Source: Candidatus Micrarchaeota archaeon (GTDB lineage Archaea; Micrarchaeota; Micrarchaeia; Micrarchaeales; CABMGC01). Taken from it: 61,019 nt of DNA. The stretch covers positions 1 through 61,019 of the forward strand of contig JAJYYF010000007.1 of NCBI GenBank assembly GCA_021801225.1, in the 5' to 3' direction. Position numbers and translations under genes: made by a program. Below, piece after piece: positions 1-61,019 of the stretch. Within the stretch, counting starts at the first letter, position 1. Every line of letters starts with the position of its first letter. The notes below the pieces were generated by a model. The model saw nothing but the letters and a program-made list of their open reading frames with translations. It did not search any database and had not been told where the DNA came from.

Positions 1-340
1 CGTAGCGCTAGGGCCCTTGTCTCAGTGCCCTTCTCGGGGCTCATACTCACATATCCCCTACGGGTCAAAGGTATGGTGGGCCGTTACCCCGCCATCTGCC
101 TGATCCGACGCAGTCTCATCGTAGAGCAGTAATGCTCCAATTCACAACTTTTTCGCTTAAAACTCCTTCCAGATGTTTTAAGCTATATGGTATTAGCCTC
201 AGTTTCCCAAGGTTATCCCCTTCTCTACGGTAGATTGACCACGCGTTACTGAGCCGTACGCCATACTCTCAAGTGAGAATATTGACTTGCATGGCTGTCG
301 AAATCTGATAGCAGTGTCCTCCAGCAGCATCGACTGGAAT
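1..340 (-). rRNA. rrs: 16S rRNA, 5' portion (runs off the window start)
   Basis: Minus strand begins ATTCCAGTCGATGCTGCTGGA...CAGCCATGCAAGTC and contains GGGATAACCTTGGGAAACTGAGGCTAATACC and CTGAGACAAGGGCCCTAG, archaeal 16S signatures. Confidence 0.97.
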
Positions 341-542
341 TTTTGGTTTGTTTTGTCTGCAAGATTTAATTAATTGCAATTGCGTTGCGAGCCTCTTTAC
401 ACTCTCAAGACTACATCCAATTCCAAATAGGAATTTTCACATCCAATAAATAAAAGTATGCAACATAGCGCATACAAATTAAGTATAACATTTTTATGGC
501 AGTGAACATGCCATTAAAGTGCTGAGGTATATTATACAAATA

Positions 543-560
543 AAGGTTTATATAGGTTAC
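543..560. promoter_or_regulatory. TATA box, likely the 16S promoter (could act in both directions)
   Basis: AAGGTTTATATAGGTTAC reads TTTATATA on + and TATATAAA on -, about 200 nt upstream of the mature 16S 5' end. Confidence 0.5.
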
Positions 561-820
561 CATTGCTGTTGTGAATAAGTATACAAATTACTGTAATCAG
601 TAGTTCAGAAACGATTCTAAACTTCCGATAATCCAAAAGTTTCTTACTTTTTTTGTGTACTTGAATCAGACGACAGGCATATTGATCTGAAGAAGAAATT
701 AGAAAAGGAGAGATTTAAAGTTAAGTTTAAGAAACCAATATATTATTTTTTATCTAATAAAATCAATAAAGATATGTGGGGAATTTAATGCAGAAAAATT
801 CGTATAATGATGGTGTAACT

Positions 821-1258
821 ATGGATAGTAGATTTAAGGTAAGATCAGGTGTTCACTTGATTTTTAGGAAAGATGGTAAAATATTATTACTTAAGAGGCG
901 CAGTACAGGTTATGATGATGGCAAATTTGGTCTTGTTGCGGGGCACTTAGATGAGGGAGAAACACTAACGCAAACTGCTATAAGAGAAGTTAATGAAGAA
1001 ATAGGAGTATTAATTAAATCTGAAGACTTACAGCCAATTCATTTTCTAAATTCAATTGATAGTGAAAAGAATGAATATGTATTAGTATTTTTTGCTATTG
1101 ATAAATGGATTAATGAGCCTAAGAATATGGAACCAGAAAAATGTAGTGAAATGATTTGGGCAGAAGAAAGTAAATTACCAGAAAATATATCACCTTTGGT
1201 AAAACATGTCATAAATAAAATTAAGCATAGAGAACTATATAGTGAATTTGGTTGGTAA
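821..1258 (+). CDS. Nudix hydrolase (MutT-like)
   Basis: Nudix box GHLDEGETLTQTAIREVNEEIG; start moved to ATG 821, which follows a GGTG SD. Confidence 0.9.
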   Translation: MDSRFKVRSGVHLIFRKDGKILLLKRRSTGYDDGKFGLVAGHLDEGETLTQTAIREVNEEIGVLIKSEDLQPIHFLNSIDSEKNEYVLVFFAIDKWINEPKNMEPEKCSEMIWAEESKLPENISPLVKHVINKIKHRELYSEFGW

Positions 1259-1274
1259 ACTTAATCATATTCAA

Positions 1275-1436
1275 TTTTATTAAAAAGGTTTCCACAAACA
1301 GCATCGCAAATATCCCATGATGAAAAATCAGATGCCCATCTATCCATTTGCTCTTCAGTAACAAGTTTTGTTGTAGATAAATACAGCAATTATCATTGCT
1401 TCATGAACCTTTGTGTTCCACAATTGAATTGATAAA
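1275..1436 (-). pseudogene. Decayed partial duplicate of alkD (copy of 1844..2007)
   Basis: Manual alignment to 1844..2007 shows 10 substitutions and a 2-nt deletion. Confidence 0.9.
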
Positions 1437-1502
1437 CATAGTAGTGATAAAAAATATAACATACCTATTCATAATTTTTTAGAGGTAGAGTTTATATTTT
1501 TT

Positions 1503-2189
1503 CTATTTTTTTAAATTGTTTAATTCGTATAATGCGTTATTACCTATCCATTTTGCACTTTTGCTTTCTGAACGGGATAATTTTAATGCTAATGCAATGC
1601 TTTCTTGCTTTAATGTTTCATTTCTTTTACCAATCTGACGCAACGCCCAGTTCACTGCTTTCTTTACAAAATTTCTTTCATCTATTGACTCAGATTCAAT
1701 CAAATCAAAAAAATTTATAAACTCAGTATTCTGCATTTTTTTATTATGAACTGCAAGCTCTGCCATTAAAACAAAACCTGCGCGTTTTTTAAACTCTTTA
1801 GATTCTTTAGCCCACTTTCTTGCAGTTTTATAAGCATACTCGGTTTTGTCAAAAAGATTTCCACAAACAGCATCGCAAATATCCCATGATGAAAAATCAG
1901 ATGCCCATCGATCCATTTGCTCTTCAGTGACAAGTGTTGGATCGTCGATAAATGCAGCAAGTATCATTGCTTCATGAACCTTTGTGTTCCACAATTGAAT
2001 TGATAAAGTATGATCTGTTCCTATCTTTTTTGAAAGTTTTCTAAGCTTAGGAATTGATACGCCCAACGTAATTGTAGAGGTAGTATTTATTCCAAATCTT
2101 TTCATTCCTTCAAGATACTCTGTGGATTTAAGAAGATTAAGCTCATTCAATACGCCTTTTGAGGTAAAGCTTTGCCTATTTCTTGGCAT
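1503..2189 (-). CDS. alkD: AlkD-family DNA alkylation repair glycosylase
   Basis: Motifs LGVSIPKLR, SWDICD and DERNFVKKAVNWALRQIGKRN are typical of AlkD HEAT-like repeat proteins. Confidence 0.88.
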   Translation of the reverse strand: MPRNRQSFTSKGVLNELNLLKSTEYLEGMKRFGINTTSTITLGVSIPKLRKLSKKIGTDHTLSIQLWNTKVHEAMILAAFIDDPTLVTEEQMDRWASDFSSWDICDAVCGNLFDKTEYAYKTARKWAKESKEFKKRAGFVLMAELAVHNKKMQNTEFINFFDLIESESIDERNFVKKAVNWALRQIGKRNETLKQESIALALKLSRSESKSAKWIGNNALYELNNLKK

Positions 2190-3088
2190 CAGTACATCTT
2201 CTTTAATCTGTTTATCCTTTCATCTATAGGTGGATGCGTAGAAAATATATTCATTAAACTTTTGCCTCTGAAAGGATTTGAAAAGTACATAGAGCCATTT
2301 ACCTCATTAGCAGCTTTCACTCCCTGTGCGTTAGGCTGTGCGGTATAATTCTTTATTTTTGTAAGTGCATCCGCAAGTCCTTCCGGATCTCTAGTTAATC
2401 GTGCTCCATTTGCATCTGCCATATACTCTCTTTTTCTTGAGATTGCAAGTCTTATAAGAAGAGCAAATATAGGCGCGAGAATTCCAACAACTAATGCAAC
2501 AACAAGTAAAATTAAACCTGCTTCGCCTTCAGCACGTCTGAAACCTCCAAAGAATAATGACATTCTTAGAACTGCGGCTATAAGTCCTATTGCTCCTGCA
2601 AAAACTATGGCTATCATCATAAATTGAACATCATTATCAGCTATATGTGACATCTCGTGTGCTATTACTCCTTCAAGTTCTCTTTTATCCATTATTGCGA
2701 GTAAACCTGAGGTTACTACTATTGCAGATACTTTTTTATTTCTCCCAGTAGCAAAGGCATTTGGATTAGGGTCATTGACTATGTATACTTTAGGCATTGG
2801 AACCTGTGTTGCGGCTGAAAGACCTTCTACTATAGAGTATAAACTAGTGTACTTTGCTTTATCAGCTTCTTTAGCTCCTGCGAACTTCAATGTCATTTTG
2901 TCGCCATAGAAATAAACTATTGCTGCGTAAATAAGTATGATCAATAATCCAATAGAAAATCCAAATATTCCTCCGCCGAAGACCCATACAAAAACATAAA
3001 CTATAGCTGCAAAGAATGCAATAAAAATTGACATCAATAGTATAGATTTGAATTTATTCCTAGATATTTCATCAAAGAAACTTGCCAT
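2189..3088 (-). CDS. htpX: M48 zinc metalloprotease HtpX
   Basis: PNAFATG, HEMSH, REYMAD and THPP motifs; TM helices. Confidence 0.95.
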   Translation of the reverse strand: MASFFDEISRNKFKSILLMSIFIAFFAAIVYVFVWVFGGGIFGFSIGLLIILIYAAIVYFYGDKMTLKFAGAKEADKAKYTSLYSIVEGLSAATQVPMPKVYIVNDPNPNAFATGRNKKVSAIVVTSGLLAIMDKRELEGVIAHEMSHIADNDVQFMMIAIVFAGAIGLIAAVLRMSLFFGGFRRAEGEAGLILLVVALVVGILAPIFALLIRLAISRKREYMADANGARLTRDPEGLADALTKIKNYTAQPNAQGVKAANEVNGSMYFSNPFRGKSLMNIFSTHPPIDERINRLKKMY

Positions 3089-3099
3089 CTACTTCACAT

Positions 3100-3783
3100 T
3101 TAACTGTTCTTTCCTTTAGATTTATTTCCTTTTGACGGAGCAGATTCAGGTGGACCTGATTTTGTACTTGGTGAATTTGATTTGCTTGCAGAATTTGTTT
3201 TTGTATTTGAAGGTCCGTTAAGATCATCGAAGTTAACCTTTACAGGTTCACGCTCTGCTTCACTTTCTGTCTGGAAAAAGTCATATTTAACAAAATGAAA
3301 TGCATTTGCAAATACACTGCTTGGAAATTGCTGCAATCCGTTATTATAATCAAGAACATAATCGTTATATGAAGTTCTTACAAATGCTATTTTATCTTCA
3401 GTATCTGTTATTGCTTGTTGAAGCTGTTGAAAGTTTTGTGATGCTTTTAAATCTGGATAGTTTTCTGCAACTGCAAAGATGCTTTTGAATGCTTGTGTAA
3501 GCTGATTATTTGCTTGTGCTTTATCTTGAACTGAACCGTTTATAAGAGATGACCTGAGTTGTGTTACTTGAGTAAGAACACCTCGTTCATACTTTGCATA
3601 ACCTTTTACTGTGTCAAGCAGATTAGGTATAAGATCGTATCTTCTCTTTAATTGAACGTCTATCTGCGCCCATGCATCCTGCACTCTATTTCTTTTAGAT
3701 ATCAAACCATTGTAAATTGCAACAATCACTGCAATTATTACAATAATTATTAAGGTAACAATACCAATTAATAATAAGCCCAT
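3100..3783 (-). CDS. lemA: LemA family protein
   Basis: N-terminal TM, AWAQIDVQLKRRYDLIPNL and AENYPDLKAS; usual lemA-htpX pairing. Confidence 0.95.
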   Translation of the reverse strand: MGLLLIGIVTLIIIVIIAVIVAIYNGLISKRNRVQDAWAQIDVQLKRRYDLIPNLLDTVKGYAKYERGVLTQVTQLRSSLINGSVQDKAQANNQLTQAFKSIFAVAENYPDLKASQNFQQLQQAITDTEDKIAFVRTSYNDYVLDYNNGLQQFPSSVFANAFHFVKYDFFQTESEAEREPVKVNFDDLNGPSNTKTNSASKSNSPSTKSGPPESAPSKGNKSKGKNS

Positions 3784-3900
3784 TTAATCACAGTATATTA
3801 ACACATGTAGAATTTAAAAGACTTTCTAAGCCATTTGGTTGAAATTAAATTAAAAAGTATTATAAAGTTTAAGTAGCAAATATATTGAGTAATTATATTA

Positions 3901-3973
3901 GCGAGTGTAGTCTAGCCTGGTAGGACTTTGGCCTTCCAAGCCAAAAACCCGGGTTCAAATCCCGGCGCTCGCA
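3901..3973 (+). tRNA. tRNA-Gly(TCC)
   Basis: Cloverleaf GCGAGTG/CGCTCGC, anticodon arm TTGGC-CTTCCAA-GCCAA, T-loop TTCAAAT; no intron. Confidence 0.96.
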
Positions 3974-4005
3974 CCTTTATTATATCGTAAATTTTAAGTA
4001 TAGAG

Positions 4006-4392
4006 TTACTGATCTCTTTTTGGAACTCCTAAATGTAACTTTAATTTTTTCTCAATTCTTTGTGTATCTGCTACCTCGCCATATTCATTATATAGAGTTA
4101 ATGCTTTGCTTAAAAAATAGATTGTTTGATTACTGAAGGTGGTACCTGCAACTTCGTATAACTGTGCTGCCTTTATTTTATGACCCAGTTGTTCAGCTAC
4201 TTCTGCCACATCTCCAATTAAAATAGGTTTACCCTTAAGCTCCAATGCTTTATCTACTATAATACTGAACAATGAATTTGCTGTTGTTTTGTCTTTTTTC
4301 AAAATACGATCTTTTATTTCAGGCAATAAAACTTCAACGTCTGTAGTATTTGTAGTTTGACTAATAAACGTACCTTTTCTTAAAAATGACAT
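4006..4392 (-). CDS. Hypothetical alpha-helical (TPR-like) protein
   Basis: 128-aa ORF with a GTGA SD; pattern AAQLYEVAG...SKALTLYNEYG. Confidence 0.65.
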   Translation of the reverse strand: MSFLRKGTFISQTTNTTDVEVLLPEIKDRILKKDKTTANSLFSIIVDKALELKGKPILIGDVAEVAEQLGHKIKAAQLYEVAGTTFSNQTIYFLSKALTLYNEYGEVADTQRIEKKLKLHLGVPKRDQ

Positions 4393-4510
4393 AAAATCAC
4401 AAAAAGTATTGATAGGTTATGATATAAATATTTTACTAAAAATGAGCAATTGTGAAGTATTTACTAAAAGTTATTACAAAATAAATTAATTAATAAATTA
4501 AAAAATAAAG

Positions 4511-4625
4511 TGTCAAACAGCAATATGCTTTCCCACTATTACAGCAGTATTTCATATCGCAACAGGCTTAGCTTCCGAGTTCGGAATGGGTTCGGGCGTT
4601 TCCCTGTTACTGTGACCGTTTGACA
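4511..4625 (-). rRNA. rrf: 5S rRNA, unlinked
   Basis: Minus strand contains CCCGAACCCATTCCGAACTCGGAAGCTAAGC; closing helix TGTCAAAC/GTTTGACA; TATA box at about 4647-4654. Confidence 0.95.
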
Positions 4626-4745
4626 AGATTATTTAATATGAAAAGATATATATAGTTTTTTATATTACTGAAAGGACTTGAATAATAAACTACTTACTAT
4701 CCAGTACACAAAAGTAATTTAAATAAGAAGGAGCAAAATTAAAAT

Positions 4746-6083
4746 ATGTACTCCGATAAACTTGAAACCTTATTTAAAAAAAATAAAATAGAGATAGGGG
4801 ACAAGATAAAGATAAATAATAAGGGAAAGTTACTTGAAGGCATTTTAATGCCCAGACCAGAACTAGGAGATAATAATATCATAGTAATAAAGTTAAACAA
4901 TGGTTATAATATAGGCATAACACTTGATGAAAAAGGTACAGTAGAAAAATTAGTAGAGCATACTAAAGAAGAGTTTTCTTTTCCTAAAATAAAAAGTGTT
5001 GAGAATTTAAAAAATAATAACAGGATTTCACTTTTATATACAGGAGGCACGATAGGCAGTAAGATAGATTATGTTACAGGAGGAGTTTATATGCTCACTA
5101 AGCCTGAAGAACTTTTACACGAGGTTCCAGAGCTTAAAGAAATTGCTAGCATAGATGTTAAAAATTTAATGAGTATAGCTAGTGAAGATGTTTCTTATTT
5201 TGATTGGCAAAAAATGGCTGAGGGCACTGCTGAAGCGTTTAACTCAGGCGCTAAGGGTGTTGTTATAACACACGGAACAGATACTATGCATTATACATCT
5301 GCCGCTTTGAGCTTCATGCTAAAGGATATTAAAGGACCAGTTGTTTTGACTGGAGCCCAAAGAAGTAGTGATAGAGGTTCTAGTGACGCTTTTATGAACT
5401 TAATTTGTGCTTCAAATATAGCCGCAAATACCGACATCAGACATGTAGGGATATGTATGCATGCGACACATAGTGATGATTACTGTAACTTCATAAAAGG
5501 AACAAAGGCTAGAAAGATGCACACTTCTAGTAGAGATGCTTTCAAATCAATAAATGCAAGGATACTTGCGAAGGTATACCAAAACGGTAAAATTGAAGTT
5601 CTAGAAAAAATTGATGAGATAGAAAAAACAAAGAATAAAACAGTTGCAAATACAAAATTTGAACCTAAAGTGGGATTAGTAATTTCATATCCTGATTCTG
5701 ACCCCGGAATATTAGAGTATTATAATAAAAAAGGTTTTAAAGGAGTTATAATCGAAGGAACAGGATTGGGACACACACCTGTTTCTACATCTCATAAAGA
5801 GTATAATTGGTTATCCTCAATAAAAGATGCAACAAGTTCCGGAATGGTAATAGGAATAACTTCTCAGTGCATTAATGGCAGGGTAAACGGAAATGTTTAT
5901 AGAAACGGAAGACTTATGCAAGAAATGGGAGCGGTTTATTGTGAGGATATGCTTCCAGAGGTTGCTTATGTGAAGTTGGGATTTCTTTTAGGCAATTATA
6001 ACAAAAAAGAAACTGAAAGATTGCTTCCAATAAATATTGCAGGAGAGATAACGAAAAAAACAGATGTAGAGATAGATGAGTAA
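4746..6083 (+). CDS. gatD: Glu-tRNA(Gln) amidotransferase subunit D
   Basis: KLNNGYNIG N-domain, TGGTI, HGTDT, GAQRSSDR and KMHTSSRDAF. Confidence 0.97.
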   Translation: MYSDKLETLFKKNKIEIGDKIKINNKGKLLEGILMPRPELGDNNIIVIKLNNGYNIGITLDEKGTVEKLVEHTKEEFSFPKIKSVENLKNNNRISLLYTGGTIGSKIDYVTGGVYMLTKPEELLHEVPELKEIASIDVKNLMSIASEDVSYFDWQKMAEGTAEAFNSGAKGVVITHGTDTMHYTSAALSFMLKDIKGPVVLTGAQRSSDRGSSDAFMNLICASNIAANTDIRHVGICMHATHSDDYCNFIKGTKARKMHTSSRDAFKSINARILAKVYQNGKIEVLEKIDEIEKTKNKTVANTKFEPKVGLVISYPDSDPGILEYYNKKGFKGVIIEGTGLGHTPVSTSHKEYNWLSSIKDATSSGMVIGITSQCINGRVNGNVYRNGRLMQEMGAVYCEDMLPEVAYVKLGFLLGNYNKKETERLLPINIAGEITKKTDVEIDE

Positions 6084-7925
6084 ATGACAAAAGATTTTGA
6101 TTATGAAAAGTTAGGATTTAAATGTGGCCTTGAGATACATCAAAGACTTTCAACTAAACATAAATTATTTTGTAAATGTTTAGCGAATTATTTTAATGAT
6201 ATACAAATAAAAAGAATAGAAAGAAGACAAAGGGCAGTTGCTGGGGAGTTGGGAAAGATAGATAAAGCAACAAGTTTTGAAAGCAAAAAAAATAGAGTTT
6301 TTAATTATCAGATTTTTGAAAAAAGTAGCTGTTTAGTAGACATAGATGAAGAACCACCGCATATACCGAATATAGAAGCACTTAGAAGTTCATTAAGTAT
6401 ATGTACCTCATTTAATTGCGAGATTCCAGATGAAATACAAGTTATGAGGAAGGGAGTTGTTGACGGAAGTGATCCTAGTGCTTTTCAAAGAACTATGTTA
6501 GTTGGTTATGATGGAAAGATTGTTGTTGAAAATAAAGATATACCTATATCAACAATATTTTTAGAAGAAGAATCAAGTGGGATAGTAAAGAATACAGAGG
6601 AGTATGTAGAGTATAGTTTGGATAGGTTAGGCATACCGCTAATAGAAATAGATACTGATCCTGTAATTAAAACACCGCAAGAAGCAAAAAGAGTTTCTAT
6701 GGAGATAGGTTTGCTCCTTAGATTAACCAATACGGCACAAAGAGGAATTGGTTCTATAAGACAAGATGTAAATATATCTATAAAAAATGGTTCTAGAGTA
6801 GAGATAAAAGGTTTCCAAGAATTAGATAGTATGGATCAGATAATTGATTCTGAGATAGAACGTCAATTAAATCTTATAAGTGTAATTTCAGAGTTAAAAG
6901 AAAGAAATGCGAAGGTAGAGACCGCAATAAATATAACTGATATTTTCAAGCATACAAAAGCAACATTGATAGAAAATCAATTAAAACAAAATGGAGTTGT
7001 TATTGGTGCTAAATTATCTGGTTTTAGAGGCATAATAGGAAAGAATTTAACAAATGATTTGAGATTAGGTACTGAGTTGAGCGATTATGCAAAAAGTTCT
7101 GGAATTAAGGGCATAATACACAGCGACGAAGATATGGACAAGTATGGTATAACAAAAAAAGAACTTGAAGAGATAAATAAAAAATTAGAGTTAGGAGAAA
7201 ATGATGCTTTTGTAATAATTGCCGAAAAAAAAGATAAAGCAGTTTATGGAATGGAGTTGGCTCTTGAAAGAGCAAGAATGGCAATGGTAGGAGTACCTTC
7301 AGAAACAAGAGGTGCGGATAGTAAAAAACTTAATACAAGATTCTTAAGGCCAATGTCAGGAAAGTCTAGGATGTATCCTGAAACAGATATATTGCCAATA
7401 GAGAAATATCAAGTTTTAAAAGAGTTTAAACCAGAAAAGATAGATGTTGAAAAGATAAAAAATACACTTAAAGATGAAATAAAAAATCCTCAGTTAGCTG
7501 AACAGATGCTGTGGTCGAAGGATTTACAACTTTATAGAAAAATAATAAATTTTGTTGATATATCACCAACTATAGTTTCATCAATATTACTTGAAAAGAC
7601 AAAGGAGTTGAGAAGAGCCGGAGTTGATGTAGAAAAGATTAATGAAGATACATATTTGGAGATATTTAAAGAGTATGCAAATGGAAGTATAGTTAAAACA
7701 GCAATAGGGGAGATTATGTCTTTAGTTCCTAAAAGCCCCGATGATGTACATAATATAATAAAACAGAGATCATTGTCAAGAATAAAGGGGAAGGATCTAG
7801 AAAAGCTTGTTAAGAGTTTTAACATCGATGATAAAACAAAACTTCTCAAAGAGATAATGAGCAAATATAGGATGAACATAGAAGGAGATGAACTTAACTA
7901 TTTAATAAATAAAAAAGGTTCTTAG
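6084..7925 (+). CDS. gatE: Glu-tRNA(Gln) amidotransferase subunit E
   Basis: GLEIHQRL, DRLGIPLIEI, RGIGSIRQDVNISI and RMYPETD. Confidence 0.97.
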   Translation: MTKDFDYEKLGFKCGLEIHQRLSTKHKLFCKCLANYFNDIQIKRIERRQRAVAGELGKIDKATSFESKKNRVFNYQIFEKSSCLVDIDEEPPHIPNIEALRSSLSICTSFNCEIPDEIQVMRKGVVDGSDPSAFQRTMLVGYDGKIVVENKDIPISTIFLEEESSGIVKNTEEYVEYSLDRLGIPLIEIDTDPVIKTPQEAKRVSMEIGLLLRLTNTAQRGIGSIRQDVNISIKNGSRVEIKGFQELDSMDQIIDSEIERQLNLISVISELKERNAKVETAINITDIFKHTKATLIENQLKQNGVVIGAKLSGFRGIIGKNLTNDLRLGTELSDYAKSSGIKGIIHSDEDMDKYGITKKELEEINKKLELGENDAFVIIAEKKDKAVYGMELALERARMAMVGVPSETRGADSKKLNTRFLRPMSGKSRMYPETDILPIEKYQVLKEFKPEKIDVEKIKNTLKDEIKNPQLAEQMLWSKDLQLYRKIINFVDISPTIVSSILLEKTKELRRAGVDVEKINEDTYLEIFKEYANGSIVKTAIGEIMSLVPKSPDDVHNIIKQRSLSRIKGKDLEKLVKSFNIDDKTKLLKEIMSKYRMNIEGDELNYLINKKGS

Positions 7926-8612
7926 ATGGAATATAAAATTATTGGAAACTCTATGCAAGCACTAAATATTAAGTTAGATGAAGGAGAATTAATTTATTCT
8001 GATTCTGGAAAGTTATTGAGCAAAAGTGGAAATATAAAAATGACGCCTAAACTTTTTGGAGGTATTGCCGGTGCAATTGAAAGGAAATTGACCGGAGCAA
8101 CTGCAATGCTTACTGAATTTAAGTCAGTAGATGGATCTGGAAGTATATCAGTTTCGGGAGTTCTTCCTGGAAAAATAAAGGAGATATCATTAGATGAAGG
8201 TGAGGAGTTCATTGCAGAAAAAAACGCATTTATAGCTGCACAGGATAGCGTTAAGTTTACAATGCAAGCAGTTGGAATAGGCGCAGCGTTTTTTGGAGGA
8301 ACTGGTTTAATCCTTCAAAAATTTGTAGGTCCTGGAAGTGTTTTCATACATGTAACAGGAGATATAATTGAGTATGATCTTGATGGCACCTTGTCGATTG
8401 AGGTAGATCCTGGACATATAGCCGGTTTTGATGCTACGTTGCAGTATAAAATAAAATTTGTAGATAATATAAAAACAGCTATGTTCGGAGGAGTTGGATT
8501 ATTTTTAGCTACATTTTCCGGCAAAGGAAGGATAATATTACATAGTGTTTCAAGATATAAATTATCTTCAGAAATTTATAGGGAAGGAGAGGAAGAAACA
8601 AAAGATAAATAA
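7926..8612 (+). CDS. AIM24 family protein
   Basis: MEYKIIG...Q start, FFGGTGLILQK, VDPGHI and MFGGVGLFLATFSGKG. Confidence 0.9.
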   Translation: MEYKIIGNSMQALNIKLDEGELIYSDSGKLLSKSGNIKMTPKLFGGIAGAIERKLTGATAMLTEFKSVDGSGSISVSGVLPGKIKEISLDEGEEFIAEKNAFIAAQDSVKFTMQAVGIGAAFFGGTGLILQKFVGPGSVFIHVTGDIIEYDLDGTLSIEVDPGHIAGFDATLQYKIKFVDNIKTAMFGGVGLFLATFSGKGRIILHSVSRYKLSSEIYREGEEETKDK

Positions 8613-8731
8613 TACTTTAATTATAAATTTTATTTTTTAATTACTTATTTTTAATTATTGTTTGTAAAAAAAGAATATTTTTATGAGTAGAGTATTTAAA
8701 CTTTGTCATTAATATAGTAAATGGTAGTTTT

Positions 8732-9529
8732 ATGATGGATATCGTACCATTAATTTTACAGACACAGCCTATATTAAATACATTAGCTGCTAACTCAACA
8801 ACTTATTTAAATGCAGCTACAATTTATACTGAAAATACAATAACAGTATTACTTACATTATTAACTATATTAGCATTATCAATACAGGTAGCTAGAGGTT
8901 ACTTTTTAAGAGTGTTAAAAAAATTTACATTGAGAGTAGCTGCAGATGTATGGTGGCTCATTTATGTAATACTGCGTGATGCAAGTATCTTCCTAATAGT
9001 TTTCTTTGGATTTATGCTTTTTTATCCAGGAATTTTCCAAGATTTTCCAATAGCAGTGCCATTTATGCCTCTTGCAATAGATATCTTTGCAATAGCATTA
9101 GTAGTAATGCTCGTAAAGGATACTGATGAGGATATAAAGTATAACAATATACTAACGATACTCATAGCTATTGGAACATTTATGTATATTTTTGGGACCA
9201 TATTTGTTACAGAAAGCGCTACACAGCTTGCAAAACTTCCACCTACAGTCTCAAACTCACCAACAAATATTTGGGGTTTTACGAACTTATATTTTAACTC
9301 TATTAATAATCCTGCATTATCAATATACAGCTTCTATGTAGGAATAGCAATATTAGTGATTGCAGGTTTAGTTGCATTGAAATATGGATTACAGTTCGGA
9401 GTTCCAAGAAGTTCAGTAATAACAAATCCAAATCCAATAATAAAAACAACACAACAACCACAAACACAAGATAAGAAACAAACAACCGATACAGATGCAA
9501 CAAAGACAGGACCTAAACAAAACACGTGA
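8732..9529 (+). CDS. Multi-pass membrane protein of unknown function
   Basis: Several hydrophobic segments; 6 nt upstream of the ferredoxin gene. Confidence 0.8.
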   Translation: MMDIVPLILQTQPILNTLAANSTTYLNAATIYTENTITVLLTLLTILALSIQVARGYFLRVLKKFTLRVAADVWWLIYVILRDASIFLIVFFGFMLFYPGIFQDFPIAVPFMPLAIDIFAIALVVMLVKDTDEDIKYNNILTILIAIGTFMYIFGTIFVTESATQLAKLPPTVSNSPTNIWGFTNLYFNSINNPALSIYSFYVGIAILVIAGLVALKYGLQFGVPRSSVITNPNPIIKTTQQPQTQDKKQTTDTDATKTGPKQNT

Positions 9530-9535
9530 TATAAA

Positions 9536-9967
9536 ATGCCGTTCAAATATACATTTGATAATAATGTTTGTATACAATGTGGAATTTGTGGAGACGTTTG
9601 TCCGGTCAATGCAATTGATTTTACTAGAGCAGTACATAAAAATCCAGAAGACAGTAAAAATTCTTCAGATAATAAAGAGGATATGACAGAGTTTCCTATA
9701 CAGGTAGATAAATGTATAGGATGCATGATCTGTCCAGAGGAATGCCCAGTTTCTTGCATTACAATATTAAAAACAGATAAAGAACCTGTTTATGCGGAAA
9801 AACAAGGCTCTATGTTAACAGAAGAGCCTACAAAGGACGAGTTTAGTTTGTCTAAATATACAAAGGTAAGGCCGACAAGAATTAAGACTAAGGATCCATG
9901 GGGTAAGGTTTATATTTACAAACCTAGAAGAAGAAAATCGCAAACTGGAACATGGGAAAATATGTAA
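9536..9967 (+). CDS. 2x[4Fe-4S] ferredoxin with C-terminal extension
   Basis: CIQCGICGDVCP and CIGCMICPEECP. Confidence 0.92.
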   Translation: MPFKYTFDNNVCIQCGICGDVCPVNAIDFTRAVHKNPEDSKNSSDNKEDMTEFPIQVDKCIGCMICPEECPVSCITILKTDKEPVYAEKQGSMLTEEPTKDEFSLSKYTKVRPTRIKTKDPWGKVYIYKPRRRKSQTGTWENM

Positions 9968-9969
9968 AC

Positions 9970-11232
9970 TCATATTGGTTTAGAGATAATGCAGGCATAA
10001 GAAGTATCAGTAACCTCAACGGTTACTTTCTCGCCAAGATTAAGTTTTTTTGACAAAACAGCAACAGGCCTGTAATATATGTCTCTTCCTGAAAATAGAC
10101 CGTTATTATTTTCAGTTATAACTACATCTTCTTTAAGGCCTATAAATTTATTATATTGAGAAACCTGCATCTCACGGATTTCTCTTGATAGTATTGTACT
10201 TCTTCTTTTTATCTCATTTGCAGTTATTTGTTGTAATTTTGAAGCTTTTGTATGGGGTCTCTGCCAAAACTTTGAGATGTTTGTTATTGCGGGCTTTATC
10301 TCGAATAGAAGATCCTCTGTTAATTTAAAATCATTAATGGATTCAGTCGGATAGCCAACTATTATGTCTGTACTTATAGTTATATTGGGTATTTTACTAC
10401 GGATATACTCAAAATAATATCGCACCTCATCTACAGTATAATTTCTTTGCATATCTTTTAAGATTTTATTACTTCCTGATTGTATAGGTAAATGTAAGAA
10501 CTTGAATACCTTTTTTTGTTTTAATGCGTCTATTAATGAATCTAGATACTTATGCAAATGTTCTGGATTTAACATTCCTATACGTAGCATAAAATCACCA
10601 TCTAATGAAGCAGCATGAGTTGCTAGCTCAGCTATATTTGTTTTTTTATCTGCCCCGTATGCACCTATATCCTGAGAGGTTAGTTCTATCTCATAAGAAC
10701 CATTATTTATGGATCTAGATATTGCTTTTAAGATTACATTTTCATCAAAACTTTTTAACGGACCTCTTGCAAATTTAGTTTCACAAAAAGAACAGTTACT
10801 TAAACAGCCTTCACTGATTGGTATTCTTGCTATTATTCCATTACTATTTATGAAGGAAGGTTTTTCTGCATCTTCAGTTTTTTTTATGTTAGGATTTAGA
10901 GTATTAAGAATTTTTATTGTTTCGCTTGTCTTTAATATTTTTGCTGTTGGAGAGGCTTTTTTAATTATGTCAGGGGTAGCTGATGCTAAACAACCCGTAA
11001 CAACTAAATTTTTATTTAGATTAGAAATCCTTTCTAATTTGCTTATTATTTTTTGTTCTGTTGGCTTCTTCACTGTACAGGTGTTTAAAATTATATAATC
11101 ATATTTAGCAGCTTCATTCAACCTTAAAGTACCTCTATCTACAGTGTGTCCCGCAGATTCTAAAATGTTGTTCATTACATCGCTGTCTGCATTGTTTAAT
11201 GTGCAGCCATATGTTTCTATGAATACTTTCAA
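9970..11232 (-). CDS. tRNA methylthiotransferase (MtaB/CDKAL1-type radical SAM)
   Basis: ETYGCTLN, NTCTVK, GCLSNCSFC and a C-terminal TRAM-like region. Confidence 0.92.
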   Translation of the reverse strand: MKVFIETYGCTLNNADSDVMNNILESAGHTVDRGTLRLNEAAKYDYIILNTCTVKKPTEQKIISKLERISNLNKNLVVTGCLASATPDIIKKASPTAKILKTSETIKILNTLNPNIKKTEDAEKPSFINSNGIIARIPISEGCLSNCSFCETKFARGPLKSFDENVILKAISRSINNGSYEIELTSQDIGAYGADKKTNIAELATHAASLDGDFMLRIGMLNPEHLHKYLDSLIDALKQKKVFKFLHLPIQSGSNKILKDMQRNYTVDEVRYYFEYIRSKIPNITISTDIIVGYPTESINDFKLTEDLLFEIKPAITNISKFWQRPHTKASKLQQITANEIKRRSTILSREIREMQVSQYNKFIGLKEDVVITENNNGLFSGRDIYYRPVAVLSKKLNLGEKVTVEVTDTSYACIISKPI

Positions 11233-11332
11233 GCTATCACTAGATATTGTAAAATATAAGTTAAATTATTATTCTATCCTATTTATATATTTTGTTATAC
11301 ATATATATTGTCATAAATTTTCAAGTGATAGA

Positions 11333-11521
11333 ATGCTTTGCGAAAGATGTGGTAAAGAGATACATAAAAATGTTAGTTGTGGCTACTGCAACAAGAAAAT
11401 TTGTTATAGTTGTCTTAAAAGCTCAAAAAGAGTTACAAAAGTAGAAAAAGCGTTTATATGTAAAGACTGCTGGAGCAATATGAAAAAAAGAAAGAAGTAC
11501 AAATCATTAATAGGAGAGTAA
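11333..11521 (+). CDS. Small Cys-rich zinc-finger protein (62 aa)
   Basis: ATG 11333 follows AGTGAT; four CxxC pairs (CERC, CGYC, CYSC, CKDC). Confidence 0.8.
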   Translation: MLCERCGKEIHKNVSCGYCNKKICYSCLKSSKRVTKVEKAFICKDCWSNMKKRKKYKSLIGE

Positions 11522-11581
11522 CTACTTTTTAATATTAAAATTCAGATAACTTTATATATCTTAAAATAACTTGTAATTAGT

Positions 11582-12502
11582 ATGAGATATCAAAAATCTT
11601 TTTATCTTCTAGGTTTATCTATTTTTATAGTTATATTACCTTTTTCACATACTGGAGGTTTTTACGCACCTTCTGGAGGATACGTCCACGGATTTAATAT
11701 AAGTAATACTACAATAAATGTAAATACTACTGTGAATTATACAAAACAAAACATAAATTTCAGTAATAATTACTTAATAGGATTGTTTGGCAATGATTAT
11801 TACTTAAAGTATATAAAATTCTCAAGTTACAATACAATAAACAAAACAACAACTGTAAATTATAATTATATGTTGCCTATGAAAAATGGTACAATTTTAC
11901 AGGATAACAACTCTTTATTTTCATCGAACAATACAATAGAAAAAGAATTATCTATAATTACAATTGTTAAAAATAATAAAACATTATATTACTTTGGACC
12001 AAATAAAGCGTATTATTTAAATATAACTGCAAAACAGGCATTAAACATTAGCAATAAGTATGGATTTAATGCTACTTTAGATGGTATTCAACCAATATAT
12101 GAAAATTATAGTAAAAATTATACTTATTATTTAGTTTGGAAAGTAATAAACAACACATATTACTATCCAAGATTAACAAACACAACTGAGTATTACTCAA
12201 AACTCTATAAGGGTATTTATGTAGATATAAACAATGGAAGCATAGTTGGAGAATTTTTGTATAGTCCTACAAAGACAGTGCAAAGTTACCAAAATAATAT
12301 CACAGGAGTTGCAGGTATATTTTCTTTGTTTCCATTGAGTATTTACAACTCAACAGTTCAGAAATTGCCATCTGGATATAATAGCACCGTTTTGTTACAG
12401 TTTAACCCAAACTACCTCTTAATTGAAATGGTATTTATTGTTACAGTGATAATAGTAATCGTAGCTTTTATAATTTTCAGATATTTAATGCATCATAAAT
12501 AA
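11582..12502 (+). CDS. Secreted, C-terminally anchored Asn/Tyr/Thr-rich surface protein
   Basis: Signal peptide, many N-x-S/T sequons, C-terminal TM followed by RYLMHHK. Confidence 0.8.
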   Translation: MRYQKSFYLLGLSIFIVILPFSHTGGFYAPSGGYVHGFNISNTTINVNTTVNYTKQNINFSNNYLIGLFGNDYYLKYIKFSSYNTINKTTTVNYNYMLPMKNGTILQDNNSLFSSNNTIEKELSIITIVKNNKTLYYFGPNKAYYLNITAKQALNISNKYGFNATLDGIQPIYENYSKNYTYYLVWKVINNTYYYPRLTNTTEYYSKLYKGIYVDINNGSIVGEFLYSPTKTVQSYQNNITGVAGIFSLFPLSIYNSTVQKLPSGYNSTVLLQFNPNYLLIEMVFIVTVIIVIVAFIIFRYLMHHK

Positions 12503-12507
12503 TTAGT

Positions 12508-15500
12508 TTATAGAGTTTTTATTTGAATAACTAGTTTTTCTCCTTCTATTTCAAATTCTTTGATTTGTAAGTTTTCATTTGATAGTTCTTTGTACATTTT
12601 TTTAGCGTTTACATAATTCATTATCTCATTTTCAAATAAATCAATTGCTTCCCTTAATTCGCCAGATGCTGAGTAAAATAACTCAATTTTATCTTGTTTT
12701 TTAAGTGAGTTTTCTTTCCTTAAGAGTTGTACTCTTCTTTCAAATTCTCTAACTAATGCTTCATACTTAAGTTTTTGATCTATATGTGAATCTATATAAA
12801 TAAAACCATATTTAAATTTTACACCGTTTTCAGCAGTTAACTTTTCTATTACTGTGAAGTGTGTTTCATTAATTTGAACTGGACCCTTTTCTGTATGTAG
12901 TATGTAATAACCAACAGCGGATAACTCTTTTCTTATTTTATTATAATCTTCAGTCTTTAATGCTTCAGATACTGAAGTACTTTTATCTTTAAACTCTGGC
13001 CCTATTTTTGAGAAATTAGGTTTTATTTCTATTGAAACTGACTCTACTTTTTTTAGCGTAATCTCTTTTACGTTTGTATAATCACAAATTAGTCCATTAA
13101 ATTTTGCAATGATGCTCTCTAATTCAGGATATGTAGTTTCTATTGTAACTTTAGATACAGGCCATCTTAATTTTATTCCAGATTGTTCCCTACTGTTAAG
13201 AACACCGGTTATTATCTCATCGACAATTGAAAAATCTTTTTCTAAATCTAAATTAATAAAATCTTTAGGAAGTTTTGGCCATGTATTTAAGAATATGCTT
13301 TCTTTATCGCCACACATTTTTTTGTTTACTTCTAGATATAAATACTCTGAAGAAAAAGGAGTAAATGGAGATATCATTACATTTAAATTGTATAAAATAT
13401 AATTCATTAAATCCACATAGTATTTTGCTTTGCTCTTTTCAGCAAAAAGTATCTTCTTTTTGAATATTTTTAGATAGAATCTACTCAAATCATTTAATAA
13501 AAAGTTGCTAATCGAGTTATTTGCAATTTGAATTTTATAATTAGTTAAAGCTTCTGTTACAACCTGCAAAGTAGATGAAAATCTTGAAAGGATCCATAAA
13601 TCCTCAATATCTTTAATTTTTTTAATGTTTGGTTTTTTAATTTTAGTAGGGATATATCTTGTTAAAGATGTGTACTCATTGAATAGATTAAACATATTAT
13701 ATAATGTGCCTATTTTCTTTTCAGATTCTTTCATTTCATCTTTTTTAAATTGTAAGTCTAACCACTGTGTATGACTAGAACACCATAATCTATAACCATC
13801 TGCAGATGTTATTTTTAAAAGTTCTTCTAATGAAATGTAGTTTCCTAAACTTTTGTGCATCTCTCTTCCATCATCTGATAAAAGCATCCCATCAATCACT
13901 ACATTTTTAAATGGTGCTTTTCCATAAAGCATAACGCTTATTTTCAAAAGTGTTGAAAACCAACCACGCAGTTGATCTTTGCCCTCGAGTATAAAATCTG
14001 CTGGAAATAGTTTGTCAAACTCTTCTTGTGAAAGGCTTGCTTTGAAAGCTATTCCAGAATCATACCAAACATCAAAAACGTCACTTATTCTTGAAGCTTC
14101 GTCGCCGCATTTTTCACATTTGATTTTTATTTGATCTATGAATGGCTTATGTAGATTTGTGATTGCATTTGCTTTTTCCTTGTCTATTGAGTTTGAGACT
14201 AACTCCTCTTTTGAGCCTATAATTTTATCAGTGTTGCAAGAGGAACAATGCCAAATTGGAATAGGTATCCCCCAGTATCTTTGACGAGTTATACTCCAAT
14301 CTGGAGAGTTTGTTAAAACATCTTCCATCCAGGATTTCGCTTCTTCTGGATGCCATAGTACCTTCTTATTTTCAGCTATTAATTTATTTTTAATTTTTTG
14401 AATATTAAAAAACCATTGCTTTGTGACTAAAAAGAGAAGTTTTTCTTTACATCTCCAGCAATGTGGATAACTATGTTTTACCTTGAAATTTCCAAAAAGA
14501 ACATTAATTGATTTAAGATCATCGATTATTTTTAGATTTGCTTGCTCAGGCACTTTTAGATTAACATAAGAGCCTGAATCGTTGTTATAATTACCAGATA
14601 GATCAATTGGCGAGAATATAGGTAGATTATTTTTCAACCCTATTTGATAATCCTCTAGTCCATGACCAGGAGCTATATGTACAATTCCACTACCTTCTTG
14701 AGAAGAAACAAGTGTTTCTGCAGAAACTACTTTATGGACATTTCTTAATTCCTTTTGTTTTGGTATTTTATTTTCAAGAGGATTTATGTAAAAAAGGCCT
14801 TCTAATTCACTTCCGTAAAACTCTGCTTCTATTATGAAGTTATCTTTTGAGATTTCGGATAAGTATTCTAAACGGGATTTCATAAAAATAAGGGATTTGT
14901 TATTCATTTTTACCTTTACGTACAACTCTTTTGGATTTATCGCTATAGCTATATTAGAGGGTAATGTCCAAGGTGTTGTTGTCCAAATTAAGAAGTATGT
15001 ATTTTCAGATACCTCTATTTTAGGTTTTGACAACTCTTTGTTAATTTTAAACTCTACAAAAATTGAGTTGTCAGTTTCATCTGAGTACTCTACCTCTAAG
15101 GTCCCCTGGGCAAGAACAGTTCCGCAATGAGTACAATAAAGCATAGGCTTAACTCCAGAATAAAGTAAACCTTTTTCATTAATTTTCTTAAGTATATCCC
15201 ATGCAGATTCTATGAAAGAATTTTCATATGCCAGATAAGGTTTTTCAAAATCGAGAGATGCTCCAAATCTAATAAAATCTTTTGTCATTGAAGGAATTAA
15301 TGAAGTCACATATTCTTTACAGTAATTTGTAAAGTTCTCAACACCTATCTTAATCTCTATATCTTTTTTTGAAGTTAGTTCCAGAGTTTTTTCTACTTTA
15401 TTCTCAATAGGAAGACCATGTACATCATAACCTGCTTTATCATGGACATCGAAGCCCTGTAATCTACGGAATCGTATATAAATATCTTTAATTGATTTAA

Positions 15501-15660
15501 CCCAAATTTGACCAGGATGTAAATACCCACTTGAGTAAGGAGGCCCATCTAAAAAGAAAAATGTTTTATTGCCTTTATTCAAAGCCCTTGTTTTTTGTAG
15601 GATATCCATTTCCTTCCAATATTGAAGTATCTGTTCTTCGTTTTTTATGAAATTGAACAT
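12508..15660 (-). CDS. ileS: Isoleucyl-tRNA synthetase (archaeal/IleRS2 type)
   Basis: DGPPY, WTTTPWTLPSN, HSYPHCWRC, SITRQRYWG and EGKDQLRGWF. Confidence 0.97.
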   Translation of the reverse strand: MFNFIKNEEQILQYWKEMDILQKTRALNKGNKTFFFLDGPPYSSGYLHPGQIWVKSIKDIYIRFRRLQGFDVHDKAGYDVHGLPIENKVEKTLELTSKKDIEIKIGVENFTNYCKEYVTSLIPSMTKDFIRFGASLDFEKPYLAYENSFIESAWDILKKINEKGLLYSGVKPMLYCTHCGTVLAQGTLEVEYSDETDNSIFVEFKINKELSKPKIEVSENTYFLIWTTTPWTLPSNIAIAINPKELYVKVKMNNKSLIFMKSRLEYLSEISKDNFIIEAEFYGSELEGLFYINPLENKIPKQKELRNVHKVVSAETLVSSQEGSGIVHIAPGHGLEDYQIGLKNNLPIFSPIDLSGNYNNDSGSYVNLKVPEQANLKIIDDLKSINVLFGNFKVKHSYPHCWRCKEKLLFLVTKQWFFNIQKIKNKLIAENKKVLWHPEEAKSWMEDVLTNSPDWSITRQRYWGIPIPIWHCSSCNTDKIIGSKEELVSNSIDKEKANAITNLHKPFIDQIKIKCEKCGDEASRISDVFDVWYDSGIAFKASLSQEEFDKLFPADFILEGKDQLRGWFSTLLKISVMLYGKAPFKNVVIDGMLLSDDGREMHKSLGNYISLEELLKITSADGYRLWCSSHTQWLDLQFKKDEMKESEKKIGTLYNMFNLFNEYTSLTRYIPTKIKKPNIKKIKDIEDLWILSRFSSTLQVVTEALTNYKIQIANNSISNFLLNDLSRFYLKIFKKKILFAEKSKAKYYVDLMNYILYNLNVMISPFTPFSSEYLYLEVNKKMCGDKESIFLNTWPKLPKDFINLDLEKDFSIVDEIITGVLNSREQSGIKLRWPVSKVTIETTYPELESIIAKFNGLICDYTNVKEITLKKVESVSIEIKPNFSKIGPEFKDKSTSVSEALKTEDYNKIRKELSAVGYYILHTEKGPVQINETHFTVIEKLTAENGVKFKYGFIYIDSHIDQKLKYEALVREFERRVQLLRKENSLKKQDKIELFYSASGELREAIDLFENEIMNYVNAKKMYKELSNENLQIKEFEIEGEKLVIQIKTL

Positions 15661-15747
15661 TGAATCTCCACTTTAATGTTTTAGAATATATCAATTAAAC
15701 TTATTAAACCTTTTCAACTAAACATTATTGTAAAATATTGTGTATTT

Positions 15748-16386
15748 ATGAGAAAAGCTGATCTTGCCACAATTTTAAGAGTATTACTCGTATTTTTAGT
15801 AGCATATTTAGTTATATTAAAAATAAATCCTATATACTCCATATTAATATTGATAATAGCTTTCTTATTAGATGGTGTTGATGGATATCTTGCAATAAGG
15901 GAAGCTAGCTCTAATAAAATATCTTTCTTGATGTATATAAAAACGGTTAAAGGAGATTCAAAATATAGAAAAGAAATAAAGGAATTAAAGGAAAGCATAT
16001 CTAAAAAATATCCACATGGTCCAAGAATGGATGTTGCCGGAGATAGAGCAGTAGAGTATGCTCTTTGGGCCGTCTTTACATATTTAAATATATTGCCTTT
16101 GTTTATAATTTTAATAGTTATATTTAGGCACTCTTTTGTAGATGGATTAATGGCTGCAAAAGGAACATCAAATAAAATGAAGAGTAAGCTAGCAAAGATT
16201 ATTTACTCTTCAAATATAAGTAGAGGTGGAGTGAATGTTGTCAAGTTCGTAACATTTTCTTATTTGATTTTAGTTTATACATCAAAGTTTCCTATAATTT
16301 ATGGTTACATTTTAACAGGAATTCTCCTTTTATATATAATTTTAAGAGGAGTTGCTGAAGTTTATGAGGTATTTCAGAATGAATAG
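15748..16386 (+). CDS. CDP-alcohol phosphatidyltransferase family protein
   Basis: LDGVDGYLAIR...GPRMDVAGDR signature; TM helices. Confidence 0.85.
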   Translation: MRKADLATILRVLLVFLVAYLVILKINPIYSILILIIAFLLDGVDGYLAIREASSNKISFLMYIKTVKGDSKYRKEIKELKESISKKYPHGPRMDVAGDRAVEYALWAVFTYLNILPLFIILIVIFRHSFVDGLMAAKGTSNKMKSKLAKIIYSSNISRGGVNVVKFVTFSYLILVYTSKFPIIYGYILTGILLLYIILRGVAEVYEVFQNE

Positions 16387-17089
16387 TAAAAAACCGTATA
16401 TTAGTGTTATTGTTCCTGCAAAGAATGAAGAAAAGTATATAATGAATGTTTTTAGAGGTTTGAAAAAACAGAGTTTTAAGGACTTTGAAGTAATAATAAT
16501 AGATGGAGGAAGTACTGACAATACGGTAAACATATCGAAAAAATATGCAAAAGTTATTGTTGATAAAAGAAAGGGGATAGGAAGAGCTAGAAACATTGGT
16601 GCAAAAATTGCAAAAGGAAAACTTTTAGTATTCATAGATGCAGACACCATGCCTTCAAAAAACACTCTTGAAGAGTATAAAAATATAATAAATGATAAGG
16701 TTGTAGCTGCTACAGGTCCGATACTCCCACTTGAAAAAACAAACTTAAGAATAACATTAGGATTTAAATTTGTTTCAATATTTTTTGTAAAGTTAGCAAT
16801 AAAAATAGGAAAACCAAGTATAGTAGGTTCAAACTTTGCCATATCAAAAAAGGCTTTTAATAAAATTAATGGCTTTGATGAGAAATTGATAACTTATGAA
16901 GACTGGGATTTATCAAATAGAGTTAAAAAATATGGGAAGATAGAGTTTGTAGATGACGCAGTTGTTTACACAAGCACAAGAAGGGTTGAGAAGTGGGGAA
17001 TTTCTGGCTTCTTTATGTTTCATGTAGGAAACATGATACGCTATAACTTATTCAAAAAGTCAAAGGACCACTATGAAGAAATTAGATAA
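16379..17089 (+). CDS. Glycosyltransferase family 2
   Basis: SVIVPAKNEE, IDGGSTD, FIDAD and EDWDL; start refined to ATG 16379. Confidence 0.92.
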   Translation: MNSKKPYISVIVPAKNEEKYIMNVFRGLKKQSFKDFEVIIIDGGSTDNTVNISKKYAKVIVDKRKGIGRARNIGAKIAKGKLLVFIDADTMPSKNTLEEYKNIINDKVVAATGPILPLEKTNLRITLGFKFVSIFFVKLAIKIGKPSIVGSNFAISKKAFNKINGFDEKLITYEDWDLSNRVKKYGKIEFVDDAVVYTSTRRVEKWGISGFFMFHVGNMIRYNLFKKSKDHYEEIR

Positions 17090-17094
17090 ATAAA

Positions 17095-17925
17095 TTAAAA
17101 TAAAGCAAGAATAGCAAGCGAATTTTCTAAAATATGTGCAACTATTGATGGATATATAGAGTTTGTTTTTTTGTATGCATAACCTGCAAGTATACCAAAT
17201 ACAGTTGCTGCAGTTATCAAAAGAACAAAAGAAACAAGATCTATTGATGAGTAATAACCAGAGTGTAGTAATCCGAATATAATTGCGCTAGGAACTATCC
17301 CAATTCTTTTGACCAATAACCCTCTGAATGTAATCTCTTCGATTATTGGAGCTATTATTGCCACAAAAAAGTAAAACCATATTGGTGGTGGAGCTGGAGT
17401 ATTTTGAAATATTGAACCGGTATTCCCAGTTATATTTGAATTAGTCGCATAGGATAAAAATGATGACAAAATTATTGTAAAAAATACTAATGTTATGAAT
17501 ATTCCCACCCCCAGTAAAAGATTTTTAGGGGTTAATGTATGTAAAGAAAGACCAAGCTCTTTTGCAAATCCTTTGTTCATTTTTTTAACAAGAAATAGGT
17601 ATGACAAAACAGTAAGTATAAATGTTAACTCAGTTGCTACTGAAGATGCAGCTTCTAAATTAGGTATTATATTAACAGCGTATAGAAAACTGAAAACTAC
17701 ATTAGTTAATAATAGAAAAACTAGTCCAAGGAATAAAAATATAATACTGTTAAGTACTTTGCTTTTTATTGAAGTTTTAGTTTTAAAAGTAAGATCTTTT
17801 TTTGTTTTTTTCTTTGAATTTAAGGTATATTTATTTGAAGATAAAGCTTTATTTTTATTATTTTTTGATGTTAATTTTGAGTAAGGAGATTTCTTTGATT
17901 TTAAGTTCTTACTTTTTTTAACTAT
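17095..17925 (-). CDS. CPBP (CAAX/Abi) intramembrane metalloprotease, probable ATA start
   Basis: EEITFRG, FGLLH and AHILEN motifs; the frame is open 106 codons upstream of the first TTG, back to ATA 17925. Confidence 0.82.
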   Translation of the reverse strand: MVKKSKNLKSKKSPYSKLTSKNNKNKALSSNKYTLNSKKKTKKDLTFKTKTSIKSKVLNSIIFLFLGLVFLLLTNVVFSFLYAVNIIPNLEAASSVATELTFILTVLSYLFLVKKMNKGFAKELGLSLHTLTPKNLLLGVGIFITLVFFTIILSSFLSYATNSNITGNTGSIFQNTPAPPPIWFYFFVAIIAPIIEEITFRGLLVKRIGIVPSAIIFGLLHSGYYSSIDLVSFVLLITAATVFGILAGYAYKKTNSIYPSIVAHILENSLAILALF

Positions 17926-17929
17926 TTAA

Positions 17930-18076
17930 TCACTTTTTAAGTTCAGTATAATGACACTTACCACATGCATATCTATTTGCATGAGACGCCATCCTTACTC
18001 CACATTTAGGACAAAACTTTTCTGCAGCTTTGTAAGGTGTCGTTTTCTTTGCTTTTGTTTCTTTTTTTTCTGCCAT
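17930..18076 (-). CDS. rps27ae: 30S ribosomal protein S27ae (eS31), not in the ORF track
   Basis: [48 protein letters not shown]; follows rps24e. Confidence 0.93.
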
Positions 18077-18135
18077 TTAATCAAATCTCATTGAATATTA
18101 ATTTATAATTATTATTGCTTTTCTTCTTTAGCTCC

Positions 18136-18528
18136 TTATTTCTTTTCCTCCTTAGGAGCTTCCTTTTTCTCTTCTTTCTTTTCTTGCTTTGGTTTTTCTG
18201 CCTTAGCCTCTTCTTTCTTTTCCTCTTTTGGCTTTTCTTCTTTTGGTTTTTGTGTTTCTTCTCCCTTAACTGACTTTTCGTACATCATCATTTCTTCTTT
18301 TTTATTGTAAGAATTAACAGATATGTTACATTCCTGAACTCCGTATTGTTGGTCTATTCTGGTTATAACAGTAAGAGATGGATTTAAGTTTTGTAATTTA
18401 CATATCTCTTCTTTTATCTTTCCTTTGCTAGGTGTCTCTCCTTTATAGTAAGCTGTGAAGGTCAACTCATGTCTTTTCAAAAGCTTATTCTCTTTCTTAT
18501 TATCTAATTTTAATTCTAAATTTTCCAT
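18136..18528 (-). CDS. rps24e: 30S ribosomal protein S24e (eS24) with E/K/P-rich tail
   Basis: ENKLLKRHEL...GETPS...IDQQYG; next to rps27ae. Confidence 0.9.
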   Translation of the reverse strand: MENLELKLDNKKENKLLKRHELTFTAYYKGETPSKGKIKEEICKLQNLNPSLTVITRIDQQYGVQECNISVNSYNKKEEMMMYEKSVKGEETQKPKEEKPKEEKKEEAKAEKPKQEKKEEKKEAPKEEKK

Positions 18529-18933
18529 CTAAACACTTCCTGTTACTCTAGATATAGCCCGTTTTTCTCCATAAATCATTATTTCTATCTCTGCACCTGG
18601 CTTTACTGTGTTTTGTAAATCCTCAGGTATAGGTATTTCAAATGTTTCATAAGACTCTAAATCCATTATTTGAGCACTATTTCCTGAAATAGAAACGACT
18701 TGTGCTTTTTTCTTACTTATTAATGGTATTTCTATATCCCCGCTGCTAGGTTTTAGTAATGTCCTTTTATTTCCATCAAAAACTCCTATTCCAGTGATAC
18801 GCATTTTAGCTGCTCCATGTTTTCCTGGTGCGGATGTTTCTACATCTACCACTCTACATGGGATTCCATCTATAAGAATAAATCTTCCAGTCTTAACTTC
18901 TTTCATTGATGCATATGATATTTCTTCAGACAT
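18529..18933 (-). CDS. eif5a: Translation factor aIF5A
   Basis: Hypusine loop SAPGKHGAAK. Confidence 0.96.
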   Translation of the reverse strand: MSEEISYASMKEVKTGRFILIDGIPCRVVDVETSAPGKHGAAKMRITGIGVFDGNKRTLLKPSSGDIEIPLISKKKAQVVSISGNSAQIMDLESYETFEIPIPEDLQNTVKPGAEIEIMIYGEKRAISRVTGSV

Positions 18934-19033
18934 TTAACCACAGTACTTTCTAATTTCAAAATATGAATTAGTATAGTAAATATTATATACAAAAATATTT
19001 AAACCCTTTTAGTTTTTGTTTTTTATTGAATAT

Positions 19034-20956
19034 TTACTCTTTACTTTCTGCGCTCCAGTCTATTTTATCATTATATGAATTATTTGATTCATAAGAATCA
19101 ACTGATTTTTTCGATAATGAAATAGGTGATTCATTTGAGAACTCACTTTCTTTCATTTTTGGCTTATTTCCATTTGAAGTTGAAGGATGATCGTCACCAT
19201 TATTACCATTAGAAGACCCAGTATCGCCGTTATTTCCTTTGTAATAAGAACTTCCTGAATCATTCTCTTTTGAGCTATACATGTAATCATAGTCATCTGA
19301 TCTTCTTCTGTATAATAAGTAAGCTACTATTATGATTACTACAATTCCTACAATATATAATGGAGGTATTGGCAACTTTATTCCAGATATTGAAAAGCCT
19401 TGATTATTTTGCTGTGGAGAATTTATTTTTAAAGTAACATTGCTAGAACATTGTTGAGGGTATGATGTTACATCACAAGCTACTAGATTGTAAGTTCCAT
19501 CTTGCATTAATGAAGTACTATATGTTATATTTCCAATTCCCGTAGCTATTAAATCATTGTTTGCAAATAAAGCGACTTTGTCCAAACCGAAATTTGTTGA
19601 AGCATATATTGTATTTTTTGTACCATAACTTACATTATAATAATTATTATTTACATTGTCTACATTTAATTGAACTTCTGGAACTCCTGTGTACGTAGTT
19701 GTGTTTATCTGTGGTCTTGCGCTAGGTTGAATTACCTTAATTGCAGAACCACATATCAATAGTTGAGATGTCAATTGAGTGTAACCAGATATATTAACTA
19801 ACTTAATTGAGTAAGCTGAGTCATTTATTTGACCTATATTTACACTTTGTCCTACACCTAAAAAGTAAGAAATGTTATTAACAGATACACTAGCTCCATC
19901 TTTGGTGAGTAATGTTTCTGCTACCTTGAAATCATGTGAATAGACATTAGTTGTATTATAAGTTCCCTGTGATAAAGTAATAGTATTACATATGGGATTT
20001 GTTAACGTAGTAGAAGGTTCTTGTTGTGGTATCTGAGTTGTTGGAGATCCTACATTTATGTAAACTAAGTTTGATTTGACTGGTTTACTATTTGAAACTG
20101 CAGAGTCATAAACCATAACATAATACTGAAAATGTCCTGCAGTAAATAAATTAAGGGTTAATGTGTTTGAGTTTGAATTACTTATTAAAGCTTGTTGATC
20201 GTTAGTGTTATTATACCACATATAAGTATAAGTTCCAGAACCTCCTTTTGCAGTTGCATATAATGTTTGTTGTGATCTTATCGCATCATTTGTTACATAC
20301 GGAGATGCTTTTACTGTAAGTGGTGAGCCAACAACCGTTACCTTAGATATTGCAGAAGTTACTCTGCCTAATGAATCAATAACTGTAACTTGTACGCTAC
20401 CATCTTGTGTTGCACTAAATGTACATGTATATGTATCACAAGGCAATGTTATTTGAGCTCCTGAAAGTGGAATAAAGTTCCAGTTATAAGTATATGGAGC
20501 TGATCCACTTGATACTGAAACTTTCATAGTAATATTTTGTCCAAAATCTGCTGCTTGATTATTTGGGCTGACATATGCAGTAAAGAAGTTTGGATTTTGA
20601 ACATATATGTAATTTGTGACGTTTGCTATATTGTTATATTGATCAATAACAGTTAATGTAACGTTACTATAACCAATTGTTGATGAGTTTCCATTAAAAG
20701 TAAGTATTCTTGAATCTCTTCCAACAGGTTGTCCATTTACTGACCATTCATATAAATAAGGAGGATAACCACCAGATACTGAAGCAGTTACTGTTTCATT
20801 ATTACCTATTGAAAGTACAGATTGTTGAAAGTTTAATGTTGCAGATATACTTTGAAAAAGTTTAAACGATGCAGCACCTACTGTAGAAAATAAAAACATT
20901 GAAAATAATACTAATAAAAATATATTCTTCGTTTTGTCACCAGCAATGAATACCAT
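19034..20956 (-). CDS. Cell-surface protein with PKD/Ig-like repeats, TM anchor and cytoplasmic tail
   Basis: Repeats GGYPPYLYEW, GSAPYTYNW, GGSGTYTYMW; signal peptide after the refined start MVFIAG. Confidence 0.82.
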   Translation of the reverse strand: MVFIAGDKTKNIFLLVLFSMFLFSTVGAASFKLFQSISATLNFQQSVLSIGNNETVTASVSGGYPPYLYEWSVNGQPVGRDSRILTFNGNSSTIGYSNVTLTVIDQYNNIANVTNYIYVQNPNFFTAYVSPNNQAADFGQNITMKVSVSSGSAPYTYNWNFIPLSGAQITLPCDTYTCTFSATQDGSVQVTVIDSLGRVTSAISKVTVVGSPLTVKASPYVTNDAIRSQQTLYATAKGGSGTYTYMWYNNTNDQQALISNSNSNTLTLNLFTAGHFQYYVMVYDSAVSNSKPVKSNLVYINVGSPTTQIPQQEPSTTLTNPICNTITLSQGTYNTTNVYSHDFKVAETLLTKDGASVSVNNISYFLGVGQSVNIGQINDSAYSIKLVNISGYTQLTSQLLICGSAIKVIQPSARPQINTTTYTGVPEVQLNVDNVNNNYYNVSYGTKNTIYASTNFGLDKVALFANNDLIATGIGNITYSTSLMQDGTYNLVACDVTSYPQQCSSNVTLKINSPQQNNQGFSISGIKLPIPPLYIVGIVVIIIVAYLLYRRRSDDYDYMYSSKENDSGSSYYKGNNGDTGSSNGNNGDDHPSTSNGNKPKMKESEFSNESPISLSKKSVDSYESNNSYNDKIDWSAESKE

Positions 20957-21084
20957 AGTATATATTTTGTGTTTTTTGATATATAAAGCTTTGCTATATC
21001 TCAATTACTGTATACTTAATTAATAAAAACATTGAATAAAACCAGTAAAACTATAAAAATTTAAAAATAAAAAACAACTTTAAA

Positions 21085-21579
21085 TCACTTTAGAGCTTTT
21101 ACAAGGTTGAGTAATTTATCTAACTGCTGATTCCACCCCATAGTCATACCTTGTATTGCAGATGGTGCTTTTGGACCTTCCATTTTAGTTACAATTAAAT
21201 CTACAGATAACTTTGTCTTATTGTCGATTTTTTCAAATGTAACAGTAACTTCCTGTTCTATGAAGGTATTACTGCTTCTATCTACATCATCAAGAGCCCC
21301 GCTTGTATAGACTAATTTACTATTTGGAATTACCTCTTTGAATGTGCCATTCATTGGCCATTTTATTCCTTCTGCAGGACCAAGCTCCTTTCCTGCCAAC
21401 ATAACTATATATATTTTACCACCTGGTCTTGCATCCCATTCACAAGTAGGATTTGTTACCCCAGTAGGACCCCACCATTTTTGAATCAGATTTTTATCTG
21501 TCCATGCCTTCCAAACTAATTCCACAGGTGCATCTAACATTCTCGTTAAATGCAGTTCTTTTATAAGTTCGTTTTCCAT
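21085..21579 (-). CDS. SRPBCC/AHSA1 domain protein
   Basis: LTRMLDAPVELVWKAWTD...WWGP...GWNQQLDKL. Confidence 0.92.
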   Translation of the reverse strand: MENELIKELHLTRMLDAPVELVWKAWTDKNLIQKWWGPTGVTNPTCEWDARPGGKIYIVMLAGKELGPAEGIKWPMNGTFKEVIPNSKLVYTSGALDDVDRSSNTFIEQEVTVTFEKIDNKTKLSVDLIVTKMEGPKAPSAIQGMTMGWNQQLDKLLNLVKALK

Positions 21580-21583
21580 TATA

Positions 21584-21895
21584 TCACTTAGTATTTTCTT
21601 TTTGTAATAATTTTTCTAAATTATCTAAACGTGAGTTCCATTGAGTTTCAATTTTTTTAGCCCATTCTTCTACTTCGACAACTTTTGAGGTATTTATAAA
21701 ATAAATGTGCTTTTGTGCTTTCTTTTTCATCAAAACAACTTTAGCTTCTAATAATACATTTAGATGTTGAGAAATTGCTTGTGCAGTAATATTAAATTTT
21801 TTTGATATTTCTCCAGAAGTTAACTGACCGTTTATCGCCAGTAACTCCAAGATCTTTCTTCGCCTAGGTTCTGCAAGTACATAAAAAGTGTCCAT
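21584..21895 (-). CDS. ArsR/SmtB family transcriptional regulator
   Basis: LAEPRRRKILELL, AISQHLNVLLEA and WNSRLDNL; usual ArsR-SRPBCC pairing. Confidence 0.92.
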   Translation of the reverse strand: MDTFYVLAEPRRRKILELLAINGQLTSGEISKKFNITAQAISQHLNVLLEAKVVLMKKKAQKHIYFINTSKVVEVEEWAKKIETQWNSRLDNLEKLLQKENTK

Positions 21896-21941
21896 AGTTA
21901 TATTATAAACTAATTACTTTATAAAGCTTCTGCTTTAATAA

Positions 21942-23057
21942 TCATTTGAGTAACTCGGTTTTAATAATTAGGTCAGAACCAATAAAATTACCATACAACT
22001 TAGATGATTCTAAAAGCAAATTATTTTCTTCTTTTGAAAGTTTTTTAAACATTATATTAGTCAATGCAACTTTATTTCTATAACTTTGTTTCTTCCAAGT
22101 TCCCACAACTTTTCCATTTAAAACAATTATCGGTTTAAAAATTCCATTGCTATGTATTAGTGATAACTTGCCACTTTTAAGTAAAGACTGTGTATTTTTA
22201 TCTTCTAGAATTATCTTTCTATCTGAGTAGCTAATTAAATACTCATCAAAAGCAGGAAGTAAGTACACGGAAGGTTCTTGTTTTTTAACGTTACTGAATT
22301 TTTTATTTAAATAAAATACGGTATCTTCAATTTGAGTTGATGTAATTTCTTTTGATAACTCAATACCTAACTTTGCATCAGATGTTGTTAATCCAGACCA
22401 CCAAACAAAATCTTTTATTGTTGCAGGACCATGACTTGTAAAGTATGTAAGAGTTAATTTTTTAATTGCTTCTTCTCTAGACATAACATTATCTTTTTTA
22501 GGTATGCAATCTTCAAGAAGCATAAATGTTTGCTCATTTTCTTGATAACTTCCAAAGCATATTAAGCCATCCCAAGCTGCACGATACAGCATGTGATAGC
22601 CAAGATTATTTTTTGATGGAATGCCAGCTTTATCCATTATTGAATACATTTCTTTACGAGATAATTGTTTTTTTAATTTTAATGCATTTTTAAAAAGAGT
22701 TAATGTTTTTTCAACTGTAGAGTTAGATAAGCCAAGAGATTCATCACGTCTTATTGCTGTTTTATGCAAACGTGGACCGAATAAATTTAGCATATACTTT
22801 ATATCAGAGCTGCGGCCAAAATGAATAGTGCCCCTCATTAACCATGTGCGTATTATTTTATGATTAGATATAACAGTTTCAACATCTTTTTTTGTGGTGC
22901 CTTTTTTTGATCGTAGTGCAATAGCGTATAATGCAGATTGATAATCTTGTGCTTGAATAGCACCCATAGATGAAACTACATCTTCAGGAGAGTTGAAAAG
23001 ATTTGAAGAAATACCTTGTGTCTTTAATCTAATTTCAAGTATATTGTTAAGTTCCAT
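21942..23057 (-). CDS. AlkZ-like (HTH_42) DNA glycosylase
   Basis: QAQD, RTWLMRGTIH, HGPATIKDFVWWSGL and LLPAFDEYLISY. Confidence 0.9.
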   Translation of the reverse strand: MELNNILEIRLKTQGISSNLFNSPEDVVSSMGAIQAQDYQSALYAIALRSKKGTTKKDVETVISNHKIIRTWLMRGTIHFGRSSDIKYMLNLFGPRLHKTAIRRDESLGLSNSTVEKTLTLFKNALKLKKQLSRKEMYSIMDKAGIPSKNNLGYHMLYRAAWDGLICFGSYQENEQTFMLLEDCIPKKDNVMSREEAIKKLTLTYFTSHGPATIKDFVWWSGLTTSDAKLGIELSKEITSTQIEDTVFYLNKKFSNVKKQEPSVYLLPAFDEYLISYSDRKIILEDKNTQSLLKSGKLSLIHSNGIFKPIIVLNGKVVGTWKKQSYRNKVALTNIMFKKLSKEENNLLLESSKLYGNFIGSDLIIKTELLK

Positions 23058-23137
23058 CAATAAATAATAAAAATTAAACTATAAAGAGTTATCCTTGTTT
23101 TTTATTTAAATGATTTATTTATTGAAAAATAAGTATT

Positions 23138-23212
23138 TGCTCCGACTGGGATTTGGACCCAGGTTTAAGCCGTGAGAGGGCTTCGTCCTTGACCGGGCTA
23201 GACGATCGGAGC
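23138..23212 (-). tRNA. tRNA-Glu(CTC)
   Basis: GCTCCGA/TCGGAGC acceptor stem; anticodon arm AAGCC-CTCTCAC-GGCTT; T-loop TCCAAAT. Confidence 0.93.
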
Positions 23213-23263
23213 TAGAAAGTATTAAGTTATTTGTTGCTAATTATATATAAGTTTTGTGATTGC

Positions 23264-24487
23264 ATGCTAACGGATAAATACACTCCTAAAACAGTTAATG
23301 GCATAATAGGAAATAATGATGCAGTTTCAAAATTAATCCAGTTTGCAGGAAAAATCCATAATAAGGAAAGGCCAAGACCTATGCTTCTTTTTGGACCTTC
23401 AGGAACCGGTAAAACTGCTTCTGCTCATGCTGTAGCTTATGGAAATGGATTTGAGTTATTAGAGTTAAATGCAAGTGATTATAGAGATATTGAAACGCTT
23501 AAAAAAAGATTAAAACCAGCAAGTGAAAGTAGAGGTTTATTTAATAAAAATATACTTATTTTATTAGATGAAATTGATGAATTATCTAAAAAGTTGGACA
23601 GTGGAGCTGAACGAGTAGTTAGAGATTTAATAAAAAATTCTAAGCAGCCTATAATATTTACAGCTACTGATTTTTGGAATAAGGACATAAGCTACTTGAG
23701 AATGTCAGTAGATAAGGTAGAATTTAAAAAAGTAACTCCGGATGAAATAAAAAAACATTTATTGTATATTTTGAAGGAGGAAGGCATCAATATGAAAGGT
23801 ACTGTAGTAGAACAGATAGCACTTAGATCTAATGGAGATGTTAGAGGCGCAGTTAACGATCTAGAGATGATGGTAAATGCAGATGAAGCACTTATTGAGA
23901 GTATAGGCTTAAGGGATAGAAAAATAGAGATTTTTGCTGTTTTAGATAAGATATTTTTATCAAATAATTTTGATACTTCTAGGAATGCCATGGCAAGAAG
24001 CGATTTGGATATAGGTATGCTAATAAATTGGATTGATGAGAATATAACTAAAAGATACCCTAGTAAAAGGGATATAAACGAGGCATACAGTAACCTTGCG
24101 CTAGCTAGTAAATACTTTGAAAGGGCGTCTAGGACCAATCATTACGAGTACTTCAAATATGCTAGTGTTTTAGCTTCAGCGGGAATATCTATATCAAATA
24201 AAGGAAGAACAACTATGCTTAAACAGTATTCTTTTCCATCTAATATCAGATATATGAGCAGTACTAAAGACGAAAGAGTTACACTGAATAACATTGCCGA
24301 TAGATTATCTCCATTGTTGCATACTAATAGGAAAAAAATAATAAGTAGCTACTTACCCATACTTAAAATTGCAATAGAAAACTCAATTAAAAAATATGGA
24401 AAAGATGAAACATTAAGCAGAATAGCCTTCACGATGGGTCTTTTTGAAGAAGATGTAGAGACCATTTTAAATAAAAAACTTAAATAA
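23264..24487 (+). CDS. rfcL: Replication factor C large subunit
   Basis: DKYTPK, GPSGTGKT, ELNASD, DEID, GDVRGA and WIDEN; start refined to ATG 23264. Confidence 0.92.
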   Translation: MLTDKYTPKTVNGIIGNNDAVSKLIQFAGKIHNKERPRPMLLFGPSGTGKTASAHAVAYGNGFELLELNASDYRDIETLKKRLKPASESRGLFNKNILILLDEIDELSKKLDSGAERVVRDLIKNSKQPIIFTATDFWNKDISYLRMSVDKVEFKKVTPDEIKKHLLYILKEEGINMKGTVVEQIALRSNGDVRGAVNDLEMMVNADEALIESIGLRDRKIEIFAVLDKIFLSNNFDTSRNAMARSDLDIGMLINWIDENITKRYPSKRDINEAYSNLALASKYFERASRTNHYEYFKYASVLASAGISISNKGRTTMLKQYSFPSNIRYMSSTKDERVTLNNIADRLSPLLHTNRKKIISSYLPILKIAIENSIKKYGKDETLSRIAFTMGLFEEDVETILNKKLK

Positions 24488-26123
24488 AGCTTAATGAAAG
24501 TTCAAAGGCAGTAGTTGGTTCTTCTATTCCAAAATTTCTTAGAACAACAGGATGTACTTCCCCGAATACACCAAGTTCTTTTCCATTAATTAAGATTGAT
24601 GCGCACCTGCCTTCTATAAAACTATTGTGCTTACATTCTGCAATGCTAAAAGAAATTCTAAGCGTAAGCAATACACTATAAATAATACTTTTCATATCAT
24701 TGAAGTTTTGCTTGTTATTAGTTGATACACAAGCAATATGATAATCTTCTACTGGTTTATTTTTATCAATAGAAAAAATTAAATCCAGTTCAAAGATCTT
24801 TTGTGGTAATTTTTCATGCTTACTTAATGACAAAACATGTAGAAGGGATGGAAGAATATGAGTACGCGCCATAGTTATAGAAGAAGATTTTGAGTCCTTT
24901 AAGAGTATATAATCTTTTTTATTTGGAATATCTAACCTCATTTTTGTGAAATTTTTATCTTCGTTGGTAAGATAAGTTGATATCAATTCAGTGAATCCAA
25001 CTCCTATAAAAGCATCTGAAATTCTATTAAAGAGTATAGTGTTATCTAAAAGTTTTCCCTTGGTAATTGATGGTACAGGAGTTGCAACTATATATTCATA
25101 GCCATAGCCTATTGCAATATCTTCAATAACATCTTGTTCATTTAAGATATCGATTCTATATGCGGGTATTGAGAATCTAATTTTTTGATTTAGTACTGCA
25201 GCTTCGTATCCCATTTTATTTGCAAGAGAAATAATAATACTTGAATCTAATTTAATTCCAATTTCAGCTCCTATTTGAGATACAGGGATTGTTACATAAT
25301 TTTCAGGAAAACTTAATGAAGTATAATTTTTATTATTCCCTGAAATATTTATTTGGTATATTTTTGCACCTAATTCATGAAAATTTATTGCAAGCATTTC
25401 GTTTATTTTTTTAACTAAATCTTCAGAAGTTCCAGTAACTTCTACAAAAAGATTAGTTGTTTTTTTAGTTACAGCAGTACGTTTTGAGTTTATTATTGGT
25501 ATTAAGGCCAATACGCCTTTTGTATCTTCTAAAACTGGAAACATGTTTGTTTTTGGCAATGCTGTTGAATACATTTTACCTTTTTCGGTGTTTTTTAATA
25601 CATCGCTAAAAAGTTCAGGTTCATTTCCTTTAAGATGAATAAATTTTTTGTCATTTGAAAGCTTAAACTCTATTGTTTTATCTATCGTATCATAATCATG
25701 TATACCTATTGATAATTTTTTCCTCATTCTCCCCAATGTATCAGATAATTTTTCTGAAAAATTAAATATATCAGCTAATGAGTTATCATCAAGTTTTATG
25801 TCTTTTGCGACAAAGCCATAGATAAATAATTTATTTTTTATGTTAGGATTTATAATTAAGTTCAACTGTGTCTCTTTTGTATCTTTTATTATATTATAGT
25901 GAAAGTTTTTATTCTGATGTAAAAAATTTCTGAGGTAACGTGCTAACCCAACTACTGAAAATAAATCGGGTCTGTTAGGTGTTATTTCTAAAGTCAAGGA
26001 ATTTTCTTCTTCATGTTCTACCTCGATACCTAATTTATAAAGAATTTCATTCAGTTTCTGCTTCTCTAATTTTGAACCGACCAGTTTCAGCAAATAATCA
26101 ATATTAAATGTAACATTTGGCAT
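24480..26123 (-). CDS. pheT: Phenylalanyl-tRNA synthetase beta subunit
   Basis: NRPDL, RIDILNEQDVIEDIAIGYGY and GEVHP. Confidence 0.96.
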   Translation of the reverse strand: MPNVTFNIDYLLKLVGSKLEKQKLNEILYKLGIEVEHEEENSLTLEITPNRPDLFSVVGLARYLRNFLHQNKNFHYNIIKDTKETQLNLIINPNIKNKLFIYGFVAKDIKLDDNSLADIFNFSEKLSDTLGRMRKKLSIGIHDYDTIDKTIEFKLSNDKKFIHLKGNEPELFSDVLKNTEKGKMYSTALPKTNMFPVLEDTKGVLALIPIINSKRTAVTKKTTNLFVEVTGTSEDLVKKINEMLAINFHELGAKIYQINISGNNKNYTSLSFPENYVTIPVSQIGAEIGIKLDSSIIISLANKMGYEAAVLNQKIRFSIPAYRIDILNEQDVIEDIAIGYGYEYIVATPVPSITKGKLLDNTILFNRISDAFIGVGFTELISTYLTNEDKNFTKMRLDIPNKKDYILLKDSKSSSITMARTHILPSLLHVLSLSKHEKLPQKIFELDLIFSIDKNKPVEDYHIACVSTNNKQNFNDMKSIIYSVLLTLRISFSIAECKHNSFIEGRCASILINGKELGVFGEVHPVVLRNFGIEEPTTAFELSLSFI

Positions 26124-27601
26124 TAAATCAACTCTCTGCTTCTTAACCAGCCTAAATCACTATTATAGTACTCAGTTATGCTTTTCATATTTTTGTCCTT
26201 AAGCAATAACATTCTTTCTATCCCAAGACCCCATGCAAGAACGGATATATCTTTTCTTTTTATTCCGGTTATTTCTCTTCTTATTATGCCTGAACCTCCA
26301 ATCTCTAGCCACTCTCCTTTTTCACCTAACTGAGCAAATATCTCTGCTCCAGGTTCTACAAATGGAAAGTAGGCAGGTTTAAACCTAATATTTACATTAA
26401 ATGCTTTGTAAAAAGTGATAAGTGTATCGAATAGATTTGAAAGAGTAAGATTTTTACCTATTATTATTCCATCAGTTTGATAAAAGTCAGTAAGATGTTT
26501 ATAATCAAGGTTTTCATTTCTAAAAACTCTCCCAACAGTAAATAACTTTTTAGGAAGTAATTGATTTTTATCTTTTGCAAATTGTTTTATAAATTCTCGA
26601 ATATATCTTACTGATACACTTGTCATTTGTGTTCTTAATACAGCTGATTTTGCATCATTATCATTCCACTTAATTTTCCAGGCTTTTGTATTTGTTTTCT
26701 TTATTTGTTTTAGGTACTCTTGCTCTTCTATATCTAAAAATTCAGGATTTGAAAGATGGAATGTATCTTGAGTATCTCTGGCAGGATGATCTTGTGGTAC
26801 AAATAATGAATCAAAAACCCAAAAAGATGGCTCTATTATAGGGCCAGATATTTCATTAAAACCCATCTGTGAAAATGTTATTTTTATGTCGTTTATTAGT
26901 GATCTCAACGGATGTCTCATTGAAACTATTTCAGATGGGACTCCTACTGAAATATCGTATTTTTTAAATTTCAAGGACTCAATATTTTTGCTTGTTATTA
27001 TTTCCTTTGTTAATTCGTCTATATGTTCGGAATCGGAAAAGTCCTTGAACTCTAGACCTTTTTTAGAGATTTTTATACTTAGTATATTATTTTTTTCTTT
27101 TATCTCTAATAATTTTCTTGACTTAAACTCATCTATTGAGCTTCTTTCTTCAGCAGATATATGTTTTGGCACTACTTTTAGTTTTGAAAGAGAATTTAGA
27201 AGTATAGACTCATTTGATGGCACCTTATTTTTTTCCCCAGAAGGAGTAATTATTAGATATCCGTCTTTAATTTGAGCTAGTTTTTTCTTTATGCACCATT
27301 GTAAAGCTATTCTATCTTTCTCAGATATGAGAGTTTTTAGCTCTAGCTTTTTTTGGGACTTCAACTTTTCTAGCAGTGAATCTTCTGGAAGTAATGAGTT
27401 TGCATAAACCTCGCCCTCTGGAAAAAAGCTTATAGCTAGCTCTTTTTCTCTTTGTAATTCTATTAGAGAAATGTTGCTAAGATTTTCTATAGCCCAAAGC
27501 AACTCATCCTTCCCAAGATTTACTTCCTCCATTAATTGTTCAGGCGTTTTACTTTTCCCATCTTGAAGCGATTTAATTATTGCTAATTCATATTTATGCA
27601 T
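26123..27601 (-). CDS. pheS: Phenylalanyl-tRNA synthetase alpha subunit
   Basis: PQDHPARDTQDTF, FRNE, YFPFVEP and AWGLGIER. Confidence 0.96.
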   Translation of the reverse strand: MHKYELAIIKSLQDGKSKTPEQLMEEVNLGKDELLWAIENLSNISLIELQREKELAISFFPEGEVYANSLLPEDSLLEKLKSQKKLELKTLISEKDRIALQWCIKKKLAQIKDGYLIITPSGEKNKVPSNESILLNSLSKLKVVPKHISAEERSSIDEFKSRKLLEIKEKNNILSIKISKKGLEFKDFSDSEHIDELTKEIITSKNIESLKFKKYDISVGVPSEIVSMRHPLRSLINDIKITFSQMGFNEISGPIIEPSFWVFDSLFVPQDHPARDTQDTFHLSNPEFLDIEEQEYLKQIKKTNTKAWKIKWNDNDAKSAVLRTQMTSVSVRYIREFIKQFAKDKNQLLPKKLFTVGRVFRNENLDYKHLTDFYQTDGIIIGKNLTLSNLFDTLITFYKAFNVNIRFKPAYFPFVEPGAEIFAQLGEKGEWLEIGGSGIIRREITGIKRKDISVLAWGLGIERMLLLKDKNMKSITEYYNSDLGWLRSRELI

Positions 27602-27687
27602 AAAGGCCCTTAATTAAAATTTATAACAGATAATATTCAATAAATAAGTATTAAAAGATTTGTTGATTAAACGTATTATGTGAAATT

Positions 27688-28587
27688 ATGCTAAAAGACT
27701 ATTTAATAGAAGTTTTTGAGCCTTCTTTGCTTTTTGGATTACTTTGTTCAGCAGTAGGGTTATTTGCAGCAATTTATTTTAAAATGATCAATTTATATTT
27801 AGGATTAATAGCAATTTTTGGGGTAATTATATTACAAATAGCGGTTAACTTGATAGATGATTATGTTGATTACAAAATAGGAATAGACAAAGAAACAACA
27901 AAAACAAAATTTAGTGGTGGAAGCATTTTAGTTACAAGTAATAAAGTAACCACTAAAAACATAATAATTATAGCGGTTTTTGCAATTTTAGTTGCGGGTT
28001 TATTAGGAATATATATAATTGGATTTTTAAGTAGTTTCGTAATAAATTTCATAATATTAAGTATGATTTTTGGGTTAATTGCTACTGTTTTTTATGCAAG
28101 ATATTTAACACATGTACCGTTTTTTTCTGAACCGTTTGTCAGTTTATCCTTTGCTTATGTAGGATTAGCTGTTTTTGTAGTAGCTAGCAATAATTTTTTA
28201 AATGCTTTAGGGCTATTTTTCTTTGTTTTTATACCTTCAGGAATACAAGTCGGAGTGGCTATGATCGCAAATGAGTTGCCAGATAAAAAAGCTGACAAAA
28301 AATATGGAAGAAGAAATACCGTAATAATGTTATCAGATAATAAAAAATCCGGATTGCTTTATTTATTATATTATGTTATAGCATACTTTTTAATTTTTGC
28401 AGGAATTTTTATCGGATTTTTACCCATAACATTTTTAATAACTTTAATCGTACTTCCAGGAATTTATAAGGTTTGGAAAGGAATAAGTAATTATAAAAAT
28501 CCAAAAACCCATGAAAAAACAATGGGTATTAATACATTTACTGCATTTTTATTAATAGCTTTATTATCTTTAGCTTTTATAATATAA
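27688..28587 (+). CDS. menA: UbiA-family prenyltransferase, MenA-like
   Basis: NLIDDYVDYKIGID...FSGGS and NELPDKKADKKYGRR; adjacent to a polyprenyl synthase and menG. Confidence 0.8.
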   Translation: MLKDYLIEVFEPSLLFGLLCSAVGLFAAIYFKMINLYLGLIAIFGVIILQIAVNLIDDYVDYKIGIDKETTKTKFSGGSILVTSNKVTTKNIIIIAVFAILVAGLLGIYIIGFLSSFVINFIILSMIFGLIATVFYARYLTHVPFFSEPFVSLSFAYVGLAVFVVASNNFLNALGLFFFVFIPSGIQVGVAMIANELPDKKADKKYGRRNTVIMLSDNKKSGLLYLLYYVIAYFLIFAGIFIGFLPITFLITLIVLPGIYKVWKGISNYKNPKTHEKTMGINTFTAFLLIALLSLAFII

Positions 28588-28598
28588 TTGGTCATTAA

Positions 28599-29453
28599 TT
28601 GTACACTGATCAGAAATTAGTATCGATAAAGGAGATTTCTAAGGGCATAGAGTTAACTAATAAAAAACTTTTGGCTTTAGGTAAAAGTGATTTTTTAGAT
28701 AAACAGCTTTCTGATGCGGCTGTGCATTTAATTAGAAGGCATGGAAAACTTATAAGACCAGGTTTAGTTTTTTTTGGAGCGCTTTATTCTGGATATGACA
28801 TAGAAGATGTAGTTGATTTAGCTGTTTCTATAGAGTTGTTACATACATCATCATTAATACATGATGATTTAATAGATAGAGATCTGGAAAGAAGAGGTGT
28901 TAATACAACTCATCTTGAATTTGGAGAAGAGTTAGCTATACTTGCCGGAGATGTTTTAATTTCTAAGGCCATACAAACTTCTGCAAGATATGGAGAGGAA
29001 GTAATAAGGTACATGTCGAATACTGCAATGCAGATGTCTGCCGGAGAGACACTTGATTTTAGGTATCAAAAATCGAAAAAGATACCTAAATTAACTGAGT
29101 ACTTCAAAATTTCTGAGTTAAAGAGCGCATCTCTGATAAAAACATCTGCTGCAATATTTCCTTTTTATAAAAAATCTAAAACAATTAAAGAATTGGAAGC
29201 TTTTGGCTTGAACTTTGGTTTAGCATTTCAGATAAAAGATGATTTAAATGATTATCTAAATGAAGGCAGAAATAATGATATTAATAAATTTAGACCTAAT
29301 ATAATAAGTTCTTTGATAAGTGAAGGCAATACCATTGAAAAATCAATTGAAGAAACTAAATTACTTAATAAAAAATATCTTAACACTGCAATTAACTCAT
29401 TAAAAAATGACTCAGATGAGTTCTCAAAATATTTTAAAATGGCAGAGATATAA
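28599..29453 (+). CDS. Polyprenyl diphosphate synthase
   Basis: GKLIRP, first motif HDDLIDRDLERRG, second motif FQIKDD. Confidence 0.92.
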   Translation: MYTDQKLVSIKEISKGIELTNKKLLALGKSDFLDKQLSDAAVHLIRRHGKLIRPGLVFFGALYSGYDIEDVVDLAVSIELLHTSSLIHDDLIDRDLERRGVNTTHLEFGEELAILAGDVLISKAIQTSARYGEEVIRYMSNTAMQMSAGETLDFRYQKSKKIPKLTEYFKISELKSASLIKTSAAIFPFYKKSKTIKELEAFGLNFGLAFQIKDDLNDYLNEGRNNDINKFRPNIISSLISEGNTIEKSIEETKLLNKKYLNTAINSLKNDSDEFSKYFKMAEI

Positions 29454-29456
29454 TCT

Positions 29457-30155
29457 TTATTTTTTACCATAAACGATATACGCTATCCCAGTTTTTAATT
29501 CTAAGTAATGAATATCTTTAAATCCAGTATCCTTAAGAATTCGGAGTAGCTTTTTCTTGTCAAATTTACTTATGCTATTTGATAACCATGAGTATGCCTT
29601 GTAATCTACAAAAAAACCAATTATTTTCATGAAAATAGAGTATGCTTGAAAAAATAAACGTTTTGAAAAACCATCTGGCATTGCCATATCAAGATATAAA
29701 AAGTATCCGTTTTTCTTAAGTATTCTCTTCTGTTCTTTTGCGAAAACTTCTAAATCATCAAGATTTCTAAGTGCAAATCCGGATATAGACAGATCAAAAG
29801 ATTCATCAGGTAACTTTGTTTTTAATGCGTCTTTTACCTCGAAAGATATATTTTTAATCTTGAGTCTTTCTGACTTTTTTTTGCCTAAAAGAAGCATTTC
29901 TTTATTAAAATCTATTGCTATTATTTTATGAAATGATTTTTTATTAGATAATTTTTTTGATAACTCTATTGCCAAATCTCCAGTGCCTGTAGCTACATCC
30001 AGTATTTTCGGTGATTGAATTTTATCTAATAATTTTACAGATAAATCTACTGCTTCTTTTCTCCAATTTTTATCTACACCGAAACTTAGGAGATGATTCA
30101 TAAAGTCATAATGCTTAGAAACATCAGTAAAGATTTTATTTATTCGTTCACTCAT
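29457..30155 (-). CDS. menG: UbiE/MenG quinone C-methyltransferase
   Basis: YDFMNHLLSFGVDKNWR, LDVATGTGD and GFALRN. Confidence 0.88.
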   Translation of the reverse strand: MSERINKIFTDVSKHYDFMNHLLSFGVDKNWRKEAVDLSVKLLDKIQSPKILDVATGTGDLAIELSKKLSNKKSFHKIIAIDFNKEMLLLGKKKSERLKIKNISFEVKDALKTKLPDESFDLSISGFALRNLDDLEVFAKEQKRILKKNGYFLYLDMAMPDGFSKRLFFQAYSIFMKIIGFFVDYKAYSWLSNSISKFDKKKLLRILKDTGFKDIHYLELKTGIAYIVYGKK

Positions 30156-30167
30156 TTTAGTACCAAA

Positions 30168-30788
30168 TTATAATGCTAAGACAGGTAGAAAAATTATTAT
30201 AAATTCAATCCATAATACATGTGCAAACATTGAACTTATTATCCCATATTTTTCAGCTAAAATACTTGTAATAAAACCAACAAACAAAGCAGCAAGAACT
30301 AATATAGGATTTAATGTTGAGAGGTGTATAAGACCATAAAATAATGCAGCCCCTAACCAGGGTAAATTTTTAAATAATTTAGAATGCTTTCTTATTAGTG
30401 CTTGTACTCCTCCTCTCCAGTATATTTCTTCACATATACCGATTATAGCAAGTAGAATGAAAAGTAAAATTGTTTGAGCTTGTAGGTATATTAATGAATA
30501 AACTTCTTTAACATAAAGTACAGTTCCTGTCAGTAATGTTAGATAATAGCCACCTAGAAAAATTAGATATAGAACTAGGGCTCCCAATAAACCAAACAGT
30601 ATCCCCTTTATTAATTTACCTTGTGATATTCTTAGTAATTTTTTATATTTTAATAATGTTATTGAAGCGAGTAGGACTGTTGAGAACGTCATTGCATATA
30701 CAAAGTAATTGCTAAAAACAATAAATGTCAAAGGCCATAGTATTAATGGTAATCCCAAATAGATATAATCAAACCTTTTTAATTTCAT
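30168..30788 (-). CDS. CPBP (CAAX/Abi) intramembrane metalloprotease
   Basis: EEIYWRG, YGLIH and AHVLW. Confidence 0.88.
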   Translation of the reverse strand: MKLKRFDYIYLGLPLILWPLTFIVFSNYFVYAMTFSTVLLASITLLKYKKLLRISQGKLIKGILFGLLGALVLYLIFLGGYYLTLLTGTVLYVKEVYSLIYLQAQTILLFILLAIIGICEEIYWRGGVQALIRKHSKLFKNLPWLGAALFYGLIHLSTLNPILVLAALFVGFITSILAEKYGIISSMFAHVLWIEFIIIFLPVLAL

Positions 30789-30789
30789 T

Positions 30790-31827
30790 TTAGAACCTAT
30801 TTTTAAGTATTATTTTTCCAAAAATTTCATGCTTTTCAAATATGCTTTGAGCTTTAGATGCATCCTTTATGTTATATGATGAATTAATTATAGGGTGTAT
30901 GTTATTTTTTGAAACAAATTCTAAAGCTTCGTCGAACTCTTGTTTACTTGCGTTGTGAGTGCCAAATATTGATATGTTTTTAAGGTATAATTTCCTAACA
31001 TTTAATGAAGATTCAGCTCCGGTAAGCACACCGAATGAAACAATTCTAGCGTTGTATGCCGCTAAATCCACTGAATTGCCTAATGTAGAGCCAAATGACT
31101 CTAATATTATGTCAACGCCTTTGCCATTTGTAATATCTAAAATCTCTTTATTCAGTTCAGTAGCAGATTTATTACTAGATAGTACAGTTATCTTTCCTAA
31201 TTTTTTAAGTTTAGATTCTTTTTCTGGTGAACCAGATAAAGCTATAACATTCAATTTTAAAGCTAATGAAAATAATATTGCAAATATCCCTACATTTCCA
31301 GAAGCTCCTCTGATTAATATGCTTTCACCTTCTCTGGCCTTTGCTAATTTTTTAATATTCCTCCACGCTAATGGAACATGGAGTGGCATGGCTGATAGTT
31401 CCTCATCTGAAAAACCAGCAGGTACCTTTGATACAGAACTATGAGGAACTGATATCAACTCTGAATAACTTCCATTTACATGTAAACCTAGACATTGCCA
31501 CAATGGACATTGTGCCTCATATCCTGATTTACATTGATAACATTTTCCACAACCATATACAGTATTGACAATTACCTTATCTCCTATTGAAAAGTCTTTA
31601 ACATTTTTACCGACTGCTTCTATTTTACCAATTACATCAGAACCAGGAACATGTGGTAAATTAAAATTAAATCCTGGTATGCCGTTTCTTGTCATTATAT
31701 CTAATGTGTTTATTGAGGTCATTTCTATTTTAATTAAAACGTCGAGATCTGAAACCTTTGGGTCATCTATTGTAAACTCTTTTATTACTTCGTAATTTCC
31801 ATGTTGAGAAAAACCCATCACTTTCAT
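30790..31827 (-). CDS. MDR-family zinc-binding dehydrogenase/oxidoreductase
   Basis: PHVPGSD, structural Zn CGKCYQC...C, and GASGNVG. Confidence 0.9.
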   Translation of the reverse strand: MKVMGFSQHGNYEVIKEFTIDDPKVSDLDVLIKIEMTSINTLDIMTRNGIPGFNFNLPHVPGSDVIGKIEAVGKNVKDFSIGDKVIVNTVYGCGKCYQCKSGYEAQCPLWQCLGLHVNGSYSELISVPHSSVSKVPAGFSDEELSAMPLHVPLAWRNIKKLAKAREGESILIRGASGNVGIFAILFSLALKLNVIALSGSPEKESKLKKLGKITVLSSNKSATELNKEILDITNGKGVDIILESFGSTLGNSVDLAAYNARIVSFGVLTGAESSLNVRKLYLKNISIFGTHNASKQEFDEALEFVSKNNIHPIINSSYNIKDASKAQSIFEKHEIFGKIILKNRF

Positions 31828-31836
31828 AAAAACACA

Positions 31837-32409
31837 TTATTGTATTAAATATTTTTGATACTTTTTATTTTTAAATTCTTCCAGTAAATCATATTCTTTC
31901 ATTATAACTTTTTTGCCTTTTATTATTTTAAGTGAGTCGCCCAACACTAGATTTCTACTTCCTAGTAGTTCATATACTTCACGGTAATTTATCCTTGCGT
32001 TGTTTCCACAATAATCAAGAGCTTCTGAAAGAATATTTTCACCTAATTTAAATTCAGGATACTTCCTTTTTTTGAGCCTCTTTTCCAATTCATCTAAATG
32101 TGATCTCAAAACGATAACTTTTGCATTTGGCAATTTAATATCTGAAAGTATATGGCCTTCTATTATTATATAATTTTTATTTTCCTTTTTTGCAATTTTA
32201 ATTTCTTTAAGTAGTTCATTTTTTAATTTTCTCAGATTTAAGATATATACGCCATCGTAGTCTTTTTTTGAGTATAACTTCCTTTTTTTTGATAACTCGT
32301 TTGCACTTATTAAAGATGCATTTTTAAGCAATTTAGAAAGTTTTTTAGACAGAGTAGTTTTTCCAGTTCCTGGAACACCTGTAATTACAATAACTTTTGT
32401 TATTTCCAT
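31837..32409 (-). CDS. Adenylate kinase 6/Fap7-like NMP kinase
   Basis: ITGVPGTGKTT, IIEGH and RLKKRKY...ENILSE. Confidence 0.88.
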   Translation of the reverse strand: MEITKVIVITGVPGTGKTTLSKKLSKLLKNASLISANELSKKRKLYSKKDYDGVYILNLRKLKNELLKEIKIAKKENKNYIIIEGHILSDIKLPNAKVIVLRSHLDELEKRLKKRKYPEFKLGENILSEALDYCGNNARINYREVYELLGSRNLVLGDSLKIIKGKKVIMKEYDLLEEFKNKKYQKYLIQ

Positions 32410-33075
32410 TTAATTAACTTTAGTTTCTTTTGAACTTTTATAAAGATTAATCTCATCTGAAAATGATGATAAATAATCATTTAATGTTGACTGTGAATTT
32501 TCTACATCTATTATTATGTTTTCAGGAGGTTTTATCGTTATTATATGTATTTTATCAGCTGAAAATATCCATGAACCTAGAGTATGGTCTTTATATTTTG
32601 TGGATATTTCTGCAACATAATTTGATGAAGATATTAACTTTGCAATAAGCGTTTCCAAAGATGTGTTATAAGAATCTATAATTATATTTTCTGAGTTACT
32701 TTCCTTTATGTCTATAGTATAAGGAGTTATTAGAGGGATTTTTAATAACTCAGTTTTTTCATTTATTATAGAGGTGATTTTTGAGTATATTACAGATATG
32801 CTTTCTAATTCTAAGTTCAATTTGTCAATTTCAGAAGCGAAGGTGTTTTTTACTTCTGAAAAATAGGCATCTACTGCAGACTGCATTTTTTTAAGAGTTG
32901 TAGTTGCATCTGATTTTTGAGCATACTTTGAAGGGTTGCTTAGTACATCTCTAAGTTTTATTTCAGAATTTTTCAGTATACTGTCATCTATGCCTGTTAT
33001 AAAGCTATCAGTTAACTCATCCCAATTATTATTACTATTATTATTTTCAGATTTTGTATCAGATTTTGTCGCCAT
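32410..33075 (-). CDS. Hypothetical protein
   Basis: 221-aa ORF with a GGTG SD, abutting the kinase gene. Confidence 0.75.
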   Translation of the reverse strand: MATKSDTKSENNNSNNNWDELTDSFITGIDDSILKNSEIKLRDVLSNPSKYAQKSDATTTLKKMQSAVDAYFSEVKNTFASEIDKLNLELESISVIYSKITSIINEKTELLKIPLITPYTIDIKESNSENIIIDSYNTSLETLIAKLISSSNYVAEISTKYKDHTLGSWIFSADKIHIITIKPPENIIIDVENSQSTLNDYLSSFSDEINLYKSSKETKVN

Positions 33076-33170
33076 ATTTAAACACCACTATTTATAAAAT
33101 TGAACAGTTATATATAAAATATCTTCCATAATATGTTTTTTGAAGATTATTAAGTATAATAGATGAAAAG

Positions 33171-34091
33171 ATGCAGATAAACCATTTAGAACTTGAATTT
33201 GCATACAAATATCCTTTTTCATTAGAATCAAGAAGAGTAATCTCTGAAAGCGGAAAGGATTTAGATTATAAACTTTTTAATTACGGATTATTAAGATTGC
33301 AAAACTCAATTGATAAAAAAAGTTTAGCTATAGATGACTCATTATTAGATAGTACAATGCTAATACATATTTTAAGTTATGTTTATGCAAGAATGATAGT
33401 TAGTGCAAATGGAAATCAATCTATAATTAAGTTGTTTTGTTATTACGAGGCAAAAAGATCTATATATGCTCTTTTGGAGGACAAACAACAGAATATAGAA
33501 AAAATAACTGGAGAGCTCGGTATAAAAATACAAAAAAATAATAATTTTTTCTTAATTACTTTTGAAGATTATTTAAAAAATATGCCAAAAACAGAAGAGT
33601 TCAGATTAATTAAACAAAACTTAAAGAATGGAAACATTACAGTGAATAAGGATCAACTATCTAAATTTTTACTTAAAAGGATAGAGCTAGAGATAAAGAA
33701 AAATCTTCCAATACCCAAAAAAGATCTTCCTAAGGAAGCATTTGAGTACTCTAAAAAATTAATAATACCTGTTGAAAAGATTGGTATAAATTTAAAAAAT
33801 GATGTAAAATATGAATGGATAAATAAACTACTATCAAAACCAATAGCTGATGTGAGACACAGAACAGTAAATTTAATACTTGCCCCTTATTTGAGTAATG
33901 TTTTAGGTTTATCTGAAGAAGAAGCATTTAAAGTTATAAATACTTACATAAATAAATGTAAAGAAATTAATCCAGATACGAATGTCAATGAGTCATATAT
34001 AAGATATCAAGTAAAATACTCAAAAACTAAGGGTATGAAACCATTATCTTATAAAAAAGCTAAGGAGCTATTAGGTGATGAGATAATTTAA
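33171..34091 (+). CDS. Primase non-catalytic subunit: PriL-like N-domain plus PriX-like C-domain
   Basis: AYKYPFS and SYVYARMIVS (PriL-like); YEWINKLL...RHRTVNLILAPYL...KPLS (PriX-like). Confidence 0.75.
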   Translation: MQINHLELEFAYKYPFSLESRRVISESGKDLDYKLFNYGLLRLQNSIDKKSLAIDDSLLDSTMLIHILSYVYARMIVSANGNQSIIKLFCYYEAKRSIYALLEDKQQNIEKITGELGIKIQKNNNFFLITFEDYLKNMPKTEEFRLIKQNLKNGNITVNKDQLSKFLLKRIELEIKKNLPIPKKDLPKEAFEYSKKLIIPVEKIGINLKNDVKYEWINKLLSKPIADVRHRTVNLILAPYLSNVLGLSEEEAFKVINTYINKCKEINPDTNVNESYIRYQVKYSKTKGMKPLSYKKAKELLGDEII

Positions 34092-34103
34092 TGTGTGATT
34101 AAT

Positions 34104-34235
34104 ATGGTAGCGAAATTATGTCATATTTGTAATAAATTGGCTGATGATATTTGTAAGTTATGTGGAAGGCCCGCATGCAAAAAACACATGAATAAGCATA
34201 ATGTTTGTGAGTCGTGTGCTACAGGATTAAAGTAA
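34104..34235 (+). CDS. Small zinc-finger protein (43 aa), not in the ORF track
   Basis: MVAKLCHICNKLADDICKLCGRPACKKHMNKHNVCESCATGLK, preceded by a GTGA SD. Confidence 0.8.
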   Translation: MVAKLCHICNKLADDICKLCGRPACKKHMNKHNVCESCATGLK

Positions 34236-34317
34236 TATTCAAATTAAATTATTTTTTAAAAATACTAGACTTTTTAGTATATATACTCAAATAATTTGTT
34301 ATTTTATAATTTTTGAG

Positions 34318-34857
34318 TTATTTGTTTTCTGATTGAGTTTCTGAGTTAACTTGATTTGAATTATTAGTAATAGTTTCTGAAGTTATTTCTTCTGATGAAT
34401 CTTGTTCATTATCTTGTATAATTTGATTATTTTCTGTGTTTTCGAGATTATTTTTAGTAGTGGATTCTGAGTTTACTTCATTCGATTTTTCTTGTGTTTC
34501 TTTATAATTCTCAATAATAGTAGTATTAGTATTCTTCGTTTGTTCTTCTGTATTTTCAGTATGAATTTCAGAGGTTTTAGCCGTTTCAACGTCTTCTATC
34601 TTGTAATCTTCAGCTGATTTACCTTCAGGAAATGCTATTGCATTTTGAGCAGCTACCGGCAACTTTAATTCTTCAGCGACACGTTTAAGTTCTGAAATAT
34701 CAATAACTCTGTCAGTAAACAACTCAACATACTCAATATTTCCGGACTTTATTTTTTTAACTGAAAATGTTATTTGTTGATACATCCCACTTCTAATTAC
34801 CCTTACTTTAACTGTACCTCTTTTGAGTATAGCTTTAGAAATCTCAGGTATTTCCAC
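34318..34857 (-). CDS. Hypothetical protein with E/N/T/S-rich disordered C-terminal half
   Basis: Likely GTG start at 34857; globular N-terminal part. Confidence 0.75.
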   Translation of the reverse strand: MEIPEISKAILKRGTVKVRVIRSGMYQQITFSVKKIKSGNIEYVELFTDRVIDISELKRVAEELKLPVAAQNAIAFPEGKSAEDYKIEDVETAKTSEIHTENTEEQTKNTNTTIIENYKETQEKSNEVNSESTTKNNLENTENNQIIQDNEQDSSEEITSETITNNSNQVNSETQSENK

Positions 34858-35157
34858 ATGATTACCAAAAGTATTTTTGAACAAAAATATTTATGACTAA
34901 TGCTAAAAAAGTCTTATATTAAGTAAGAGCCTCAAATCTCCTAATTGAGTAGTTTACAATAATCTTTTGAGAAGTAATCGTGAAACATTTAATTTGCTTA
35001 TTATTAAAGTAAACAACTCCATCAATATTGTACAACAAAAATATGCTCATGTTAAATGAAATGGATGAATTTTACAACAATGTGAATAAAATTGTATTTA
35101 CAATTGAGTTAACAATCTTGAAGATAACAATAATAAACTATTCTACTACTTATAATC

Positions 35158-35526
35158 ATGCCTTCAAACTACATAGCAATAGGAATTTTTATTGTTTTAT
35201 CACTGATAATACCTTCTTCTTTGGTATTAAGTTCAATATTTTTAGGACACAGAAGAGAAGGGAATAAGGTATCAGAAAAGAACTTTGAAAGTGCGGAGGT
35301 CAGTGTAGGTTCTAATACAACCATTATGAAAGAGTACTTCCATTACTTTACAGGATTTTTAGCCTTTGAGATTCTTACTGGGTTGGTATTAGCATGGGCA
35401 TACGTTATAAGAACAACTAGCTATTTAGGAAGTATTTATTTTATTTTATTAGTGATTTTAGCAATGGTTTTTGAGGTTTTTATTATGCTCTTTTCACTTA
35501 AAAGATTTTCAGGTTTGGATGAGTAG
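35158..35526 (+). CDS. nuoA: Complex I subunit A
   Basis: FESAE loop, FLAFEI, three TMs; first gene of the operon. Confidence 0.88.
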   Translation: MPSNYIAIGIFIVLSLIIPSSLVLSSIFLGHRREGNKVSEKNFESAEVSVGSNTTIMKEYFHYFTGFLAFEILTGLVLAWAYVIRTTSYLGSIYFILLVILAMVFEVFIMLFSLKRFSGLDE

Positions 35527-36084
35527 ATGGATGAACAAGAAAAAGTTTTAAATGCTAGACAAGAAATGGATCAGCTAGTTGTAGATTCCCTAAAAGGTAG
35601 AAAGATAAAGCCAAATGTTGTTTTTGCAAAGTTATCTGATTTAAGTAAAGTAATGTCAAAGGGAGTAGTGCATTGGTCAAGAGTAAACTCAGTTTGGCCT
35701 TTACAGTTCGGATTAGCATGTTGTGCCATGGAGCTTATGGACTTTGGTTCTGCAAGAATTGATGCTGAAAGAAAAGGATTTCTGTTATTTAGAGCGACTC
35801 CTAGACAAGCTGATGTTATGCTGGTAGCTGGATGGGTAACTAAATCAATGATACCAGAAGTAAAAAGATTGTATGAACAAATGTCAAAACCAAGATATGT
35901 AATAGCTTTTGGTGAGTGTGCAACATGCGGTGGACCTTGGTGGGAAAGTTACAATATAGTAAAGGGTATAGATCAGGTTTTGCCTGTTGATGTTTACGTA
36001 GTTGGTTGTCCTCCGAGACCTGAGAATTTATTTTCAGCTGTTATGAAATTACAGAAAAAAATAGGTGGAGATGTTGAGTATTGA
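35527..36084 (+). CDS. nuoB: Complex I subunit B
   Basis: GLACCAME, TPRQAD, GECATCGG and GCPPRPE. Confidence 0.96.
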   Translation: MDEQEKVLNARQEMDQLVVDSLKGRKIKPNVVFAKLSDLSKVMSKGVVHWSRVNSVWPLQFGLACCAMELMDFGSARIDAERKGFLLFRATPRQADVMLVAGWVTKSMIPEVKRLYEQMSKPRYVIAFGECATCGGPWWESYNIVKGIDQVLPVDVYVVGCPPRPENLFSAVMKLQKKIGGDVEY

Positions 36085-36439
36085 AAGAAAAGACCTACTT
36101 AAAAATATTGAACAATCATATGCAGAAGGTTATACTTATTTAGTTAAAATAACTGCAGTAGATTATGTAAAAACAATCAACCTAATTTATATTTTAAGAT
36201 CATTAGATAAAAATCAGGATAAAATATTGGAAGTTATATTAGACCCAGCTGATTTATCAGTAGAAACTATTACCCACATTTATCAGGGTGCAGATTGGTA
36301 CGAACGGGAGATGCAAGAGATGTTTGGCATTAAGATAAAGGGAAGAAGAGCAAAAAGATTGCTATTAGAAAAATGGGATGGTAAAGGATACCCACTTAGA
36401 AAAAACTTCGAGTGGGGAAAGAGTTATGAAAAGGAGTAG
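36071..36439 (+). CDS. nuoC: Complex I subunit C
   Basis: ITAVDY, ADWYEREMQEMFGI and YPLRK. Confidence 0.93.
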   Translation: MLSIERKDLLKNIEQSYAEGYTYLVKITAVDYVKTINLIYILRSLDKNQDKILEVILDPADLSVETITHIYQGADWYEREMQEMFGIKIKGRRAKRLLLEKWDGKGYPLRKNFEWGKSYEKE

Positions 36440-36441
36440 AT

Positions 36442-37542
36442 ATGGCAATAACAAGAATAAATATAGGCCCAGTACATCCAAGTACACATGGAGTTGCTAG
36501 ATTAGTTGTAGATTTAGATGGCGACACCATAGTAAATGTAGAACCGCATATCGGCTATTTACACAGAGGTGTTGAAAAACTAGTTGAGAATAGAATGTAT
36601 ATGCAATCACCGCCATATATGGAAAAGATAGATTATGTAGCTCCTATGGCGGTTGATGAGTTATATGTAGCAACAGTTGAAAAGGCTCTGAATGTTGAGG
36701 TAAGTGAAAAAGCAGCTTATGCAAGAATAATTTTATTAGAGCTTCAAAGGATAGCTAGTCACTTATTTTTCATAGGAAGTGTTACTAATGATTTAGGGCA
36801 ATCATTTACAGGATTCATGTGGGGCTTCATGGATAGAGACAAAATACTCAAACTTTTAGAGAATGCAACAGGACAAAGAATGTTTTATGTAAATATGAGA
36901 TTAGGGGGCATAAATAGAGAGTTTCCTCAAGATTTTGAGTATCAAACAAAGGAATTTTTAGATTACCTTGAAAAAAGATTGAAGGATTATGAGAACTTCA
37001 TAGAAAAAAATCCAATATTTATTCAAAGGATGAAAGGTATTGGAGTTTTAAATATAGATGATGCAATAAATTTAGGAGTTACGGGACATGTATTAAGAGC
37101 ATCAGGTGTAAAGTATGATGTTAGAAAGAATAATACTTATTATAAATATTCAGAACTTAATTTCCATACAAAAATATTAAGTGATGGCGATAATTTATCA
37201 AGGTTTAGAATAAGAATGATGGAAATTAGAGAAAGCATACGTTTGATAAGGGATTCTTTTTATAAAATACAAAAAGCTGATGGAAGTATGATTGGTATGC
37301 CAGTTAAGCTCTTTTCTCCTAAACCTACAAATAAAATTTCAATAGTTAATAGAGAACTGCCGAGAGGAGAAGGACTTATGTATATGGTTGCAGATGATAA
37401 AAAACCTTACAGACTTTCTATCAGGGCGCCTACATTCATAAATTTAGCTGCTTTAAATAAAATTGCCAAAGGACATAAACTTGCAGATTTATTTTCTATA
37501 TTTGGCACATTAGATATGGTGATGGCTGATGTCGATAGGTAG
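36442..37542 (+). CDS. nuoD: Complex I subunit D
   Basis: GPVHPSTHGV, GYLHRGVEK and terminal DVDR; no Ni-binding CxxC. Confidence 0.96.
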   Translation: MAITRINIGPVHPSTHGVARLVVDLDGDTIVNVEPHIGYLHRGVEKLVENRMYMQSPPYMEKIDYVAPMAVDELYVATVEKALNVEVSEKAAYARIILLELQRIASHLFFIGSVTNDLGQSFTGFMWGFMDRDKILKLLENATGQRMFYVNMRLGGINREFPQDFEYQTKEFLDYLEKRLKDYENFIEKNPIFIQRMKGIGVLNIDDAINLGVTGHVLRASGVKYDVRKNNTYYKYSELNFHTKILSDGDNLSRFRIRMMEIRESIRLIRDSFYKIQKADGSMIGMPVKLFSPKPTNKISIVNRELPRGEGLMYMVADDKKPYRLSIRAPTFINLAALNKIAKGHKLADLFSIFGTLDMVMADVDR

Positions 37543-38533
37543 TTTACTGAATTATTTTTATACAGGATTAAACTCTTCAAATCTTTTAATTAGTATAATC
37601 TTCATAATAATATACGCAATTTTAATCTCAATAATGATGAGTATTTTTGCATACATGTTCGGTTGGATTGAAAGAAAGATAATCGCTAAGGCACAGAGAA
37701 GACATGGTCCGAATCGTGTTGGAAAGTGGGGACTTCTTCAAAATCTTGCTGATTTAATAAAGTTAATAACAAAGGAAAAAATAATACCTGAAAATGCAGA
37801 TCCTTTACTTCTAAACTTAGCTCCTATACTTTTAGTCGGAATTGTAACATTTATAATTTTACTAGTACCATTTTCTTCTTACTTACAGGCAACAAACTTA
37901 GGATTAGGATTATTAATTATTTTTGTAATTTTAGGGTTTACCCCTATTTTATTATTTATAGCTGGGTACGCAAGCGGAGGAAAGTTTGCTGAGTTGGGAG
38001 CACAAAGATCTGTACTGATGCTCATAAGTTATGAGATACCTATGATAATAGTAGTTGCAACAGTAGGGATAGCCGCAGGATCGTATAACTTAAGTAGTAT
38101 AATGAATATGCAAAGTAGTTTATTCAATGTATTTTTAATGCCGATAGGTTTCTTCATATTTTTTGTAGTTATGCTTGCTGAACTTGAAAGACCTCCTTTC
38201 GATTTAAGGGAAGCTGATTCAGAACTTATTGCCGGTTGGTTAACAGATATAAGTGCACCTTATTACGCAGTGGCACTTATGCTAGATTATACAAGAATGT
38301 TCATGGGTTCACTTTTAATAGCAATATTATTTTTTGGAGGATGGACAGGCCCGTGGTTGCCAGGAATATTTTGGTTAATCATAAAGGCTGTCATAATTTC
38401 ATTATTTATAATATTGATAAGATTAGCTGCGGTAAGGATGCGTATAGATAAGATATTGAAAACAGGCTGGATGTATCTACTCCCTTTATCAATAGTAAAC
38501 CTTTTATTAACATTAATAATAGTATTAAAATAG
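37529..38533 (+). CDS. nuoH: Complex I subunit H
   Basis: ERKIIAKAQRRHGPNRVG and ERPPFDLREADSELIAG. Confidence 0.96.
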   Translation: MSIGSLLNYFYTGLNSSNLLISIIFIIIYAILISIMMSIFAYMFGWIERKIIAKAQRRHGPNRVGKWGLLQNLADLIKLITKEKIIPENADPLLLNLAPILLVGIVTFIILLVPFSSYLQATNLGLGLLIIFVILGFTPILLFIAGYASGGKFAELGAQRSVLMLISYEIPMIIVVATVGIAAGSYNLSSIMNMQSSLFNVFLMPIGFFIFFVVMLAELERPPFDLREADSELIAGWLTDISAPYYAVALMLDYTRMFMGSLLIAILFFGGWTGPWLPGIFWLIIKAVIISLFIILIRLAAVRMRIDKILKTGWMYLLPLSIVNLLLTLIIVLK

Positions 38534-38541
38534 TAGATTAA

Positions 38542-38904
38542 ATGATAAATCCAATTATAGAAGTTGTAAAGGCTCTTGGAAAGGAAAGGTTTACAGTCCA
38601 GTATCCAGAAGAAAGAGAGTCATTACCAGATAGTTACAGATCAATGTTTAAACTAGATGTACAAACATGTATTAGTTGCTCTGCTTGTTCAATAATATGC
38701 CCCAATAATACAATAACAATGGTGAACATACTTACTGACAAAGGGCAAAAGATAATGCCGCAGATAGGAATTGAAAGATGTTTATTCTGTGCTTTGTGTG
38801 CAGAGGTATGCCCACCAAAATGTCTTACTCTTACAAAAAATTATGAGGTTCTAGAAGCTTATGATAAACGTGATTTTATAAAAAGGCCTGAGGAACTAGA
38901 GTGA
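38542..38904 (+). CDS. nuoI: Complex I subunit I
   Basis: TVQYPEE, CISCSACSIICP and CLFCALCAEVCP. Confidence 0.95.
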   Translation: MINPIIEVVKALGKERFTVQYPEERESLPDSYRSMFKLDVQTCISCSACSIICPNNTITMVNILTDKGQKIMPQIGIERCLFCALCAEVCPPKCLTLTKNYEVLEAYDKRDFIKRPEELE

Positions 38905-38908
38905 AAAA

Positions 38909-39385
38909 ATGATTGAGATTATAAGTTTTGCAATAGTAAGTTTCATTATGTTATTATCGAGTATAATGATATTTTATCAGAGAAGTATAATGAGAGCAGT
39001 CATATTACTTACAATTTCTTTTGGTTCTAGTTCTGCAATATTTTTTATATTAAATCAGAACTTTGTAGCTCTTTTACAACTTTTTATATTTGTAGGAGGT
39101 ATGTCTACTTATTTGATAATTTCGGTTTTTTCAGAGTATAAAAAAATTAATCAAGTTGATTTCGTAAAGATCTGCATTGTAGCTGCAGTTATATTCAGTG
39201 CGGTGTTTTTGTCACTTATCGGAATAACAAATAACAACACATTACAAAGCACAAATATGAGTACGTTTTTTGCTTATGCATTTGAAAGTTACTTCCCCTT
39301 GATTTATCTAGCAATAGTTATGTTATTTCTAACTTCAATTGGAAGTATATTGATAATAAGGAAGTATGTTAAATTGATGATATGA
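38909..39385 (+). CDS. nuoJ: Complex I subunit J
   Basis: FVALLQLFIFVGG; operon position. Confidence 0.88.
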   Translation: MIEIISFAIVSFIMLLSSIMIFYQRSIMRAVILLTISFGSSSAIFFILNQNFVALLQLFIFVGGMSTYLIISVFSEYKKINQVDFVKICIVAAVIFSAVFLSLIGITNNNTLQSTNMSTFFAYAFESYFPLIYLAIVMLFLTSIGSILIIRKYVKLMI

Positions 39386-39690
39386 TACCATTATTTTATA
39401 TTTTAAGTATTTGCGTAGCTCTCGTAAGTATTGGGATAGCAGGAGTTGCAATTGAAAAAAATTTCATTACACTTATGTTAGCAATTGAGTTAATATTTTT
39501 AGCAAGTACTATAGCTTTTGTTGGGTTTTTTAGCTACTCGTTGGCACCTAACGCATCAGGTTTTGTAGGATTGATTACAGTTTGGGCTGTAGCTGCAGTA
39601 GAAATAATTTCTTTGATAGCGATATATATTTACATGAAAGCTAATGGCTTTGATTTCGATATAGCGCTCCTTTCAAAGTTAAAGTGGTAA
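39382..39690 (+). CDS. nuoK: Complex I subunit K
   Basis: MLAIELIF, VAAVE and terminal LKW. Confidence 0.9.
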   Translation: MIPLFYILSICVALVSIGIAGVAIEKNFITLMLAIELIFLASTIAFVGFFSYSLAPNASGFVGLITVWAVAAVEIISLIAIYIYMKANGFDFDIALLSKLKW

Positions 39691-41457
39691 ATGATGTTAG
39701 TACTTTTCATTTTATTGCCTTTATTTGCTTCTATAATGTTAATGCAATTCTTAGAACAGAGATTTTCTAAGTATGTTGCATTAATTGGTGCTGTTGTAAG
39801 TTTAGTAATTTTGCCGTTTGTAACTCAAGGAAGCTACTCTGTAAATTTATTAAATATAGGAACATATGTGGTAAGTTTTGCAACAAATGTACTTCCGTTA
39901 AATTTAATGCTTTTAGGAATAGTTTTAATTATTGCTCCATTAGTTATTTTGTACTCATTTGGATATATGTCAGTTACAAGTGAACAAAAACGTTTTTACA
40001 CCGAGATACTTGCCTTTGAGATCTCAATGCTTCTTTTTTCAGTAAGTTATAGTTTTATAACTTTGTTTATTGCATGGGAATTTTTAAGTTTAACTAGTTA
40101 TCTACTTATAGGATTTTGGAATACTAAAGAAATAGCAAATAAAGCAGCAAGAAAGGCGATAACTACTGTATTTATAGGAGATTTGTGCATTTTGGGAGTT
40201 ATAGCTATATTATTATCAACTGCAGGATCAGTTACATTTAACCAAGTATTTTTATTTATAAAAACAAATCAGAGTGTAGCCATTTTAATTTCTGTGCTTC
40301 TTTCAATAGCAATATTTACAAAATCAGCACAGTTTCCATTTAGTGAGTGGCTGCCTGATGCAATGGAAGGTCCAACCCCAGTATCTGCATTCTTGCACTC
40401 AAGTACTATGGTAAAGGCGGGGGTATTTTCAATACTTTTATTATTCCCGATATTCTATGCTAGTAACTTACTAGGAGTAATGTTTATAATCGCAATAATA
40501 ACAATACTTTTAGCAACATTAAATGCGTTAAAGGAAAAACATATCAAAAAAGTAATTGCTTACTCGACAATACAGGAGCTCGGATTGATGATGTTAGCTT
40601 TTTCTGGAGGAGCTATAGCCGCAGGAGTTTACTTCTTTTTTGCTCAGAGTTTCTATAAAGTTTTACTTTTCTTTAGTTCAGGAGTGGTTATGGAGTCTAC
40701 AGATAAGATAAATTTAGATGAAACCTCTGGATTAAAAGTAAATAAAATAATTTATATAACTACATTATTTGGAGTATTGTCTCTTGCTGGTTTTATACCA
40801 TTCGATGGATTTTTTGCAAGTATAGGGATGAGTTCCTCATTTTATAATAATATAATAATTTATGTACTGTTGAATATTTTTGGCATAATGACAAGTTTGT
40901 ACTCCTTCAGATGGCTATTTTTAAACAGTAAGAAAACAACACCTTATGCGAGGATAAAGTATGAATCAGTATCAAAAAGTATAATGGTAAGTATGATAAT
41001 AAGCAGTATACTTATACTTGTAGCTTCTGCAGGTTTCTTCTATTTAATAAAACCGGTTTTAGGAGGAACATATAGTAACTTTACATTACAAACTCTTAAT
41101 CCAATAGATGTAATAATAGAAACAGTTTTGGCAATTTTAGGATTAGTGATAGCATATGTAGCAGTTAGAAGATCAATCTCAATTAAATCTAGTTTATTAA
41201 CAAAATTACTAAATAATGGAATAATTACAAACCTTATCTACATGTATTTTGCAAAAGGAATTTACGCTGCTTCAGAAGGATTTGCATACTTTGAAGAGGT
41301 ATTAAATAATTTATTAGATAGTTTTGGAAAAGGAGTTGTTGATTTGGGAAAAATAATAAAGAAGATCTCAGTAGGTAATATAAACAGTTATGCCTTAGTT
41401 CTTTCAATAGGTATGATATTTTTATTCTTATTAATATTTGTATTAAAAGGTGTATGA
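39691..41457 (+). CDS. nuoL: Complex I subunit L
   Basis: KSAQFPFSEWLPDAMEGPTPVSAFLHSSTMVKAG. Confidence 0.95.
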   Translation: MMLVLFILLPLFASIMLMQFLEQRFSKYVALIGAVVSLVILPFVTQGSYSVNLLNIGTYVVSFATNVLPLNLMLLGIVLIIAPLVILYSFGYMSVTSEQKRFYTEILAFEISMLLFSVSYSFITLFIAWEFLSLTSYLLIGFWNTKEIANKAARKAITTVFIGDLCILGVIAILLSTAGSVTFNQVFLFIKTNQSVAILISVLLSIAIFTKSAQFPFSEWLPDAMEGPTPVSAFLHSSTMVKAGVFSILLLFPIFYASNLLGVMFIIAIITILLATLNALKEKHIKKVIAYSTIQELGLMMLAFSGGAIAAGVYFFFAQSFYKVLLFFSSGVVMESTDKINLDETSGLKVNKIIYITTLFGVLSLAGFIPFDGFFASIGMSSSFYNNIIIYVLLNIFGIMTSLYSFRWLFLNSKKTTPYARIKYESVSKSIMVSMIISSILILVASAGFFYLIKPVLGGTYSNFTLQTLNPIDVIIETVLAILGLVIAYVAVRRSISIKSSLLTKLLNNGIITNLIYMYFAKGIYAASEGFAYFEEVLNNLLDSFGKGVVDLGKIIKKISVGNINSYALVLSIGMIFLFLLIFVLKGV

Positions 41458-42846
41458 GTGATTACATTTGATGTTTTAGGACTTTTATTTTCAATCATGT
41501 TATTTGGTAATTTATTTTTAGCATTATTTTCTAAAAAAAAGTTACACCTAATTTTTAATTTGCTTGTTTTTTCAGCAATAATAATTTTTGTTCTTTACTT
41601 GTACATTAACAATATTTCTTATTCGTTATTGAGTTTATTCTCTTTAAATCCATTTTCTGAGTTCTTCATCTTATTGTTCACATTAGGAGCAGTATTGATA
41701 AGTTTGTTATACTTTAGTTTTTCAAAAAAGTATAATGAATTATCATTGTTTCTTTCATTTTCCCTTTTAGGAATGTATGCGGTTTCTATGTCAAACACAA
41801 TTCCAGGAGTTTTTGTTGGATTAGAAATGATAAGTATACCGACTGTTTTTTCAATTCTTTTATCTAAAAAGAGCCTTGAGGCTGCAACAAAACTTTTCAT
41901 AATGGCAGCGGTTTCTATAGCAATATTTTCTTTTGCTATGGCTATGAGTTATGGTGGTTTAAATACAATATCAATAGTAGAGTCGCAGTACTCCTTAATT
42001 ATGTTGATTGCATTTGTTTTGTTTGTAATAGGATTGGGATTTGAAGCATCAATCTTCCCATTTAATGTTTTAATACCTGATGTTTATGAAGGATCTCCTT
42101 CGTATATAACTGCATTGATGGGCAGTATGAATAAGAAAGCAGGATTTGTTGCTCTTATTCAGATAGTAATACTTATGTTTATAGCTTTTCATTCTGCATT
42201 TCAAATAATTGCGATTCTTGCAGTACTTACTATGTTTTACGGAAATATAGGTGCACTTGTTCAGAAAAACTTAAAGAGAATTATGGCTTACTCCTCAATT
42301 TCACAGGCAGGTTATATCTTAATAGGAGTGGCAACAGCAACAAGTTATGGAATTTCTGGTTCAATGTTCCAGATCTTTGCCCATATGTTTATTTTTATAG
42401 GCATAATGGCGATATTGTTAGTTTTAGAGCTTAAAAACAAAAAAACAATAGATGACTTAGTCGGTTTATATAAAGAAAATCCATTCATTGCAGTTGCATT
42501 GAGTATATTTATGCTTTCATTAGTTGGTTTGCCTTTAACAACAGGATTTGTTGGAAAGTTTCTAATATTTTTGAGTGCAATATCGGCAGGTTTAGCCATA
42601 CTTACATTTTTAGGTATAATAAATAGTATAATATCTCTTTATTATTACTTAAAGATACTTTTAAGCGTATACGCCAATGGAAAAACAAATTCAAAGATAG
42701 TAGTAAGCAAAATTGCCTTTTCAGTAATAGCGGTTTGTTTAGCTGTAACAATAATATTTGGGATTTATCCACAACCATTCATAAATTTTATAAACTCAGC
42801 TTCATCATATCTTTTTAGCATTGCGGGAACTGGTCTCTTAAAATAG
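41458..42846 (+). CDS. nuoN: Complex I subunit N
   Basis: PDVYEGSP, KRIMAYSSISQAGY and SLVGLPLTTGFVGK. Confidence 0.93.
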   Translation: MITFDVLGLLFSIMLFGNLFLALFSKKKLHLIFNLLVFSAIIIFVLYLYINNISYSLLSLFSLNPFSEFFILLFTLGAVLISLLYFSFSKKYNELSLFLSFSLLGMYAVSMSNTIPGVFVGLEMISIPTVFSILLSKKSLEAATKLFIMAAVSIAIFSFAMAMSYGGLNTISIVESQYSLIMLIAFVLFVIGLGFEASIFPFNVLIPDVYEGSPSYITALMGSMNKKAGFVALIQIVILMFIAFHSAFQIIAILAVLTMFYGNIGALVQKNLKRIMAYSSISQAGYILIGVATATSYGISGSMFQIFAHMFIFIGIMAILLVLELKNKKTIDDLVGLYKENPFIAVALSIFMLSLVGLPLTTGFVGKFLIFLSAISAGLAILTFLGIINSIISLYYYLKILLSVYANGKTNSKIVVSKIAFSVIAVCLAVTIIFGIYPQPFINFINSASSYLFSIAGTGLLK

Positions 42847-42919
42847 AATAGCTAGGTTTTAGATCTTTATTTTTCCTTTCCAATTTTTGATATCTTTACT
42901 TGATCTCAATGAATTACTT

Positions 42920-44311
42920 TTAATGGAGCAGTATAAACGGTGCTATTCCTAAAAGTATAGTGAAGAATAATAAGAAAATCTCTGAGTAAAATACTGAGTT
43001 TATTACATAGCCATTAGGAGTTGCTCTTCCATTCAAGAATACGCGTTCTATTACCCAAAACATTACACTTCCTAGAAGTATTATACTAATTAAGGGAATT
43101 AAACCGAACAAACCAAATGAGGTAAATGCGGCACCGAATATTAAAATATCTGCTATGAATCCTACAGTAAGAGGTATTCCTACTGTTGCAAAGACCCCAG
43201 CTATAAATAAATAAGCTAGGGAGGAATAATCCTTCATTATACCCTTCAATACAGATAAATCTAATGAACCATAAATCTCCTTTAAGGTGCCTGCTAGTAA
43301 GAATAACATACATATTGAGATTGCATGGCCTAACATTCCATATAAGGCTCCATTAATTCCTATACTAGAACCAGAGGCTATCCCTAGTGATATTATTGCC
43401 ATATCTGTTATGCTGCTATAGGCTATAATTCTCTTTAAGTTTTTTTGTCTGATTGCGACCAAAACCGAGTATAAAGAAGAAAATATGAAGATACTAGCTA
43501 AATATAATGAATACTTGCTAAAGATAGGAAGCATTAGACTAGTTAATATTAAACCATAACCACCAAACTTTAGTAGTACACCTGCTAATATCATACTACC
43601 AGTTGTTGGAGCCTCTGTATGTGCATCAGGCAGCCAGTTGTGGAAAGGAAATATAGGTATTTTTATCATAAAAGAAAGTACAAGAAACAGAAGAACAAGT
43701 TCCTGTATAAAAATAGGTATAGTGTTCGAATAAGTTATTATCTGTGAAATTTGAAATGTATTAGGTGTAATGTTTGCGTATATGAGCAATATTGCTATAA
43801 GAAGAAAAAGGCTTGATATTAATGAGTAAATAATGAACTTTATTGATGCGTACTTCCTATTTGATGAGCCATATAAGTATATTATAAAGAACATTGAAAA
43901 CTCTGCAATTTCCCAGAAGACATATAGCAACAATAAATTAGATGATAAAAACAAAGCAATAGAGGATCCTTGTATTAATGCAAATAAAATACTATAAAGT
44001 CGTATGTTGTCTTTAATAAAATAGCCAATGCCTATAGAAGAAGCTGCAAAGACTATTGCTGACATCAACTCTAATATGAGAGTAGTTTGGGTGACTTGAA
44101 AACCTCCTGTGAAGCCTAAATAACTGAATGTAATTGGTTGAGTAAGTGATTGAATATTACTTGAAAAACTAAAAACCAGAAGTAATGATAGGATTAGTAC
44201 TATTATAGAGGATAACTGTTGAATAGTTTTTGATAATTTTTTTGGTAGAACTATTAGTAACAGTATTGAAAGAAATGGTATTGCAACTATAAAAAGCAGT
44301 AGTGGGAACAT
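42920..44311 (-). CDS. nuoM: Complex I subunit M, on the opposite strand
   Basis: KIPIFPFHNWLPDAHTEAPTTGSMILAGVLLKFGGYG; start refined to ATG 44311. Confidence 0.93.
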   Translation of the reverse strand: MFPLLLFIVAIPFLSILLLIVLPKKLSKTIQQLSSIIVLILSLLLVFSFSSNIQSLTQPITFSYLGFTGGFQVTQTTLILELMSAIVFAASSIGIGYFIKDNIRLYSILFALIQGSSIALFLSSNLLLLYVFWEIAEFSMFFIIYLYGSSNRKYASIKFIIYSLISSLFLLIAILLIYANITPNTFQISQIITYSNTIPIFIQELVLLFLVLSFMIKIPIFPFHNWLPDAHTEAPTTGSMILAGVLLKFGGYGLILTSLMLPIFSKYSLYLASIFIFSSLYSVLVAIRQKNLKRIIAYSSITDMAIISLGIASGSSIGINGALYGMLGHAISICMLFLLAGTLKEIYGSLDLSVLKGIMKDYSSLAYLFIAGVFATVGIPLTVGFIADILIFGAAFTSFGLFGLIPLISIILLGSVMFWVIERVFLNGRATPNGYVINSVFYSEIFLLFFTILLGIAPFILLH

Positions 44312-44440
44312 TAAATACCTAATTGATATATAATTGTTCTTTTTCAAAAAGTATATAAACAATAGGGTGAAGAAACGGAAAATAATAAACGTTTTGAAAA
44401 TGACAATACAATAAACAAAATAATAGATGCGCATAGTGGC

Positions 44441-45166
44441 ATGATTGGAAAAAATATTGCTGCGAAGATAGAATCTAATAAAAATTATAGCAAAAGTAAT
44501 GTTAAACAGCTTATTGCATTAAGTCCAAACGATAATGAGTTAGTTAGTATTGAAGACACAGTATATAGGATTTTTAATAAAAATAGGATAGAAAATAATG
44601 GAGTTACAAGATTAAGGAGAGATTTGGTTTTAGGTGAGGAAGGCAGTACATTGACTGTTGTTTTATGGGATAAAAGTTGTGAATTAGTTGATACACTTCT
44701 TGTACAAAGAGGTGATAAAGTTTTAATAAGCAATCTTAAGGTTAGAACTATTCAGGACTCAATAGAACTAATTAATACAGCAGGAACTTATATCTCAAGA
44801 GTTATTCCAACAGAGATTGATGTTAAAACTGATTTTTCAAGTTTAAATGGAAATGAAAAAAATATAGATATATTAGGAAGGATACTTTCAGTAAGTCCAA
44901 TTAGATACTTTAAAGATTTAGATGGAAAACAAAATGGTATATCCGAATGCACCATAAGTGATGGTTTTGTTGAAGGAAGAGTTACATTATGGAAATCTTC
45001 GAGTGGTTATGCAAATGAAATGCACCCTGGTTCATATATTAAAATAGAATACTGTTCAATTAAAAAGATAGAAGATAAGTTAGATATAACTGCAAATGAT
45101 TACTCAAGAATTTTGTTAGGCCAGGGGCTTACACCAAAAACAAATAGAAAAAATATTAAAAAATAA
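44441..45166 (+). CDS. RPA/SSB-like protein with two OB folds
   Basis: Two repeats: LGEEGSTLTVVLWD...GDKVLI and ISDGFVEGRVTLWK...GSYIKI. Confidence 0.82.
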   Translation: MIGKNIAAKIESNKNYSKSNVKQLIALSPNDNELVSIEDTVYRIFNKNRIENNGVTRLRRDLVLGEEGSTLTVVLWDKSCELVDTLLVQRGDKVLISNLKVRTIQDSIELINTAGTYISRVIPTEIDVKTDFSSLNGNEKNIDILGRILSVSPIRYFKDLDGKQNGISECTISDGFVEGRVTLWKSSSGYANEMHPGSYIKIEYCSIKKIEDKLDITANDYSRILLGQGLTPKTNRKNIKK

Positions 45167-45190
45167 TATTAAAATAAACAAACAGTATAG

Positions 45191-45203
45191 AAAGCTTTAT
45201 AAA
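45191..45203 (+). promoter_or_regulatory. BRE/TATA promoter aimed at about 45225
   Basis: AAAGC-TTTATAAA; archaeal spacing puts the start at the base of the downstream stem, and no + strand ORF follows. Confidence 0.55.
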
Positions 45204-45224
45204 TACTAATTTATAAGTTGTATA

Positions 45225-45325
45225 GTTTTCTGGGGGACAGGTTGAGAACTTATTTTTATCCCACCCAAATCCCAAAATCTTTTCTCTAAGTTATGCAGTA
45301 TGCATAACTCCACCCCCAGAAAAAC
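45225..45325 (+). ncRNA. Candidate structured small RNA (three-way junction), family unknown
   Basis: 11-bp closing stem 45226-45236/45313-45323, 9-bp hairpin 45289-45309, and a 5-bp stem enclosing a G-free loop. Confidence 0.55.
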
Positions 45326-45329
45326 ATAA

Positions 45330-46079
45330 TTAGAATACTTTCTTAAGATTTGGTTTTGTTTTTAAATTTGGTTTTATACCAGCATTAGTTATTTTTACAG
45401 GATATCCATTTCCAACTGCTTCTTTTATAATTTTAGAGTCATGTTCTTCTTGGAAAGTATTATTTGTATTTGACATTATTGTAAAGTTTCTAATTCCTAA
45501 AGCGGATCCTGCTAACTGAACATCACAAGTAGAACTTGAAACATTATTTCTTTGTGATACGTATGTTGAGTTTAAAGGCAAGCCTAGTTTATCACATAGA
45601 GTAGAGTATTTTTCAGTAGAAGGTTGCAGTAGCAACATATGTTTTTCACCAGTTACAACAGTATTTGTTTTTGCTAATTCAGTAGATATTTTCAACTCAG
45701 GATACCTTGTTTTTAAGAAAGTCGTGCCTAATTTTTGAAGTAGCTCAATTATATCTTGCGAAGAGTTAAAAAGTTTTATATCTTGAATATTTGATCTTAT
45801 TGTGGAGACAAGACCATCCTCTATTTCTGTTGTTGAGCTTTCTCCCTTTGTAAGTAAGGAGTAAGTAAATTTACAAGCGCCACAGTCAGTATGTGGTATG
45901 AATATTATCTGTTTTATAGGATAATTAGAGATAACCTCATCAAGTGTTGGAATAGCGCCGTAGGGATTACCTGCAGCATTCCTTATAAATATGCTTTTTC
46001 CATCGTTTAATGAATCAGCTATTACATTCATTCGTGCATCCATACACATTAGAAATAATTTATTTGGTTGGGTTTCCAT
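45330..46079 (-). CDS. Beta-carbonic anhydrase-like protein with extra C-terminal region
   Basis: CMDAR, IRNAAG and HTDCGAC zinc ligands. Confidence 0.82.
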   Translation of the reverse strand: METQPNKLFLMCMDARMNVIADSLNDGKSIFIRNAAGNPYGAIPTLDEVISNYPIKQIIFIPHTDCGACKFTYSLLTKGESSTTEIEDGLVSTIRSNIQDIKLFNSSQDIIELLQKLGTTFLKTRYPELKISTELAKTNTVVTGEKHMLLLQPSTEKYSTLCDKLGLPLNSTYVSQRNNVSSSTCDVQLAGSALGIRNFTIMSNTNNTFQEEHDSKIIKEAVGNGYPVKITNAGIKPNLKTKPNLKKVF

Positions 46080-46091
46080 TTCATAACCTTT

Positions 46092-46199
46092 TTAAAAAAT
46101 ATTAAATATGATATTACGTTTTTTAGAGTAGGTATAGGAATTACTTTTGTTTAGAGTATTAAGTGAGTAGATAAATTTACCAGATAATGAACTTTTCAT
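46092..46199 (-). CDS. Possible 35-aa leader ORF
   Basis: GTGTGA SD-like motif, then MKSSLSGKFIYSLNTLNKSNSYTYSKKRNIIFNIF; ends 12 nt before the CA start. Confidence 0.3.
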   Translation of the reverse strand: MKSSLSGKFIYSLNTLNKSNSYTYSKKRNIIFNIF

Positions 46200-46259
46200 T
46201 TGTTTCACACTTTAGCGGATAAATATAGACTAAATATTATATTACACTAGTATTTAAAA

Positions 46260-48035
46260 TTATTTGTTTATAGATATCCCAAAGTCATCCTTTAGTCTTT
46301 TGCTATTTATCTTTGTAGGTGAACCATCAATTAGAGACTCAAATTTTTTATTCTTAGGAAATAGTATAAAATCACGTATATTTTCTGAATTTGATAATAA
46401 AGCAACAAGTCTATCAAGGCCTAATGCTATTCCCCCATGTATTGGTGCGCCATACTCAAGAGCCTCTATTAAGAATCCAAATGTTTCATCTATTGTTTTA
46501 TCTGACATGCCCATCATTTTTAAACTGTTTCTCTGAACAACAGGATCAATTATTCTAATAGAACCACTAGCTATCTCAACACCATTTAAAACTAAATCAT
46601 ATTGACGTGCAACTGCTTTTTCTGGAGCTGTGTCCAAGTACTTAAGTGTTTCTTCTTTTGGAGCTGAGAAAGGATTATGTGCAGGTTTTAATTTACCGGT
46701 TACCTCGTCTTTTTCAAACATTGGGAACTCGTCAATCCATAGAAAGTTATACTCATCAGAATATTTACCTATTTTATCTCCTAATATTTTCCTTATTTTG
46801 CCCATTGCATTTAAAAGAAGTTTTTCTGATACATCAGAGAATATTAAGATTATATCTCCTTCTTTTGCATTTAACTTTTCTTTTATTTTTTCTGCAATAC
46901 TTCCAAAAGATATAACTATGCTTTCAGGTTCTGATGACAACTTATTTGAAGCTACAAAGAGCCATGTCATACCACCTAGGCCCAACTCTTTTGCAACTTC
47001 TATCAATTTTAACATGTAATTTTTATCTACTTTTGATTTTTCGGAGTTGAAATCGGCATTAAAAACCATTGCCTTTACCTTTCCATTCATTGATATTACT
47101 CGTTTTAACATATTATAATTACTAAGTTTAACTTCTTCAGTTATATCAATTATTTTCGAATCAAATCTTAAATCTGGTTTATCTGAACCATATTGTTCAA
47201 CAGCATCTTTATACAACATATGTCTGAAGTTTGCTTTGATTTTTTTATTTAGTACTTCATTGAAAACGGTGACAAATAAATCTTCAATTAAAGATTGAAT
47301 ATACTTTTCATCTTTGAATGACAACTCAAGGTCTATTTGTGTGAACTCTGGTTGCCTGTCTTCCCTAGGATCTTCATCTCTATAACAACGTGCTACTTGA
47401 AAATATCTTTCTAAACCAGATACCATACATAATTGTTTGTAAATTTGTGGAGATTGAGGTAATGAGTAAAATGTTTCAGGATTTGTCCTTGAAGGTACCA
47501 AGAATGTTCTAGAACCAGTTTCATAAGTGTCTTTAACTAGTGTAGGAGTTTCTAGTTCCAAAAAATCACGAGACCATAAAAATTTTCGTATAGATTTAGT
47601 CAATTTATCTCTAAACTCAATATTTTTTATCATGTCTCTTCTTCTTAAATCTAAGTATCTGTATTTTAAACGTAATTCTTCATTAGCTAAGAATTTTTTC
47701 TTTTCATCTATCAACTCGAAAGGAGGAACCTTTGATTTGTTCAGTATAACCAATGATGTTACAAAAAGCTCTATTTTTCCAGTAGAACTATCTTTATCTA
47801 TCGTGTCTTGATCTCTTAAACGTATTTTGCCTTTTACGTGTAAAACATACTCTTTACCTATATTTGATGCTTTTTCAAGTATCTCTCCTTCAAATACAAG
47901 TTGTATATAGCCATGCCTATCTGCAAGATCTATGAATAATTTGCCTCCATGATCACGAATATATCTTGCCCAACCATAAAGTGATACTTCTTTGTTTACA
48001 TCTTTTTCATTAAATGAACCGCAGTTTAACTCCAT
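46260..48035 (-). CDS. aspS: Aspartyl-tRNA synthetase, bacterial type, probably non-discriminating
   Basis: 591 aa; RDHGG, FLVPSR, LPQSPQ, DRQPEFTQ, YGSDKPDLRF, a GAD-like insert and GAPIHGG. Confidence 0.95.
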   Translation of the reverse strand: MELNCGSFNEKDVNKEVSLYGWARYIRDHGGKLFIDLADRHGYIQLVFEGEILEKASNIGKEYVLHVKGKIRLRDQDTIDKDSSTGKIELFVTSLVILNKSKVPPFELIDEKKKFLANEELRLKYRYLDLRRRDMIKNIEFRDKLTKSIRKFLWSRDFLELETPTLVKDTYETGSRTFLVPSRTNPETFYSLPQSPQIYKQLCMVSGLERYFQVARCYRDEDPREDRQPEFTQIDLELSFKDEKYIQSLIEDLFVTVFNEVLNKKIKANFRHMLYKDAVEQYGSDKPDLRFDSKIIDITEEVKLSNYNMLKRVISMNGKVKAMVFNADFNSEKSKVDKNYMLKLIEVAKELGLGGMTWLFVASNKLSSEPESIVISFGSIAEKIKEKLNAKEGDIILIFSDVSEKLLLNAMGKIRKILGDKIGKYSDEYNFLWIDEFPMFEKDEVTGKLKPAHNPFSAPKEETLKYLDTAPEKAVARQYDLVLNGVEIASGSIRIIDPVVQRNSLKMMGMSDKTIDETFGFLIEALEYGAPIHGGIALGLDRLVALLSNSENIRDFILFPKNKKFESLIDGSPTKINSKRLKDDFGISINK

Positions 48036-48037
48036 GA

Positions 48038-49333
48038 TTATACCTTAAACTCATTTGATAGGACATACTCTAATCGTTCTGAGATAACTCTTGGATTTGC
48101 TTTAAATTTTTTAAGAACCATGCCTATTACCGAATTCATAGCTTTTTTATTAGTTTTATAATCCTCTAAAAGTTGTTTATTTTTCTTGATTATTGAACGA
48201 ATTTCAGAGTCTATTTCATCAGTATTTACTATGTTGCTATTTATATTTATTTCCTCTCCCTTTTCCAATGCAGATACAACTTCAGCATCGAGATAAGAAC
48301 CTTTCTGGACTAATTGAATTGCTTTTTCTATTATTTTTTCTTTTATCTCTGATTTGCTATATCTTTTAAAGGATAATAATGCATTTAGTATCGCTTTCAT
48401 TTCATACTTTCCAGCAAATGTTTGAATAATTTTTAATGAATTTTTATCGAACAATATTATTTCTAGTAACTGCAGTTCACTTACTCCGTATTTTTTAGAG
48501 TAATCTTTTGCAATAATGCTTGTATATATAGGCTCTTTTGGTTTAATATTTTCTAAATTATATACAGTAAGATCAGGTTCAAAAATAAATCCGTATTCTT
48601 CATCACTTTCTTTTTCTCTGGAAGATATAGTAGAAAGTTTAGCTTCAGAATAAGAACGTGTTTCTTGAAGTATTTGTTGCTTTGTTTGAATTAACTTTTC
48701 TTGCCTTTGTACTTCATACTTTGCAGCATCAATCAAATTTTTTAAACCGGTTACATTTTTAATCTCAACTCTAGAATCAGACAATGAAATATTTAGGTCT
48801 ACTTTTATATCTTGATCTATATCCGCACCTAAATAATAAAGAATACTTTTTAACTCATTCATGAAAAGTTTTAACTCTTCCTCAGAGTTTATATCAGGTT
48901 CTGTAACTATCTCTACAAGTGGTTGACCGGATCTGTTGTAATCTATTAAAGTATAATTATCCTCTCTGAGTATTTTTGCAGGATCTTCTTCAAGTTGTAT
49001 CCTTCTAATACGTACAGTTTTATTATTTATTTTTAGATTTCCGGAGTGGCCGACAGACATGTCTTTTTGTGTTATCTGAAATGATTTAGGAAGATCCGGA
49101 TAAAAATAAACTTTTCTTACAAAGGATGTTTCTTTCTCTATAATGCAGTTTAAAGCATTTGAGATATCTACTGAAATTTCTAATGCTTTTTTGTTAAGCA
49201 TTGGCTTTGCTCCTGGCAAACCAGTACATATTGGGCATATTGCAGTGTTAGGCTCTGTTGCATAAGCCTTACATCTACAAAATAATTTAGTCTTTGTTGG
49301 AAGACCTACATGAACTTCTAAACCTATTTTCAT
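48038..49333 (-). CDS. gatB: Asp-tRNA(Asn) amidotransferase subunit B
   Basis: IGLEVH, YFYPDLPK and DYNRSGQPLVEIVTEPD. Confidence 0.95.
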   Translation of the reverse strand: MKIGLEVHVGLPTKTKLFCRCKAYATEPNTAICPICTGLPGAKPMLNKKALEISVDISNALNCIIEKETSFVRKVYFYPDLPKSFQITQKDMSVGHSGNLKINNKTVRIRRIQLEEDPAKILREDNYTLIDYNRSGQPLVEIVTEPDINSEEELKLFMNELKSILYYLGADIDQDIKVDLNISLSDSRVEIKNVTGLKNLIDAAKYEVQRQEKLIQTKQQILQETRSYSEAKLSTISSREKESDEEYGFIFEPDLTVYNLENIKPKEPIYTSIIAKDYSKKYGVSELQLLEIILFDKNSLKIIQTFAGKYEMKAILNALLSFKRYSKSEIKEKIIEKAIQLVQKGSYLDAEVVSALEKGEEININSNIVNTDEIDSEIRSIIKKNKQLLEDYKTNKKAMNSVIGMVLKKFKANPRVISERLEYVLSNEFKV

Positions 49334-49342
49334 AATTTATAC

Positions 49343-50695
49343 CTAAATTGAACCTAAATTATACTTAAAGTTATATTTAAAGTTATTTTCCCATTCTGAA
49401 ACAATATCAATTATCGCGTAATCATTCCAATGTTTTGTGATTAACTGTGCTCCAACTGGCATTCCATTTAAGTATGCATATGGAAATGCAATATGAGGGA
49501 AACCACATAGATTTGGAGGTATTGTTAACATATCTGTTTTATACACTTCCAAAGGTGAAAAATTATTTATTTCATCAAACTTAGGAGTTTTAATAGGCAT
49601 TACTGGAGATAGGATAAACCCTTCATTCAATACTTTGCTGAGCTCATTTATTAACAATGTTCTTGTTTTTAACGCTTTTGAATAATACATATCCTTAACG
49701 CTTGCACTTCTTACAAAAGTTCCGAGAACAACTCTCCTTTTTGCTTCTTTCCCGAAATTTGATCTAGATGTTGTGAAAAACTGGTTATATTTTTCTGATA
49801 TATTTTCATTCTTAAAACCATATTTAAAACCTGTATACTTTGCCAGATTAGTTGATGCTTCTGCCATTGCAATTATGTAATAGGAAGCTATAGCTTTTTC
49901 TATGAATGGAATAGATTTGTGTTTTATGACATAGCCCATTTTAGAGAATTTATCAACCAACTCTAAAAATAATTTTTCTATTTCAGGATTTATTTCTTTT
50001 ATTAACTCATCGATTAATATTATAGTTTTATTATTTTGATTATTACAATTTATATCGACAGATGTTGTATCGTAAATATCCTTTCCTTTTATTATATCAT
50101 ACATAAAACGTATGTCTTCAGATTTTCTAGCAATTATACCTATTTTATCCAATGAGTTTGAGTAGTCTATTAGACCATATCTTGAAACTGAGCCATAAGT
50201 TGGAGTAAAACCTACTACACCGCAAAAAGCAGAAGGAGTAGATATAGAACCTCCAGTTGATTCAGCTATTGATATATGGTACTTTAAGATTGAGGTAGCT
50301 ATTGCAGAACCACTACTTGAACCACCAGAAACATAAGAAGTGTTGAATGGATTTTTTGCGCATTTCTCTGAGTTTACTCCAAAACTACCAAAGCCAAACT
50401 CATCCATATTTGTTTTTCCTAAAAATGAAAAAGTATTTTTTTCTCTGATTTTTGAAACTACAGTTGCATCAAAAGGAGGTATATAACCTTTAAGTATCTT
50501 TGAAGATGCGGTAGTTTCTACATCTTTGGTGCAGATATTATCCTTTACAGATATTGGAAAGTTAGTAAGTTTTGATAGATCTGATATTACATTAAATGCA
50601 TTGAGTTCTTCATTAAGTTTTGATAGTGTTTCTGATAATTTAATAAAATAATCAGTAGGTTTATCTTTTTTTGAAAATTCTTCGTAAGAGTTCAT
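49343..50695 (-). CDS. gatA: Amidotransferase subunit A
   Basis: VKDNI, GKTNMDEF, GGSSSGSA and ESTGGSI amidase signature. Confidence 0.95.
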   Translation of the reverse strand: MNSYEEFSKKDKPTDYFIKLSETLSKLNEELNAFNVISDLSKLTNFPISVKDNICTKDVETTASSKILKGYIPPFDATVVSKIREKNTFSFLGKTNMDEFGFGSFGVNSEKCAKNPFNTSYVSGGSSSGSAIATSILKYHISIAESTGGSISTPSAFCGVVGFTPTYGSVSRYGLIDYSNSLDKIGIIARKSEDIRFMYDIIKGKDIYDTTSVDINCNNQNNKTIILIDELIKEINPEIEKLFLELVDKFSKMGYVIKHKSIPFIEKAIASYYIIAMAEASTNLAKYTGFKYGFKNENISEKYNQFFTTSRSNFGKEAKRRVVLGTFVRSASVKDMYYSKALKTRTLLINELSKVLNEGFILSPVMPIKTPKFDEINNFSPLEVYKTDMLTIPPNLCGFPHIAFPYAYLNGMPVGAQLITKHWNDYAIIDIVSEWENNFKYNFKYNLGSI

Positions 50696-50964
50696 AAATC
50701 TGGCCCCACTACATAAAAGCGATAAGTTTTTGTATTTTTAAGTATCCCCTCAGTATTCTTAAACTCAAATACAGTGTCATCGTGGGTTTTCTCAGGTATT
50801 TTTATTGGATGATATGCTTCTAGAACACCGGATGTATCCAACTCATTAAGCACTTTAAAGTACTCTAATATCTCATTCACATCTTTTTTTATAGAGTCAT
50901 ACTCTGATTCTTCCAATTTTATTCTGCATACTTTTAACAGTCTATTAAATTCATTATTGTCCAT
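50692..50964 (-). CDS. gatC: Amidotransferase subunit C
   Basis: Size, position before gatA, ILEYFKVLNELDT; start refined to ATG 50964. Confidence 0.85.
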   Translation of the reverse strand: MDNNEFNRLLKVCRIKLEESEYDSIKKDVNEILEYFKVLNELDTSGVLEAYHPIKIPEKTHDDTVFEFKNTEGILKNTKTYRFYVVGPDL

Positions 50965-51037
50965 CAGATAACACACAGAAAAATAATTTAAAATTAGATT
51001 AATTTATACTTTTTGTATTAATTCACTTATATACGTA

Positions 51038-52222
51038 TTATCCAGTTTTTAGTCGTTTAGATTGTTGAATTGTTTCTCTAGGTTTCCTAAATAAAGAGTT
51101 CATCTCCATGAAAAGCCCTGATTCTGAATAATTAGAGATTTTTTCAACAATTTTTTTGTAATTATTAGATTTAATTATATACTTTTGATTTAATGCTAAT
51201 TGTATATTTTTATTGAATATTTCTTCAAATTTATTTAATTTATCTTTAGGATTTGTTCTTTGGACACGTAACATTCCTAAAGAATTTGCCATGTTTGCAT
51301 AATCAAATGAGTATAAACCTAATCCCGAAGTAATCCCTAGTTCTTCAGCAACTTTATTTATTTCGTAATTACCGTGTCCTATGTGTAGAGAGTTTACTTG
51401 AGATGACAGCACTACAGGTATTTTCCTTTCTATCAATTGATGTATTGTATTTACATAATGTTTAGGCACACCTGCAGAACCATAACTTAATAAAATGACT
51501 CCGTTATGCCTTTTATCTATTTCTTTTACTGACAACTCTTGACAACTAGGAGAAAGAGTCACTGTAAGTATAGAAGAATCAAAATTTGTATTCAATAAAG
51601 GAGGTAATAATGTTTTTGCTTCAGAAATCTCTACTTCAAATATTAATTTGTTGTTCTTTAATGTTGCAACGTTTCCTACTGCACTTTTAAATGTTAAACC
51701 TAAATCAGTGGTTGTTTCATAAGCCAATGAACCTGGAATTAAATTTCCATGGAAAAATATGAATACACCGCTTAATTGTGATTTAGCAGATATTATAGCA
51801 CCCATAAGATTTTTGCTTGCATCGGTATTTTGATCTTTTATTGTTTTCATAGAACCAGTAAGTACTATAGGTACATCTGGAGACTCTAACATTATTGATA
51901 ACATTGATGAAGTAAATTGCATTGTATCTGTACCGTGAGTTATCACAATACCATCATATTTTTTATCTAAGGAAAAAATTTCATTGGCTATGTGTGCTTG
52001 ATCATATAAAGTTATATTAGTGCTATCTTTATTTAAGATAGGTATTACCTTAACCTCTGTTTCTTTGTCTTTTGAGACCATAGTGTCTTTATCAAATGAA
52101 AGCCCTTCTAGGATATACTCTATTACTCCTTCAGCAGGTTTTAGGCCATTAGGGGAGTTTAAACTAGAGATAGTCCCTCCAGTAGTTAGTATTCCAATCC
52201 TTTTTCTTTCCGTTAATATCAC
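51038..52222 (-). CDS. Type I L-asparaginase/glutaminase-like protein
   Basis: TTGGTI, KDSTNI, HGTDT and VLTGSM; start codon uncertain. Confidence 0.88.
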   Translation of the reverse strand: MILTERKRIGILTTGGTISSLNSPNGLKPAEGVIEYILEGLSFDKDTMVSKDKETEVKVIPILNKDSTNITLYDQAHIANEIFSLDKKYDGIVITHGTDTMQFTSSMLSIMLESPDVPIVLTGSMKTIKDQNTDASKNLMGAIISAKSQLSGVFIFFHGNLIPGSLAYETTTDLGLTFKSAVGNVATLKNNKLIFEVEISEAKTLLPPLLNTNFDSSILTVTLSPSCQELSVKEIDKRHNGVILLSYGSAGVPKHYVNTIHQLIERKIPVVLSSQVNSLHIGHGNYEINKVAEELGITSGLGLYSFDYANMANSLGMLRVQRTNPKDKLNKFEEIFNKNIQLALNQKYIIKSNNYKKIVEKISNYSESGLFMEMNSLFRKPRETIQQSKRLKTG

Positions 52223-52280
52223 CTTATGGTCAGTGTATTTAGGTAGTTTAGATTATTATGTTTTGTTATTTAATATTAAA

Positions 52281-52862
52281 TTAGAAAGATATGGATTTGT
52301 GATGTTTATCAGAAAAAAACAGAAGTTCTGTGCCTATTCTTTCTATTTGCATTCTTGCAACATCTTGCTTTTTTCTAAAATCAGGAAGTATCGAGTTAGC
52401 AAATCTTAATGGAACTGTAGAGTCATAAATTTCTAGCATTAATTTATAGTATCTTTCTGTCTTTTTTGTATCTCCGTTTCTTAAAGAATCAAAGCCTTGC
52501 CTTTTTAACTCGCCCACAGAATCTAAAAGTCCTAAAAGATAACTACCTTCATCTACAGCAATTTCAGATAGAGTAGGTAATCTATTTTCAGTAACCATAG
52601 TATACAATGAATAAGCTTCGACATATTCCTGATGCGCTTGTTGTGAGTTATACTCAAAACCTTTTTCTATTGAGATTAGTTTTTTGTTTAAAGATGTCAA
52701 TAAAACAAGGGATTTTTTAGCGTTTTTTAAATCTTCTGCATGTATCTGAGTTATGATTTTACCAGATAGTCTTACTATGTCTCTTGACAACTCAATTACT
52801 CTGTCTTTTTGTTTATGTAAAAGCAATAACTTTTTTTCTATGTTTTTGATATTTTTTATCAT
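52281..52862 (-). CDS. Translin/Trax (C3PO)-family protein
   Basis: SRDIVRLS, QEYVEA, YLLGLLDSVGELKR and RKKQDVAR. Confidence 0.88.
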   Translation of the reverse strand: MIKNIKNIEKKLLLLHKQKDRVIELSRDIVRLSGKIITQIHAEDLKNAKKSLVLLTSLNKKLISIEKGFEYNSQQAHQEYVEAYSLYTMVTENRLPTLSEIAVDEGSYLLGLLDSVGELKRQGFDSLRNGDTKKTERYYKLMLEIYDSTVPLRFANSILPDFRKKQDVARMQIERIGTELLFFSDKHHKSISF

Positions 52863-52866
52863 AAAA

Positions 52867-53775
52867 TCAACCACTTTCTAAAGAATTTTTTCCATGCCAG
52901 TAAAGATACTGTTGTGCGTACCCTGCAAAATCTCCCCATTTATTATATGCAAAATCATGTATGTAATTAACATTTTTCTTTTTACCTTTTAAGTATTTAT
53001 TTTCTACAACTCTTTTTATCCAGACATCTATTGGAAATGACTCGACGTGTTTATAACCAAATAAAAGAATACAGTCAGCTACTTTATCCCCGACGCCGTC
53101 AAGTTTAAGTAGTTCTTCCTTTGCTGTTTTGTACTCTAATCTGTTTAAATGATCGAATGAAAAACCATTTTTAATATTTGTTGAGACGCTTTTGATGTAC
53201 TTTGCCCTAAACCCAGTGCCACATGACATTAACTCAGAAATTGACGCTTTTGATATTCTTTCAGGAGTAGGAAAAAGAATTGTTTTTTTACCATCAATAT
53301 AGTAAGGCTCTCCGAATTTATTAATTAAGTTTTTCATTATTAACCTTATTCTTTTAAGATTATTAAACTGCGAAACAAGAAAACAAAGAGTTGTTTCCCA
53401 AGGAGGATTTTGAGTTACTCTCATGCCATAAAATCTATTTATTGCCTCTTCCATAAATTGATCTGTTTTAATTCTATTGTAAATTTTATTCATATCGTCA
53501 GTTATGCTTAAACGCTTTGTTATTTCCTTTTTTGCTGAGTTAGATGAATAATCGCCAAAGTAATCTAGTCTCAATATCCCATCTAAAGAGTTTTTACTAA
53601 CTAAAATTACACCTTTTTCAGTAGTATAACGAAGTATATCCCAATTATTTTTACGTATAAAATCTGAATAAAAAGTAAGTGGCTGTCCGCTCTCTATAGT
53701 ATCCTTTATGTTAAGGTCATGTGCCTCTATTTTTATCGGTTTTCTTAGCGATTCAAATGTTCCATCTAAATATAT
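52867..53775 (-). CDS. ogg1: 8-oxoguanine DNA glycosylase (Ogg1-like), probable ATA start
   Basis: HhH motif LDGVGDKVADCILLF, FPIDVW, AGYAQQYL; the N-domain motif TIESGQ lies upstream of the first TTG. Confidence 0.85.
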   Translation of the reverse strand: MYLDGTFESLRKPIKIEAHDLNIKDTIESGQPLTFYSDFIRKNNWDILRYTTEKGVILVSKNSLDGILRLDYFGDYSSNSAKKEITKRLSITDDMNKIYNRIKTDQFMEEAINRFYGMRVTQNPPWETTLCFLVSQFNNLKRIRLIMKNLINKFGEPYYIDGKKTILFPTPERISKASISELMSCGTGFRAKYIKSVSTNIKNGFSFDHLNRLEYKTAKEELLKLDGVGDKVADCILLFGYKHVESFPIDVWIKRVVENKYLKGKKKNVNYIHDFAYNKWGDFAGYAQQYLYWHGKNSLESG

Positions 53776-53785
53776 TAAAACACCT

Positions 53786-55264
<1,479 letters not shown>

Positions 55265-55397
55265 ATAATCAACATTATGTTTTTAAATGTACATTTATTA
55301 TAAATTACAAAAATATAAATTTTTTGTTTTTATTTAATTTATTAATTATAGCGATAGATATTTAATCATAAAGAAATAGAATATAATTGGTGTAATT

Positions 55398-56348
55398 GTG
55401 CCTAGTGATAATAAATTTAAAAAGTTTAAATCAAATAAAAGGTATACTCATAATTTTAAAGATAACTTTAAAAATAAAAATAACTACAAAGATAGACCTA
55501 GATATGATAATCAAACAGATAGAGACGATAGAAGAAGTAGATTTATGAAAAAGGCCAAAGGAGAGGTAATGATGGCATATAAAGCAACTGCCGTTGATCA
55601 CTCCATAATAGAAGCAATTAAGTCTTATAATGAACTCGAAAAGATAAGGAATATAATTTATGAAAGATTAGAAGAGTGGTATGGTGCTTATTTCCCAAAT
55701 TTAAAGTTAAACAACCATGAGACTTATGCAAAGATAATAACAAAAATCAACAATAAAAATGTAGATATAGATAACCTAAAGGAGATAGTTGGAGAGGAGC
55801 ATGAGAAAATACTTAAATTAATAAAGTCTTCAGAAGGATTTCCAGAGATAGAGTTAGATGAATACAAAGCAATGAGTGAACTCGCAGAAGAGGAGCTAGC
55901 AATAATTAGAGTACAAGATAATTTAGGGACTTTTCTAGAAATGCAGACAAAAAAATTAATGCCGAATGTAGTTTATTTGATAGATTATAAAATAGCTGCA
56001 GAGATGTTGAGTAGAGCTGGATCCTTAGAACATTTAGCTATACTACCAGCTAGTACTATACAGTTATTAGGTGCTGAAAAGGCACTCTTTAAGCATGTTA
56101 AGTTTGGAAGCAGGCCTCCTAAGTATGGCTACTTATTCAAATTACCAGAGCTTGCTAATCTTGATAAGAAAGAAAAGGGAAGGATGGCAAGAGTATATGC
56201 TACAAAGATTAGTATTGCTGCTAGAGCCGATTATTATACTAAAAGATTTATTGCAGATACATTAAAGGAGCAGATAAACAAGATTTTAAAGAAAAAGCCA
56301 TATCTTCAAAAAAATAATTCAGATGAAAATACCATTTCAGAAGATTAA
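55398..56348 (+). CDS. nop5: Nop5 (Nop56/58) C/D RNP protein
   Basis: RLEEWYG, PASTIQLLGAEKALF and PPKYG. Confidence 0.93.
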   Translation: MPSDNKFKKFKSNKRYTHNFKDNFKNKNNYKDRPRYDNQTDRDDRRSRFMKKAKGEVMMAYKATAVDHSIIEAIKSYNELEKIRNIIYERLEEWYGAYFPNLKLNNHETYAKIITKINNKNVDIDNLKEIVGEEHEKILKLIKSSEGFPEIELDEYKAMSELAEEELAIIRVQDNLGTFLEMQTKKLMPNVVYLIDYKIAAEMLSRAGSLEHLAILPASTIQLLGAEKALFKHVKFGSRPPKYGYLFKLPELANLDKKEKGRMARVYATKISIAARADYYTKRFIADTLKEQINKILKKKPYLQKNNSDENTISED

Positions 56349-56419
56349 ATTGTAAAAAATCCGAATAAATCTATAAATTTAGTAAAACTTTTTAATATGT
56401 CTGAAATACTTTGGTATTT

Positions 56420-56917
56420 TTACCAAGGAACCTCTTTTAATTTTGCCTTATGTGCAATCTTATTTGTAAACTTATGCAAAACACCGGTTAGTATAAATAT
56501 AAAGATTAATCCATATATGCTAGGAAAGTTGCCTAGCGGAAATGCAAATAAAAGTGCAAATATAAGAAAAAGGTACTGATCCATAAGAAATATATCCTTT
56601 CCTTCTTTATGCCCCATCTGCCTCTTTATAAAACTGCCAAACATATCTCCAAATAAAGTTCCGAAACTTAATACTATGCCTATTACAAACATAAATGGTA
56701 GTGCAAGAGAGAACAGAGCGCCTATTAAAGTGCCTGAAAGCATTCCAAATACGAAGCCGCGTATGGTTTTATGCTTTCCTAAAATAGGTTTTCCACGAAA
56801 CTTTTTACCTAAATCTATAGGCCTTCCTCCACCAAATATTACGGGTGCTCCGTTAGCAACATATGCAGGGAAGATATAAATTAAGGGATAAAGTATTATT
56901 GTCCAAAGATAATCCAA
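56420..56917 (-). CDS. carS: CDP-archaeol synthase
   Basis: PAYVANGAP, PIDLG, KTIRG, GDMFGSFIKRQ, DQ and KEVPW. Confidence 0.92.
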   Translation of the reverse strand: MDYLWTIILYPLIYIFPAYVANGAPVIFGGGRPIDLGKKFRGKPILGKHKTIRGFVFGMLSGTLIGALFSLALPFMFVIGIVLSFGTLFGDMFGSFIKRQMGHKEGKDIFLMDQYLFLIFALLFAFPLGNFPSIYGLIFIFILTGVLHKFTNKIAHKAKLKEVPW

Positions 56918-57062
56918 TAAATCACAGTAATAATTGTAAAGATAAAGAGAACAATTATTAATATATTTCTATAGTAAAAAAATATTAGAATTTGATGTTT
57001 TTATCATAAATTTTTTTCTTTTGTATATTCAACTTGTTATTTTATTTTCTTAGAAGCTCTTT

Positions 57063-59747
57063 TTATCTACTTATTATACCTTCTGCACTTTCCTTTGAAC
57101 CTCCGCCTTTGAATGTAGATCCTATGTTTTTTTTAGCGAACTCCAAAGCTCCATAATCTGAATTAGAACCTGCGATACATACTACCTCTCCTTGTTTGTT
57201 TTTTGCAAGTAAAGTAAGAGATGGCCTTTGAAGAATTACATATGATAATGCCTTTCTAAGTATCTCCCTGCTTCCTTCTTGTTCAACCACAGCCGTACTC
57301 TTTGATGTATCTATATCACTTAAAAGCTGCTTTGCTATTACCTGAGCTAGCTCTTCATCCTTATCCCTTGATGACTTGAGCAACAAAGAGTAATCATTTC
57401 TCATTTTTTCTATCTTAAGATTAACACTTTCAAGATCTGAGTTAAGAGATGTTGCAATACTGCTTAGTTCATTGTGTTCATTTTGAATATACTCAAGAGC
57501 TGCTTTGCCCGCAACAAACTCTATTCTATCTACTCCATCGTGTATTCTTGATGTGTTTATTATCTTTATCATCCCTATTGAGCTTTCGTAAGAAGCAACA
57601 TGAAGTCCTCCGCATGCCTCAGCATCTATAAGTTTACCATTTTTATCAGTAATTATTATTATGCGCATAAGCTTTGCAGGAACTCCATGACCTTGATATA
57701 TTGTAAAGCCGTAACTTTGCTCTGCATCTGCACGGCTCATCTCTTTTACCTCAACCTTTATTCCATTGAAAAGTATTGTGTTTGCAAGGTCCTCTATAGC
57801 TTTTACATCTTCTGGAGTTAACTTTTCGTAATGAGCTATATCTATGTGTGCTTTATCCTCATCCTTTCTTGCGCCTTCCTGCCATGCGTGCTTGCCAAGT
57901 ATTGTCCTTGCAGATGCACTTATTATGTGAGTTGCTGTATGATGAGCCATTAATTTTTTCCTTCTTTCTGTATTTACAATACACTTTACAACTTTACCCT
58001 TTGATATATTTGCATCTGGAAGTTTTTTGAGTATATGGACTATAATGTTCCCTACCTTTTGTACATCCTCTACATCTATGCTATTTATAGTTCCTGTATC
58101 TGATGCTTGGCCTCCTCCTTCAGGATAGAAAGGGGTTTTGTCAAGTACAACGTACCTGTCTTTTACATAAAGAACCTTTGAACTTGACTCTGATTTTAAA
58201 TCATAATATAACTGCTCAGTTTTTGGCAGCTCTTCGTTAAAGTCTATATTTAATTTTTTTGTTTTTTCCTTTACTGCAAAGTCTCCTTTTATTATATCTT
58301 CATATGCATTATCAGGAAGTTCTATTTTTTTATCCTCTGCTGTGGCTATAGATGTAATAAGCTCTGGTGTTACGCCATTGCTTTCATATAAAACACGTAA
58401 CTCATCCTTTGTTATGCTTGATTTCTTTGATAGTATATTTGTTATTAGCTTTCCTGCTTTGTTTATTGAGGACTCATATCTTTTCGCTTCTACATCGATT
58501 ATTTTTGAGAGTATGTCTAAATTATCATTCAACTCAGGATATAGGCCTTTAAGCTCTACGGCTTGTTTTTCTGCTATCTCCATTATGCTTATATCCATTT
58601 CATACTCTTTTATGAATGCTAGAGCTCTACGTAGTATTACTCTTAGATTATAACCGCCGCCTATATTCGAAGGCAGTGCACCATCTGATACTCCAAACAA
58701 CAATGTTCTCGTATGATCAAGTATTGAATAAAATGCCTGCATCGGCTTTATTATCTTTGTATACTCATCACTGCTCAGTCCTGCTTTCTTAAGTATCTGT
58801 GTTTCTAATTTTTTGTACTCCTTTGTTTCGGTTACATCGAGCTCGCTTGCGTGCTTAGCGAATTTTTTAAATGCTACATTATTCATTTCGAAAGGTAATT
58901 CTTTCTTTGTTTTGCTTATTATGTCATGAAATACCGCATCGTATATATTGTCGAATCCAGTATAAAACCATAATAACCTCTCAAACCCCCAACCTACATC
59001 AACAACCTGGCCTTTAAGCTCGTGTACCTTACCATTTATGCTCTCGAATTGAGTAAATACATTGTTGACCAGCTCAAGTCCGTTTGAGAAGCCTTCTAAG
59101 CATGGGCCAAACTCTGAGAAATCTCCCATTGCCCATACGTCCTCGTTATATACAAGCTCCTCCTTTTTAACTCCTAGTATTCCAGTTAAAAATTTATAAT
59201 CAAGCTCCATCGTCCTGTCTCTCCAATAACCTTCTTTTGGATAGTTAAAGGCATGCTGACCTGCCATCATGAAGCTTGTAAGATGTCTTCCAGTAACACC
59301 TACATTTTCAATATCTCCAAACCTCAAGCAGATCTGTGGAACTATAAGCGGATTAGCGTTGTATTCAAAGTGCATAGCTCCGTTTTCTATTCTTTGAAAA
59401 TCTTGTATGCTAGCTATAGTGAAATAAAGATCCTGTCTCCATCTGCTAACAACAGGATATCTTTTAATGGAAGCATGATTATTCTCCTCAAAAAATTTAG
59501 AAAACTTTTTCCACATCTCTACGTATGAAATAGGAGTAGGTTTATCCTTGAAAAATGAGTACTCGGTATGCTCTGGATCTTGACAGGTATCCCTTTCTGA
59601 TATACTCCAGAAGTTCTTTCCACAGAGTTTGCAAGTATATCTGTTAAAGCCTTCCTTTTCGAATATCTTTGTTGAGTAGTAGGTTTTAGGATTTTTTGAG
59701 AACTCCTTTCTTAGCTCTTTTTTATCGAGTTTTATTCCATCAAGCAC
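57063..59747 (-). CDS. alaS: Alanyl-tRNA synthetase (archaeal type)
   Basis: RYPVVSRWR, VDVGWGFER, DHTR, HHTATH and ACGGLH. Confidence 0.97.
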   Translation of the reverse strand: MLDGIKLDKKELRKEFSKNPKTYYSTKIFEKEGFNRYTCKLCGKNFWSISERDTCQDPEHTEYSFFKDKPTPISYVEMWKKFSKFFEENNHASIKRYPVVSRWRQDLYFTIASIQDFQRIENGAMHFEYNANPLIVPQICLRFGDIENVGVTGRHLTSFMMAGQHAFNYPKEGYWRDRTMELDYKFLTGILGVKKEELVYNEDVWAMGDFSEFGPCLEGFSNGLELVNNVFTQFESINGKVHELKGQVVDVGWGFERLLWFYTGFDNIYDAVFHDIISKTKKELPFEMNNVAFKKFAKHASELDVTETKEYKKLETQILKKAGLSSDEYTKIIKPMQAFYSILDHTRTLLFGVSDGALPSNIGGGYNLRVILRRALAFIKEYEMDISIMEIAEKQAVELKGLYPELNDNLDILSKIIDVEAKRYESSINKAGKLITNILSKKSSITKDELRVLYESNGVTPELITSIATAEDKKIELPDNAYEDIIKGDFAVKEKTKKLNIDFNEELPKTEQLYYDLKSESSSKVLYVKDRYVVLDKTPFYPEGGGQASDTGTINSIDVEDVQKVGNIIVHILKKLPDANISKGKVVKCIVNTERRKKLMAHHTATHIISASARTILGKHAWQEGARKDEDKAHIDIAHYEKLTPEDVKAIEDLANTILFNGIKVEVKEMSRADAEQSYGFTIYQGHGVPAKLMRIIIITDKNGKLIDAEACGGLHVASYESSIGMIKIINTSRIHDGVDRIEFVAGKAALEYIQNEHNELSSIATSLNSDLESVNLKIEKMRNDYSLLLKSSRDKDEELAQVIAKQLLSDIDTSKSTAVVEQEGSREILRKALSYVILQRPSLTLLAKNKQGEVVCIAGSNSDYGALEFAKKNIGSTFKGGGSKESAEGIISR

Positions 59748-59804
59748 ATGAACACCAATAAATGTGAATATTATAAATTAAATCTATAAAATATTATGTA
59801 TTTT

Positions 59805-60695
59805 TTAAGAGTTTGCAGGTTCTTTCCACCATGTAGTACATTGTTTTCCAAAAAAATTGCACATTTTACAACGCCAAGAATTTTCTTCTAATACAGGTCT
59901 TGCTTCTCTATCACCTGACCAATAAGCCATTATATCGATTAAATTTTTTAAGAGCTCTTCCTTTGAGTAATTTATAGATAATTCTGATATCAATTTTCTA
60001 TTTGTTCTGTCAATATATCGTAATTGGATTGTATCATTTAACTGTGGTAAAAGTTTATATGAATTAAACATTAGTTTATGAATAGAGGTAAGAGATTGAT
60101 TCTCTTTTTTAATGCCTATAGAGTCCAAACCTTTTACAAAATTATCTGATAGATTCATTTTTTCTAAAGAATAAACATTTGAGAAGTTCTCATATGTATA
60201 ATTATTATTCTTAATATCAGATAAAAGAAGTTGATAAATAGACAATTGAAGTTTATCTGACTCTAACCTTAAACCTACAACGTTGTTATTTTTCCCATTT
60301 ATTGTTTTGTCTTCGGCTATAGTAACTTTACCGTTAGCTAAACGTAGTTCATCTATCTGACCTGATATTCTAAAACCATTTATAGAGCCATAAATTTTTA
60401 ACTCCCTGCAGTACCCATCCTTAAAGATATTGCTAATTCCCATATACGTTTCATATGCCCATTTGTAAAGTCTATCCGCATATGTTATTGGTTCTATTGG
60501 TAGGGCTCTAAGTACAGGTGCCTGTATTAAAGCGTGAGTAGCTGCGCCTTTGTTCATAGCTACTGTGTTGTAACCTCCGGTAGTTATAAATAACTCCATC
60601 TGCTTTTCGCACCACAACTGACTAGCTATATCCTTTACAGATATGCTTGTCTTCTTAAGACGTGCTAGCGCGCTTACTTTCTTATTTGAATCCAT
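59805..60695 (-). CDS. Exonuclease V (Exo5)/Cas4-like PD-(D/E)xK nuclease with Fe-S staple
   Basis: WCEKQ, RE...GQIDEL...EDKT, LQLSIY and CKMCNFFGKQC. Confidence 0.82.
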   Translation of the reverse strand: MDSNKKVSALARLKKTSISVKDIASQLWCEKQMELFITTGGYNTVAMNKGAATHALIQAPVLRALPIEPITYADRLYKWAYETYMGISNIFKDGYCRELKIYGSINGFRISGQIDELRLANGKVTIAEDKTINGKNNNVVGLRLESDKLQLSIYQLLLSDIKNNNYTYENFSNVYSLEKMNLSDNFVKGLDSIGIKKENQSLTSIHKLMFNSYKLLPQLNDTIQLRYIDRTNRKLISELSINYSKEELLKNLIDIMAYWSGDREARPVLEENSWRCKMCNFFGKQCTTWWKEPANS

Positions 60696-60705
60696 TTTTA
60701 ACACT

Positions 60706-60767
60706 TTTCAGACCGCCTACCTATCTTCATCGCAATAAAGCTCCGCGATCACCAGATCTCATCATAT
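60706..60767 (-). ncRNA. C/D box guide sRNA
   Basis: Minus strand: box C ATGATGA, 13-nt guide, D' CGGA, C' GCGATGA, 15-nt guide, box D CTGA. Confidence 0.8.
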
Positions 60768-60800
60768 ACATTTTTATTATTTAATAACATTAATAACACT

Positions 60801-61019
60801 ATGTTTAAACTTCAAGATAAGAAACTATTCATCTTTGATTGGGATGGAACCTTAAGCACATCAACATTGATTGTTGCCGGATCAAGGATATTTAGAAAAA
60901 GTTATAATATTAAAAATATAGAAAAAAACGCTAGCTATTACGAAGGTATAGGTAAACGTACAATTTCTTTAGAGTTAAAGGAGGATACTAACAAGGCATT
61001 TGCGCGCTTATATGATTTA
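60801..61019 (+). CDS. HAD-superfamily hydrolase, 5' part (truncated by the window end)
   Basis: MFKLQDKKLFIFDWDGTL, HAD motif I. Confidence 0.85.
   Translation, partial: MFKLQDKKLFIFDWDGTLSTSTLIVAGSRIFRKSYNIKNIEKNASYYEGIGKRTISLELKEDTNKAFARLYDL

Follow-up and report, generated by a model that had tools for sequence, protein, structure and literature searches.

What is encoded between two convergent ORFs in a 61,019-nt stretch of Micrarchaeota DNA, where a promoter-like signal precedes a series of inverted repeats and a C-rich segment devoid of G? The original prediction placed here an independently promoted, structured non-coding RNA with a single-stranded loop. The whole stretch, referred to below as the window, belongs to a genome (G000) of 0.96 Mb in 31 contigs that is 90.8% complete, and the 16S rRNA fragment and 5S rRNA gene that Rfam detects in it mark it as archaeal. 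The parts of the element and its neighbours are as follows.

44441–45166, plus strand: gene for an RPA-like protein with OB folds (241 aa), the upstream neighbour.
45191–45203, plus strand: BRE/TATA promoter (AAAGC followed by TTTATAAA), read from the sequence.
45225–45325, plus strand: predicted ncRNA of ~100 nt, a three-way junction of P1, P2 and P3, its 3´ end uncertain.
45226–45236, plus strand: 5´ arm of P1, the clamp helix, a perfect 11-bp complement of 45313–45323.
45244–45248, plus strand: 5´ arm of P2 (GAGAA), whose partner is 45282–45286 (TTCTC).
45249–45281, plus strand: 33-nt loop without any G, closed by P2.
45253–45257, plus strand: U-tract of the loop, 5´ of the C-rich core.
45258–45274, plus strand: C-rich loop core ATCCCACCCAAATCCCA, near-invariant across six genera.
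45282–45286, plus strand: 3´ arm of P2, from sequence and covariation.
45289–45309, plus strand: P3, a 9-bp hairpin with a GTA loop, read from the sequence.
45313–45323, plus strand: 3´ arm of P1, from sequence and covariation.
45330–46079, minus strand: gene for a beta-carbonic-anhydrase-like protein (249 aa), the convergent downstream neighbour.
45354–45363, plus strand: first long downstream T-run, TTTTGTTTTT, inside the convergent ORF.

The promoter, P1, P2 with its G-free 33-nt loop, and P3 were all found where they had been placed. From the TATA spacing, transcription is inferred to start near 45225, and the T-run at 45354–45363 is a possible archaeal termination site. The minimum free energy (MFE) of a 116-nt stretch is –30.1 kcal/mol (z = –3.73), a value that none of 200 dinucleotide shuffles equalled. 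P1 and P3 are present in the MFE and centroid structures alike. P2 is missing from the single-sequence MFE structure and is backed by comparison among homologues.

Is the element a gene, or one copy of a repeat? It is single-copy in G000, where the next-best match to it is a 28-nt AT-rich stretch with an E-value of 0.0115. The suggestion that it might be a miniature inverted-repeat element (MITE) or other dispersed repeat is therefore ruled out, as there is one full-length match in its own genome. Other carrier genomes also have one or two copies each; G002 has two. Related loci were found in three steps. BLAST against 60 relatives identified three genomes with a clear homologue, of which two belong to the genus of G000 and one to a different genus. 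A 19-nt loop motif, run with a tolerance of three mismatches against 247 genomes of the order, returned 41 places in 38 genomes. On inspection, 24 of these, in 23 genomes, combine a TATA box and a closing stem with a loop that contains the motif. The remaining 17 places were without that architecture and mostly within genes; those in the sister family and in genera g8, g12 and g24 had no promoter or stem and were mostly intragenic. A covariance model (R1) trained on 14 three-way-junction members matches 45227–45322 at 67.1 bits; it matched 16 of the 117 genomes of the family, adding two new carriers, and none of the 129 genomes of the sister family.

In total, 25 of 117 genomes, in 6 of the 30 genera of one Micrarchaeota family, carry the element (g1, 6 of 10 genomes; g5, 7 of 8; g43, 2 of 2; g44, 1 of 1; g26, 7 of 12; g13, 2 of 2), counts in which “not found” is not equivalent to “absent”, since many MAGs of the family are incomplete. 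The three-way junction is common to g1, g5, g43 and g44. The form in g26 has P1 and a longer P2 and lacks P3; that in g13 is a single 12-bp stem, likewise lacking P3. These two forms score weakly with the model (E 0.012–0.17 with filters off) and are probable homologues, assigned by promoter, stem and motif. Beyond the genomes of the order, a scan of metagenome contigs added three further copies, one apparently identical to a known copy, and viral contigs contained none. A degenerate-motif scan of genome contigs was swamped by chance bacterial matches and returned two copies identical to those of G100 and G013.

The stems are maintained by compensatory change. In an alignment of 17 sequences that was fitted to the model, and so is biased towards the structure, 94.9% of cells are standard-paired, against 55–72% when partners are slid by 1–3 columns. 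Changes on both sides are seen in 9 of 15 pairs (40 cells), and the observed covariation score was reached by none of 500 column shuffles. P1 is paired in 96.2% of cells and has double changes in two pairs, with arm sequences that vary among genera. P2 is paired in 100% of cells, with double changes from G-C to A-U and U-A as well as G·U variants. In P3, all five modelled pairs have compensatory changes; its sequences are unrelated between species, and the hairpin is kept wherever P3 is present. Thus, P1 and P3 of different genera are unrelated in sequence, yet still pair. G·U occurs at 7 of the 15 modelled pairs, frequently in P1 and P2, and would be an A·C mismatch on the other strand. These pairs fit the plus strand only, which argues for selection on a plus-strand RNA and not on a DNA palindrome.

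The promoter is similarly constrained. In 24 of the 26 copies examined, a TATA-like octamer starts 24–33 nt upstream of the 5´ end of P1, and most of these octamers have a BRE-like, purine-rich AAAG in front of them. The two exceptions have TTATATAC at about the same place. The 12 sequencing runs listed for the locus are all DNA-type metagenomes. Taken together, the conserved promoter, the covarying stems and the G·U pairs that fit one strand support the prediction of an independently promoted, structured non-coding RNA with a single-stranded loop, and comparative sequence analysis marks the locus as a genuine small RNA gene of a lineage-restricted new family.

The loop is the most constrained part of this RNA. 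Its core, AUCCCACCCAnAUCCC, which follows the U-tract, is near-invariant, and the flanking RPA-like protein is 28–40% identical between the same genomes. The general pattern is U3–7 and AU, then AU(U/C)CCCAC(C)(C)A(A/U/C)AUCC(C)(C)A, in which the single variable site of the core is A, U or C. The invariant columns form two C-blocks, CCCAC(C)(C) and AUCC(C). Across the family, the G-free loop spans 20–40 nt and is held open by P2, so that the RNA presents a conserved unpaired seed feature of two invariant C-blocks closed by a covarying helix. The motif can also be read as a peptide, (Y/I)-P-T-(Q/H)-I-P, with the variable sites at third codon positions. We discarded this coding reading for want of a conserved start or stop. 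No in-frame start precedes the motif in 8 of 23 members, in G001 a stop codon abuts its 5´ side, and downstream stops are found from +21 to +480 nt, giving unrelated C-terminal extensions. Judged by its sequence, the small RNA locus is not coding.

What, then, might such an RNA do? We tentatively favour, with somewhat less than even confidence, the reading that the gene specifies a trans-acting, RBS-masking sRNA of ~100 nt peculiar to one Micrarchaeota family. The two C-blocks would act as a split seed that pairs in antiparallel fashion with two G-blocks of short mRNA leaders, namely a 5´-terminal UGGGGA and a GGUGGG variant of the Shine-Dalgarno (SD) sequence situated 0–5 nt before the AUG. 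The U-tract would lengthen the duplex across the A-rich spacer and the start codon, and may in addition be bound by the Sm-like protein of G000. The ribosome-binding site would be masked as a result, altering translation or mRNA stability.

The choice of targets would follow from the sequence of the loop. The SD consensus in G000 is GGUGA at –9 to –5, which fits the 16S rRNA 3´ end of relatives (GAUCACCUC). The loop is complementary to GGUGGG, not to this consensus, so that it would single out a small number of unusual start regions and not many. In a duplex scan of the genome on both strands (12,874 scan windows; mean –7.9, sd 3.3 kcal/mol), the best duplexes besides the gene's own antisense, at –26.5 and –24.8 kcal/mol, each span the SD and the AUG in one of the two copies of an orphan gene. 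Values of –20 kcal/mol or lower were found in 3 of 789 crude start regions and in no intragenic control window; these three are the candidate targets in G000:

C7, 9049–9519: 157-aa orphan gene, copy 1.
C20, 15122–15586, minus strand: 157-aa orphan gene, copy 2.
C25 of G000, 46826–47665, minus strand: gene for a 280-aa hypothetical protein.

The prediction that the loop pairs with GGUG-type SD motifs thus stands in part. A few start regions fit, with a preference for the GGUGGG type, but a general enrichment over shuffled loops was not observed. Compared with 40 shuffled loops, start regions were not enriched for pairing overall: the counts at thresholds from –12 to –20 kcal/mol were 54, 32, 10, 7 and 3, against shuffle means of 87.6, 39.9, 16.6, 6.2 and 2.0, and the best start-region energy (–26.7 kcal/mol) lies inside the range of the shuffle minima (–27.4 to –18.9). 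These figures give no grounds for a global anti-SD role; the rare G-rich leaders in question would be picked up by any C-rich loop.

The two orphan gene copies are one duplicated segment, and their leader carries both G-blocks, as does that of the 280-aa gene. As a target in relatives, the orphan gene was set aside: the only relative found, in G001, differs in its 5´ part and lacks the site. The 280-aa gene has orthologues in G007, G001 and G002 that are 32–50% identical at the protein level and keep both G-blocks. The four leaders are built alike, with a TATA box, ~27–30 nt, UGGGGA, a spacer of 7, 8, 12 or 23 nt, and GGUGGG 3–5 nt before the AUG. Predicted duplexes, computed with the G000 loop throughout, reach –21.4, –21.1, –22.4 and –19.7 kcal/mol, and the two G-blocks oppose the two invariant C-blocks in antiparallel order. 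By eye, the single substitution in the G001 loop, U to A on the 5´ side of the first C-block and next to it, lies opposite a U in the leader of that species and would extend the duplex. In seven orthologues of a control gene, whose start region scored –15.4 kcal/mol, the G-blocks are lost. Of the four upstream regions of the 280-aa gene and its orthologues, three broadly resemble one another and have a conserved promoter, and part of the conservation of the G-blocks may therefore be plain slow divergence; GGUGGG could also be kept simply as an SD. In G007, the RNA locus itself is interrupted by the end of a contig. No Pfam, PADLOC or Atlas lead was obtained for the 280-aa protein.

Pattern searches delimit the reach of these candidates. 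Within the genus, a search for both blocks with an ATG after them gave 14 hits, against one for the reversed control. Six of them are candidate-target start regions, namely the three in G000 and the 280-aa orthologues in G001, G002 and G007. The remaining eight are not target start regions, and one of two near-identical hits in G008 is the 3´ end of a TnpB-type ORF. Five further hits that were checked appear to be coding DNA with no evident promoter. The analogous pattern has one site in five g5 genomes, and a looser two-block pattern applied across the family gave counts like those of the reversed control. Start regions of neighbouring genes, including the carbonic-anhydrase-like gene, had no complementarity to the loop, and no target common to all carrier genera was found. 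All candidate targets belong to one subclade of g1, and the loop is conserved in six genera.

This mismatch is better explained by a second reading, in which the RNA binds a protein as a scaffold, decoy or RNP component. The U-tract and C-blocks would form a platform for a KH, an OB-fold (RPA-like or cold-shock-like) or an Sm-like protein, with P1–P3 merely presenting it. A single-stranded sequence of ~17 nt is kept in six genera, and the searches revealed no conserved RNA partner for it, as would suit a site bound by protein. The U-tract resembles the oligo-U sites bound by archaeal Sm proteins, and G000 has an LSM-family (Sm-like) gene at C22, 747–944. The gene order is suggestive as well, as the RNA lies directly 3´ of the RPA-like gene in 13 genomes of g1 and g5. 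The RPA-like character of this neighbour, part of the original prediction, is substantiated by partial NCBIfam matches to replication factor A (best E 6.5e-16; all far under the curated cut-offs) and by matches to PDB replication factor A chains. The downstream protein matches Pfam Pro_CA at an E-value of 5.7e-5, under the cut-off.

Against this second reading, no computation points to a protein partner, and the gene order does not hold up. Both neighbours are syntenic with the RNA in g1 and g5, and for the RPA-like gene this is the case only there. In g43 and g44, the RNA and the RPA gene are on separate contigs; in g26 and g13, the RNA is flanked by genes other than RPA; and in six genera (g17, g2, g15, g8, g9 and g21), a convergent gene comes immediately after the RPA gene with no RNA between them. 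A search of genome contigs with the RPA-like protein yielded no related loci, and no single neighbour is common to all carrier genera. Adjacency to the RPA gene is thus a gene order common to two genera and not a functional signature, and the proposed tie between the RNA and the OB-fold protein is not sustained. We consider a protein-binding role less likely than RBS masking, yet the foremost of its rivals. One intriguing variant of it, which we regard as improbable, is that the loop could be the docking surface of a Micrarchaeota-specific RNP that loads or titrates a single-strand-binding protein (RPA-like, KH or Sm), or that the RNA could be a stable molecule that is transferred to the host cell, on which these ultra-small symbionts depend, or is perceived by it. 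If true, this would be a kind of archaeal RNP without a described counterpart.

The locus might alternatively be a structured terminator or insulator between convergent genes, with a loop that is incidental or acts at the DNA level. The inspected loci of all six genera have an opposite-strand gene following the element, the P1 arms of G000 have T4 runs on both strands, and members in g26 and g43 have a T-run within a few bases 3´ of P1. The T-runs of the P1 arms are not conserved, however, and the g5 arms are of a GGAGGAC type. Archaeal termination needs U-tracts only, and neither a three-way junction nor an invariant 17-nt loop. A pure bidirectional terminator, as had been considered, leaves the invariant loop and the dedicated promoter at its conserved, fixed distance unexplained. 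Moreover, the G·U pairs reveal selection on one RNA strand, and the genera mentioned above do without the element in the same RPA–convergent gene arrangement. A terminator function is accordingly very unlikely.

Finally, the RNA could belong to a known class of RNP as a guide or template (H/ACA, C/D, rRNA-processing chaperone, tRNA-like, Y-like or telomerase-like). Rfam 15 has no match at gathering thresholds at the locus in a search of the whole window, and none at E≤10 on either strand of 45100–45420. ARAGORN found no tRNA at the locus; the only tRNA genes of the window, for tRNA-Gly and tRNA-Glu, lie at other positions. Both results agree with the prediction that this is no tRNA and no Rfam family, and the RNA is outside every family catalogued in Rfam 15. 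The genes for SRP RNA and RNase P RNA lie elsewhere in G000. A likeness to SRP RNA was rejected, as its loop-like C-rich stretch falls mostly in helices 3 and 4 and the score of 27 compares with 22.7 ± 3.7 for shuffles.

The H/ACA case has one positive element. In G000, an ACA follows P1, and P1 together with four unpaired bases sets the base of P3 15 nt from this ACA, a spacing that resembles the H/ACA ruler. Beyond G000, an ACA follows P1 in one g5 member, and the other members have unrelated triplets at this position. By eye, the alignments contain no K-turn, no conserved GA·AG motifs and no pairs of C (RUGAUGA) and D (CUGA) boxes; CUGA is present in the P1 arms of some members, though not in G000 or g5. 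The rRNAs of G000 are incomplete, and complementarity was assessed with the complete 16S and 23S rRNAs of the carriers G001 and G034. Shuffled loops did as well or better in fractions of 0.24, 0.36, 0.70 and 0.48, and in fractions of 0.18–0.99 for 600-nt rRNA flanks from the same genomes. The CCCA-type repeats in the loop had invited the idea of a repeat template, as in telomerase; this was abandoned, since neither the 90.8%-complete genome nor the neighbouring ORFs of the window yielded an RVT_1 reverse transcriptase. A Y RNA was rejected likewise, there being no TROVE gene in G000 and no match to the Rfam Y_RNA family. Assignment to a known RNP class is largely refuted, and we regard it as extremely unlikely.

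The reading as an RBS-masking sRNA is the one that we carry forward, and its proposed mechanism is plausible. The carriers are organisms that have shed most regulation, and they retain a loop that is better conserved than the neighbouring proteins. A single-copy, promoter-driven RNA kept across six genera with genomes below 1 Mb implies a function worth its cost. To our knowledge, the regulatory RNAs of DPANN archaea are essentially uncharted. In the open literature, screened by title and abstract, we found nothing on small RNAs in Micrarchaeota; supplements could hold transcript lists. If the split C-block seed masks GGUGGG sites, the RNA and its candidate mRNAs would make a defined and testable sRNA–target pair in a DPANN lineage. 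If the loop binds a protein instead, it would mark a hitherto unknown RNP.

Several known systems invite comparison. Archaeal H/ACA sRNAs are of similar size and hairpin-type, with a long lower stem followed by an ACA, a feature shared by G000 alone. In the Micrarchaeota RNA, the ACA is not conserved, a K-turn is lacking, the “5´ pocket strand” would be 52 nt long, and there is no complementarity to rRNA. Bacterial sRNAs of the RsaE/RoxS type have G-poor loops with CCC motifs, a seed conserved far above the rest of the molecule, and rho-independent terminators, and they are thought to pair with the G-rich SD regions of several mRNAs. The C-rich, G-poor loop and the best-conserved seed are alike in the two cases. 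The RsaE/RoxS type did not match in Rfam, and the Micrarchaeota loop differs in fitting GGUGGG and not the consensus SD of its host, GGUGA.

Closest in proposed function are sRNA154 (through its loop 2) and sRNA41 of Methanosarcina mazei, which, as set out in the review PMC5867862, are independently transcribed and use an unpaired anti-RBS loop to mask the RBS of specific mRNAs and repress their translation. The Micrarchaeota RNA is without homology to either (no Rfam match at E≤10) and comes from another phylum (DPANN). In contrast to the M. mazei sRNAs, its targets are predicted only, and the putative anti-RBS element is a split, two-block C seed displayed on a three-way-junction scaffold.

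At the 3´ end of 16S rRNA, read from two relatives that carry homologues of the ~100-nt sRNA (G001, locus L188; G034, locus L190), the sequence is ...GAUCACCUC, and beyond this it departs from the usual CCUCC tail. In the source genome, G000, 16S rRNA is represented by its first ~330 positions only, at the start of the window, and the Shine-Dalgarno consensus obtained genome-wide from 637 well-defined starts is GGUGA at positions -9 to -5. The match to 23S rRNA is broken, and it is split at the same model positions in G000 and the related genome G005, ending at the contig end in the following two places:

G000, contig C22, 79270-81086: broken 23S rRNA match
G005, contig C9, 47566-49403: broken 23S rRNA match

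The pieces cover model positions 16-1422 and 1423-1783, followed by two pieces of 53 nt each (1822-1874 and 1893-1945), in both genomes. Either the 23S gene may be interrupted by an intron or insertion, or the assemblies may break systematically within it.

In G002, another carrier of the sRNA, the whole unit of RPA-like gene, sRNA and carbonic-anhydrase-like gene is found in two copies:

G002, contig C16, ~11264-11400: unit copy (extracted locus L009)
G002, contig C1, ~42890-43023: unit copy (extracted locus L028)

The RPA-like proteins of both copies are 58-59% identical to that of G000, and the two sRNA copies have identical loops and different P1 and P3 sequences. The doubling is either an old duplication or the presence of two strains in one bin, the contamination of this genome being listed as 5%. 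Elsewhere in G000, a hairpin located between genes has a stem of 10 bp and a G-rich loop (GGUGGGGAAGAU...):

G000, contig C28, ~177840-177890, + strand: hairpin with G-rich loop

This loop is partially complementary to the first C-block of the sRNA, and the hairpin could be a kissing-loop partner of the sRNA or a chance occurrence; it fell outside the top duplex scores.

A segment of at least 700 bp, comprising the orphan gene and its upstream region, is duplicated in G000:

G000, contig C7, ~9046-9800: duplicated orphan-gene segment
G000, contig C20, ~15119-15870: duplicated orphan-gene segment

The encoded proteins of 157 and 155 aa are 77% identical, and the final ~66 residues of the orphan protein are shared with a 177-aa protein of G001, the N-terminal part of which looks transposase-associated by eye. 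Among relatives, a ~28-nt element, GGGGAAGCCCAC...GGTGGG, that contains an internal hairpin is repeated on many contigs, frequently at their ends (G082, 11 places; G081, 4; G088 and G008, 2 each), for example:

Locus L316, 1501-1534: copy of the ~28-nt element

In G008, the one copy that was examined lies within a TnpB-like ORF, at its 3´ end; this ORF encodes both a RuvC motif and a zinc ribbon. It probably represents the omega-RNA or right-end region of a mobile element of the IS200/IS605 type, which has risen in copy number in these genomes.

ARAGORN, run on the whole of G000 without intron search, identified just 24 tRNA genes, none of them for Ala, Ile, Phe, Ser, Thr, Trp or Tyr; the missing genes may be intron-bearing, split or unassembled. 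Two further components were located:

G000, contig C9, 33061-33356: SRP RNA
Window, 46260-48035, - strand: aspartyl-tRNA synthetase

The SRP RNA scores 63.9 bits, below the Rfam gathering score of 96.5, and is thus a divergent archaeal SRP RNA that standard annotation would overlook. The synthetase (591 aa) contains a GAD insertion domain, an architecture that we take to be of the bacterial type and unusual in an archaeon.
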